Shown here piece after piece: positions 1 through 64,000 of a stretch of DNA of 64,000 nt. How positions within the stretch are numbered: the first letter of the stretch is position 1; each line of letters starts with the position of its first letter. The stretch lies in NCBI GenBank assembly GCA_963748625.1, contig CAVVJT010000010.1, positions 128,001-192,000 of the forward strand, given 5' to 3'. Both the position numbers and the translations under genes were made by a program. Origin of the DNA: an uncultured Chloroflexia bacterium (GTDB lineage: Bacteria; Chloroflexota; Limnocylindria; Limnocylindrales; CSP1-4). The notes under the pieces were generated by a model that saw only the letters and a list, made by a program, of their open reading frames with translations, had not been told where the DNA came from and did not search any database.

Positions 1-332
1 ATGCCAGCCCCCGGCACCTCGAGGTGCAGCCGGGTCTTGGCCTCCTTGGGCCGGATGTCGGCGTCAGCAACGGTCCCCTCGAGGTCGACCGTGGCGTCCT
101 CGAGGCCGACCACCATGCCGGGCAGGGACCCGGCGACCTGGAGGTCGAGGTGGACGGCGTCGGCGTCGATGATCGCCTGCAGCGAGCGCGCGGCCATCTC
201 GCGCGGGTCCGTGACGGAGCTGGCCGGGGTCACGCCCGCCAGCGGGCCCGCACCCGCGAACGCACCGATCCCGATGGCGAGCAGGAGCACGACGACCAGC
301 CCCACGGCGCCCTTGAGCGCAGCGCTCGCCAT
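1..332 (-). CDS. Partial exported/membrane-anchored protein, possibly LppX/LprAFG-like; runs off the left edge
   Basis: Manual translation MASAALKGAVGLVVVLLLAIGIGAFAG...DPREMAARSLQAIIDADAVHLDLQVAG; hydrophobic N-terminus; starts 15 nt after the stop of the upstream same-strand gene; not in the ORF track. Confidence 0.6.
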   Translation of the reverse strand, partial: MASAALKGAVGLVVVLLLAIGIGAFAGAGPLAGVTPASSVTDPREMAARSLQAIIDADAVHLDLQVAGSLPGMVVGLEDATVDLEGTVADADIRPKEAKTRLHLEVPGAG

Positions 333-347
333 GCGGTCAGGCCGCGA

Positions 348-851
348 TCAGGAGCCGACGCCAGCGGGCGGCGTCGGACCCGTGCCGTGCCCGGGGGCGC
401 CCGGTGAACCGGGAGCAGGCCAAGCCGGCGTGGCCGACGGCGGGTAGGCCGGATAGACACCGGGGGCCGCCTGGGGGTAGGCCGCCGGGTAGCCCGGATA
501 CCCTCCGGGAGCGCCCGGCCAGGGGCCTTCGACCTGGACGTCGATCTGGAGCCCGCCGATCCTGCCGGCGATCCAGTTGTAGATCACGACCATGATCGCC
601 GTCATCACCCAGCCGATCACCGCGTAGAACGCGGCCCCGAGGACCAGGAACACGAGTGAGCCGATGAGGCCCGCCCCGAGGAACGCAATCCCGGAACCCG
701 AGTCGCCGCCCGCCATGCCGGCCAGGCCGCCGATCAGCATGAACGGCACGAAGAACACCAGCAGCATCACGACGATGATCACGGCGTAGAGCGCCGCGAC
801 GATGTTCGCCGTGCGCACCACGTCGAACCTGCGGACGGTGACCCGGTTCAT
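348..851 (-). CDS. DUF3566-like two-TM membrane protein with Pro/Gly/Tyr-rich tail
   Basis: MNRVTVRRFDVV...IYNWIAGRIGGLQIDV pattern; GAGGGAGA RBS before ATG 851. Confidence 0.7.
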   Translation of the reverse strand: MNRVTVRRFDVVRTANIVAALYAVIIVVMLLVFFVPFMLIGGLAGMAGGDSGSGIAFLGAGLIGSLVFLVLGAAFYAVIGWVMTAIMVVIYNWIAGRIGGLQIDVQVEGPWPGAPGGYPGYPAAYPQAAPGVYPAYPPSATPAWPAPGSPGAPGHGTGPTPPAGVGS

Positions 852-986
852 CCTGTTCTCCCTCACCAGCGGACCCCAGCAGGGCGAGTCTATCGTTGAG
901 CGACCGTCTGCAGGCGGAAGACGCCGCCCCAACCTGGGGGCGTTTCCAGGTCCCCGGACCGGCCAGGCTGCCCGGATCCGACTCGT

Positions 987-1118
987 AGGCAACGAAATCC
1001 CGCAAGCGGCCGCTCCAGCGCCCGGGATGTGCGCTTCTGCTGCCTCCACCGCAACAGCATCCCGCAAACAGCCCCGAACCGGCCCTGCGAGGCCTCTCGA
1101 TGCGGGGTTTCGTTGCCT
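987..1118. repeat. Cluster of GCAAC-N3-ATCCCGCA motifs in alternating orientation, bounded by an 18-bp inverted repeat
   Basis: AGGCAACGAAATCCCGCA 987-1004 vs TGCGGGGTTTCGTTGCCT 1101-1118 (1 mismatch); direct copy GCAACAGCATCCCGCAA 1051-1067. Confidence 0.7.
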
Positions 1119-1220
1119 TCCACGCACATGCCGACGGCTGCGCGCGAGCCGACTTCCGGCAGACGACGGCCCGGCAGCCGACGAGCCGGGACAGATGACG
1201 TCCCCCGGGGGCGATGCGTC

Positions 1221-1301
1221 CGGGGGACGTCGGTGTCATGCGCCGGATCATCGACTGGTCCGGGAGACGTCGGTGTCATGCGCCGGATCATCGACTGGTC
1301 C
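1221..1301. repeat. 40-bp tandem duplication
   Basis: CGGG(G/A)GACGTCGGTGTCATGCGCCGGATCATCGACTGGTC at 1221-1260 and 1261-1300, one mismatch. Confidence 0.9.
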
Positions 1302-1506
1302 ACGAGGCGTCAGCGACCCGCTGCGTGGACGTCCGCGAACATGCCCGCGACGAGGTGCCCGCGACTCCACAGAGCCATATGCCTCTGGGATCCCGCGCCC
1401 CGCATGGCGACACTCGGGGTGACTCCGGGCGAGCCCCGCGAGGCCCTCGTGGCTAAGGCCGCCCGAGCCCAGCGTGGGTTCGTGTACGTCCAGGAGGGAG
1501 CGGACA

Positions 1507-4053
1507 ATGTACAGACGGTTGCCTGCCTGCCTCGTCGCCGTGACGCTGCTCGCGGCCATCGTGACGCCCATGGTTGCTGCGACCGAGGGGCAGCGGCCAT
1601 TCATCGATCGGTCGGCGCCGGCGCCCGGTGGAACACAGCTGCTGCCCGGGGACGCGCCCCTCGCCGACCAGGCCTCCACCTCCACCGTCCTGGCCGTGGG
1701 CGCAGGCAGCGGACACACGTGCGTCGTCCTGAATGATGGAACCGTCGCCTGCTGGGGTGACAACTGGGGCGGCGAAGCGTCGCCACCGGCTGGCACGTTC
1801 ACCACAGTGGACCCGGGCGCTGACCACACGTGCGCGATCCGGGCCGACCGGACGCTCGCCTGTTGGGGCTGGGACGGCGATGGCCGAGCCACGCCGCCGG
1901 GCGGCACCTTCGCGGCGCTCAGCACCGGCGGCAACTACGCATGCGGCCTGCGGACCGACGGGACGCTCGCCTGCTGGGGCGCCAACCCTTGGGGTCAGAC
2001 GACCGCTCCCGCGGGGACATTCACGGCAGTCGGCGCGGGAAACGCCCACGCGTGTGCCGTCAAGAACGACGGATCCGTCACATGCTGGGGATTCAACAGC
2101 TACGGCGACACCGAGCCACCGGCCGGCTCCTTCACCTCGGTCGAGGCGGGTGCCGAGCACACGTGTGCGATCCGATTGGATGGCACGATCGCATGCTGGG
2201 GCCGCGACTTCGAAGGTCAGGCCACGCCCCCCGGCGGAACCTTCACGTCGCTGAGCGTGCAGGAGAGCCACAGCTGCGCCATCCGGACCGACGGGACGCT
2301 CGCCTGCTGGGGTTCCGACTACTTCGGCCAGGCAACGCCGCCATCTGGGACGTACACCGCTTTGAGCGCAGGAACCTCCTACGTGTGCGCGGTCAGGACC
2401 GACGGGGCCCTGGCGTGCTGGGGTTCGACCTGGAGCGGCCAGCAGGACACAGTCGTGACCCCGGCCACCGTCGACTTCGGCACCGTGCGCAGGCGCGTGG
2501 CCGACTCCCCCGAGGATGTCTCGCTCACCAACCTCTCGACGGCGGCAGCGACGGTGTCGGCCGTGGCGCTGACCGGTGCCGCGGCCGCCGACTTCTCGAT
2601 CGCCAATGACGGTTGCACAGGGGTGACCCTGCAGGCCCTCGAATCGTGTGCCGTGACGGTCGGGTTCAGGCCGTCGGCCAACGGCCTCCGCAGCGCTGCA
2701 CTGACGCTGAGCGGCGCCTCGCCGGTCGGGACACGCACGGTCAGCCTGACCGGCACCGGGTACGAGGATCCGTCCGGGATCTCCTGGAGCGCCACCTACA
2801 AGGCTGGGCCCGCCTACACCGGGACCGGTGGCAATGCGCTGGGCCGTACCGTCCAGTCGGGCACCCAGCGCCTCCATCTCGCCTACGCGACAAGCCGGAT
2901 CGGGTCGCGCTGGGCGAAGGACACCGGGCCATACGCCGGTGTCTACTACGTCCGGAGCACCTCAGGCTCGGCCTGGTCGAGCCCCAAACGGCTCAACCCG
3001 TCCACCCAGCACGCCACACGTCTCGGCCTGGCGGCCGCTGGCTCGCGTGTGTACGTCGCGTGGGTCCGACAGACGAAGATCATCCGGTACTCGCCCACGG
3101 CGCCACGGGTGCTCTACGTCCGGGTGAACACCCGCCATGGGGCATCGACCGCATGGAAGCGCGCGGTCCGCCTCACGTCCACCAGCGGACGGGTGGACTA
3201 TCCGACGGTCGCCGCATCCGGCAGCGACGTGTACGTCGCATACACCGATGCCGTGACTGGGTCCGTCAAGGTTGCGGTCAGCCGCGATCGCGGGGCAACC
3301 TGGACGAAGAAGACCGTGGGCTCCACGACCCACTCGGCGAAGGACGGCAAGGCCGCCTGGCCATCGGTCGCCGTGTATGGCTCCACCGTCGCCGTGGCCT
3401 GGATCGGCGATGGGACCGGCCTGGTGAGGACGGCCGTTTCGGTGAACCGCGGGGCGACCTGGACCTCCCAGGACAATGTGGGCACGCAGTCGAACGGCGG
3501 GCTCAGCACGGCCGTCCGCGGTGCCCGGATCGCGGTGGCCTGGACGACAGACGATAACGTCGTCCTCCGCCAGCGAACCGACGGCGTCTGGGGAGATCCT
3601 GTGATCGCTGGAAGCTACGCACCTTCGGAGAACGGCCGGGGAAGCGCGTACGTCTACGCACCTGCGGTGTCCCTCCAGGACCCCAACCGGATCGCCGTCG
3701 CCTGGTCGGAGTACCTTGACGGCTACGACGGGCGGGCAGACCTCCGCTGGTCCGAGTCGGCCGACGGCGGCATGACCTGGTTCATTGCGGACACTCTGGG
3801 AGTCGCGGCGGCCACGTCGACACGACGCCTCAACGACTGGGCCTCGGTGCTGTGGCCATCCACTGGGACCCGACTTGTCGTCTGGAATGGGTGGACCCCG
3901 GAGAGCAGCAGCTTCCGCCAGTACCTGCGGAGTGGCCGTGGCACACCCGTCGGGCCAGGGGTCGTCGCCAGCGTGTGGCAGCCGGCCGCGGACGGACCGG
4001 GCGTGGACGTGCGTAAGGCGCTCACCACATCGCCGCGGACCACCACCCCATAA
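1507..4053 (+). CDS. Secreted protein: RCC1/BLIP-II-like beta-propeller, ASH/choice-of-anchor-D-like Ig domain, BNR/Asp-box propeller
   Basis: Signal peptide; seven ~37-aa repeats G..H.C...DG...CWG; DFG...V.L.N...F.I..D.C Ig segment; Asp boxes SRDRGATW, SVNRGATW, SADGGMTW; AGGAGG RBS. Confidence 0.8.
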   Translation: MYRRLPACLVAVTLLAAIVTPMVAATEGQRPFIDRSAPAPGGTQLLPGDAPLADQASTSTVLAVGAGSGHTCVVLNDGTVACWGDNWGGEASPPAGTFTTVDPGADHTCAIRADRTLACWGWDGDGRATPPGGTFAALSTGGNYACGLRTDGTLACWGANPWGQTTAPAGTFTAVGAGNAHACAVKNDGSVTCWGFNSYGDTEPPAGSFTSVEAGAEHTCAIRLDGTIACWGRDFEGQATPPGGTFTSLSVQESHSCAIRTDGTLACWGSDYFGQATPPSGTYTALSAGTSYVCAVRTDGALACWGSTWSGQQDTVVTPATVDFGTVRRRVADSPEDVSLTNLSTAAATVSAVALTGAAAADFSIANDGCTGVTLQALESCAVTVGFRPSANGLRSAALTLSGASPVGTRTVSLTGTGYEDPSGISWSATYKAGPAYTGTGGNALGRTVQSGTQRLHLAYATSRIGSRWAKDTGPYAGVYYVRSTSGSAWSSPKRLNPSTQHATRLGLAAAGSRVYVAWVRQTKIIRYSPTAPRVLYVRVNTRHGASTAWKRAVRLTSTSGRVDYPTVAASGSDVYVAYTDAVTGSVKVAVSRDRGATWTKKTVGSTTHSAKDGKAAWPSVAVYGSTVAVAWIGDGTGLVRTAVSVNRGATWTSQDNVGTQSNGGLSTAVRGARIAVAWTTDDNVVLRQRTDGVWGDPVIAGSYAPSENGRGSAYVYAPAVSLQDPNRIAVAWSEYLDGYDGRADLRWSESADGGMTWFIADTLGVAAATSTRRLNDWASVLWPSTGTRLVVWNGWTPESSSFRQYLRSGRGTPVGPGVVASVWQPAADGPGVDVRKALTTSPRTTTP

Positions 4054-4067
4054 CCCCCGGGACAACG

Positions 4068-4101
4068 AACGGCCCCCGGAGGCGAACCTCCGGGGGCCGT
4101 T
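4068..4101. terminator. Probable bidirectional intrinsic terminator between convergent genes
   Basis: 15-bp perfect stem AACGGCCCCCGGAGG-CGAA-CCTCCGGGGGCCGTT with T-rich flanks on both strands. Confidence 0.85.
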
Positions 4102-4123
4102 GCGTTTGGTGCGAGGTGAGGGA

Positions 4124-5800
<1,677 letters not shown>

Positions 5801-6109
5801 CTAGTCCTCGACGATCGCGAGGATGTCCTTCTCACTGATGATCAGGAGCTCGTCGCCCTCGACCTTGAACTCGGTTCCGGCGTACTTCGCGTAGAGCACG
5901 CGCTGGCCGACGGCGACATCCATGGCGCCGCGGGTGCCATCGTCGAGCACCTTGCCCGGGCCGACCGCGAGGACCTCGCCCTCCTGGGGCTTCTCCTTCG
6001 CGGTGTCCGGCAGGACGATGCCCGACTTGGTCATCTCCTCGCGCGGGGTGGGCTTGATGACGAGGCGGTCGCCCAGCGGGCGGAGCTTCGCCGAAGAGGC
6101 GCTGGCCAA
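5801..6109 (-). CDS. groS: Co-chaperonin GroES
   Basis: [11 protein letters not shown]...[15 protein letters not shown]; TTG start with AGGAGG RBS. Confidence 0.97.
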
Positions 6110-6310
6110 GGTTCGTTCCTCCTGTGGCGGCCGGGCACGGCCGCCGATGCCCTGGTGACACGGGAGCGGTCGGACAGGACGCCCGGGCCGATCCCAGTTC
6201 TTCATGTGAGCACCGAGCCGGGGGGTTGACCCGGGGTCCTCCTCGTCCGGTGCGCGACCTACACTGCGGCCGGTCCCGGGCGGACCCTGCGGCGTTGATC
6301 CACCGCCGGT

Positions 6311-6337
6311 TTGGCACTCTCGCGTTGAGAGTGCCAG
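6311..6337. promoter_or_regulatory. CIRCE element (HrcA operator)
   Basis: TTGGCACTC-N9-GAGTGCCAG vs consensus TTAGCACTC-N9-GAGTGCTAA, upstream of groESL. Confidence 0.93.
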
Positions 6338-6338
6338 A

Positions 6339-6367
6339 AATGTAGCGAGGTCGGCGCCACGTGTCAA
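6339..6367 (-). promoter_or_regulatory. Sigma70-type promoter of groESL
   Basis: TTGACA (6367-6362)-N17-TACATT (6344-6339), directly followed by CIRCE. Confidence 0.85.
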
Positions 6368-6380
6368 ACGCCGGGTCCCG

Positions 6381-6439
6381 CCCGCGGCCCCGCCCTGCCC
6401 TCCGTCCCCGCGGCCCCGCCATGCCCTCCGTCCCCGCGG
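6381..6439. repeat. 26-bp tandem repeat, 2.3 copies
   Basis: CCCGCGGCCCCGCC(C/A)TGCCCTCCGTC at 6381 and 6407, partial copy at 6433. Confidence 0.8.
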
Positions 6440-6444
6440 ATCCT

Positions 6445-6704
6445 CATACGCCCGCCTGGTGGGAGCTATTGGGGCGCCACCCGCCATACGTCCGCCATGC
6501 GGGAGCTATCGGCCACGAACCGGGTCGGACACCCCGTAAGGCCCACCCAGCGGGAGCAAGCGCAGGTCCAAGGGCCAGGACATCGGATAGCGCCCGCCTA
6601 GTGGGAGCAAGTGCACCTCGTGGTGGACCGCCACGCTCGGCTCCGCGGCGTGGGGCCAGTGCCTGTGACCAAGTCTCGGGATAGCGCCCACGTGGTGGGA
6701 ATAT
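6445..6704. repeat. Five degenerate ~25-bp palindromes (REP-like)
   Basis: ATA(G)CGCCCRC-N3-GYGGGAGC(T/A)A-type units; GGGA cores at 6461, 6501, 6552, 6603, 6697. Confidence 0.7.
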
Positions 6705-6872
6705 GACAAGGATGGCGCCGGAGCCGGGAGAGGGCGCCGGAGCCGGGCTTCCCACGGGTGCCCTGTCCGAGCCCGGAAGTGCTCCCGTGGACGATGTCCT
6801 ACCGAGCGATCCGCCGGTCGCCGTGCCGGGGCGCGCGCTGGAGCGCGCCTTCGTGATCTCCTGGGCTGAGCG

Positions 6873-7723
6873 TCAGCGCGGACCCGTCCGTTGGGCTGCT
6901 CGAGGGAATGCGGCGTCGTAGGCGGCGACGAGCCCGTTCCCGAACGCCTCGAGGCCGTCCTCCCCCACCCCGCGTCGCTCTGCCACCCAGCGTGCCGTGA
7001 TCGCCACGAACTCGGGCGTGTTCCGGCCGCGGTTGCCGCCCGGCGGCGACAGAAACGGCGAGTCGGTCTCGACCAGGAGCCTGTCCGCCGGCACGAGCGG
7101 CGCCACGTCCGCCGACGCCTCCTCGCCCTTGCGGAACACGAGGCCCGAGAACGAGATCACGCCGCCCAACGCCAGCATCTCGCGGGCGTAGTCCACCGGG
7201 CCGCTGAAGCTGTGCACGATCACCCGCGGCCGGTCGCCGAAGGCAGCATCGCCGGCGGCACCATCGAAGCCCGCCGCCCGCAGCTCGGCCACCAGTGCGT
7301 CCTGCGCATCACGCTCGCCCATGCGTGAGCGACAGTGGAGGATCGGCGGCTTGCCCGTGGCCAGCGCCAGGGCAAGGTTCCGGCGCAGGTTGTCGAGCTG
7401 GTCCGGCCAGGGCGAGAACATGCGGTCCGAGTCCAGACCGGTCTCACCGATCGCCACCACCCGGTCGTCCTGGGCCCAGGCCTCCACCGTCGCCCAGTCG
7501 GCCGCATCGACCTTCGCGGCATCGTGGGGGTGCACGCCAACCGAGGCGTCCATCCAGGCCCAGCGGCTCACGACCTCGAGGGCGCGCTCCGACGAGCGGA
7601 TGTTCCAGCCGGGCACGAGGAGCCGCTCGAGGCCCGCGGCAGGCGGCGCTCGCCGACGACCTGCTCGAGGTCGTCGTCGAAGCGGTCCGCGTTGAGGTGC
7701 CCGTGCGCGTCGACCAGACGCAT
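6873..7723 (-). CDS. tatD: TatD family hydrolase, one apparent frameshift near 7645
   Basis: MRLVDAHGHL in one frame; VGVHPH, VAIGETGLD, ILHCR, VHSFSG, LVETDSPFL in the next frame. Confidence 0.88.
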
Positions 7724-7726
7724 GGG

Positions 7727-8178
7727 CTAGGCCGGGTCGAGCGCGCTGCGGATCTGCTCGACGTGCTGCAGCCGGTGCGGTGCCCGCTCCACCCAGTTGG
7801 GGCTGTCGGCGGCCCGAGCGCCGGCGACCTGCTCGTCGGTGAGCGAGGCGGCGACGATGTCCATCGCCGCGGCGGCCTCGAGGCACAGGGCGGCGGCGGC
7901 CTCGCCGGGAACGGCACGCCAGGTGGGCTCGAGCGCGTCGTTGTTGCGGTTCGTGACGTCGCTGGAGGCTGCGGCGGGCAGGACCATCCCTCCTCGGCCG
8001 CGTGGCGCCAGCGGGCTGCATGCCACGTGTCCCAGAACGCGAGGTGGGCCAGCGCCATCGACACCGTCCACCCGCCGCCGAGGTCCTCGCCGAGGTCGTC
8101 CACGGACAGCCCGGACACGAGATCCGCGAGGGCTGCGGTCGCCTCGGCGTTGGCGAGCTCGAATGCGCGGTCGCTCAT
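7727..8178 (-). CDS. DinB/MDMPI-like metal-binding helical protein, frameshift near 7988
   Basis: GGGWTVSMALAHLAFWD in ORF 7444..8178; C-terminal HRLQHVEQI in ORF ending 7727; ATGA overlap with metG. Confidence 0.72.
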
Positions 8179-9836
8179 GCGCGGCTTCCTGCGGCGGGGT
8201 CAGCGTCGGCGGCTTCGGCCTCCAGGCGCGGGAACAGCGGCTGCGGGGTCTCGATGACCTTGCCGGCCTCCCACGTGGCACCCCACTCGAGCTGGCCGAG
8301 GATCGCGGGTCCGCCGTTGCCGTCCGGCCCGTACGCCCAGCCGTAGCCCAGCTGCTCGAGGATCCGCGGGGCCGCGGCCGGCATGAACGGCGCCACCGCA
8401 AGGCCGATGAGCCGGCAGGCCTCGATGAGGTCGGCGAGGACCAGCCGGAGTCGCGCCCCGGCAGCCTCGTCGCCCGCCTTCGCAGCCTTGGCGAGGTTCC
8501 ACGGCTGCTCCGCATCCACGGTCTTGTTGGCGCCGCCCACGAACTCCCAGAGCTCCGCGAGCGCATCGTGCAGGCGGTAGGTGGCGAGCTCGTCCTGGTA
8601 CAGCCGCAGCGTGTCCGCCCAGCCCTCGGCCAGCGGGGACTCACCGGAGGGACGTGGGGCCGGCCGCTCGCCCCCGAGGTAGCGGTTCACCATCGACACG
8701 GTCCGGTTGACCAGGTTGCCGAAGTCGTTGGCGAGGTCCGCGTTGTAGCGGCGGACGAAGCTGTCCCAGTTGACGTCGGTGTCCTTGTCGAAGGCGACCT
8801 CGCGCAGCGTCACGTAGCGCGCGCCGTCGGCCCCGAATGCGGCGACCACCGCGTGCGGGTCGAGGAAGTTGCCGCGGCTCTTGGACATGCGCTCGCCCGA
8901 CACCAGCAGCCAGCCGTGGACCCAGACGTGCTTGGGCGCGTCGAGCCCGGCGGACCACAGCATCGCCGGCCAGTAGATGGTGTGGAAGCGCGCGATGTCC
9001 TTGCCGATGACGTGCAGGTCGGCCGGCCACCAGTGCTGGAACATCTCGATGTCGCCCGGGAAGCCGGCGCCGGTGATGTAGTTGATCAGCGCGTCGTACC
9101 AGACGTAGATCGTGCCGGCCTCCGGATCCCAGGAGCCGTCCTCACGCTGGGCGGTCTGACCGTCCTCGCCGATGGGGAACGGGATGCCCCAGGTGGCCCC
9201 TGCGCGGCTGATCGAGAAGTCCTCGAGGCCCTGGCGGATGAAGCCGAGCATCTCGTTGCGCCGGTAGTCCGGCTGCACGAAGTCCGGGTTGGCCTCGTAG
9301 TAGTCGAGCAGGCGCTGCTGGTAGGCCGAGAGGCGGAAGAACCAGTTCTTCTCTGTCAGGTACTGGAGCGGCATGCCCTGGTGGTTGGGACACTGCATGC
9401 CCTGCGCGGTCTCGAGCAGGTCCGACGGGGCCTTGAAGCCCTCGCTCGGGCAGTACCAGCCCTCGTATGTGCCCTGGTAGATGTCGCCGGTCTCGAACGC
9501 CCGGCGAACCATCTCCTGGGCGGAGAGGTAGTGGTCCGGGTCGGTGGTGCGGATGAAGCGGTCCGGGCTGATGAGCAGCGCATCCTCGGCAGAGGTGAAC
9601 AGCTGCACCTTCTCGTCCACGAACTCGCGCGGTGTGCGGCCCTGGGCCTCGGCGGCCTGGGCGATGTTGACGCTGTGCTCGTCGGTGCCGGTCAGGAACC
9701 GGGTGTCGTCGCCCTGCATCCGGTGCCAGCGCGCGATGACATCGGCGCCGATGACCTCGTACACGGTGTGGAGGCCGGGCGCGTTGTTCGCGTAGGCGAT
9801 GGCGGTCGTGAGGTAGAAGCGACGACGATCGGACAT
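8175..9836 (-). CDS. metG: Methionyl-tRNA synthetase, short form, non-canonical HIGH motif
   Basis: FYLTTAI.Y, TGTDEH, FIRTT, YVWYDALINY, IGKDIARFH, RMSKS, LANDFGNLVNR. Confidence 0.96.
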   Translation of the reverse strand: MSDRRRFYLTTAIAYANNAPGLHTVYEVIGADVIARWHRMQGDDTRFLTGTDEHSVNIAQAAEAQGRTPREFVDEKVQLFTSAEDALLISPDRFIRTTDPDHYLSAQEMVRRAFETGDIYQGTYEGWYCPSEGFKAPSDLLETAQGMQCPNHQGMPLQYLTEKNWFFRLSAYQQRLLDYYEANPDFVQPDYRRNEMLGFIRQGLEDFSISRAGATWGIPFPIGEDGQTAQREDGSWDPEAGTIYVWYDALINYITGAGFPGDIEMFQHWWPADLHVIGKDIARFHTIYWPAMLWSAGLDAPKHVWVHGWLLVSGERMSKSRGNFLDPHAVVAAFGADGARYVTLREVAFDKDTDVNWDSFVRRYNADLANDFGNLVNRTVSMVNRYLGGERPAPRPSGESPLAEGWADTLRLYQDELATYRLHDALAELWEFVGGANKTVDAEQPWNLAKAAKAGDEAAGARLRLVLADLIEACRLIGLAVAPFMPAAAPRILEQLGYGWAYGPDGNGGPAILGQLEWGATWEAGKVIETPQPLFPRLEAEAADADPAAGSRA

Positions 9837-9906
9837 GGTCAGCCGATGGTAGCAGCGTGCCGGAGCGCGGCGGCATGTGGCCGCGACTGGGGATGCCCGC
9901 CGAGGA

Positions 9907-12306
9907 TCAGGGCACCCCGAGCAGCAGGTGGCGGATGGACCATGCCTCGGCCTCGCTCCCCTTGCACCGGACTCGCACCGGTCCTGGGCGACCGGGGTCG
10001 AACGGGGCAGTGATCCGGGTGACGCGCCCGCCGGTCACAGCCAGGTAGAGGAGCCCGATCAGCGGCGACAGCAGGATCGCGAGCACGCAGCCGAGCCCGA
10101 GGTCGCGCCCGACCTGCACGGCTGCCACCTCCCGGACCGGGAATACCGCCGTGTGGACGACCCGATAGCGCTCCAGCCAGACGCGCCCGGCGACCACCAC
10201 CAGCCCCCAGGCGCCGAACATGGCCAGCAGCCCGACCGCGAGGCCGTCCGGCACCGAGCCGCCCGGCGCGAGCGCAGCGCCGGCGATCGCCGGGACCAGG
10301 ATCCCGGCTCCGCTGAGAAGCACGAGGGCCCAATACTGGTGACGCGCCGCCGGATCGAGCAGCTCCGTCCGGGCGGTGACCACGCCATCGGCGACGGCGA
10401 GCCAGACACGTCCGCGGGCCGCGCCGTCGGCGGTCCTGATCGACACCCAGGGCACGGCCGCGGGGAGCTGGCCCGGAAACGCCATCGCGACGGATGCCTG
10501 GTGGACCAGGCCCGGTGCGAACGGTGGGGCCACCGGGCCCGAGGGAGCCGGCGGTGTGAGCATGGCCTGCTGCGTGATCGTGGCCTGCGGCGTGATCGGG
10601 GTTGGCGGAGAGGACGGGTGCTGCCGCTCGGCCTCCCGAGTCCCCGGCGCCGACGCCACCCTGTCGAACAGCCATGCCACTCCGGTGACCATCGAGAACG
10701 CCAGCACCAGGCCCATCGTGACCTGCACGTTCCGGTTGGCCAGAGCCGCTGCGGGATCGCCCTGCGGGTTGAGCAGCGTGTGGAAGAACAGGAAAGTCGC
10801 CCCGCTCGTCGCAAGGAGCCAGGCCACGCGGCTTCGCTGGCGCAGCATGTCGCCGGCCGAGCCACGGAACCCCACCAGTGCGACGAACAGGTTCTGAAGC
10901 GCCGACGCGAACACCAGCAGGAGCATTGCCTCGATCCCTGCGAGGCCGTTGGCCAGCCCGCCGTCCCGGGCGAGCGCCGTTGTCACCATCGTGATCGCCC
11001 ATGCCACGCCGCCCACGGCCGCGAGCGCGGCCACCCCGATCACCGCGAGCCGCCGCGCCCGGGCAGCACCGAGCTCGGTGTCGTCGAGCCGCAGCGCTTC
11101 CGGCGTCCCGAACATGAGCCCCGGCACGACGGCGGCAACCCTGGACACCCCGACCGACCCGGCGGCCAGCAGCAGCGTCGTCGGCCGGACCGACAGCGAC
11201 GCCGCGACACCCCACCGCCGCGCGACAGCCCACGCGACGACATCGTCGCCCACGCCCACGAGGCCATTGGCGACGGTGAACGAGACGAGGAGCCAGAGCC
11301 CGGTGATCGTGAGCGGCTCCCAGCCCGGCTCGAGGAGCGAGAACACCACGCCGTAGAACATGGTGACGCCGATGAGCGCGGCGATGTCGCGCAGGCGGCG
11401 CCGGCGGATCCGCCCGGTGGTCACCCTCCCGATCCGTGCCTCGAGACGTCCCAGCATACCGACGCCGGGGACCCGCGCGGCGATCGCCGCCTCGTGCTGC
11501 GCCAGGAGGCTCGACGCCACCTTCGACGAGATCGTGAGCAACAGCAGGGCGAGCGCCGCGAGCAGAAGGTTCGTGCCCACGACAGCCGGATCGGTGCTGA
11601 CATCGAGCGGGGTCGGGATGTGGGTGGTGATCACCGGCACCAGCGGGCCGGACGGCCGATAGACAGGAGCCTCGGAGCCCACCGCTGCGGCCAGCCGGGC
11701 GTCGAGGATGCCGGCGACCTCGGCGAGGGACGTGACCGGCTCGACGCCCTCGGTCCACGCGTGGCCCACGACTGCGAGGACCGGGCCGCGCCGGGCCGCC
11801 ACCGCCCGGTACTCCACGCCGACGTCGGGCATGTGGATGGCGACCGCGAAGCGGCTGACACCGGTCCGCATCCCCGTGATCATCTCGACTTCGGCGTCAC
11901 CCATCGTTGCGGCCACCGCCTCGTCGACGAGGCGGTCCGCCTGCTGCACGGTGGCGTCGAAGGCTGCCTGGTCGTCGGCCGCCAGCGGCCCGATGAGCAC
12001 CGCAGTCACGAACTCGGCCCCTGACTCCGTCCGGCGCTCGAGGACTAGGGCGTTGTGGTCGCCCGCTCCGGGCGAGTCGCGAATGCCGCCTGCGAGCGCA
12101 TGCGCCAGCGACGTGAAGGAGTCCACGTTGGCGTCGCTCGGGGCGAAGCCGTCGGGCAGGTCTCCGGCAACGATGACGACCGGGCCGAGATCCGGAAGCG
12201 CGGCCGGCGTGGGCGTCGGCGAGGGCGTCAGCGAGGGGTCGGCGCCGACGACCGGGGACACGGTGGCAAGGGCCGTCACACCTGCCAGCAGCACCGCCCG
12301 AAGCAT
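9907..12306 (-). CDS. Large multi-TM membrane protein with N-terminal extracellular domain (start could be 12408)
   Basis: Signal-like MLRAVLLAGVTALA, PTP linker, roughly 10 hydrophobic segments; GC3-rich codons. Confidence 0.7.
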   Translation of the reverse strand: MLRAVLLAGVTALATVSPVVGADPSLTPSPTPTPAALPDLGPVVIVAGDLPDGFAPSDANVDSFTSLAHALAGGIRDSPGAGDHNALVLERRTESGAEFVTAVLIGPLAADDQAAFDATVQQADRLVDEAVAATMGDAEVEMITGMRTGVSRFAVAIHMPDVGVEYRAVAARRGPVLAVVGHAWTEGVEPVTSLAEVAGILDARLAAAVGSEAPVYRPSGPLVPVITTHIPTPLDVSTDPAVVGTNLLLAALALLLLTISSKVASSLLAQHEAAIAARVPGVGMLGRLEARIGRVTTGRIRRRRLRDIAALIGVTMFYGVVFSLLEPGWEPLTITGLWLLVSFTVANGLVGVGDDVVAWAVARRWGVAASLSVRPTTLLLAAGSVGVSRVAAVVPGLMFGTPEALRLDDTELGAARARRLAVIGVAALAAVGGVAWAITMVTTALARDGGLANGLAGIEAMLLLVFASALQNLFVALVGFRGSAGDMLRQRSRVAWLLATSGATFLFFHTLLNPQGDPAAALANRNVQVTMGLVLAFSMVTGVAWLFDRVASAPGTREAERQHPSSPPTPITPQATITQQAMLTPPAPSGPVAPPFAPGLVHQASVAMAFPGQLPAAVPWVSIRTADGAARGRVWLAVADGVVTARTELLDPAARHQYWALVLLSGAGILVPAIAGAALAPGGSVPDGLAVGLLAMFGAWGLVVVAGRVWLERYRVVHTAVFPVREVAAVQVGRDLGLGCVLAILLSPLIGLLYLAVTGGRVTRITAPFDPGRPGPVRVRCKGSEAEAWSIRHLLLGVP

Positions 12307-12565
12307 GGCGACCCGCGGGACGGACAGCGCGTCGCCGCCCACGAGACCCTGGCGCAGGAGTTGGCGGATGTCCACCGACGTCTCCGGGCCACGCGCGACC
12401 GGACCCATGCCGGCCAGCGTGCGGATCGTGCGCCGCCAGCACCAGATGGGACAGGGCCGTCTGCCCCACAACGAGGGCCGCTCGCACCTTGGCGCTGCCG
12501 CGGTTCAGCGCGATGCTGCCTTGGCTGCAGCCTGTCGCGCGCCCACAGCCGCCAGGGAGAGGCCG

Positions 12566-13387
12566 ATGCCGCCGGTCATCGCCGCCACCGCGCCCGCGTG
12601 TGGCGATTGCGGCCGCCCCGCGGGCCCTGGCGACCGGTTCTGTGCGGGCTGCGGAGGCAGGCTCGAGCCTGCCGCGCCCCCGTCTGCACCGCCAGGACCA
12701 CCCGCGCCCACGACGGCAGCGCCGTCCGCGCCTCCACCTCTGCCGGTGCCGGCCTCCCCTAGCCTGCCAGGCCCGCACGCGTCCGTCGGCGCCGGGTCCT
12801 CCTCGGTGGGGCGGCGCGCGTCGCGGACGGGCTGGGTCGGCGTCATGGCCGTCGCGCTGGTGTTCGCGGTCGGGAGCTCGGCCGTGGTGGTCGCGGGTCT
12901 CGGGGCGATCCGGCCTGGGCGGATCGCGGTCGCCCCGGGAACGGCTCCGGCCGACCCCGACGGCGTCCCCGCCGCCGTCTTCGACGACCGCCTGTACGAC
13001 GGCAGCGCCGTTGTCACGGACAAGCCCTTCACGATCCGCGTCGCAGCCGCCAACCCAGCGTCGAGAGCCACCGACCCGGTGTGGCTCATCCTCGAGTGGC
13101 GGCCCGCCGACGCGGACGCAGGGCAGGCTGCCGACGGCACCGTCATCGCGTGCGATCCGACCGACTGCCGGTCGAGTGACGACCCCGACCTGCACCGGAC
13201 CGTCGTCCGCTGGCCGGGTCTCCAGCCCGGGACGGAGACGACCTACGAGGTGACCGTCCAGGTGACCGGCATCGAGCCCGGCGACTCCTTCCGCTACCAC
13301 GCGACCGCCGGATCCGGATCACGACCGGACGCCATCGATTCAGGGAGCGCCTGGACCCTCGAGCTTGCCGTTGAGGCGCAGGAGTAG
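12566..13387 (+). CDS. Zinc-ribbon domain single-TM protein
   Basis: CGDCG...FCAGCG, Pro-rich linker, one TM helix, beta-rich C-terminus; GGGAGAGG RBS. Confidence 0.75.
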   Translation: MPPVIAATAPACGDCGRPAGPGDRFCAGCGGRLEPAAPPSAPPGPPAPTTAAPSAPPPLPVPASPSLPGPHASVGAGSSSVGRRASRTGWVGVMAVALVFAVGSSAVVVAGLGAIRPGRIAVAPGTAPADPDGVPAAVFDDRLYDGSAVVTDKPFTIRVAAANPASRATDPVWLILEWRPADADAGQAADGTVIACDPTDCRSSDDPDLHRTVVRWPGLQPGTETTYEVTVQVTGIEPGDSFRYHATAGSGSRPDAIDSGSAWTLELAVEAQE

Positions 13388-13417
13388 GCCGCACCGCCGC
13401 GGCACAGGGAGGTTCGC

Positions 13418-14654
13418 ATGCACGACCACGCGACCAGGGGGACTGGAGGCCGGGGCGACCCCGTGCTGCGGATCGCCTGCGCGGTGCTCCTGTTGCTGAT
13501 GCCGGTCGCGTGCGACGACTCGGCCGACGGCGCGACCGGTGACCCTGGCAACGTCGGCCAGACGATCGGCCCGGGCGCGTCGACGACGGCTGGGGGTGGA
13601 GGTACAGGCCAGGCCGGCGGAGCGTCATTCGACGAGCTGCTCACCGTGCTCGCGACGGGCGACACATGGGATCGGGTGGCGGCGATCGGGGCTCTCGCGG
13701 ACCTCGGCAATGCGGCGGCCGTCCCCGCCGTGACCGCGGCGCTGGCCGATGCGTCATGGGACGTGCGCCTGGCCGCGGCGACCGCGCTGGGGACCCTGGG
13801 CGACGATCGCGCCGTGGGCGGACTGGCGGCGCTGCTTGGCGAGGCGCTCGATGTGTCCAGTGTCGATCCGGCCGACCAGCCGACCGCCCAGGAGGCAGCA
13901 GCAGCCGCGGTCGATGCCCTCGGAGCGATCGGCGATCCCGGTCCAGCCGGATCCCTGGCGGCGATCCTGGCCGACGGGACGCCTGGGGTGGGCGTGGAGC
14001 GGGTGAGCGCGGCCCTCGTGGCGATCGGCCCGGGCGGGATTCCGGGCATCAGGCGCGCGATCAGGGAAGCCTCTGCACCAGGCGCCGCCCGGATCGTGGC
14101 GGTCCTCGGGCGGATTCGGGCGACCCGCGCTCGACGCCCTCGCGGATCTCGTGCGCGACAAGCGGACAGCCGTGCGGGTCGCCGCCGCTGAGGCGCTCGG
14201 GAACCTCGATGCTGATGCCGTCCCGGTCCTGCTCAAGGCGCTCAAGGACGGATCGGACGATGTGCGCGTCGCCGCGGCACGCTCGCTCGGGAGCATCGGG
14301 AGCACGAAGGCGACCGGGGGCCTGGTCCGCCTGCTGTCCGACAGCAACACGCGGCGAGCTGCGGTCGGCGCGCTGGTGAAGATCCACCGGGACAACGCGA
14401 CGCCGCTGGTGAAGTACCTCGCCAACAAGGACAGCGTCCAGGTCTATCGCCCGCTCATCAAGATCGGGCAGGACAACACGGTTGGAGCCCTCGCAAAGGC
14501 GCTCAAGCGCTACGGAACCAAGACGATGGGCGAGACATTCCTCAATTGCGGCCAGCCGCGCCTGGAGAAGGCAGCGAAGGAGTGGGCAAGGGCCCACGGG
14601 TACATCGTCGTCCCGAGCGGCTTCGCCGGCGAGGAGGCCTGGGGCGTGCCCTGA
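13418..14654 (+). CDS. HEAT/PBS-lyase repeat lipoprotein, frameshift near 14115
   Basis: Lipobox-like PVAC; repeated VR.AAA.ALG units in ORFs 13418..14191 and 14151..14654; removing one T gives VLGRIGRPALDALADLV. Confidence 0.75.
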
Positions 14655-14750
14655 TCGGCGCCTGCTCAATGGCGGAGACGCCGGCCTCGAGGAGAACGCG
14701 CGGGCCGTCGGGGAGCGGGAAGAAGTCGTCCGAGGCAGCCGCGTCGCGCC

Positions 14751-16745
14751 CTACGGCATCGGGAAGACGAGCGTCACGTTGCGCGGCCCGCCGGTGATCG
14801 TCACGGTTCCACCATCGAGCGTGCCGGAGTAGTCGTACTCCGGGTTGCCGTTGCTGAAGGCGAACGTCCGCCCGTCAAAGGTGCCGGTGGCGTCGGCGGC
14901 CATGAACTCCTGGTCGGTGCAGTTGGCCCACAGGCCGGCCTTGCCCTGGAACGAGTCGGGATCGCCGCCGGTCGCGAAGAACGAGAGGGTGACCTCGGCA
15001 GGGCAGGTGACGGCACTTTCGGCCCCGCCGATCGGCATGTCGACGTTGACGGTGATCGACACCGGCTCGCCCGACAGGTCCGGTGTCGGCGTCGGCACGA
15101 CCTCGCCTCGGATGACCGTGAAGCGCTCATAGCCGGCCCACAGGCCGGCGTCGCCCGGGGTGTTGCGAACCAGCCAGATGCCGAACTGGTTCTCGCCCAT
15201 GGCCAGGTCGGCGTTGTTGGAGCCGATCAGCGCCGAGCTGTCGACCACCATGGAGTACGTCCGGTCGGCCGGCTGGGCGACGTCGTACTGGAGGGAGATC
15301 CACTCGGTCTCGGCCGGGACGGTCACCACCGGGGCGAAGGGGCCGAGGTCAGCATACGAGCCGTCGTCCTTCTGGTGGGCGAACCCCGGGACGGTATCGG
15401 TGAAGGTGTCGTCGCCGATGGTCCCGGCGTCGAACTCGTTCCAGCGGGCGGCCATCGCGTCGTTGGAGACGAGCAGCTCACGGGCCATGAAGGCGAAGCC
15501 GGTGTATGAGCTCTGGGTCCCATTCGCCCTCGTTCCGGCCAGGTAGGGGGCGAGGGTCCCCGAGGCTGGGTCGAAGGAGATCGAGCGCATCCGGGCGGGC
15601 TTGTTGGGGTCGGCCACGTTGAGGCGGGTGGCGCTGGCACGGTAGACGATCATGGCGTGGGCACCGCCGTCGGGATCGTCGGCGTACACGAGCTGCGGGG
15701 CGCCGGTCAGGGCAATCCAGCTGCGGAAGGCGGCGAAGGTGGTGGCCGGGTCCGCCTTGGCCGATGCGATCATCACGCGGACCGCCCCGGCCTGGTTGTT
15801 GGTCTGGTAGTCGCGTTGGACCATCGAGGCCAGCTTGATGCCGTCGGCGTCGTCCTGCCAGAACCCCGGGGTCCGTCCGCCCCCGTCGTTGTCGTAGAGG
15901 CCGAACAGCGGAGCTGCGCCACTGCCGGCCCGCCGCTCGGTGTAGTACCAGTACGCCGAGGCGGTTGCCCCGAAGCAGAAACCGCCCGGCGTCAGGGCCG
16001 ACCCGTAGTTGGGGAACTGCCAGTCGTCGGTGCCGGGGCGGAATCCGGAGTCGATGACCTCGGGCAGCGGTCCGATGGGCACCACGAAGGTCAGCACCGC
16101 CGGGAACATCGTCACGGCCACGGTGATGCTGGTCGCATTGGCGGCGAGGATGGTCAGGGGCGTCAGGACCCCGGTGCCCGGGTCGAGATGACCGGCGAGG
16201 GCGACCTCGTCCGGTCCGGTTGCGATCGGGATGGTCATCGTGACCGGGACGGCAGGCTCCAGTCCGCCGAGCCCGACTTCGGTCAACGAGACCGGCCTGA
16301 CCGTGATCGCCAGCGGTGATCCGTCCGGGCGACCGATGGAGGTAACGGGCGATTCGGTCACCGTGACTGCCGTGTCGTCGGGCAGCGCAGACGCCGGGAA
16401 GACGAGGCTCGTACCGCCGGGGGTGGCGACCGTGCCACCGGACGATCCAATCGTCGTGGTGGTGCCGGTCGGGCTGCCCGTCTGGGTGATGACGGTGAAG
16501 GGCGGGGCGGGCATCGATCCCGGCCCAAGCTCATCCTGGGCCAGCGGGTCGGTCTCATCCAGCGACGGGACGTGGATCGTTGGCGCGGGCTGCGTCGGAG
16601 CCAGCGATGCACCGGCCGGCGGGCTTGGCGGCGGCCCGGGTGGGATCGTCGACGCGCTGCTCCCACCGCAGGCGACCACGAGAACAACCACCAAGAGGAT
16701 GGCCAGGAGCGCTGGCTGACTCCGGCGGGCTGATCGCTGGTCCAT
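14751..16745 (-). CDS. Lipoprotein with ZU5-like domain and putative papain-fold Cys-His-Asp domain
   Basis: Lipobox VVAC; IGSSGGTV...LVFPASALPDDTAVTV; GFCFG, AHAMIVY, VADPN. Confidence 0.65.
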   Translation of the reverse strand: MDQRSARRSQPALLAILLVVVLVVACGGSSASTIPPGPPPSPPAGASLAPTQPAPTIHVPSLDETDPLAQDELGPGSMPAPPFTVITQTGSPTGTTTTIGSSGGTVATPGGTSLVFPASALPDDTAVTVTESPVTSIGRPDGSPLAITVRPVSLTEVGLGGLEPAVPVTMTIPIATGPDEVALAGHLDPGTGVLTPLTILAANATSITVAVTMFPAVLTFVVPIGPLPEVIDSGFRPGTDDWQFPNYGSALTPGGFCFGATASAYWYYTERRAGSGAAPLFGLYDNDGGGRTPGFWQDDADGIKLASMVQRDYQTNNQAGAVRVMIASAKADPATTFAAFRSWIALTGAPQLVYADDPDGGAHAMIVYRASATRLNVADPNKPARMRSISFDPASGTLAPYLAGTRANGTQSSYTGFAFMARELLVSNDAMAARWNEFDAGTIGDDTFTDTVPGFAHQKDDGSYADLGPFAPVVTVPAETEWISLQYDVAQPADRTYSMVVDSSALIGSNNADLAMGENQFGIWLVRNTPGDAGLWAGYERFTVIRGEVVPTPTPDLSGEPVSITVNVDMPIGGAESAVTCPAEVTLSFFATGGDPDSFQGKAGLWANCTDQEFMAADATGTFDGRTFAFSNGNPEYDYSGTLDGGTVTITGGPRNVTLVFPMP

Positions 16746-16876
16746 GAACGCGATGATCCTGCATCGGCCGTCCGCGTCAAGGGAACGAAGCCCCATATTC
16801 GCGGTCGACTGTCGCCCGTCGCGCGGTCGCGGCGCGCCACCTGCCGTCGGGCGTGCCAGTCCCGCGAGGAGACCGC

Positions 16877-19154
16877 TCAGTGGCGGAAGTGGCGCCGCCC
16901 GGTCACCAGCATCGTCGCGCCCGCGCGCTCGACGTCCACCAGGACCTCCGCGTCACGCACGGAGCCGCCGGGCTGGACGATCGCGGTGACGCCGGCCTCT
17001 AGGAGCACGCGCGGGCCGTCCGGGAACGGGAAGAAGGCATCCGACGCGGCCACCGCTCCCGTCGCGCCAGCCTCGCCCTGGAACTGGCGTGCCTTCTCCA
17101 CCGCGCCACGACAGGCGTCGACGCGGCTCACCTGGCCTGACCCGAGGCCCACCAGCATCCCGTCGCGAACGAGGAGGATCGCGTTGGACACCACGCCGCG
17201 GCAAAGGCGCCAGGCGAGGTCGAGGTCGGCCAGCTCGCGTGCTGTCGGCTGGCGCGAGGTCGTGCACACCCACTCGGCGGGGTCGTCCGGCAGGGTGTCG
17301 GGCGCCGTCACGAGCACGCCGCCGCCCGCGGTCCGGAACGAGCCCAGCCAGTCGACGGCCGTCGCCGAGGGGCGCGGGGCGTCCGCGTCCGCGTCCGCGT
17401 CCGTGCCCGCGTCCAGCGACGCGTCCAGGACCAGCCGCAGGTTCGGCTTGGTCGCGAGCACCTCGAGAGCCGCCTCGTCGAACCACGGGGCCACCACCAC
17501 CTCGAGGAAGATCGACACCAGCCGCTCGGCCAGCGCCCGGTCCACCGTGGCGGTGATCGCCACCACGCCCCCGAACGCCGACACGGGATCGCCGGCCAGC
17601 GCCGCCTCCCAGGCCTCGAGCAGGGTCGGGCGCTCGGCCGCGCCGCACGGGTTGGTGTGCTTGACGATGACGACGGCCGGACCGCGCATCAGACGCCCGA
17701 GCGCAGCGGCGGCCGAGGCGTCGAGGACGTTGTTGTACGAGAGAGCCTTGCCCTGGAGCGGTGGCTCACCACTCGTGAACGGACCCTCGCCGAAGCGGGG
17801 CTCCCGGTCGGTGCGCCGGTAGCGGGCGGCCGGCTGGTGGGGGTTCTCCCCGTACCGGCAGCGTCTCCACCTTCTCCATCGAGATGGTGAGGACCGGCGG
17901 GTACGGGTCTTCGGATCCGGGCAGGCCCGGGTCCGGCGGGAGGGGCACGCCGGCCTCGAACATCCGGCACGGCAGCTCAGCCGCGATCCGGGCGTCGTAG
18001 GCGGCGGTGTGGCGGAAGGCCTCGATGGCCAAGACGGACCTGAGGCCGAGCGGGACGGCACCATGCTCGTCGAGGGCCGCGAGGATGGCGTCGTAGCGGG
18101 ACGGTGACGTGACGATCGCCACGGACGCGTGGTTCTTGGCGGCGGCGCGGACCATGGACGGCCCGCCGATGTCGATCTCCTCCACCAGCTTGTCGAACGT
18201 GATCCCGGGCTTCCGGGCAGCCGCCGCGAACGGATAGAGGTTGACGACGACGAGATCGAATGGCGCGATCCCCGCGCCAAGCAGGGCTTCGCGGTGGTCC
18301 GCGCGCCGGCGGTCGGCGAGGAGGCCGGCATGGACGCGGGGGTGGAGCGTCTTCACGCGGCCGTCGAGCATCTCCGGGAAGCCGGTGACGGCCGCGACGT
18401 CGGTGACCGGCAGGCCGGCCTCTCGCAGGGCACGTGCGGTACCACCCGTGGACACGAGCTCCCAGCCGCGAGCGACGAGACCACGACCCAAGCCCGCCAG
18501 ACCGGTCTTGTCGGAGACCGACAGGAGAGCGCGACGCGCGACGGGGATGGCAGCATCGGCGGCTGCCGGCGAGAACGAGGCTCGCCGGGCGCCCGGTTGG
18601 ACCGTGATGGCGCCCGCCAGCAGGCCCGCGACGGCAGCGGGCAGCAGCCGGTGCTCGACGGGGTGGATCCGGGCAGCCAGCGTCGCCTCCGTGTCACCCG
18701 CCAACACCGGCACGGCCTCCTGGGCCACGATCGGCCCGCCGTCGAGCGTGGCATCGACCAGGTGCACGGTCACGCCGGTGACGGCGACCCCGGCCGCCAG
18801 GGCGTCGGCGATGCCGTGCAGGCCCGGGAACGACGGGAGCAGCGAGGGGTGGACGTTGAGGATGCGGCCGCCGAACCTGGCGAGGACGTCCGGTCCGACG
18901 AGTCGCAGGTAGCCGGCGAGGACCACGACATCCGGGGCGACAGCCGCCAGGGTCTCCGCGAGGACCGTGTCGTCGCCACCCGGGACCAGGATCGTCTCGA
19001 TCCCCTGCTCCGCCGCCCAGTCGAGGCCCGCACACGGGCGGTCGGCGAAGACGAGAACCACGTCGCCGCCCAGGTCACCGCGCCGCGCGGCGGCGACGAG
19101 CGCCCGCAGGTTGGACCCGGTGCCGCTGACCCCGACCGCGATCGTCCCGCTCAC
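16877..19154 (-). CDS. purH: PurN-PurH fusion (GAR formyltransferase, IMP cyclohydrolase, AICAR formyltransferase), frameshift near 17858
   Basis: SGTGSNL and NVHPSLLP (PurN) in frame with ALLSVSDK, GRVKTLHP, IDIGGPSM; then RYGENPHQ, KHTNPCG, ASDAFFPF, RHFRH. Confidence 0.92.
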
Positions 19155-20290
19155 CGTTCCACCTCCAGGTATCGCCCGCCGATCGCCGCCGCTCCGGTCA
19201 CGTCACCGATGACCCAGGCCTCGATGCCGAGGGCCCGCGACACCTCCACCGCGGCCGCTGCACCCGCCGCGGGCACGACCGCGATCATCCCGATCCCGGC
19301 ATTGAACGTGGCACGCAGCTCCGTGTCGCCGAGCCGCCCCAGCACGCCCAGCACCCGGAATACCGTGGGCATCGTCCACGACGAGATGTTCACGCGGGCG
19401 CCAAGGTGCTCCGGCAGCGCCCGCGGCACGTTGCCGGGCAGCCCGCCACCCGTGATGTGGGCGAAGCCGCGGACCTCGTGTCCGGCGGCCTCGAGGGTCG
19501 TGCGCATCGTGAGCAGCTGCTTCGCGTACACGCGGGTCGGCGTGAGCAGGACGTCACCCAGCGAAGCGTCGATCAGGTCCGGGGCCTCCAGGAGCTGCAG
19601 CGCCGACATCGAGCAGCCCAACGCCCGGCACGCGAGCCCGCCCCACGGCTGGTCGTAGGCGAGACGCTGGTCCGCGACGATCCGGCGCACCAGCGAGTAG
19701 CCATTGGCGTGCAGGCCGGATGACGCGAGGCCCACGATGCAATCGCCCGCCTGTGCCGCCGACCCGTCCAGCAGCCGCGACCGTTCGCCCACCCCGGTGC
19801 AGAAGCCCGCGAGGTCGAACTCGTCGGGCTCCATGAGGCCTGGGTGCTCCGCGGTCTCCCCGCCCACGAGGGCGGCCCCGGCCTGGCGGCAGCCCTCGGC
19901 GATCCCCGACACCAGCGACGCGACGCGCTCCGGGTCCAGCCTCCCGATCGCGATGTAGTCCAGGAACGCGACCGGCTCCGCGCCCGTGCACGCGACGTCA
20001 TCCGCGCACATCGCCACGAGGTCGATGCCGATCGTGTCGTAGCGCCCGACGGCAGCGGCGATCGCGGTCTTCGTGCCCACGCCGTCGGTCGACGAGATGA
20101 TGACCGGCTCCCGGTACCCGGCCGGGATCGTGAACCCCGAGCCGAAGCCGCCCAGGCCGCCGACGATCTCCGGACGCATCGTGGAGGCGACCGACGACCG
20201 CATGAGCTCCACGGCGCGCTCCCCCGCCTCCACGTCTACGCCCGACGCGGCGTAGGCGGACCGCTCGGCCGCCCCCTTCACCCCGCTCAT
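19151..20290 (-). CDS. purM: AIR synthetase
   Basis: YAASGVDV, STDGVGTK, GGETAEHPG, AHITGGG, TFNAGIG. Confidence 0.96.
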   Translation of the reverse strand: MSGVKGAAERSAYAASGVDVEAGERAVELMRSSVASTMRPEIVGGLGGFGSGFTIPAGYREPVIISSTDGVGTKTAIAAAVGRYDTIGIDLVAMCADDVACTGAEPVAFLDYIAIGRLDPERVASLVSGIAEGCRQAGAALVGGETAEHPGLMEPDEFDLAGFCTGVGERSRLLDGSAAQAGDCIVGLASSGLHANGYSLVRRIVADQRLAYDQPWGGLACRALGCSMSALQLLEAPDLIDASLGDVLLTPTRVYAKQLLTMRTTLEAAGHEVRGFAHITGGGLPGNVPRALPEHLGARVNISSWTMPTVFRVLGVLGRLGDTELRATFNAGIGMIAVVPAAGAAAAVEVSRALGIEAWVIGDVTGAAAIGGRYLEVER

Positions 20291-21728
20291 GCCGGCCCTA
20301 CCGTCTTCTCGAGCACGAACTTGCGCTCGGCGACGTCGTAGGGCACGGGTTCCGGGTAGCGCCCGTCGAAGCAGGCGAAGCAGAACCGGTCGTACGGGAG
20401 GTCGAGGGCGGCGAGCACGCCCTGCACCGACAGGTAGCCCAGCGAGTCCGCGCCCACGTACTCCCGGATCTCCTCGACCGAGTGGGTGGACGCGATGAGC
20501 TCGGTCTCGATGGCCGTGTCGATGCCGTAGAAGCAGGGGTGGAAGATCGGCGGGGCGCTGATCCGGAGGTGGACCTCGGCGGCGCCGGCCCGGCGCAGGA
20601 GCGCCACGATCTGCTTGGTGGTGGTGCCACGCACGATGGAGTCGTCCACGACCACGAGGCGCTTGTCGCGGATGATCTCCCGCAGCGGCGAGAGCTTGAC
20701 GTTCACGCCGCGCTGGCGCATCGCCTGGGACGGCTGGATGAACGTCCGCCCGCTGTACCGGTTGCGGACGAGGCCCTCGCGGTACGGGATTCCCGACGCC
20801 TCCGCGAATCCCACCGCCGCAGGGGCGCCCGTGTCGGGCACCGGCATCACGAGATCCGCAACCGCCGGGTGCTCCGCGGCGAGCTGCATCCCCATCCGGC
20901 GGCGCGCCTCGTAGAGGTTCACGCCCTCCATGTACGAGTCCGGGCGGGCGAAGTAGATCAGCTCGAACACGCACAGGGCGGGCGTCGCCTCGGCGTAGCG
21001 GAACGACACCGGGTCCTTGCCCACCTCGAGCACCACGATCTCGCCGGGCTCCACGTCGCGCACGTAGTCCGCGCCGGTGATGTCGAGCGCCGCCGTCTCG
21101 GACGCGAGGATCCAGCCGCCGGACGCCTCGCCCCAGAGGCCCGGGGTATCCCCCACCGGCGAGTTCAGGCGACCCAGGACGAGGGGCCGGAAGCCGTGCG
21201 GATCGCGCACGCCGATGACGTGCGAGCCATCCATGACCACCAGGCTGAAGGCGCCGCGGACCCGGGGCAGGACCTTGCGGAGAGCGTCCACGGTGTCGTC
21301 CGCGACCTCGTCCGCAAGGAGCGCGGTCAGGAGCTCCGTGTCCGTGGTCGCCGGGAGGCGTCCGCGCCCTCCCTGCAACTGCTCGAGGAGCTCGCGCGTG
21401 TTGACGAGGTTGCCATTGTGGCTGACGGCGATGGACCGTCGCGGCCCGAGGCGCAGCGTGGGCTGGGCGTTCTCCCAGACCGTGCTGCCGGTGGTGGAGT
21501 AGCGGCAGTGCGCCACGGCCAGCTCGCCCGCGAGCGACGGGATCCGCCGCTCGTCGAGCACGTTGCCGACCATGCCCAGGTCCTTGTAGATCATCAGGTG
21601 GCCGCCGTCGGACACCCCGACCCCTGCCGACTCCTGGCCGCGGTGCTGGAGCGCGAACAGGGCGGTCGCCGCCGTCGCCGCGGCCTCGTGGCCGCGGTTG
21701 GGCAGGACCACCCCGACGACGCCGCACA

Positions 21729-21729
<1 letters not shown>
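20287..21729 (-). CDS. purF: Amidophosphoribosyltransferase, Fe-S type
   Basis: N-terminal MCG, LQHRGQESAG, VDDSIVRGTT; Cys in CVFE, PCFYG, CFAC. Confidence 0.98.
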
Positions 21730-24109
<2,380 letters not shown>

Positions 24110-24113
<4 letters not shown>

Positions 24114-24886
24114 GCCGCACCTCCCGCGACAGGCGCCGGCCCGGGCGCCACGTTCGTGAAGCTGATCCGACCGGTCTGCGCCCACTCCTCGGCGGACACC
24201 ACCAGCGAGCGGATGATCCCGAGGCCGTCGTCCGAGCCGATGATCGCCTCCACCGCCGTCTCCGGGTGCGGCATCAGGCCCGCCACGTTGCCCGCGGCGT
24301 TGCGCACGCCGGCGATCCCGCGCAGCGACCCGTTGGGGTTGCCTGCGTCATCGGGCCCGGCGACCGAACCGTCCGGGTTCGCGTACCGCCACATCACCTG
24401 GCCGTCGGCCTCGAGGGCATCCAGCGTGGCCTCGTCCGCGTAGTAGCAGCCCTCGCCGTGGGCGACGGGCATGCGCAGCGGGCGCCTGCCCTGGAGCTCG
24501 CGGGTGAACGGCGTGTCGAGGTGCACGGGCAGGAGCGTGACCTCCTTGCAGACGAACCGGAGGCCACGGTTCCGCAGGAGGGCGCCCGGCACGAGGCGCG
24601 CCTCGGCGAGCACCTGGAAGCCGTTGCAGATGCCCAGGACCGGGCCGCCTCGCCCGGCGAAGTCCGCCACCGCCCGCATGACCGGGCTGAACCTCGCAAT
24701 CACACCGGCCCGCAGGTAGTCGCCGTAGGCGAAGCCGCCCGGCAGCAGGATCCCGGCCACGCCGGAGAGGTCCGCGTCCTCGTGCCACAGGACCACGGGC
24801 TCGGCGCCCGCGACCGTCAGGGCATTGACCGCGTCGATGTCACGGTTGGAGCCCGGGAACAGGACGATGCCGACCCGGACCGTCAT
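24110..24886 (-). CDS. purQ: FGAM synthase glutaminase subunit
   Basis: [28 protein letters not shown]. Confidence 0.97.
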
Positions 24887-25182
24887 CCGCCCATCCCCGC
24901 GACCGCCCGGGCCTCTGTCTCGCCCAGCGGCTCGACCGTGAACTGTTCCATCAGGGGGTTGGACAAGAGCTCGCCCGCGAGGTGGTCGACGACGGCACGT
25001 GCGGCCGCCTCGTCGACGGCGGTCACGGTGAGCTCCACGCGCCGGCCGACCCGGACGCCGGTCACGCCGGTCACGCCGAGGTGCGGGAGGCTGCGCTCGA
25101 CCGCCTTGCCCTGGGGGTCGAGGATGCCGGGCTTGGGGGTGACGTTGACCGCGAAGCGGAAGGCCGGGCTGGTGTCGCTCAT
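24883..25182 (-). CDS. purS: FGAM synthase subunit PurS
   Basis: KPGILDPQGKAV...VRVGR...LLSNPLME. Confidence 0.95.
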   Translation of the reverse strand: MSDTSPAFRFAVNVTPKPGILDPQGKAVERSLPHLGVTGVTGVRVGRRVELTVTAVDEAAARAVVDHLAGELLSNPLMEQFTVEPLGETEARAVAGMGG

Positions 25183-26096
25183 CGGGCGAAGACGTCCTCC
25201 GAAAGGTAGCGGGCGAAGCTCGCCCCGGTGATGCGCTCGAATGCCTCGACGTAGCGCCCACGGGTGCCGGCGACCACGTTGTCCGGGAGCTCGGGCCCCG
25301 GTGCCGTCTTGTCCCACGGCTGCTGCTCCAGCCAGTCGCGGACGAACTGCTTGTCGTAACTGGCCTGGGCGCGGCCCGGCTCGTATGCCGCGGCCTCCCA
25401 GAACCGTGACGAGTCGGGGGTCATCACCTCGTCGATGAGGATGAGCTCCCCGTCAGGGGTGACGCCGAACTCGTACTTGGTGTCGGCGAGGATGATCCCC
25501 GCCCGCTCGCAGATGATCGACCCGCGCGCGTAGAGCGCGAGGGACGCGATCATGACCATGTTGGCGAGCCGGTGTCCGATGAGCTCGGCGACGCGACCCA
25601 TCGGGATGTTCTCGTCGTGCTGCCCGGCAGGTGCTTTCCAGGCGGGCGTGAAGACGGGCTCCGGCAGGCGGTCGGACTCGCGCAGGCCAGGCGGCAGCTC
25701 GATGCCGCACACGGTGCCCGAGGCCTGGTACTCCTTCCAGCCCGAGCCGCTGAGGTAGCCTCGAACGACGCACTCCACCGGGAGGACCTCGGCGCGGCGG
25801 CCCAGCATCATCCGCCCACGCAGGTCGGCAAGCACGCGTTCGTCGCCACCGGTGATGTCCTCGGGGAGATCGGCAGGATCCGTGGAGAGCAGGTGGCTCG
25901 CGATGATGTCCGCGGTCTGCGCGAACCAGAACCGCGAGAGGCCGGTCAGGACGCGGCCCTTGTCCGCGATCGGCGTGGGCAGGACCACGTCGAAGGCGGA
26001 CAGGCGGTCGCTCGCCACCAGCAGCAGCCGGTCTTCCCCCACTGCGTACAGGTCGCGGACCTTGCCGGACCGGACGAAGGCGTCAGCGAGCGCCAT
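25179..26096 (-). CDS. purC: SAICAR synthetase
   Basis: SGKVRDLY, SDRLSAFD, ECVVRGY, ADTKYEFG, TPDSSRFW. Confidence 0.97.
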   Translation of the reverse strand: MALADAFVRSGKVRDLYAVGEDRLLLVASDRLSAFDVVLPTPIADKGRVLTGLSRFWFAQTADIIASHLLSTDPADLPEDITGGDERVLADLRGRMMLGRRAEVLPVECVVRGYLSGSGWKEYQASGTVCGIELPPGLRESDRLPEPVFTPAWKAPAGQHDENIPMGRVAELIGHRLANMVMIASLALYARGSIICERAGIILADTKYEFGVTPDGELILIDEVMTPDSSRFWEAAAYEPGRAQASYDKQFVRDWLEQQPWDKTAPGPELPDNVVAGTRGRYVEAFERITGASFARYLSEDVFAR

Positions 26097-27447
26097 CGGA
26101 GCCTTCCCGTGCGTGTCCGAGCGGGGTTGACCGCTCGCGGACCTGGGCTTCGAGCGGCTCGAGACGCCCGATGATGGTCGGGACGTGGCGCATGACAACG
26201 TCGTCGTCGAAGCAGGCGTCGAGATCGGCCAGCGGCAGCTTCTGGGCGACCTCGGGATCGGTGGCCAGGAGGCCGTGCAGCGCGACCCGCTCGTCCGCGG
26301 CCCGCAACGCGCTGCGCTGGACGATGGCGTAGGCCTGCTCGCGGCTCATGCCGCCCTTCTCGACGAGGGCCAGGAGCACCCGCGAGGAGGCGTGCAGGCC
26401 ATGCCCGCGGTCGATGTTCTCGCGCATCCGCTCCGGCCGCACGACCAGCCCCTCGACCAGGCCCGTGGTCTTCGTGAGCATGTAGTCGAGCAGGATGGTC
26501 GCGTCGGGGAGGATCACGCGCTCGGCGCTGCTGTGGCTGATGTCGCGCTCGTGCCACAGGGGCTGGTTCTCGAAGGCGGTCGTCGCGTACCCGCGCAGGA
26601 GGCGCGCGAGCCCCGCGATCCGCTCGGACAGGATCGGATTGCGCTTGTGGGGCATCGCCGAGCTGCCCTTCTGGCCGCGCTTGAAGGGCTCCATGACCTC
26701 GGCGATCTCGGTGTGCTGGAGGTTGCGGACCTCGGTCGCGAGGCGCTCCAGGCTGCCGCCGATAATGGCGATGGCGGCGAGGAACGCGGCATGACGGTCG
26801 CGCTGCACGATCTGGGTGCTGACAGGATCGACCCGCAAGCCCAGGTCCGCCAGCACCTCGGCCTCGAGGTCCAGGCCCAGGTGCGAGTACGTCCCCACCG
26901 GGCCGCTGATCTTGCCCGTGCCGATCTCGGCGGTGGCTGCGGCCAGGCGGTCGCGGCCCCGGGCGACCTCGAATGCCCAGCCCGCGCACTTGAGGCCGAA
27001 GGTCGTGGGCTCAGCGTGGACGCTGTGGGTGCGGCCCATCATCACCGTGCCGGCCTCCTGGCGGGCCCGGGCGATGAGCGCGAGGATCAGGCGGTCCGCG
27101 CCGGCCAGGAGCTGCTCCCCCGCCGCCTTGAGCTGGAGCGCGAGGGCGGTGTCGACCACGTCCGAGCTGGTGAGGCCGAGATGCAGGAAGCGTCCCTCGG
27201 GACCCACAGTCTCGGCCACCTGCGACACGAACGCGATCACGTCGTGGTCGGTGGTCTGCTCGATCTCGTTGATCCGCTCGACGTTGACGACGGCGCGTCC
27301 CTCGATCGACGCGAGGGCAGCGGCGGGGACGAGGCCGCGCCTGACCTGCGCCCGGCATACAGCGATCTCCACGTCCAGCATCCGCCCGAAGCGGGCCTCC
27401 TCGGACCACAGGGCACCCATCGCGGGCAGCGTGTAGCGGCGGATCAT
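26083..27447 (-). CDS. purB: Adenylosuccinate lyase
   Basis: HLGLTSSD, GRTH, GSSAMPHKRNP, WHERDISHSS. Confidence 0.98.
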   Translation of the reverse strand: MIRRYTLPAMGALWSEEARFGRMLDVEIAVCRAQVRRGLVPAAALASIEGRAVVNVERINEIEQTTDHDVIAFVSQVAETVGPEGRFLHLGLTSSDVVDTALALQLKAAGEQLLAGADRLILALIARARQEAGTVMMGRTHSVHAEPTTFGLKCAGWAFEVARGRDRLAAATAEIGTGKISGPVGTYSHLGLDLEAEVLADLGLRVDPVSTQIVQRDRHAAFLAAIAIIGGSLERLATEVRNLQHTEIAEVMEPFKRGQKGSSAMPHKRNPILSERIAGLARLLRGYATTAFENQPLWHERDISHSSAERVILPDATILLDYMLTKTTGLVEGLVVRPERMRENIDRGHGLHASSRVLLALVEKGGMSREQAYAIVQRSALRAADERVALHGLLATDPEVAQKLPLADLDACFDDDVVMRHVPTIIGRLEPLEAQVRERSTPLGHAREGSDGAR

Positions 27448-28769
27448 CGGGCGGCCTCCGGCAGCGTGGCGGCGATGTCGTGGCGGCGGATCATCCCGTC
27501 CCAGGTGATGGCGTCGGCGGCGCGCTCGGCGATGAGCCGGGCCGCGGTCACGTCCGGGCCGCGGCCGGTCACCGCAAGCACGCGGCCGCCATTGGTGCCG
27601 AACCCGCCCTCGGAGCGCTGGCGGGCAACGGTGCCGGCGTGGAAGACGAGGGCGCCGCGGGCGACGGCCTCGTCGAGGCCCTCGATGGGGTCGCCCTTGC
27701 GCGGGTCGTTCGGGTAGCCAGCGGCGGCGAGCACGATGGTGACGGCGGCCTCGTCGCGCGCCGCCAGGCGGGCGGGCAGGTCGGCAGGGAGGCCGCCTGT
27801 TGCGGCAGCCAGCAGGACCGGCGCGAGATCCGCGTCGAGACGCGGCAGGATCGCCTGCGTCTCGGGGTCGCCCAGCCGGACGTTGGTCTCGAGCAGCGCG
27901 GGGCCGGTTGCCGTGAGCATCAGGCCCGCGTACAGGAACCCCTTGAAGGGGATGCCGCGGCTGGCCATCTCGGCCAGGATCGGCTGGTGGACGGTCGCCA
28001 GGATGCGTGCAACATCGGCGTCAGTGAGGTCCGGCAGCGGCGAGTAGGCACCCATGCCACCGGTGTTCGGGCCCTCGTCGTCATCGCACAGGCGCTTGTG
28101 GTCCCGGGCCGCCGGGAGGGCGATGGCTCGGCGGCCGTCGCAGATGGCGATGACGCTGGCCTCGGGGCCCTGGAGCCGCTCCTCGACGACGAGCGCGATC
28201 TCGCCCGGGGTCCGCCCCGCGAGGAAGGACGGCGCAAGCTCGAGCGCCTGCTCGAGCGAGTCCGTGACGATGACGCCCTTGCCCGCGGCGAGACCATCGG
28301 CCTTGAGCACCGCCCCCGCACCTGCCGCGGCGAGATCGTGGATGAAGCCGAGCGCCGCCTGCTCCTCGCCCCCGCTGAAGGCCATCGCCCGGGCCATGCG
28401 GACGCCAGCCGCCTCCGCCACCTCGTGGCAGAACGCCTTCGACGTCTCCAGCCGTGCGGCGGCCGCCACGGGGCCGAACACCGGGATCCCGGCCTCCCGG
28501 AGGGCATCGGCCACCCCGGCGCCCAGCGGCGCCTCCGGGCCGACCACCACCAGGTCGGCCGCCTCGGCCTGCGCAAGCGCCACCACGGCCACGGGAACGA
28601 GCGGGTTCACGGGTGCGCACCTGGTCCCGGGTGTCAGCCCGATGCCGGCGCTCCCGGGGGCCACCACCACCTCGCTGACGCCCTGCTCGCCCGCGAGCTT
28701 CCAAGCGAGCGCATGCTCGCGCCCGCCACTCCCGATGACGAGGATCCGCGACGGCACGTCGAGGGTCAC
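27444..28769 (-). CDS. purD: Phosphoribosylamine-glycine ligase
   Basis: GSGGREHALAW, VGPEAPL, KADGLAAGKGV, GPNTGGMGAY; GTG start with GGAG RBS. Confidence 0.96.
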   Translation of the reverse strand: MTLDVPSRILVIGSGGREHALAWKLAGEQGVSEVVVAPGSAGIGLTPGTRCAPVNPLVPVAVVALAQAEAADLVVVGPEAPLGAGVADALREAGIPVFGPVAAAARLETSKAFCHEVAEAAGVRMARAMAFSGGEEQAALGFIHDLAAAGAGAVLKADGLAAGKGVIVTDSLEQALELAPSFLAGRTPGEIALVVEERLQGPEASVIAICDGRRAIALPAARDHKRLCDDDEGPNTGGMGAYSPLPDLTDADVARILATVHQPILAEMASRGIPFKGFLYAGLMLTATGPALLETNVRLGDPETQAILPRLDADLAPVLLAAATGGLPADLPARLAARDEAAVTIVLAAAGYPNDPRKGDPIEGLDEAVARGALVFHAGTVARQRSEGGFGTNGGRVLAVTGRGPDVTAARLIAERAADAITWDGMIRRHDIAATLPEAAR

Positions 28770-28807
28770 TGCTGGTCTCCCGATCGCGCGCTCAGGGGGC
28801 GTGCCGC

Positions 28808-30115
28808 TCAGGCCGGCTGCTGGGGCCGACGGCGCAGCGGCCGCCAGGCCCGCTCGATGGTCTGCGTCCGCTCCGGGCCGACGCTCACGAAGACGATCGG
28901 CACGCCTGCGTGGTCCTCGAGCGCCTGCACGTAGCGGCGCGCGGCCTCGGGCAGGTCGGCCAGGCTGCGGACGTCGTGGATCGGCTGTTCCCAGCCCTCG
29001 AAGTCCTCGTAGATCGGCACGGCGCGCTCCAGCGCGGAGCCGGACGACGGCCAGGTCTCCACCCGCTTGCCGTCCAGCTCGTAGGCCACGCCGAGCTTGA
29101 TGGTCTCGATGCCCGAGAGGATGTCCAGCTTGTTGAGGACGATGGCGCTCGTGGAGTTGACCGCGACCGCGTAGCGGAGCGGGACGGTGTCGAACCAGCC
29201 GACACGCCGGGCTCGCCCGGTGACGGTGCCGAACTCGTGGCCGCGCTGCGCGATGCCCTTGCCGATCTCGTCGAACAGCTCGGTCGGGAAGGGCCCGGAG
29301 CCGACGCGGGTCGAGTAGGCCTTCATCACGCCGATGACCTCGTCGACCTGGAGCGGCCCGATGCCGCCGCCGGTGCAGGCCCCACCCGCCACCGGGTTGG
29401 ACGAGGTCACGAACGGGTAGGAGCCGTGGTCCAGGTCCAGCAGCGCGCCCTGGGCGCCCTCGAGCAGGACATGGTCGCCGCGGCGCAGGGCGTCCTGGAC
29501 CAGCCACGTGGAGTCGTCCATGTGCGGCTCGATGCGAGCACCCCACTCGAGGCACTGGGCGACGAGGGCGTCCACATCGAAGGTGTCCGCGCCCATCGAC
29601 GCGAGCAGGAGGTTCTTGTCCGGCAGGGCGCGGCCGATCCGCTCGCGCAGGACTGCCTCGTCGACGAGGTCCTCGATCCGGATGCCCAGGCGCCAGGCGC
29701 GGTCGCCGTACGTGGGGCCGATGCCGCGCCCTGTGGTGCCCACCTTGGCACCCGCGAGCCGGGTCTCGTTGGCCTTATCGAGGGCGACGTGGTACGGCAT
29801 GATCACGTGCGCGCTGCGGCTGACGCGGATCTTGCTGGTGTCCACGCCCTTGCCCGCGAGCATGTCCATCTCGCGCAGCAGCGTGGCCGGGTTCACCACG
29901 ACGCCGTTGCCGATGACCGACGTGATGTGCGGATACATGACGCCCGACGGGCACAGCTGCAGCTTGATCGTCTCGTTGCCCACGACGACGGTGTGGCCGG
30001 CGTTGTCGCCGCCCTGGTAGCGCACCACCATGGCGACCTGCTCGGCCAGGAAGTCGGTGGTCTTCCCCTTCCCCTCATCGCCCCACTGGAGGCCGGTGAT
30101 CACGGTCGCAGGCAT
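28808..30115 (-). CDS. purA: Adenylosuccinate synthetase
   Basis: QWGDEGKGK, GGDNAGHT, EGAQG, YPFVTSS. Confidence 0.98.
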   Translation of the reverse strand: MPATVITGLQWGDEGKGKTTDFLAEQVAMVVRYQGGDNAGHTVVVGNETIKLQLCPSGVMYPHITSVIGNGVVVNPATLLREMDMLAGKGVDTSKIRVSRSAHVIMPYHVALDKANETRLAGAKVGTTGRGIGPTYGDRAWRLGIRIEDLVDEAVLRERIGRALPDKNLLLASMGADTFDVDALVAQCLEWGARIEPHMDDSTWLVQDALRRGDHVLLEGAQGALLDLDHGSYPFVTSSNPVAGGACTGGGIGPLQVDEVIGVMKAYSTRVGSGPFPTELFDEIGKGIAQRGHEFGTVTGRARRVGWFDTVPLRYAVAVNSTSAIVLNKLDILSGIETIKLGVAYELDGKRVETWPSSGSALERAVPIYEDFEGWEQPIHDVRSLADLPEAARRYVQALEDHAGVPIVFVSVGPERTQTIERAWRPLRRRPQQPA

Positions 30116-30328
30116 CAGGGCAGCCTCCCGGAAATGAAACGACCCCGGCGCATCGTGCCGGGGTGCTGGATACACGTCTCCCGCGTCTGCCCGCCGGTGA
30201 CCTGGCGGACCGGGTGACCGAAGGTGCGAACCCGTCTCACGGGGCGGATCCCGCGCCTTCCTCGAGCAACGGTTGTCCCTCCATCGCGGGGCCGGTCGAG
30301 GGCCGGCTTCCGAGGAAGGGCGAGTATA
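30116..30328 (-). promoter_or_regulatory. Structured 5' leader of the pur operon with terminator-like hairpin (riboswitch/attenuator candidate)
   Basis: TATACT -10 at 30328-30323; three-way junction 30319-30256; hairpin ACCCCGGC/GCCGGGGT (30164-30142) followed by CGTTTCATTTC before the RBS. Confidence 0.55.
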
Positions 30329-30518
30329 CGCGACGGGGGTCCCGTCCGACACGCTGGCGGGGGTTGCGGATCGGGGTCGAGGAGCAGGCCGACGGCGGCC
30401 GCCGCCAGGACTCCCCGCGTAAGCGCGCGGTGAGTGCGGCGTAAGGGCGCGTGCAGTGGCGGCGCCTACCGTGTGCATCCCGTCGCACCGCCCGCCGCAG
30501 CCGAAAGGAGACCCCCGG

Positions 30519-31004
30519 ATGAACCGGGTCATGCTGACCGGTCGCCTCACCCGCGACCCCGAGCTCCGCACCACCGCCGGCGGCAAGGCGGTCGTCCAGT
30601 TCTCGATCGCGTCGCACGAGTTCGTCGGCGGCAAGGAGAAGTCGGAGTTCCACTCGATCGTCGCGTGGAACCGCCTCGCGGAGACGTGCGGCCGCTACCT
30701 GGGCAAGGGCCAGCAGGTGGCCGTCGAGGGGCGGATCCAGACGCGAACCTGGGACGACAGCGATGGCAAGCGCCACTGGCGCACCGAGATCATCGCCTCG
30801 TCCGTCGAGATGCTGGCCGGGCGCCGGCGCCGCGACTACAGCGGTGACCAGGCCGCCGACGCGCTGGAGGCACAGGCCCAGGTGGCGGGTATTCCGCCGG
30901 ACGCGTCGGAGCCGGTGGCCGACGAGAGCGGCTTCGCCGTGCTGCCCGGCACGGACGAGGACGAGGAGGAGGACGAGTTGCTCGAGGAGGCCGTCGCGGC
31001 CTAG
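30519..31004 (+). CDS. ssb: Single-stranded DNA-binding protein
   Basis: MNRVMLTGRLTRDPELR...KGQQVAVEGRIQTR; AAAGGAG RBS. Confidence 0.95.
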   Translation: MNRVMLTGRLTRDPELRTTAGGKAVVQFSIASHEFVGGKEKSEFHSIVAWNRLAETCGRYLGKGQQVAVEGRIQTRTWDDSDGKRHWRTEIIASSVEMLAGRRRRDYSGDQAADALEAQAQVAGIPPDASEPVADESGFAVLPGTDEDEEEDELLEEAVAA

Positions 31005-31088
31005 ACGCCCTTCTCCCCGGCGGCGGCACGGCTCCCCCCTCCCGTGCCGTCGCCCGCCCATGCCTGCATCGGGGGCCCGCCCGACCTG

Positions 31089-32213
31089 CTACACCGGCAC
31101 CTGGAACTCGAAGAAGCTGATCGCGAGGATCGCGAAGACCAGCATGAGCAGCGCGCCCTCGAGCCAGTTGGACTCGCCGTCGAGCGCAACGAGCGCGCTG
31201 ATGCCGACCGCCGCGGCGACGGCCGCCACCTCGAGCGGATGGAACACGAGGTCCATCGGCTGGCCGACCACCAGGCCCAGCAGCACCAGCACCGGTGCCA
31301 CGAAGAGCGCCACCTGGAGCGACGACCCGAATGACACCGCCATCGAGAACTCGATCTTGTTCTTGAACGCGAGCTGGACCGCGACCAGGTGCTCGGCGAG
31401 GTTGCCGATGGTGGGGATCAGGATCACGCCGACGAAGAGCTGGGAGAGGCCGAACTGCTCGATGAACGGCTCAATCGAGCTGACCAGGATCTCGGACAGG
31501 ACCGCGAGCAGGGCCGCCGTGATGAGCAGCACGAGGATCGCGGTCCTGCCGGTCCAGGCGGGACCGGCGTGGCCCTCCGGCTCCCCGTGGCCGCCCAGCG
31601 TCCGTTCGGGGTTGGTGAACTGCCAGACCAGGGACAGCCCGTAGCCGGTCATCAGCACCAGTGCGACCAGCACGGACTCCTGGACCTTCATGCCCGTGGA
31701 CGAGCCGCCTGAGAACGCGAAGATCGCCGGAATGAACAGGCCGACGGCGGCCAGCACCAGCAGGGCCGCGTTGGAGCCCGCGATCCGCGCACTGAACGTC
31801 TGCAGCCCGTTCTTGAGGCCACCCGCGAGCATCGCCGCGCCGAGGACCAGCAGCAGGTTGCCGATGATGGAGCCCGTGATCGACGCCTTGACCACGGTCA
31901 GGAGCCCAGCCTGGAGCGCGAAGAACGCGATGATCAGCTCGGCGATGTTGCCGAACGTGGCGTTGAGGATGCCGCCGACCTGCGGGCCGGTGAGCGCGCC
32001 GAGCCGCTCGGTGGAGAGGCCGACCACCCAGGCGAGGCCCAGGATCGCGACCGCGCTGACCACGAAGACGACAGCCCCCTCCACGTGGAGCCCGAAGTCC
32101 ACGATCATGGCGACGATCGACAGCGTGAGGGTGACGAGGACGGCGATCCGGGCGGGCACGGACAGCGCACCGAGGATCGGGAGACGGGAGGCGCGGGCGG
32201 GGGCGGGTCTCAT
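31089..32213 (-). CDS. cax: Ca2+/H+ antiporter (CAX/ChaA)
   Basis: LNATFGNIAEL, GSIIGNLLL, GNLAEH, GSSLQVALF, DGESNWLEG. Confidence 0.93.
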   Translation of the reverse strand: MRPAPARASRLPILGALSVPARIAVLVTLTLSIVAMIVDFGLHVEGAVVFVVSAVAILGLAWVVGLSTERLGALTGPQVGGILNATFGNIAELIIAFFALQAGLLTVVKASITGSIIGNLLLVLGAAMLAGGLKNGLQTFSARIAGSNAALLVLAAVGLFIPAIFAFSGGSSTGMKVQESVLVALVLMTGYGLSLVWQFTNPERTLGGHGEPEGHAGPAWTGRTAILVLLITAALLAVLSEILVSSIEPFIEQFGLSQLFVGVILIPTIGNLAEHLVAVQLAFKNKIEFSMAVSFGSSLQVALFVAPVLVLLGLVVGQPMDLVFHPLEVAAVAAAVGISALVALDGESNWLEGALLMLVFAILAISFFEFQVPV

Positions 32214-32312
32214 GGCGAGATCCTACGGCGGCCGGAGGGGCGGCGCCGGCAGATCACGGCGTCCGCCAGGAGATCGGACCGCACGGCCGTGGACGTCCGG
32301 CCGCACGGTGCG

Positions 32313-33386
32313 TCAGGCGGCCGGCTGTCCGTCCGCGGCCGGTGCGAGGCCCGCGGCCTGGGTAGCCTGGACGGCCTGCGGCGCCTCGATGAAGTGGCAG
32401 GCCGCGAGGTGCTCGGGACCTCCCAGCGCCTGGTGACGGACGAGTTCCGGCTGCGTCGTGGCGCAGATCTCCGGTCGGCCGAGCTGCATGCGCAGGGGGC
32501 ACCGCGGATGGAAGCGACAGCCGGTCGGCGGGTTGAGCGGCGATGGCACATCGCCGGTGAGGACCACGCGGCGGCGACGGTCGCGCACATCCGGGATCGG
32601 GATCGAGGACATCAGGGCCTGGGTGTACGGATGCTGGGGATCGCGGAAGATCACCTCGCGACCGGCCAATTCGGCGATGCGGCCCAGGTACATCACCGCG
32701 ACACGGTCACTGATGTGCTCGACGACGCCCATGTTGTGGGCGATGAAGACGTACGTGAGGCCAAGCTCTCCCTGGAGCGTCTTGAGCAGGTTGAGGACCT
32801 GCGCCTGGATCGACACGTCCAGGGCGGACACGGGCTCGTCGCACACGAGCAGCTCCGGCTCCAGCACCAGCGCCCGTGCGATCCCGATCCGTTGCCGCTG
32901 ACCGCCCGAGAACTCGTGGGGATACCGGCGAGCGTGGTACGGGGCGAGGCCGACAAGGTCCATCATCCGGCGGACCTTGGCACGCCGCTCTTCGGGCGTG
33001 CCGAGATTGTGGATGCGGAGCCCCTCGCCGATGCTGTCGCCGATCGGCGTCCGCGGATCGAGCGAGGAGAACGGGTCCTGGAAGATGATCTGGATCCGGC
33101 GCCGGAACGGCTTGAGCGCGGTTCCCTTCAGCGCGGTGATGTCCGTGCCTTCGAAGTGGATCGTGCCCGACGTGGGCTCGATGAGGCGCAGGAGCAGGCG
33201 ACCGATGGTGGTCTTGCCGCAGCCGGACTCGCCCACGAGACCGAGCGTCTCGCCCCGCATGATCTCGAAGCTCACGTCCGTCACGGCACGAACCTGGCCG
33301 ACGGTGCGCTGGAGCGCGCCTCCTTTGACCGGGAAGTCCTTGCTCAGGGAACGCACGGCCACGAGCGGCGAGCCAGCCGGCGTCAT
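32313..33386 (-). CDS. Peptide ABC transporter ATPase (OppF/DppF)
   Basis: [37 protein letters not shown]. Confidence 0.93.
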
Positions 33387-42589: not shown

Positions 42590-44314
42590 CTACTCGGCGG
42601 GCGGCGGGTTGAGGAACCCTCCGAAGTTGCCGGGGATGTAGGAGAACAGCCCGTCGCGACCGACGTGCAGCGGGTTCTCGGTGTCCCAGTAGGCCCCGAA
42701 GCTGGCCACGACGTCGTTGGCGTCGAAGGTGGCGCCGTCGTGGAACGTGACGCCGTCTCGCAGGGTGCAGGTCCAGACCGTCAGCTCGGCGTTGGGCTTG
42801 CACTCGGTCGCGAGGGCCGGGATCGGCTTGGTGCCGCCCAGCTCGTATGCGTACAGGGACTCGGAGATCTGCTCGCAGGCCCGGAGGGCCTCGCCGTCGG
42901 ACTCGTCGGGGCAGAACAGGCTGAGCGGCTCCAGGTTCTGGTCCCAGACCAGGGTGTCGCGGTCGCCCGCCTTCATCTTGGCGAACTGCTCGTTGCCGAG
43001 CGGGCTCGAGTGGGCCCCTTCGACGTCCGCCTTCCATGCCGTTCCGGAGCCGCCATGGATCATGACGACGGCCGGGACATGCTCCTTGATGAGGTTGTTG
43101 GCCTCGGCATAGGCGGCAGCGCGGTCAGCGTCTGCGGCCGATGACCCGCCCTTGGCCAGGGCGGCGGCGATGTCGTCGAACGGCTTGCCGAAGATCTTGC
43201 CGGAGCCTGCGCCGAAGTGGTAGTCGAGGAAGTTCGTGGGATCGGGGAAGTCGGCACCCCAGCCCAGCAGCACCAGGCCGTCGAGCGTGCCCTCCTGCTG
43301 CGCGGCGAATAGCGCACCGGACTCCATGACGTCGATCGTGGCGTCAACGCCGATGTTCGCCTTGAGCTGCTGCGCGATCTCGGTGGCGATGACCGGCGGC
43401 TCGGGCAGGTAGCCGCGCACCGCCGTCCGGAAGGTGATCTTGGTCTTGAAGCCATCCGGATAACCGGCCTCGGTCATCAGGCGCTTGGCCTCGGTGGGAT
43501 TGAAGTCCCACGTCGGATCGCCCTCGCACGCGAACGGGATCGCGCACGGGGTGAAGTGGGTCGCGACCTCGGAGCCGGGCGGGTAGAAGTTGTCCACGAT
43601 CTGCTGGCGGTCGATGGCCATGGCGATCGCTTGCCGGACCTTGGGGTCGTCCCAGGGCTTCATGGTCACGTTCATGCCGAGGTAGAGGATGTTGAGCCCC
43701 GACCGCTCCTTGAAGGCGAGCGTCGAGTCACCCTTGATCGTCTCGATGTCGGTCACGCCCGGGTTGTCGATGCCGTCCACGTTGCCCGACTGGAGCTCGA
43801 GCAGCCGCTGCGCGGCCTCCTCGGCCCAGCGGAACTCGACGAACTGGGACAGGGCCTTGTCGCCCCAATAGGCGTCGTTGCGCTCGAGGACGACGCGGTT
43901 CCCCTTGCTCCACTCCTTGAGCTTGTAGGGACCGGTGCCGTTGGGCTGGTCAAGGATGGACTTGTCCTGCGCATGCGCTGCGAGGTAGTCAGCATCGTTG
44001 ATGCCGAAGGCCGCGAAGGCGACCTTCGCGAGGAAGGCGACGTCCGGGTTGCACATCTGGAACTCGACGGTCTTGGCGTCGAGTGCCGAGATCTTCTTGA
44101 AGTTGCCCGTATAGGGGGCGACGCCGCACGGGGCCTCGCCCGTCTCGGGGTACGAGGTGGCCGTGAAATCGGCCGGGGCCTCGCTCGTCGGTGCGGCCGT
44201 GGCAGGGGCTGACGTCGCAGGGGCCTGCGTCGAGGTCGACGAGCCACATGCCGCGACGAGCAGCACCGTCGCGGCCAGAACCGCGAGCGGTGCCCTCCTC
44301 GGTGATCCGCGCAT
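42590..44314 (-). CDS. Family 5 (DppA-like) solute-binding lipoprotein, circularly permuted
   Basis: Lipobox VAAC; PNGTGPY, VRQAIAMAIDR; LRDGVTFHDG..FDANDVVASF at the C-terminus; AGGAGG RBS. Confidence 0.92.
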   Translation of the reverse strand: MRGSPRRAPLAVLAATVLLVAACGSSTSTQAPATSAPATAAPTSEAPADFTATSYPETGEAPCGVAPYTGNFKKISALDAKTVEFQMCNPDVAFLAKVAFAAFGINDADYLAAHAQDKSILDQPNGTGPYKLKEWSKGNRVVLERNDAYWGDKALSQFVEFRWAEEAAQRLLELQSGNVDGIDNPGVTDIETIKGDSTLAFKERSGLNILYLGMNVTMKPWDDPKVRQAIAMAIDRQQIVDNFYPPGSEVATHFTPCAIPFACEGDPTWDFNPTEAKRLMTEAGYPDGFKTKITFRTAVRGYLPEPPVIATEIAQQLKANIGVDATIDVMESGALFAAQQEGTLDGLVLLGWGADFPDPTNFLDYHFGAGSGKIFGKPFDDIAAALAKGGSSAADADRAAAYAEANNLIKEHVPAVVMIHGGSGTAWKADVEGAHSSPLGNEQFAKMKAGDRDTLVWDQNLEPLSLFCPDESDGEALRACEQISESLYAYELGGTKPIPALATECKPNAELTVWTCTLRDGVTFHDGATFDANDVVASFGAYWDTENPLHVGRDGLFSYIPGNFGGFLNPPPAE

Positions 44315-44489
44315 TCTCTCCTCCTCCTGACTCGGGTGCTCCGGGCGTCGGCACCGAAGGACCGCACGCCGGGTTCGCCGGAAGCCTAGCACCGCGAATC
44401 GGCCACCGCGCGCCGCATCGGTCACGGAGCTTGTGCGCTGGGCCATTCACCCGGCACGCTCCACGTGGGTCTGCCTCGCGACGCGCCCC

Positions 44490-45395
44490 TCAGCGGTCCG
44501 GCCCGGCGCGCTGCGCACCGTCCTGTTGCCCGGGTGCGTCGTACAGGGCGCGACGCCGGATACCCGTCTCGGCCGCCACGCGGCGTACCGCCTCGCCGCG
44601 GGCCATGCCGGCGGCTGCCAGCCGGTCCACTTCGGCGCGGGCGGCCACAAGCGCGTCACCCTCCGACTCGGCCGCCGCCTCGACGGCCAAAGCGCCCCTG
44701 CCCCAGCCCACGACGAGCACGAACTCGCCGCGCGCGGGGATCGTGCCGTCCTCCGCGGCGGTCGCCAGCTCCGCGAGCGGACCCCGGGTCACCGTCTCGT
44801 GGAGCTTGGTCAGCTCGCGGCACACCGCGCCCGGCCGATCCGCCCCGCAGACACCGGCCAGCTCGCGCAACGTCGCGGCCACCCGGTTCGGCCCCTCGAA
44901 GAGCACGCAGCCCCGCTCGTCCGCGGCGATCGCGGCCAGCCGCTCCCTGCGGTCCCGGCCGGAGCGGGGCAGGAACCCCTCGAACGTCCAGCGGGGACCG
45001 GCCAGCCCGGCGGACACCACGGCCGCCAGAACGGACGAGGCGCCCGGGATGGCGACCACCTCGCCCCCCATCGCCGCCCAGGCCGCCACCAGCCCGTCGC
45101 CCGGGTCGGAGACGGCGGGTGTCCCGGCATCGGTCACCAGCGCCAGGTCCTTCCCGGATGCCAGGTGCTCCACCAGCTCCCGCTCCTTCGCGGGCGAGCT
45201 CTGCGCGTGGTAGGCCGTGGTCCGGACCGTGATCTCGTACCGGTCGAGCAGCTTGTGCGTGACCCGCGTGTCCTCGGCAGCGATCAACGGCACGGCGCGC
45301 AGCACCTCGAGCGCGCGCAGGGTGATGTCGCCGAGGTTCCCGATCGGCGTCGCGACGACGTACAGCGTCCCGCCCGCCGCTTTCGGTCCGCCCAC
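44490..45395 (-). CDS. rsmI: 16S rRNA C1402 2'-O-methyltransferase
   Basis: LYVVATPIGNLGD, AAEDTR, DAGTPAVSDPG, FEGFLP, RELTKLHE. Confidence 0.96.
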   Translation of the reverse strand: MGGPKAAGGTLYVVATPIGNLGDITLRALEVLRAVPLIAAEDTRVTHKLLDRYEITVRTTAYHAQSSPAKERELVEHLASGKDLALVTDAGTPAVSDPGDGLVAAWAAMGGEVVAIPGASSVLAAVVSAGLAGPRWTFEGFLPRSGRDRRERLAAIAADERGCVLFEGPNRVAATLRELAGVCGADRPGAVCRELTKLHETVTRGPLAELATAAEDGTIPARGEFVLVVGWGRGALAVEAAAESEGDALVAARAEVDRLAAAGMARGEAVRRVAAETGIRRRALYDAPGQQDGAQRAGPDR

Positions 45396-45396
45396 G

Positions 45397-46323
45397 CTAG
45401 GGCCGCGCCGCCGACCCCGGCCGACGCCTCGGGTAGAGGTAGTCAACGCCCGCCGTCCGCGGGCCGAGCTTGGCGATCGGCGGCACCTGGCGCTTGAACT
45501 CGGCGCCCGCGACCATCCGGTCCACCCGTGCTACCAGCGCCTCGTCGAAGCCCATCGCCACCATCTCCTCGGCGGAGCGGCGCTTGTCGATCCGCCAGAA
45601 CAGGAGGCGGTCCAGGACGGGGTATGAGAACCCGGCCTCGGTCTCGTCGGTCTGGCCGGGCCACAGGTCGGCCGAGGGCGCCTTGCGGATGATCGCCTCA
45701 GGCACCCCGATCGCGGCAGACAGCTGGCGCACCTGGCTCTTGTACAGGTCACCGATGGGGTTGAACGCGCACGCGGAGTCCCCGAAGAGCGTCGTGTACC
45801 CGATCAGCGATTCGGTCTTGTTGCCGGTGCCCACCACAAGGCCCCGCCACGTCACCGACCGGTCGTAGAGCACGGACATCCGCATCCGGGCCATGAAGTT
45901 GCCGCGCCGCAGCGGGGCCGCCTCGAGCGCCTCGGGTCCGCCTTCAGCGGCGATGCCATCCCGCCCGAAGTAGCCGTCCACCATGCCGGTGATCGCCACC
46001 AGCTCGCCCGCGCAGCCGAGGTCTGCGATGACCGCCTCGGCGTCCCCCTGCGAGGCCGGCGACGACGTGCGGTACGGCATCATCACGCACAGGAGCCTGT
46101 CCGCCCCGATCGCCTCGGCGACGAGGTAGGCGACGAGCGCCGAATCGATCCCGCCCGACAGCCCCAGGACGGCCTTCCCGAACCCGGCCTGCGCCAGCTG
46201 GCCGCGGATGAATGCCGCGATCGCCGTGCGCGCGACGCCGGTGTCGATGGACAGCTCGTCGGGAAGCTCGAACAGGGGCTCGCTCCCCCGCGGCGACTCG
46301 CTCCCCAGCGGCGGCTCGGTCAC
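45397..46323 (-). CDS. nadE: NAD+ synthetase, synthetase domain only
   Basis: GLSGGIDS, GNFMARMRM, GTGNKTE, GDLYKSQV, KAPSADLW. Confidence 0.96.
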   Translation of the reverse strand: MTEPPLGSESPRGSEPLFELPDELSIDTGVARTAIAAFIRGQLAQAGFGKAVLGLSGGIDSALVAYLVAEAIGADRLLCVMMPYRTSSPASQGDAEAVIADLGCAGELVAITGMVDGYFGRDGIAAEGGPEALEAAPLRRGNFMARMRMSVLYDRSVTWRGLVVGTGNKTESLIGYTTLFGDSACAFNPIGDLYKSQVRQLSAAIGVPEAIIRKAPSADLWPGQTDETEAGFSYPVLDRLLFWRIDKRRSAEEMVAMGFDEALVARVDRMVAGAEFKRQVPPIAKLGPRTAGVDYLYPRRRPGSAARP

Positions 46324-47237
46324 GAGGTGGCGCCTCCCCCGAACGGGCCCTCGTCGGCCGTGGTGTCGAGCGCCAGGCCCGCCCGCTCGGCGACCAGGCG
46401 CCGCCACTCGCGAGCGACCAGCTCCGGGCGCTCGTCCCGCAGCAGGGGCAGCCCGATCCGCTCACGCCGCACGTCGCCCAGCTCCACGTCGGTGAAGAAC
46501 AGGCCCTCCTCGAACATCGGCGCGGAGAAGATCGCCGCCCCCGTCGGCCCGATCACCTCAGACCCGCCCCAGAACGAGAGTGACTCGTCCACGCCCACGC
46601 GGTTGCAGAACACCACGAACGACGTGGTCAGCTGGGCGTAGGTCCGCATCAGCGTCCGCCACGACCCCGCCGTTCCGAGGCCCACCTCCGACGTGCGCGC
46701 GAGATCGCGCCCGGGCGACGACGACACGTTGATCAGCACCTGCGCCCCATCGAGCGCAAGCAGCTGGGGCGTGGACATGTGCCAGAAGTCCTCGCACACG
46801 GCGAGGCCCACCCCCACGCCCAGGCGCGAGGGCGTCGCGCGAACCATGTCGCCTGCCGCGAAGAACCGGCGCTCGTCGAAGAGGCCGTACGTGGGCAGGT
46901 GGACCTTGCGGTGGACGTGCCGGACCTCGCCGTCCTCGATCAGCGCCGCCGCGATGAACAGGCGGTGGTCCGCCGACTCCTCCACGAACGACACCACGGC
47001 CGACAGGCCACCGGTCGCGGCGGCGAACCGGGCAAGGCGAGGATCGTCGAGCCGCATCGCGACCTCGGACGCCAGGTCCTGGAGCTGGTACCCGGTCAGC
47101 CCGAGCTCCGGGAAGACGACCAGTCCGGCACCGCCGTCACGGGCTGCGTCGAGCAGCTCGAGATGACGCGCGAGGTTGGCATCGAGGTCCCCGAGGCGAG
47201 GCGCGACCTGGGCCAGCGCGATCCTGAGCGGCTGCAC
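46320..47237 (-). CDS. Nitrilase-family C-N hydrolase, probable glutaminase subunit of NAD synthetase
   Basis: Triad FPEL / HRK / VCED; LPTYGLFDERRFF; GTGA overlap with nadE. Confidence 0.88.
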   Translation of the reverse strand: MQPLRIALAQVAPRLGDLDANLARHLELLDAARDGGAGLVVFPELGLTGYQLQDLASEVAMRLDDPRLARFAAATGGLSAVVSFVEESADHRLFIAAALIEDGEVRHVHRKVHLPTYGLFDERRFFAAGDMVRATPSRLGVGVGLAVCEDFWHMSTPQLLALDGAQVLINVSSSPGRDLARTSEVGLGTAGSWRTLMRTYAQLTTSFVVFCNRVGVDESLSFWGGSEVIGPTGAAIFSAPMFEEGLFFTDVELGDVRRERIGLPLLRDERPELVAREWRRLVAERAGLALDTTADEGPFGGGATS

Positions 47238-47247
47238 GCCGGGCCGC

Positions 47248-47415
47248 CTAGTCCTGGTGCTTGTAGGGCGCCTGAGGATGCTGCTCCGGCGTGACCGGCA
47301 TGCCCAGGATGTCTCCGGGGCTCGGGATCAGGTCCACGTCCACCGGCGGCTCCTCGAAGATCAGGGGATCGGCGCCCTCGGAGGCCTTCCCGACCGGGTC
47401 GATCGCGGCCGCCAT
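47248..47415 (-). CDS. 55-aa acidic, Pro-rich small protein
   Basis: MAAAIDPVGKASEGADPLIFEEPPVDVDLIPSPGDILGMPVTPEQHPQAPYKHQD; GGAGGAGGAGG RBS; stop 10 nt before the nitrilase start. Confidence 0.65.
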   Translation of the reverse strand: MAAAIDPVGKASEGADPLIFEEPPVDVDLIPSPGDILGMPVTPEQHPQAPYKHQD

Positions 47416-47675
47416 GCTGCCTCCTCCTCCAGCCGAGTGGTGACGATCGCGATCGTCAGGCGGCCGGGCCCGGCACCTTCGGTCCGCCGTTGGGCTGCAT
47501 CATACCCACCTGCAGAACTCCTGCCGCCCTTGTTCCCAGGTACCGGGTCGCCACGATCCAGGTTCATCCCATGCGCAGGCAGGGCGCTCCGCCGCCGCGG
47601 CCGGGATCGCGGCCGGGAACGCGGCCGATGCCGACGTCCCCGTCGGCGGTGGCCCGGTGCTAGGCTCGCCTCACC

Positions 47676-49475
47676 ATGACCTTCCCGCGCCGGCGCATGC
47701 CGGCCCTTGCGCTGGCCGCCCTCGTGGCGGGCGCATGCGGCTCGACCCCGGCCCCCTCCGCGACACCACCACCCGCTGCCGGACGGACCCCCGCACCGAT
47801 GCCCGCGGCCGCGGCCGAGCGGCCCTTCAGGACGGTCACGTGGCCGGCCGGCGGATCCTGGTGCGACGTGGCCGACGCGGCGGCGTCGGGCGTGCGCATC
47901 GGGCGCATCGAGGCGCTGGACGCCCGCACGGTCCGGTTCACGTTGTGCGCTCCGGATGCGGCCTTCGCGGCACGCCTCGCGGACCCCGTGGCAGGCGTGA
48001 TCGATGCGGCGGCCGTGGATGCGATTGCCGCCGACCCATCCCTCGGGCGGTTCGCCGCCGGCGCGGGCCGCTACCGCGTCGAGGCGTGGTACCCGGGCGC
48101 GAACGTGCGGCTCACGCGGGTGGCGGCGGAGCCCGGCGCCAAGGGCGACGACAAGGTGCCCACGATCGTGCTCCGCTGGAGTGCACGCGGATCCGAACGC
48201 GTGGATGCCATCGGCGAAGGGGCCGTGGACGCCGTGGACGGCGTCGGCGCAGCGGAGCTCGAGGCGGTCGCGACCCTGCCCGAGCTCATCACCCTGGACA
48301 GGGCCGGCATGGCCACGGCCTACCTGGGCTTCGGCTACGGGGCCGACTTCGCGCCGGTCGCGGTGCGCAGGGCCTTTGGCGAGGGCCTCGACCGTGCGGC
48401 ACTCACCACCGCAGCGTTCGCTCCCGGCGCCACGGTGGCGAGCCACCTCGCGCCCTGCGTCGTGCCCTTCGGGTGCACCGGCCAGGACTGGTACGAGGCG
48501 AACGCCCCGGCCGCCGTCGCCGCCCTCAGCGCAGCCAAGTTCGACAGCAAGGCGACCTACCCGCTGGTCATCCCCTCCGAACCGGTCCCAGGGCTGCCAG
48601 ACCCGGCCGCGCTCGGCGAAGCGGTCAAGGCGCAGGCGGCGGAGCGCCTCGGCGTGACGCTCGAGGTGACCCCGATGGCGCCGGCGGAGATCGCCGATGC
48701 CCTTGCCGGGCGGCGCCTTCGCGGCCTCTACCTCGCGGGGATCGACTCCCGCCTCGCTGATGCGTCAGGCTTCCTCGATCCACTCTTCGGGCGAGGAGCC
48801 CAGGGCGTTGCGGTGGATCGCGCAGGCGATGCCCGTGCAGCGCTCATCAAGGCCTCGGAGACCACGGACGTGGATGACCGGGCCGACGCCTTCCGTGTCG
48901 CGAACATGGCCATCCGCGACGGCGTGCCGCTGGTCCCGATCGCGCACCCGGGCGCCGTCATGGCCGTCCTCGACGACGTTGCGGGCGCGGTCACCTCCCC
49001 GCTGTGGGTTGAGCCGCTCGGGCGGTTCGTCCCGGGCGATCGCAGCCAGCTCGTCCTCATGCAGGCCGGCGAGCCGGCGAGCGCGTGGTGCGCCGTCGCC
49101 TCCGCCCCCGACGACCGCCGCCTCTGCGCCCTCGTCACCCCGGGGCTCCTGGGCTTCCGCCCGGACTCGCTTGACACGGCGCCCGGGATCGCGACCCGGT
49201 GCTCCCCGGACGAGACCGCGACCGTCTGGACGTGCCGGCTGCGCGCCGACGCACGGTTCACCAGCGGAGCGCGTGTGGACGCCGGCGACGTGCTCGCGTC
49301 GTTCGCCGCCCAGGCGGATCCTGCGAGCGACCTGCGGGCCGCGCTGCCCCCCGCGACGTTCGGGGCGTGGGACGAGCTGTTCGGGGCACCTGCAGGTCCT
49401 GAGCCACTCCCCTCCCCATCCGTAACGCCTGGGCCGTCGGCGACCTCGGACGGCGCCGCGACCGCGAAGCCGTAG
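47676..49475 (+). CDS. Second, degenerate circularly permuted family 5 solute-binding lipoprotein
   Basis: Lipobox AGAC; IEALDARTVRFTLC, PCVVPFGC, C-terminal WTCRLRADARFTSG..VDAGDVLASF; collinear with 42590..44314. Confidence 0.82.
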   Translation: MTFPRRRMPALALAALVAGACGSTPAPSATPPPAAGRTPAPMPAAAAERPFRTVTWPAGGSWCDVADAAASGVRIGRIEALDARTVRFTLCAPDAAFAARLADPVAGVIDAAAVDAIAADPSLGRFAAGAGRYRVEAWYPGANVRLTRVAAEPGAKGDDKVPTIVLRWSARGSERVDAIGEGAVDAVDGVGAAELEAVATLPELITLDRAGMATAYLGFGYGADFAPVAVRRAFGEGLDRAALTTAAFAPGATVASHLAPCVVPFGCTGQDWYEANAPAAVAALSAAKFDSKATYPLVIPSEPVPGLPDPAALGEAVKAQAAERLGVTLEVTPMAPAEIADALAGRRLRGLYLAGIDSRLADASGFLDPLFGRGAQGVAVDRAGDARAALIKASETTDVDDRADAFRVANMAIRDGVPLVPIAHPGAVMAVLDDVAGAVTSPLWVEPLGRFVPGDRSQLVLMQAGEPASAWCAVASAPDDRRLCALVTPGLLGFRPDSLDTAPGIATRCSPDETATVWTCRLRADARFTSGARVDAGDVLASFAAQADPASDLRAALPPATFGAWDELFGAPAGPEPLPSPSVTPGPSATSDGAATAKP

Positions 49476-49536
49476 CGCAGCAGCTTCCATGGCGCCGCGA
49501 CCCGCGGCAAGCCCGCCGCGCAGCGCGGTCCGGCAG

Positions 49537-50144
49537 CTACTTGACCAGGATCTTCTGCATCAGCAGCGCCTGCTCGAGCAACGGCGCGATCTCGGCCCTG
49601 GCGTTCTCGTACGCCCCGATCCCGATGGCCAGCTGCACGCTGCCCTCCTCCATCCCCTTTACGTCACCGGCTTTGAGGGAGTCGCGCAGCTTCACCGCTC
49701 CGGCGAGCATGTCGGGGAGCGCGGCCTCGTAGGCGGCGGCGGCCTTCGCGGTGGCGGGGTAGTCGGCGAGCCGTGGCACCTGCGTCTGGAGCTTCTCGAC
49801 CAGCGTCGCAAGCCCGTCGGCGGCACCCCACATCGCCTCGAGGTCCTCGTAGGCCGCGGCGGCGCCGAGGTCGGCTCCGGCGGTCTTGATCTCGAGGTCG
49901 GCCTTGCCCATGATGATGACGGCCTCTACAACGCCGCCGGGCCAGCGCGTCGGACTGGGCATCGGAGCGTCCGAAGTTTCCGGCGCACCCGAGGGTGCGA
50001 CCGCGGGCGGCCCGACGGACTCCGTCGCGCCCGGGGCGCCCGTCGAGGGCGTCGAGGCGCCGCAGCCGGCAATGACCAGCAGGGCCAGCGCGACCGCCAC
50101 GGCGGCCGGTGACGGCCGACGCCGCGCCGAGCGCGGCATGCCCG

Positions 50145-50148
<4 letters not shown>
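49537..50148 (-). CDS. Helical lipoprotein of unknown function
   Basis: Lipobox IAGC, Pro/Thr linker, amphipathic helices; GTGA overlap with the upstream ATPase (start may be 50139). Confidence 0.75.
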
Positions 50149-51817
<1,669 letters not shown>

Positions 51818-51821
<4 letters not shown>

Positions 51822-52942
51822 GCGTCACCAAGCCTGTCGGGGGCGCCGGTGAGACGGCGACCCATCCGCATGTTGTCGTCGTGCTGGCGGATGGCAGCAT
51901 CGAGCCGGGCGGCCTCCCCGGCCAGGTGCAGATGGCAGCGTCCCACCTGGCCGTCGTCGCCTGCCGGGTAGAGCTCTGGCGGGACGCTCCGGCACAACTC
52001 CCACGAGTATGGGCAGCGGGGCTCGAACCGGCAGTTCGGAGGCAGGTTGAACGGCGACGGGACGACGCCCTTGATCGCCGAGAGCCTGCCGCCGCGCTTC
52101 TCCACGGTCGGGATCGACTCGATCAGGCCCATCGTGTAGGGCATCCGGGGCTCCAGGAGCACCTGGTGCACGGTCCCCTGCTCCACGATCTGGCCCGCGT
52201 ACATCACGATCACGTGCTCGACCATCTCGGCGATGACTCCCAGGTCATGGGTGATCAGGAGCAGGGCCGCACCCGTGCGCTCCTGGATCGCCTTGAGCAG
52301 CTCCATGATCTGCGCCTGGACCGTCACATCGAGGGCGGTCGTGGGCTCGTCCGCGATGATCAGCTTCGGGTCGCACGAGAGCGCCATCCCGATCATCACA
52401 CGCTGGCGCATGCCGCCTGAGAGCTCGTGCGGGTACTGCTTCGCGCGCCGCTCAGGGCTGTTGAGGCCCACGAGGCGGAGCATCTCGACGGCGCGGTCCT
52501 TGGCCTCCTTCTTGGAGACCTTCATGTGCAGCTCGACCTGCTCCGCGATCTGGTCGCCGACCGAGAACACCGGATTCAGGCTCGTGAGCGGCTCCTGGAA
52601 GATCATCGCCATGTCGTTGCCGCGGAGCCGCCGCATCTCCTCGTTGGGGATGTGCAGGATCTCGCGGCCGTCGAACCAGATCTCGCTCTGCTCGCCGATC
52701 GAGGCCGGCGGGATGTCGAGCAGGCGCATGATCGTGAGCGCGGTGACCGACTTGCCCGATCCCGACTCGCCGACGATGCCGAGCGTCTTGCCGCGGGCCA
52801 GCGAGAAGCTGATGTCATCGACGGCCGGCACGGTGCCGTCCATCACCTTGAAGTAGGTCTTCAGGCGTCGGATGTCGAGCAGGACGTCATCAGGGGGCGG
52901 TGTTCCCGCCCCCGGCAGCACGGTGGTCGTTGTCTCCGTCAT
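51818..52942 (-). CDS. Peptide ABC ATPase (OppD)
   Basis: [25 protein letters not shown]. Confidence 0.93.
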
Positions 52943-53988
52943 GCGCGCGACCTCGGGTCGAAGGCATCGCGGAGGCCATCGCCCACGAAGTTGACCGCGA
53001 GCACGGTGATGATGATCGCCACGCCCGGGAAGAACGGCCACCACCAGTTGCCCAGGGCGAGGAACTGCAGGCCGCCCGACAGGATGTTGCCCCACGACGG
53101 TGACGTGGGGTCCACGCCGAACCCGAGGAAGCTCACGAACGCCTCGGAGATGATGTTCGCGGCCACCAGCAGGGAGGCCACCACCACGATCGGGCTGAAC
53201 GCGTTGGGCAGGATGTGGCGGAAGATGATGCGCCGGTCGCGGACACCCACCGCGAGCGCCGCCTCCACGAACTCGCGCTCGCGGATGGAGAGGAACAGCG
53301 ATCGCACGAGGCGGCTGACGCCCATCCAGGAGAAGAGTCCGAAGATCACGATGACAGTGGTGACCGTGCCGTTGCCGAGGAACTTGGCCGCGACGAGGAT
53401 CACGAACAGGGTGGGCAGGCTGAGCATGATGTCGACGAGGCGCATCAGCGAGTTGTCGACCACGCCACCGGCGAAGCCCGCGATGGAGCCGACGACGGTA
53501 CCGATCAGGACGCCGATCGCCATGCTGACGAAGCCGATCAGGAGCGACGTGCGGGCCCCGTTGACGACGAGCGTGAGCACGTCTCGCTGGAGGCCGCCGG
53601 TCTCGCCCATCGGGTGGGTCAGGCCCCACGCCTCGCAGTTGCGCTCCTGGGCCTGGTACTGGACGCAGAACGGGGGACGGCCGGTCTGGACGATCTGGTC
53701 AGGATCCGGGATGTCCTTGAAGTCGAAGGGCATCAGGATCGGCCCGAGCACGGAGACCAGGAGGATCACGCCGAGGATCGCCAGGCCGATGAGGGCCAGA
53801 CGGTGCTTGCGGAACTTCCGCCAGGCGAGCTGCCACTGGTTGAGCGACTGCAGGCCGACCTCGTAGTCGGCGGCCTTGGTCGGGTCCGGATCCACGATCT
53901 CCGCAACGGTCGGAGCCGGCTCCGCAGCGGGCTGGCCCTCGGGCTCGGACGCGGCGGGATCCGCCATGGGGTTCTGGGGTTCGGTCAT
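52939..53988 (-). CDS. Peptide ABC permease (OppC)
   Basis: AWRKFRKHRLA, REFVEAA, RHILPN, GDGLRDAFDP. Confidence 0.93.
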   Translation of the reverse strand: MTEPQNPMADPAASEPEGQPAAEPAPTVAEIVDPDPTKAADYEVGLQSLNQWQLAWRKFRKHRLALIGLAILGVILLVSVLGPILMPFDFKDIPDPDQIVQTGRPPFCVQYQAQERNCEAWGLTHPMGETGGLQRDVLTLVVNGARTSLLIGFVSMAIGVLIGTVVGSIAGFAGGVVDNSLMRLVDIMLSLPTLFVILVAAKFLGNGTVTTVIVIFGLFSWMGVSRLVRSLFLSIREREFVEAALAVGVRDRRIIFRHILPNAFSPIVVVASLLVAANIISEAFVSFLGFGVDPTSPSWGNILSGGLQFLALGNWWWPFFPGVAIIITVLAVNFVGDGLRDAFDPRSRA

Positions 53989-53996
53989 CGGGCGGC

Positions 53997-55118
53997 TCAG
54001 TACTTGATGCGGGGATCGACAACCCCGTACATGACGTCGGCGAGCAGGTTCGCGAAGACCACCAGCATCGAGGTGACGAGGAGGACCCCCATCAGGATCG
54101 GGTAGTCGAACGTGCGCGTGGCGTCGATGGTCAGGTTGCCGATGCCCGGCCACGAGAAGATCGTCTCGGTGACGATCGCGCCCGTGAACAGGAACGGGAT
54201 CTCCAGGCCGATGTTGGTGATCACCGGCAGCATCGCGTTGCGGAGCGCGTGCTTGAAGTTGACGACGCGCGCCGGGAGGCCCTTCGCCTTGGCCGTGCGC
54301 ACGAAGTCCGCGCTCAGCGTCTCGAGCATGCTCGCCCGGACGAAGCGGCTGTCACCGGCGATGTTGACGACCACGAGCGTGACCACCGGCAGGAGGAGGT
54401 GCTTGCTGATGTCGGTGATCGCCTGGAGCGGCTTCTGGCCGAAGTACTCCCAGTACTTCTCCGAGCCGAACGGGGGCGAGAGGCGTGTCTCGGTCATGCC
54501 GCCCGCCGGCAGGATGTTCAAGCCCGGACCGCTGAAGATGAAGATCAGCATGATGCCCAGCCAGAAGGTGGGCATCGCGTAGCCCACGTAGCTGAACACC
54601 GTGGCCACGTTGTCGAACAACGAGTACCGGTGGATGGCGGCGTACACCCCCACCACGATGGCGATCACCAGCCAGACCACGAGGGCCGTGCCCGCCAGGA
54701 TCAACGTTGGCAGTGCAGCGCGCGCGATGCGCACGCTGACCTTCTCGCCCGAGCTGATCGAATAGCCGAGGTCCCCGTGCAGGACGCCGTTGGTGGCGCC
54801 GGACAGGACCTCGGGCAGGAAGTTGGGCAGCCCGCTCGGCCCGATGAACGCGGGGAGCGTGGGCAGCGAGCCGAGGAACGTCCCCTCGGTCTCCGGGTTG
54901 CAGATGCCCATCCAGCGGCAGTACTGGATCGGCACGGGCTGGTCAAGGCCCCACGCCTTGATGAACTTCTCCTTCATCGCATCCGTGAACTTGGGGTTGT
55001 TCGCGAACTTCGCCTGGGGTCCCCCAGGTGCGGCAAGAAGGATTCCGTAGACCACCACGGTGATCCCGAACAGGACCGGGATCGCCTGGAGGACGCGGCG
55101 CAGGATGAACTTCGTCAT
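53997..55118 (-). CDS. Peptide ABC permease (OppB)
   Basis: GLDQP, FVRTAKAKG, HALRNA, ETIFSWPGIG, VDPRI. Confidence 0.94.
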   Translation of the reverse strand: MTKFILRRVLQAIPVLFGITVVVYGILLAAPGGPQAKFANNPKFTDAMKEKFIKAWGLDQPVPIQYCRWMGICNPETEGTFLGSLPTLPAFIGPSGLPNFLPEVLSGATNGVLHGDLGYSISSGEKVSVRIARAALPTLILAGTALVVWLVIAIVVGVYAAIHRYSLFDNVATVFSYVGYAMPTFWLGIMLIFIFSGPGLNILPAGGMTETRLSPPFGSEKYWEYFGQKPLQAITDISKHLLLPVVTLVVVNIAGDSRFVRASMLETLSADFVRTAKAKGLPARVVNFKHALRNAMLPVITNIGLEIPFLFTGAIVTETIFSWPGIGNLTIDATRTFDYPILMGVLLVTSMLVVFANLLADVMYGVVDPRIKY

Positions 55119-55230
55119 GGACGATGTGCCTCAGCCCCGAGCAAGCTTCTGAGCAATGGGTCGGCCGCCAGTCCGGCCGGCAGGGTTGCGCGGAAGATAC
55201 ACGCGTCCGCGGAACGCTGCCGGTCGCAAG

Positions 55231-55263
55231 CGGCGGGGCGCCCGGAGACCGGGCGCCCCGCCG
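55231..55263. terminator. Strong stem-loop between oppA and oppB (partial terminator or mRNA stabiliser)
   Basis: 15-bp perfect stem CGGCGGGGCGCCCGG-AGA-CCGGGCGCCCCGCCG. Confidence 0.7.
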
Positions 55264-55288
55264 AGTTGATCGCTGGATCTGGCAGCGG

Positions 55289-57163
55289 TTACTGCCGGAC
55301 GAACCAGTCCTCACCGTTCCAGGTCGAGCCGACCTGGGTGCCATTGGCAAAGTAGTTGCCGACCTTCTCGTTCGCCAGCTCCACGTTCTTGCGGTAGTAG
55401 AGCGGGACTTCGACGGTCTCGTTGACGTACGCCTCCTGGAAGGTCGCCATGGCGTCCTTGATGATCGCGAAGTCAACGTTGTTCTTCACGGCATCGAGGG
55501 CCGTGTCGACGTCGGCGTTCTTGACCTGGGCGTCGTTGGCGCCGTCCGGGCGGAACTGGCTGCTGTGGTAGCTGAAGTAGTTGCCCAGCGGGTCGATCGA
55601 CGAGCTGAACGCATGCTCAGCCAGGTCGAAGTTGCTGCGGGACAGGATGCACGGGGTGTCGTTCGTGCCCTCGTTGTAGTCGGCGAAGATGTTCGCCGGA
55701 TCCACAGCGTTGATCACGGAGTCGATGCCCACGGCCTTGAGCCACTGTGCGATCAGGGCAAGGGTGTCCTGGCGCACCTGGCGGGTGGTGGTGCAGAGCT
55801 CGATCTTGGCAGCGACGCCGTCCTTCTCGACGATGCCGTCGCCATTGGAGTCGGCCCAGCCGCCGTCGGCCAGGATCTGCATGGCCTTCGCGGGGTCGTA
55901 GACGGTCGGCTCCTGGTCAGCGTAGAACCACGCCGCCGGGCTGATGTTGGTGTTGGCGATCTGGGCGTTGCCGCCGAGGAGGCGGGTGTTGATCTCCTCC
56001 TTGTCGATCGCGAAGGCGATCGCCTCGCGAACGGCCGGGTCGCTGGTCGGGCAGCCGGCGCCGCGATCGGCGACGGCGGCGTTGCGCGAGCAGCCACCGG
56101 TGCCCTTGGCCTCATCCCAGTTCGTGATCGGGGACCAGTTGGGGCGGAGGAACTCGTACAGGAGGGCCGGGATGGCCGCGACCTGCTCGCCGAGGTCCTG
56201 GACCTTCGGAATGTCCGAGTCGGCCAGGTCGAAGGCGACGTCGATCTCGCCGCCGCGGAAGCCCGCGATCATGGCGTCGGGATCGCCGTACCACTTGAAG
56301 ATGATGTTGTCGAGGTACGGGGCCGCACCGGTGCGCCCGTTCGTGTAGTTGTCGTTGCGGGCGAGCCGGAGCTCCTGGCCCGGGGTCACGGACTCGTACT
56401 TGAACGCGCCGGAGACCGGGAGGTCGGCGATCTTGTCAAGCTCGAAGCCTGCGCCCTTGGTCTGGTCCGCAACCGGGATGTTGCCCAGGTAGTGGCGCGG
56501 CAGCGGCGAGGTCATGATCGTCAGGTAGCCCGAGTAGATCTTGCCGAAGTGCCAGACCATGTCGGTGTCCGACGGGCAGTCGAATGCGGTCATGTCTTCC
56601 CAGCCGGCGGTGATGACACCGACGTTCTCGGGATCCATGACCCACTCGTAGGCGTACTTGAAGTCGTCGCAGGTGAGCGGCTCACCGTCGGACCACTTCA
56701 GGCCGTCGCGGATCTTCCAGGTGACGGTCATCGCGTCGCCGTTCTCACCGACCGTGACGCCACCATTCTCGGTGGTCGGGATCGGCTCGGCGGCGAGCTG
56801 CGGGATGTACTTGAAGTCGTGGCTGATCGACAGCAGGGTGTGCCACACGAGCGAGGCGACGTTGGCCTCGGTGACCTGACCCAGGTAGTACGGGTTGAAC
56901 TGGGTGGCTTCCTGCCAGTCGCCGATGATCACGGAGCCGCCGGGCGTGCCGGGCTCAGGGTTGTAGACCGTGCCGAAGAGGTTGACTGCCTCCTCCGGGG
57001 TTTCGGTCGGTGCGACGGTTGCCGGCGCTTCGGTGGCCGGGGCCGCCGTCGCCGGGGCCGCCGTCGCCGGGGCCTCCGTCGCCGGGGCAGGGGTGGTGCT
57101 TGTGCCGCCGCAGGCTGCGACCAGAATGGCCGCGCCCGCGATCAGGCCCACCAGTTTTCGCAT
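55289..57163 (-). CDS. Family 5 peptide-binding lipoprotein (OppA-like), canonical domain order
   Basis: Lipobox VAAC, APAT(E/A) repeat linker, N-terminal IRDGLKWSDGEPLT, VREAIAFAIDK. Confidence 0.93.
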   Translation of the reverse strand: MRKLVGLIAGAAILVAACGGTSTTPAPATEAPATAAPATAAPATEAPATVAPTETPEEAVNLFGTVYNPEPGTPGGSVIIGDWQEATQFNPYYLGQVTEANVASLVWHTLLSISHDFKYIPQLAAEPIPTTENGGVTVGENGDAMTVTWKIRDGLKWSDGEPLTCDDFKYAYEWVMDPENVGVITAGWEDMTAFDCPSDTDMVWHFGKIYSGYLTIMTSPLPRHYLGNIPVADQTKGAGFELDKIADLPVSGAFKYESVTPGQELRLARNDNYTNGRTGAAPYLDNIIFKWYGDPDAMIAGFRGGEIDVAFDLADSDIPKVQDLGEQVAAIPALLYEFLRPNWSPITNWDEAKGTGGCSRNAAVADRGAGCPTSDPAVREAIAFAIDKEEINTRLLGGNAQIANTNISPAAWFYADQEPTVYDPAKAMQILADGGWADSNGDGIVEKDGVAAKIELCTTTRQVRQDTLALIAQWLKAVGIDSVINAVDPANIFADYNEGTNDTPCILSRSNFDLAEHAFSSSIDPLGNYFSYHSSQFRPDGANDAQVKNADVDTALDAVKNNVDFAIIKDAMATFQEAYVNETVEVPLYYRKNVELANEKVGNYFANGTQVGSTWNGEDWFVRQ

Positions 57164-57348
57164 CAAGGCTCCTCCAGGCTGCGTAGGGTCGGGGGACTAC
57201 TGCTCCCTCGCAGGACCTCCGACCGTGCCGTGCGCAGGGCGCGCACGGGCAACGGGCAGCAGGGCTGCGCTGGCTGCAAGATCGCTTACCGCGCACACGG
57301 GTGTCAAATCGCAGGATCGGATCGCCGGGCCGGATGGTCCCAGCGTAC

Positions 57349-57918
57349 CTACCGCGGTTCGAGGACGCGTGCAGTCGCGTCAGGTGCGGCCACCTCCTTC
57401 CAAGGCCTGAGCATGGTGTCGGGATACCGCGGCGGCAGGGTGCCGGGACCGGCCGAGATCACGATCTGGGGACCGCTCTCCGGGCTGCTCGCCAGGCGGC
57501 GCTCGGCCGCCTGCCACTGCTGGACCCCCGGTGCCTGGACCGGGGTGATGACGTGTGGGGACGCCTGGCCGGCGGGCGCGGTGGGGGGACCCGCCCGAGG
57601 CATCACCACGATGGCGGCCAGGGCGGCTCCGGCCGCGAGGCTGCCGAGCTGGAGACGCCACGCCCAGCGGCCATGCCCTGCCCCGGGCGGCACGCGGAGC
57701 ACGGCCGCGGTGGCCGGCACCGGCAGGCGTCGATACGTTGCGCCCGCACGGCGCAGGGCCGCGACCGTCAGCGCGATCCCGACGGCCTCCTCCTCGCAGG
57801 AGCGGCAGATGGCGAGATGCTCGAGCGCCGCCGGCGTCCCGGGCCCGCGCTCACGGTGCTCGGCCAGGGCCAGGAGCGCTGGGCGGTGCACGCGGCAGTC
57901 TCCCCGCCGGCCGGTCAC
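57349..57918 (-). CDS. Putative ZAS (zf-HC2) membrane anti-sigma factor
   Basis: EHLAICRSC (HxxxCxxC), one TM helix; GTGA overlap with the sigma stop. Confidence 0.72.
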   Translation of the reverse strand: MTGRRGDCRVHRPALLALAEHRERGPGTPAALEHLAICRSCEEEAVGIALTVAALRRAGATYRRLPVPATAAVLRVPPGAGHGRWAWRLQLGSLAAGAALAAIVVMPRAGPPTAPAGQASPHVITPVQAPGVQQWQAAERRLASSPESGPQIVISAGPGTLPPRYPDTMLRPWKEVAAPDATARVLEPR

Positions 57919-58523
57919 GGCAGGCCCTCGACGCCATCCGCCTCCGCGGACTCCACCAGGGTGCCCCAGGCGCCGCCGAAACGCCGATCCGCGTCCAGCC
58001 GGCACCGCAGGTCACGCAGGGCATGGTGGACGCGGCTCTTGACCGTCCCCAGTGGCAGGTCCAGCTCGTCAGCGGTCTCCTGGAGCGACCGTCCCTCGAG
58101 GTAGTACAGCGTCACGACAGCGCGGTGCTTGTCCGAGAGACCGGCGATCCCGTCGTGGAGGATGATCCGCAGCTCGGCCCACTCGGCGCTCATGGCCGGA
58201 CCGGCGGCTCCATCCGCGACCCGCTCGGCCACCACCTCGGTCACGGGCTCGCTGGGCACCCGGCGCCGGCCGAGGCGCGAGTAGCACAGGTTCAAGGCGA
58301 CCTTGTGCAGCCACGGCAGTGGCGAGACGTCCGTGCGCAGGCGGCGACGGTGCACAAAGGCACGCCCGAAGGTGTCCATCAGGACCTCCTCGGACACGCT
58401 GGGATCGCGCGTCAGCGCCAGGGCGACGCGGTACACCGGCACGCGGTAGCGCTCGAACAGCGTTGTCAACGCGTCCGTGTCGTCATCGTCGGCCATCCGG
58501 CGGATGAGATCACCATCGGGCAT
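57915..58523 (-). CDS. ECF RNA polymerase sigma factor
   Basis: Region 2 PWLHKVALN; region 4 LYYLEGRSLQETADELDLPLGTVKSRVH; true start may be 58588 across a 1-bp error. Confidence 0.9.
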   Translation of the reverse strand: MPDGDLIRRMADDDDTDALTTLFERYRVPVYRVALALTRDPSVSEEVLMDTFGRAFVHRRRLRTDVSPLPWLHKVALNLCYSRLGRRRVPSEPVTEVVAERVADGAAGPAMSAEWAELRIILHDGIAGLSDKHRAVVTLYYLEGRSLQETADELDLPLGTVKSRVHHALRDLRCRLDADRRFGGAWGTLVESAEADGVEGLP

Positions 58524-58601
58524 AGCCCGGCGGCGCTCGATGTCCTGTTCGCCGTCGATCGCGCGTACTCCGTGCGGTGGTCAGGCATCCCCTACATCCA
58601 C

Positions 58602-58629
58602 GATACCGCCAGAAACGTGCGAAGGTTCA
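58602..58629 (-). promoter_or_regulatory. Possible ECF-type autoregulatory promoter
   Basis: TGAACC-N16-GGTATC upstream of the sigma gene; AAC-type -35. Confidence 0.4.
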
Positions 58630-58652
58630 ATCCGGGCGGTCTCGTCGCCTGC

Positions 58653-60152
58653 TCAGTCCGGACAGGGCATCTGGGCGCCGTCCATGCCCCGCCAGCGCAG
58701 GTTGGGGTGGCGCGCAGCCGTCGCCTCGTCGAGTCGTTTCACGGGAGCCACGTGCGGCGCAGACGTGACGAGCTCCGGATCGGTCTCGGCCTCGTGCGCG
58801 ATCTCGATCAGGGCATCGACGAAGGCGTCCAGCGTCTCGATCGATTCGGTCTCCGTCGGCTCGATGAGCATCGCCTCCTCGACCGTGAGCGGGAAGTAGA
58901 TCGTCGGCGGGTGGTAACCCTTGTCGATCAGGCGCTTCGCGATGTCGAGGGTGCGCACGCCCGTCCGCGCCTTGATGTCCGCCGCCGAGGCGACGAACTC
59001 GTGCTTGCACGGTCGCTCGAACGGGATCTGGTAGGTGCCGGCGAGGCGGTGCTTCATGTAGTTGGCGGCGAGGACCGCGTCCTCCGTAGCCTCACGCAGG
59101 CCGGTGCCGCCGTGCGCACGCAGGTAGGCGTACGCGCGGACCAGGACGCCGGTGCTGCCGAAGAAGCTGCGGACACGCCCGATGCTGGTGGGGCGTTCTC
59201 CGTGACGCTCGAGACGGTAGGTGCCATCGGCGGCGCGCAGGACCCGCGGCGCGGGCAGGAACGGCTCCAGCACCGCGCGCACCCCGACGGGACCCGCGCC
59301 CGGGCCGCCGCCGCCGTGCGGCGTGCTGAAGGTCTTGTGGGTGTTGAAGTGCATCACGTCGAAGCCGGCGGCGCCAGGCCGGAAGTGGCCCATGATCGCG
59401 TTGAGATTCGCCCCGTCCATGTAGGCGAGGGCTCCTGCCGCGTGCGTGGCCTCGAGCAGCTCGCCCACACGTGCCTCGAAGAGGCCCAGCGTGGACGGGT
59501 TCGTGATCATGATCGCGGCGGTGGACGGGCCAAGGGCGGCCTGGAATGCCGCGATGTCCACACCCCCGTCCGGGGCGGACGGGATGGTGATCGTCTTGAA
59601 GCCCGCCATGGTTGCCGTGGCGGGGTTCGTGCCGTGGCTGGAGTCCGGGACCAGCACATCAGTGCGGGCCGTATCACCGCGGCTGCGGTGGTAGGCGCGG
59701 ATCATCAGCAGGCCGGTGAGCTCGCCGTGGGCGCCTGCGGCGGGCTGGAGCGTGACCGCATCCATTCCCGACACCTCGGCCAGGATCCCCTCCAGCTCCC
59801 AGAGCATCTGGAGCGTGCCCTGCGAGACCGCATCCGGGCTCATCGGGTGGAGGCCGGCGAAGCCCTCCAGCCGCGCCGCCCACTCGTTGAGCTTGGGGTT
59901 GTACTTCATCGTGCACGAGCCGAGCGGGTAGAAGCCCGTGTCCACGGAGTAGTTGAGCTGCGAGAGGTTCGTGTAGTGGCGGACGACCTCGGGCTCCGAG
60001 AGCTCGGGGAGGGAGACCGGCGTGGTCCGACGCGCCGACGCCGGGATCCGGTCCAGCGCGCCCGGGGCGATGTGCGGGATCTTGGAGCCGCCCCGACCGG
60101 GGCGGCTGCGCTCGAAGATCGTGGGCTGCAGCTTCTCGCCGACGACGCTCAC
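58653..60152 (-). CDS. gcvPB: Glycine decarboxylase subunit 2
   Basis: YPLGSCTMKYNP, QPAAGAHGE, HGTNPA, HKTFSTPHGGGGPG. Confidence 0.96.
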   Translation of the reverse strand: MSVVGEKLQPTIFERSRPGRGGSKIPHIAPGALDRIPASARRTTPVSLPELSEPEVVRHYTNLSQLNYSVDTGFYPLGSCTMKYNPKLNEWAARLEGFAGLHPMSPDAVSQGTLQMLWELEGILAEVSGMDAVTLQPAAGAHGELTGLLMIRAYHRSRGDTARTDVLVPDSSHGTNPATATMAGFKTITIPSAPDGGVDIAAFQAALGPSTAAIMITNPSTLGLFEARVGELLEATHAAGALAYMDGANLNAIMGHFRPGAAGFDVMHFNTHKTFSTPHGGGGPGAGPVGVRAVLEPFLPAPRVLRAADGTYRLERHGERPTSIGRVRSFFGSTGVLVRAYAYLRAHGGTGLREATEDAVLAANYMKHRLAGTYQIPFERPCKHEFVASAADIKARTGVRTLDIAKRLIDKGYHPPTIYFPLTVEEAMLIEPTETESIETLDAFVDALIEIAHEAETDPELVTSAPHVAPVKRLDEATAARHPNLRWRGMDGAQMPCPD

Positions 60153-61519
60153 GCGACACCTCCGGCCAGCTCGGCGCGGAGCGCGTCCGCGAACAGGGCG
60201 ATCTCCGCCTCGGTCGTGACCTCGGTCGCACAGACCAGGAGGCCATCGGCCAGGGCGGGTTCATCGGGAAGCAGGTCCGCGGTCGGGATCCCCGCGAGGA
60301 CACCCCGATCCAGGAGCCGGGCGTGGACCGCGCGGGCATCCGGGACACTGACCACGAACTCGTTGAGGTAGGGCCCCTCGTGGAGGCGCGGCGCGCCGGC
60401 CTCGGACAAGGCCGCCTCCAGCTCCGCAGCACGGCGGGCGCCCCAGGCGACGACATCGCCGAGCCCGTGCGGGCCGATGGTGGAGATGTACACCGAGGCG
60501 GCAAGCGCCAGGAGGGCCTGGTTGGTGCAGATGTTGGAGGCCGCCTTCTCACGCCTGATGTCCTGCTCGCGGGCGCGCATGGTCATCACGAAGGCGCGCT
60601 TGCCGTCCAGGTCCGTGGTCATGCCGACCAGGCGGCCCGGAATCTGGCGCATGAGGGCATCCGTGCAGGCCACGATGCCCAGGTACGGGCCACCGTAGGC
60701 GAGCGGGATGCCCAGCGACTGGCCCTCGCCCGCGGCGATGTCGGCGCCGTACTCGCCCGGGGCGGCCAAGGCCGCGAGGCCCACGGGCTCGATCACCGCC
60801 ACGAACAGGGCGCCCGCCGCGTGGCTGAGCTCCGAGATGCGTGGCATCGCCTCGAGGAGGCCCAGGATGTTGGGATTGGCGGCGACGACGCCCGCGACGG
60901 GGGTGCCGTCGGCGAGCATCCGCTCCAGGGCCGCCATGTCCGTGCAGCCCGCCGACGGCCCGGCGGCCTCGAGCGGGATCTCGTCCACCCGGAGACCGGC
61001 ACCCTCGGCGTAGGTCTCCAGGGTCTCGCGGTAGTGCGGATGCACCCCGCGCGAGACCAGGATCCGCTCGCGCCGCGTCTGGCGGCAGGTCATGAGAGCG
61101 GCTTCAGCCGTCGCAGCGCCGCCGTCGTAGTGCGACGCCGAGACCACGTCCATGCCGGTCAGGGCCGCCATGAGGGACTGGTACTCGTAGATGCTCTGCA
61201 GCGTGCCCTGGCTGACCTCGGGCTGGTACGGCGTGTAGGCCGTGTACCACTCGCCGCGGATCAGCATCTGGTCCACCGTGGGCGGCGTCCAGTGCCGGTA
61301 CGCGCCGGCGCCCAGGAACGACGCGAGGTCCACCCGGTTGCGCCCGGCCAGGTCCCGCAGCCGCACAGAGAGCTGCAGCTCCGGCTCAGGGCCGTCGAGT
61401 GCCAGCGGGCCGGCCCGCAATGCCTCCGGGATGTCCTCGAAGAGCTCGTCGACGGAGGCGATCCCGATCGCCTCGAGCATCCGCGCGCGGTCGTCCGCGG
61501 CATGCGGCCCATACGGCAT
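60149..61519 (-). CDS. gcvPA: Glycine decarboxylase subunit 1
   Basis: YTAYTPYQPEVSQG, GGPYLG, REQDIRREKAASNICTNQAL. Confidence 0.96.
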   Translation of the reverse strand: MPYGPHAADDRARMLEAIGIASVDELFEDIPEALRAGPLALDGPEPELQLSVRLRDLAGRNRVDLASFLGAGAYRHWTPPTVDQMLIRGEWYTAYTPYQPEVSQGTLQSIYEYQSLMAALTGMDVVSASHYDGGAATAEAALMTCRQTRRERILVSRGVHPHYRETLETYAEGAGLRVDEIPLEAAGPSAGCTDMAALERMLADGTPVAGVVAANPNILGLLEAMPRISELSHAAGALFVAVIEPVGLAALAAPGEYGADIAAGEGQSLGIPLAYGGPYLGIVACTDALMRQIPGRLVGMTTDLDGKRAFVMTMRAREQDIRREKAASNICTNQALLALAASVYISTIGPHGLGDVVAWGARRAAELEAALSEAGAPRLHEGPYLNEFVVSVPDARAVHARLLDRGVLAGIPTADLLPDEPALADGLLVCATEVTTEAEIALFADALRAELAGGVA

Positions 61520-61522
61520 CGA

Positions 61523-61903
61523 TCAGGCCTCGGAGATCAGCTGCTCGTACGCCGCCGCGTCCATGAGACCGTCCAGCTGGGCCGCGTCGGCGAGGCGAAC
61601 GCGGAGCATCCAGCCCTCACCGAACGGGTCGCTGTTGACGAGCTCCGGGCTGCCCGCCAGCGCCTCGTTGGTCCCGACCACCTCACCCGCGAGCGGGGCG
61701 AACAGGTCGCTGACGGCCTTGACGGACTCGACGACGCCGAAGGTGGCGTGTGCGGCAAGGGTCCGGCCAACGTCGGGCAGCTCCACGAACACGATGTCGC
61801 CAAGCTGGTCGGCCGCGAACTTGGTGATGCCCACAACGGCGTCGTCGCCGTCAACGCGGACCCACTCGTGCTCCTTGGTGTAGCGCAGGTCGCCGGGAAC
61901 CAT
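61523..61903 (-). CDS. gcvH: Glycine cleavage H protein
   Basis: YTKEHEW, VESVKAVSD (lipoyl Lys), VNSDPFGEGW. Confidence 0.98.
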   Translation of the reverse strand: MVPGDLRYTKEHEWVRVDGDDAVVGITKFAADQLGDIVFVELPDVGRTLAAHATFGVVESVKAVSDLFAPLAGEVVGTNEALAGSPELVNSDPFGEGWMLRVRLADAAQLDGLMDAAAYEQLISEA

Positions 61904-61987
61904 CGGGTGCTCCTCCTGAGGCGCCGGGCGCGATCCCGGCTTGGGCGCAATGGCGTGGAGAGGTGCGTGGTGCGCGGTAGCGGACGC

Positions 61988-63103
61988 TCAGGCGGGCCGC
62001 TTGTAGAAGGGCAGCGGAACCACCTCGGCGGCGACACGCGAGCCGCGGACCTCGATGTCGAGCATCGTACCGGGGTTGGCATGGGCGGTGGCGACGTAGG
62101 CCATCGCGATGGGTTCGCCGAGCGTGGGGCTCATGGTCCCCGAGGTGACGACGCCCGTGGGCCCGTCGGCGTCGAGGACCGGGTAGCCGTGCCGGGCGAT
62201 GCCGCGACCGCGGAGCACGAGCCCCACCAGCGAGCGCGTGGTGCCCTCCGCGTGGGCCTTCTCGAGCGCGGCCCGGCCCGTGAAGGGACCGGGCTTGCCC
62301 AGCTTGACGACCCTGCCCAGGCCCGCCTCGTACGGCGTGGTGTCGCGACCGAGCTCGTTGCCGTAGAGCGGCATGCCCGCCTCGAGGCGCAGCGTGTCGC
62401 GCGCACCGAGGCCCACCGGCACGAGACCGTGGTCGCGCCCCGCCGCCAGCAGGGCGTCCCACACCTCTCCGGCGCGCTCGACCTCCACCAGCAGCTCGAA
62501 CCCGTCCTCACCGGTGTACCCGGTACGGGCGATGAGGGCCGGAATGCCGGCCACGATCCCCTCGGCGATGCCGTAGTACTTGATCGCGGAGATGTCCACG
62601 TCGGCAAGGGGACCCACGATGTCCAGAGCCCGCGGTCCCTGCACGGCGACCAGGCCGGTGGCCAGGCTGCGATCGTCGAGCACCGCGGCGAACCCGGCGA
62701 GCCGCTGGGCCAGGGCGTCCGAGACGGTGCCCGCGTTCGAGGCGTTCGCGACGATCAGGAAGCGGTCCTCGGCGAGCCGGTAGACGATCAGGTCGTCCAG
62801 GATCCCGCCGTCCTCAGCGCAGATCATCGAGTAGTGCGCCCGGCCCACCGCAAGGGCCGGCGGGTCGGTGACCAGTGCGGCAGCCAGCGCGGCACCCGCC
62901 TCCGGACCCTCGATGAACAGCTCGCCCATGTGCGAGAGGTCGAACAGGCCGGCAGCTGCGCGGACGGCCTTGTGCTCGTCGATGATGCCGCCGTACTGGA
63001 TGGGCATGAGCCAGCCGGCGAACTCGACGATCCGGGCGCCCAGCGCCTCGTGGCGGTCCAGCAGCGGGGTTGGCGTCGGCTGCGGCGCGTCGCTCTCGGT
63101 CAT
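61988..63103 (-). CDS. gcvT: Glycine cleavage T protein
   Basis: FAGWLMP, FDLSHMG, RTGYTGEDGFE, GLGARDTLRLEAG. Confidence 0.98.
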   Translation of the reverse strand: MTESDAPQPTPTPLLDRHEALGARIVEFAGWLMPIQYGGIIDEHKAVRAAAGLFDLSHMGELFIEGPEAGAALAAALVTDPPALAVGRAHYSMICAEDGGILDDLIVYRLAEDRFLIVANASNAGTVSDALAQRLAGFAAVLDDRSLATGLVAVQGPRALDIVGPLADVDISAIKYYGIAEGIVAGIPALIARTGYTGEDGFELLVEVERAGEVWDALLAAGRDHGLVPVGLGARDTLRLEAGMPLYGNELGRDTTPYEAGLGRVVKLGKPGPFTGRAALEKAHAEGTTRSLVGLVLRGRGIARHGYPVLDADGPTGVVTSGTMSPTLGEPIAMAYVATAHANPGTMLDIEVRGSRVAAEVVPLPFYKRPA

Positions 63104-63111
63104 CGGTGCGT

Positions 63112-63582
63112 TCAGACCTCGCTGGATGCCGCGCCCGGAAACGAGCCATCCGACGCGGCTGCGGCGGCACGGGCCACGAGGGCCCGCTCCGTCTCGAAGG
63201 AGAGGAGCGTCGCGGCCTCGTCGAACCCGATCCAGCGGACCTCGTCGAACTCGTGGTCGTGGCGCCCCAGGTCACCCCCCGTGGGGATCATGAGGAAGTA
63301 GTGGACGGTTTTCTGGATCCTGGTCCTGCCCTGCTGGAAGGCGTAGTGGATGGATTCGAACGGGCGCACGATGCGCACGTCGAGACCGGATTCCTCGCGC
63401 ACCTCGCGCACCGCGGTCTCCTCGGTGGTCTCGGGCGGGTTGGGCGTGCCCTTGGGCAGCGTCCAGGTCATCCCGTCCCGCTCGCGCTTGCGCTTGCCCA
63501 CGACGAGTTGCGGGGACCCCTCGACGAACCGGATGACGATGCCACCGGCCGAGGTGGCGACGGCCTGCTTCAGGCGCGCCAC
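63112..63582 (-). CDS. NUDIX hydrolase (Ap4A hydrolase-like); start uncertain
   Basis: SAGG, WTLPKG..ETTEETAVREVREESG, KTVHYFLM. Confidence 0.88.
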   Translation of the reverse strand: MARLKQAVATSAGGIVIRFVEGSPQLVVGKRKRERDGMTWTLPKGTPNPPETTEETAVREVREESGLDVRIVRPFESIHYAFQQGRTRIQKTVHYFLMIPTGGDLGRHDHEFDEVRWIGFDEAATLLSFETERALVARAAAAASDGSFPGAASSEV

Positions 63583-63887
63583 GCGGGAGCCACGGTGGGC
63601 TTCAGGGCCGCGGCACCACGCCGGGAGCCTCCCCACGACATGCCCGCGGGGTGCCGCGGGATGCCGCTGGTGACCGGACGCGGCGGGGCGACCACGAGCG
63701 AGCGCCACGATGCGCGCAAGGCGGTGAGGGGTGCGGCATCAGGCCGCCGGACCACGGTCCGATGGACCGGTGCGGCCGTGAACACGGGACCCGCCCCCAG
63801 GCCAAGGCGCCGTTCCCGCGCGCGTGGCGCCGGGTGGACGTACCGGGCATGCCAGAGCGCGTGACGGGCCACGATGCTGTGCTGCAT
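63570..63887 (-). CDS. Possible leaderless Arg-rich 105-aa ORF heading the nudix-gcv operon
   Basis: TTGCAG-N16-TACGAT then 6 nt to the ATG; stop overlaps the NUDIX start; no recognisable domain. Confidence 0.35.
   Translation of the reverse strand: MQHSIVARHALWHARYVHPAPRARERRLGLGAGPVFTAAPVHRTVVRRPDAAPLTALRASWRSLVVAPPRPVTSGIPRHPAGMSWGGSRRGAAALKPTVAPAWRA

Positions 63888-64000: not shown

Follow-up and report, generated by a model that had tools for sequence, protein, structure and literature searches.

The window analysed here, a stretch of 64,000 nucleotides from an uncultured member of the Chloroflexota, carries on its minus strand a purine biosynthesis operon headed by purA (Table 1). The gene order purA-purD-purB-purC-purQ-purL is kept in all five genomes from other genera that were checked. 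The upstream neighbour of the leader is ssb in the window and varies among relatives. The reading frame of purA remains open for about 170 codons 5' of the true start (window 28808-30634, minus strand), through the leader and on into the antisense strand of ssb; at such G+C, long ORFs often arise spuriously. A second purA with its own leader is present in the same assembly (G000 contig C1:26382-26569, locus L214, aligned to window 30136-30309). Compared with the window, its leader is about 90% identical, and its PurA shows 98% identity over the first 120 residues. Because the assembly is estimated to be 7.7% contaminated, this copy is probably a second strain that was binned in and not a paralogue.

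Table 1 Features of the purine operon and of the leader preceding purA (positions refer to the window)
Feature	Position	Strand	Remarks
purL	21729-24185	minus	Pfam; the name purL comes from tblastn
purQ-type amidotransferase	24110-25261	minus	Pfam
purC	25179-26198	minus	Pfam
purB	26083-27447	minus	Pfam
purD	27444 to about 28799	minus	Pfam
purA	28808-30115	minus	adenylosuccinate synthetase, 435 aa; heads the operon; ATG at 30115
GGGAGG	30129-30124	minus	ahead of the purA ATG
Intrinsic terminator	30132-30166	minus	stem 30164-30142; U-rich tail 30139-30132 (CGUUUCAUUU)
Purine-rich tract	30168-30183	minus	unpaired; CGGGAGA and GUGUAUCC; about 20 nt 5' of the terminator
Stem II (He)	30189-30211	minus	GC-rich hairpin
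Stem I (Hc+Hd)	30222-30258	minus	long irregular hairpin; loop CCGUGA closed by C-G
Small ORF 2	30115-30240	minus	GUG 30240 to UGA 30117-30115; 41 codons
Small ORF 1	30237-30269	minus	UUG 30269 (or AUG 30284) to UGA 30239-30237; reading from the AUG, MEGQPLLEEGAGSAP and stop
UCGAGGA	30259-30265	minus	3' strand of H1, within ORF 1
Box J, GGAGGG	30277-30282	minus	Shine-Dalgarno-like; 7 nt before the UUG of ORF 1
Hairpin H2	30291-30307	minus	GCCGG-CCCUCGA-CCGGC; variable; P2 of the first-pass annotation
5' pyrimidine tract, CCUUCCUCGG	30310-30319	minus	5' strand of H1; anti-Shine-Dalgarno-like (UCCUC)
-10 promoter box, TATACT	30323-30328	minus	conserved block starts at this hexamer in all aligned relatives
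Leader	TATACT box (30328-30323) to purA ATG	minus	about 210 bases 5' of purA; part of a 400-nt spacer
ssb	start 30519	opposite to purA	upstream neighbour

An extended -10 element of the form TGCTATACT occurs in most genera of the family (loci L223-L253 and others), the window's own version of this region being GCGTATACT, and the sequences of the relatives diverge 5' of the -10 box. A block CGATCCGCAACCC lying 40-55 nt 5' of this box (window about 30365-30380, minus strand) is kept in many members of the genus. Its conservation does not extend to the flanking DNA or to the upstream neighbour, and in some relatives it takes the shape of an inverted repeat, ATCCG-N5-CGGAT. This block may be an operator or an UP-like element of the pur promoter.

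With the spacer as BLASTN query, matches reaching from the -10 box as far as the ATG were found in 35 of the 36 other genomes of the genus at 70-81% identity and in none of the 24 genomes of a sister family with small genomes. A pattern made of three invariant stretches was run over 185,579 species genomes and returned 102 stretches, 80 of which were examined; 54 of these 80 have the spacing of the family and come mostly from MAGs of Chloroflexia, Candidatus Limnocylindrales or Chloroflexota. The purA start is recognisable downstream in 51 of the 54, two are cut by a contig end and one more purA start was seen by eye. A locus search of genome contigs based on PurA gave, among the matches listed, only relatives at 44-57% and was of no use for leaders.

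A covariance model built on 60 distinct leaders matches 39 of the 44 genomes of the family and two of the 50 genomes of a single sister family. Of these two, G191 has a full-length match upstream of the same purine operon and G109 a weak partial match away from purA (E = 0.009). The model has no match in 56 genomes from three other families of the class and none outside the family in a phylum sample of 151 genomes. In the window's own genome it finds the present locus and, on another contig, the 90%-identical copy before the second purA. A weak partial match at L256 (G175:C3:1568700-1568767), situated between two convergent genes and far from purA, was rejected; it consists of a hairpin, GCGCGGGAGAUGUCUACGCGC and a second hairpin and looks like a pair of terminators matched by chance. 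All of the 94 distinct leaders that were collected lie upstream of purA on the same strand, at a distance of 18-360 nt (median 35). As the leaders are phylogenetically related, every count given here overstates their independence. The leader is a conserved cis-regulatory element of one family of uncultured Chloroflexota, and the proposal in the first-pass annotation of this DNA that a regulatory leader with a terminator precedes the purine operon is supported.

The same annotation had recognised no known purine-switch family and had suggested a comparison with Rfam. This was confirmed with Rfam 15, which at gathering level matched nothing in the 64-kb window; when the threshold was relaxed to E<=10 for the leader and to E<=5 for eight divergent relatives, only noise appeared (mir-59, snoRNA). 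PyrR or other protein-binding leader families likewise had no Rfam match in the leader or in the eight relatives. Throughout the window's genome there is no match to the Purine (RF00167), ZMP-ZTP (RF01750) or Guanidine-I/ykkC (RF00442) families, for which control genomes were positive. The purA loci of nine genomes from four other families of the class have upstream regions that are short or unrelated and without Rfam match, and they give no hint of an equivalent known switch.

The leader was modelled as H1, H2, Stem I, Stem II and the terminator. On a MAFFT alignment of 60 leaders that was fitted to no structure, 91.0% of the cells of this model are paired versus 38-50% with partners slid, and 17 pairs change on both sides versus 8.2 +/- 1.8 after shuffling, a value reached by none of 500 shuffles. 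Among the 94 model-aligned leaders, which represent about a dozen genera and whose model-fitted alignment is biased towards the model, both-sided changes occur at 33 of 39 pairs (20.5 +/- 2.0 in shuffles) and in 261 cells (67.5 +/- 6.5), and pairing amounts to 88.6% versus 36-47% when slid. Three hairpins and the intrinsic terminator thus covary across relatives, and the conservation and covariation that the first-pass annotation wished to see examined in purA leaders of relatives are both present. Stem II is the top covarying helix of the covariation scan, with both-sided changes at all eight pairs and 91.5% pairing. For Stem I the corresponding values are 8 of 12 pairs and 88.8% of cells in the 94 leaders; its closing pair is predicted in 22 of 41 single-sequence folds. 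The terminator stem has both-sided changes at six of eight pairs and H2 at all four modelled pairs. H2 has no counterpart in locus L171 and is therefore dispensable.

The helix H1 (UCCUCGA/UCGAGGA) is paired in 95.7% of cells among the 60 leaders and is likely to be real. Outside the genus it appears in a shifted register, or the 5' UCCUC pairs with the GGAGG box instead; a pyrimidine tetramer of this kind lies within the first 32 nt or so in 78 of 92 leaders. The UCGAGGA strand could alternatively pair downstream with CCUUCGA. In the supported helices 215 G.U cells stand against 113 A.C cells, and 88.6% of cells are paired on the purA strand versus 85.6% on the other. The structure is placed on the purA strand because this G.U excess agrees with the orientation of promoter, terminator and genes.

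Five unpaired motifs are conserved, namely AGGAG(G), UYGC, CCCGUGAG, CGGGAGA and GUCUAYCC. The invariant CCCGUGAG lies inside Stem I (30243-30236, minus strand), and within the purine tract GGG, AG and U.UA.C are near invariant. The loop of Stem I is complementary to CRCGG(G) of this tract in 90.4% of cells versus 38-54% when slid. For a pseudoknot CCGUG/CRCGG between them no both-sided change was found in the leaders, both sides being invariant; a shifted but kept complementarity was seen by eye in the genus g5 and in L251.

The strings named in the first-pass annotation were all found on the minus strand, including TATACT, GGGAGG and the purA ATG at the places given in Table 1. It had drawn a three-way junction in which a stem P1 encloses two hairpins P2 and P3 with kissing loops. 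P1 (CCUUCCUCG, 30319-30311, with CGAGGAAGG, 30264-30256) is present as written and its inner seven base pairs, identical with H1, occur throughout the genus; the length of nine pairs is specific to the window, since the assembly has UU where relatives have GG, and the outer part CCUU/AAGG is confined to the two copies in the present assembly. P2 (GCCGG 30307-30303, loop CCCUCGA, CCGGC 30295-30291) is the covarying hairpin H2. The strings of P3 (GCGAUGG 30287-30281, loop AGGGACAA, CCGUUGC 30272-30266) exist too, but with 77.6% pairing they show no excess over shuffles, and the kissing loops are paired in only 33% of cells in the 60 relatives. Taken together, P3 and the kissing loops reach 61.1% versus 60.6 +/- 0.5 in shuffles, 98 of 500 shuffles being as high, and RNAalifold of the relatives leaves P3 out. 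The choice of strand was right, by the criteria given above and not by the two G-U pairs of P3 to which it had been attributed. The aptamer architecture as drawn is hence not upheld: P3 and the kissing loops lack covariation and the long P1 belongs to the window.

The hairpins and the terminator predicted further downstream are conserved and covary. Two terminator-like sites were found versus 0.3 expected from shuffles, and at least four U are found in the 8 nt after the terminator stem in 86 of 94 leaders. The distance from terminator to purA varies widely, and transcription termination is therefore favoured over masking of the purA ribosome-binding site. In one leader (L147) the terminator hairpin is lost and the frame that begins at the GUG of ORF 2 also stops 43 nt before purA; terminator and open frame seem to decay together there. 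Pieces of the leader are contained in two public runs labelled as RNA (X4 and X5), a contig of X5 spanning 30068-30220; such contigs cannot show ends, strand or level.

Several candidates for an antiterminator were considered and rejected. Pairing of the extreme 5' end (GCCCGGUCCU) with the 5' strand of the terminator reached a partition-function probability of about 0.2-0.25 in the main genus when each leader was folded only up to that strand. Its 75.6% pairing is no excess over the 75.0 +/- 0.5 of shuffles, its probability in the window is 0.02 and the partner of the terminator's 5' strand is inconsistent between genera. Pairings of the GGAGG box with GUCUA, of CUUC with GGAG and within a 'helix b' (CGAUCGCGC/GCGCAUCG) were assessed visually or with a crude covariation scan; none of these long-range candidates is consistent across genera.

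The leader also contains two small overlapping ORFs. The first consists of 10 codons ending in CCG-UGA, and its stop overlaps the GUG of the second (GUGA) inside the invariant CCCGUGAG. Stem II, the purine tract and the terminator all lie within ORF 2, whose stop shares an A with the purA AUG (UGAUG). A Shine-Dalgarno-like GGAGG box is situated 4-15 nt 5' of a start-like codon in all of 92 leaders, this codon being UUG in 75, GUG in one and the near-cognate AUC in 16. In 14 leaders (two genera and one outlier) the position of the UUG is occupied by UCG, and the GUG frame is opened directly by an AUC that begins one base before this position and keeps the spacing to the GGAGG box; in two further leaders an AUC at the UUG position is in the frame of ORF 1. 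Of 94 leaders, 79 have the complete arrangement of ORF 1, Shine-Dalgarno-like box and CCG-UGA-G. The GUG of ORF 2 would need reinitiation, as it has no Shine-Dalgarno box of its own.

Over a distance between GUG and purA AUG that ranges from 101 to 452 nt, 91 of 92 leaders keep the GUG frame open through the terminator as far as the purA start. Its first stop lies on or abuts the purA AUG (-3 to +4) in 55 of the 92 and at +16, inside purA, in 36; in detail the positions are +1 (42 leaders), 0 (6), -1 (2), -2 (1), -3 (2), +4 (2), +16 (36) and -43 (1). The stop at +16 is a UGA within purA codons 4-6. The distance from GUG to AUG is 2 mod 3 in 81 of 92 leaders, and the other phases still have a stop on the AUG. 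Stop-free leaders number 88 of 92 for the GUG frame versus 65, 51, 60, 67 and 18 for the five other frames. For the 36 leaders of at least 140 nt the GUG frame is stop-free in 34 versus 15, 17, 16, 20 and 8. Fisher tests of frame openness give p values of 2e-4 to 2e-10, which are overstated because the leaders are related.

A coding-type signal was sought in these frames and not found. In ORF 2 the entropy by codon position is flat (0.56/0.66/0.59), ORF 1 varies least at the third codon position (0.28 vs 0.41 and 0.59), and the non-conserved tails after the terminator have GC1/2/3 values of 0.70/0.72/0.75 vs 0.69/0.41/0.95 in purA. The 41-aa product of ORF 2 has no match in Pfam. Among the 79 leaders with ORF 1, 45 different peptide sequences occur (for example LLEEGAASAP) with no codon run or repeated codon. 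An open path and the placement of its stop look selected, and not the peptide.

In Escherichia coli the pyrBI terminator lies inside a leader peptide gene of 135 bp (PMC4824070, in its passages on this operon), and tight coupling of ribosome and RNA polymerase across this gene prevents the terminator from forming, as outlined in the relevant parts of PMC4824070 and PMC5021804. The leader described here resembles this architecture. It has a Shine-Dalgarno-like box with candidate starts where pyrBI (pyrL) and pyrE, as far as these accounts describe them, have a leader ORF with a ribosome-binding site. Its intrinsic terminator lies inside an ORF, and this ORF ends near the first structural gene of an operon for nucleotide biosynthesis, as is reported there for the leader ORF of pyrBI. 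Since pyrBI combines a leader ORF that has its own ribosome-binding site with a terminator inside this ORF and an end of the ORF close to the first gene, the leader is read, with moderate confidence, as a ribosome-coupled attenuator of pyrBI type that acts on transcription of the purine operon.

By analogy with these passages on E. coli pyrBI, a ribosome close behind RNA polymerase would block the terminator hairpin while it moves through the ORF, and it would also be handed on to the purA start. If the ribosome lagged or never started, the terminator would form and the operon would be off. With GTP or ATP in short supply, the polymerase might conceivably slow down at the purine-rich tracts (GAGGAAGG, CGGGAGA) and thereby set the coupling. 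Alternatively, the 5' UCCUC could pair either with the GGAGG box, which it would mask, or with UCGAGGA as a decoy, and so gate the translation of the leader. The covarying hairpins would serve as pause or gating structures. This more specific version, a relay of two ORFs through the terminator to purA that is set either by slowing at G/A tracts or by a ligand-gated switch of anti-Shine-Dalgarno, Shine-Dalgarno and decoy, is proposed only tentatively.

There are also differences from pyrBI. The operon is a purine and not a pyrimidine operon, its host is an uncultured member of the Chloroflexota, and two overlapping ORFs with a GUGA hand-over replace the single one of pyrBI. The starts are weak or near-cognate, three covarying hairpins lie upstream, and the stop overlaps the purA AUG. 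The tracts before the terminator are purine-rich, whereas those of pyrBI are U-rich; NTP-sensitive pausing of the kind seen in pyrBI would be conceivable at the conserved CGGGAGA about 20 nt before the terminator. Against ribosome coupling speak the weak starts and the missing coding-type signal. Furthermore, long open frames are common at 70% G+C, and the frame of purA itself is open through the leader in many cases. In addition, CCCGUGAG is invariant also in genera in which ORF 1 has no UUG. This invariance and the covarying helices indicate that constraints at the RNA level act too.

The explanations are ranked with ribosome-coupled attenuation first, followed by a riboswitch, protein-dependent attenuation, an arrest-peptide or codon mechanism and, last, the exact model of the first-pass annotation.

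An undescribed riboswitch, in which the hairpins and the unpaired motifs (AGGAG, UYGC, CCCGUGAG, CGGGAGA, GUCUAYCC) would form an aptamer for a metabolite of the purine pathway, is rather unlikely but remains the closest competitor. The aptamer would act on the terminator or on leader ORF translation, and the role of the open frame would be no more than to keep ribosomes on a long leader. The strong covariation of three hairpins, the invariance of the single-stranded motifs within a conserved structure, and the complementarity between the loop of Stem I and CRCGGG all fit this explanation. So do the exclusive link of the leader to one operon, a genome without known purine, ZTP or ykkC element, the lack of coding-type periodicity in the leader ORFs and, more generally, strong constraints at the RNA level beside weak ORF starts. 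However, no conserved antiterminator was found, the best candidate being at shuffle level and failing in the window. The pairing of loop and tract is without both-sided change, and P3 and the kissing loop of the first-pass annotation fail. A riboswitch would also leave unexplained the stops on the purA AUG and the phasing of indels in steps of 3 nt. Guanine, PRPP and ZTP riboswitches control genes or operons of de novo purine synthesis, according to the sections on them in a review (PMC7266159). The leader resembles the PRPP (ykkC subtype 2b), ZTP (pfl) and guanine riboswitches, as far as they are characterised there, in being structured and ending in a terminator before such genes. In contrast to them, it has no match in sequence or structure, a frame is open through it and an antiterminator was not found.

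Protein-dependent attenuation, by which an RNA-binding regulator with a logic like that of PyrR, TRAP or ANTAR proteins would bind the unpaired motifs and decide between termination and read-through, is improbable. The conserved single-stranded purine-rich motifs beside the terminator and the want of a clear RNA-only switch would suit it. The existence of additional regulators is hinted at by the conserved DNA block CGATCCGCAACCC before the promoter. However, neither PyrR nor another protein-binding leader family appears in the Rfam results, and the surroundings of the locus offer no candidate gene for such a regulator, the upstream neighbour being ssb and differing in relatives. The open frame would likewise stay unexplained.

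Still less probable is attenuation of the amino-acid or arrest-peptide type, in which a ribosome stalled at the Pro-UGA of the 10-codon ORF, in the manner of TnaC or at regulatory codons, would set the fold of the RNA. Proline before a stop codon is a poor context for termination, and ORF 1 ends in this way behind its Shine-Dalgarno-like box in the 79 leaders mentioned. The variety of its peptides without any codon run and the low variability of its third codon position argue against a selected peptide. Moreover, the frame of ORF 1 lacks a canonical start in 14 leaders from two genera, and the terminator lies about 75 nt downstream, inside the second ORF. The attenuators of trp and his type are similar in their short leader ORF, hairpins and intrinsic terminator; they differ from the present leader, in which ORF 1 has no run of regulatory codons and the terminator is inside an ORF. 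In trp and his, as the corresponding passages of PMC4824070 put it, the leader ORF is separated from the terminator downstream by more than 20 bp.

The three-way-junction aptamer with kissing loops followed by the terminator, exactly as first drawn, is very improbable: minimum-energy folding of the leader in the window does yield it, but this fold does not differ significantly from expectation for its composition (z = -0.67, 50 of 200 shuffles folding at least as well; z = -2.15 on the opposite strand), and the data from relatives on P3, the kissing loop and the outer P1 contradict it.

In the literature no paper on such a leader and no translation-coupled control of a purine operon was found in a search that was not exhaustive. 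For the search for riboswitches the case holds a caution, as covariation, a terminator and a missing Rfam match are insufficient and the reading frames of a leader should be checked as well. The element is compact and present as a single copy, and its roughly 90 natural variants of hairpins, ORF phasing and stop placement are testable in reporters. Apart from riboswitches, repressors such as PurR also control purine operons. If the ribosome-coupled reading is true, the logic of 'repression without repressors' known from pyrimidine operons would extend to purines, in a little-studied phylum of the soil.
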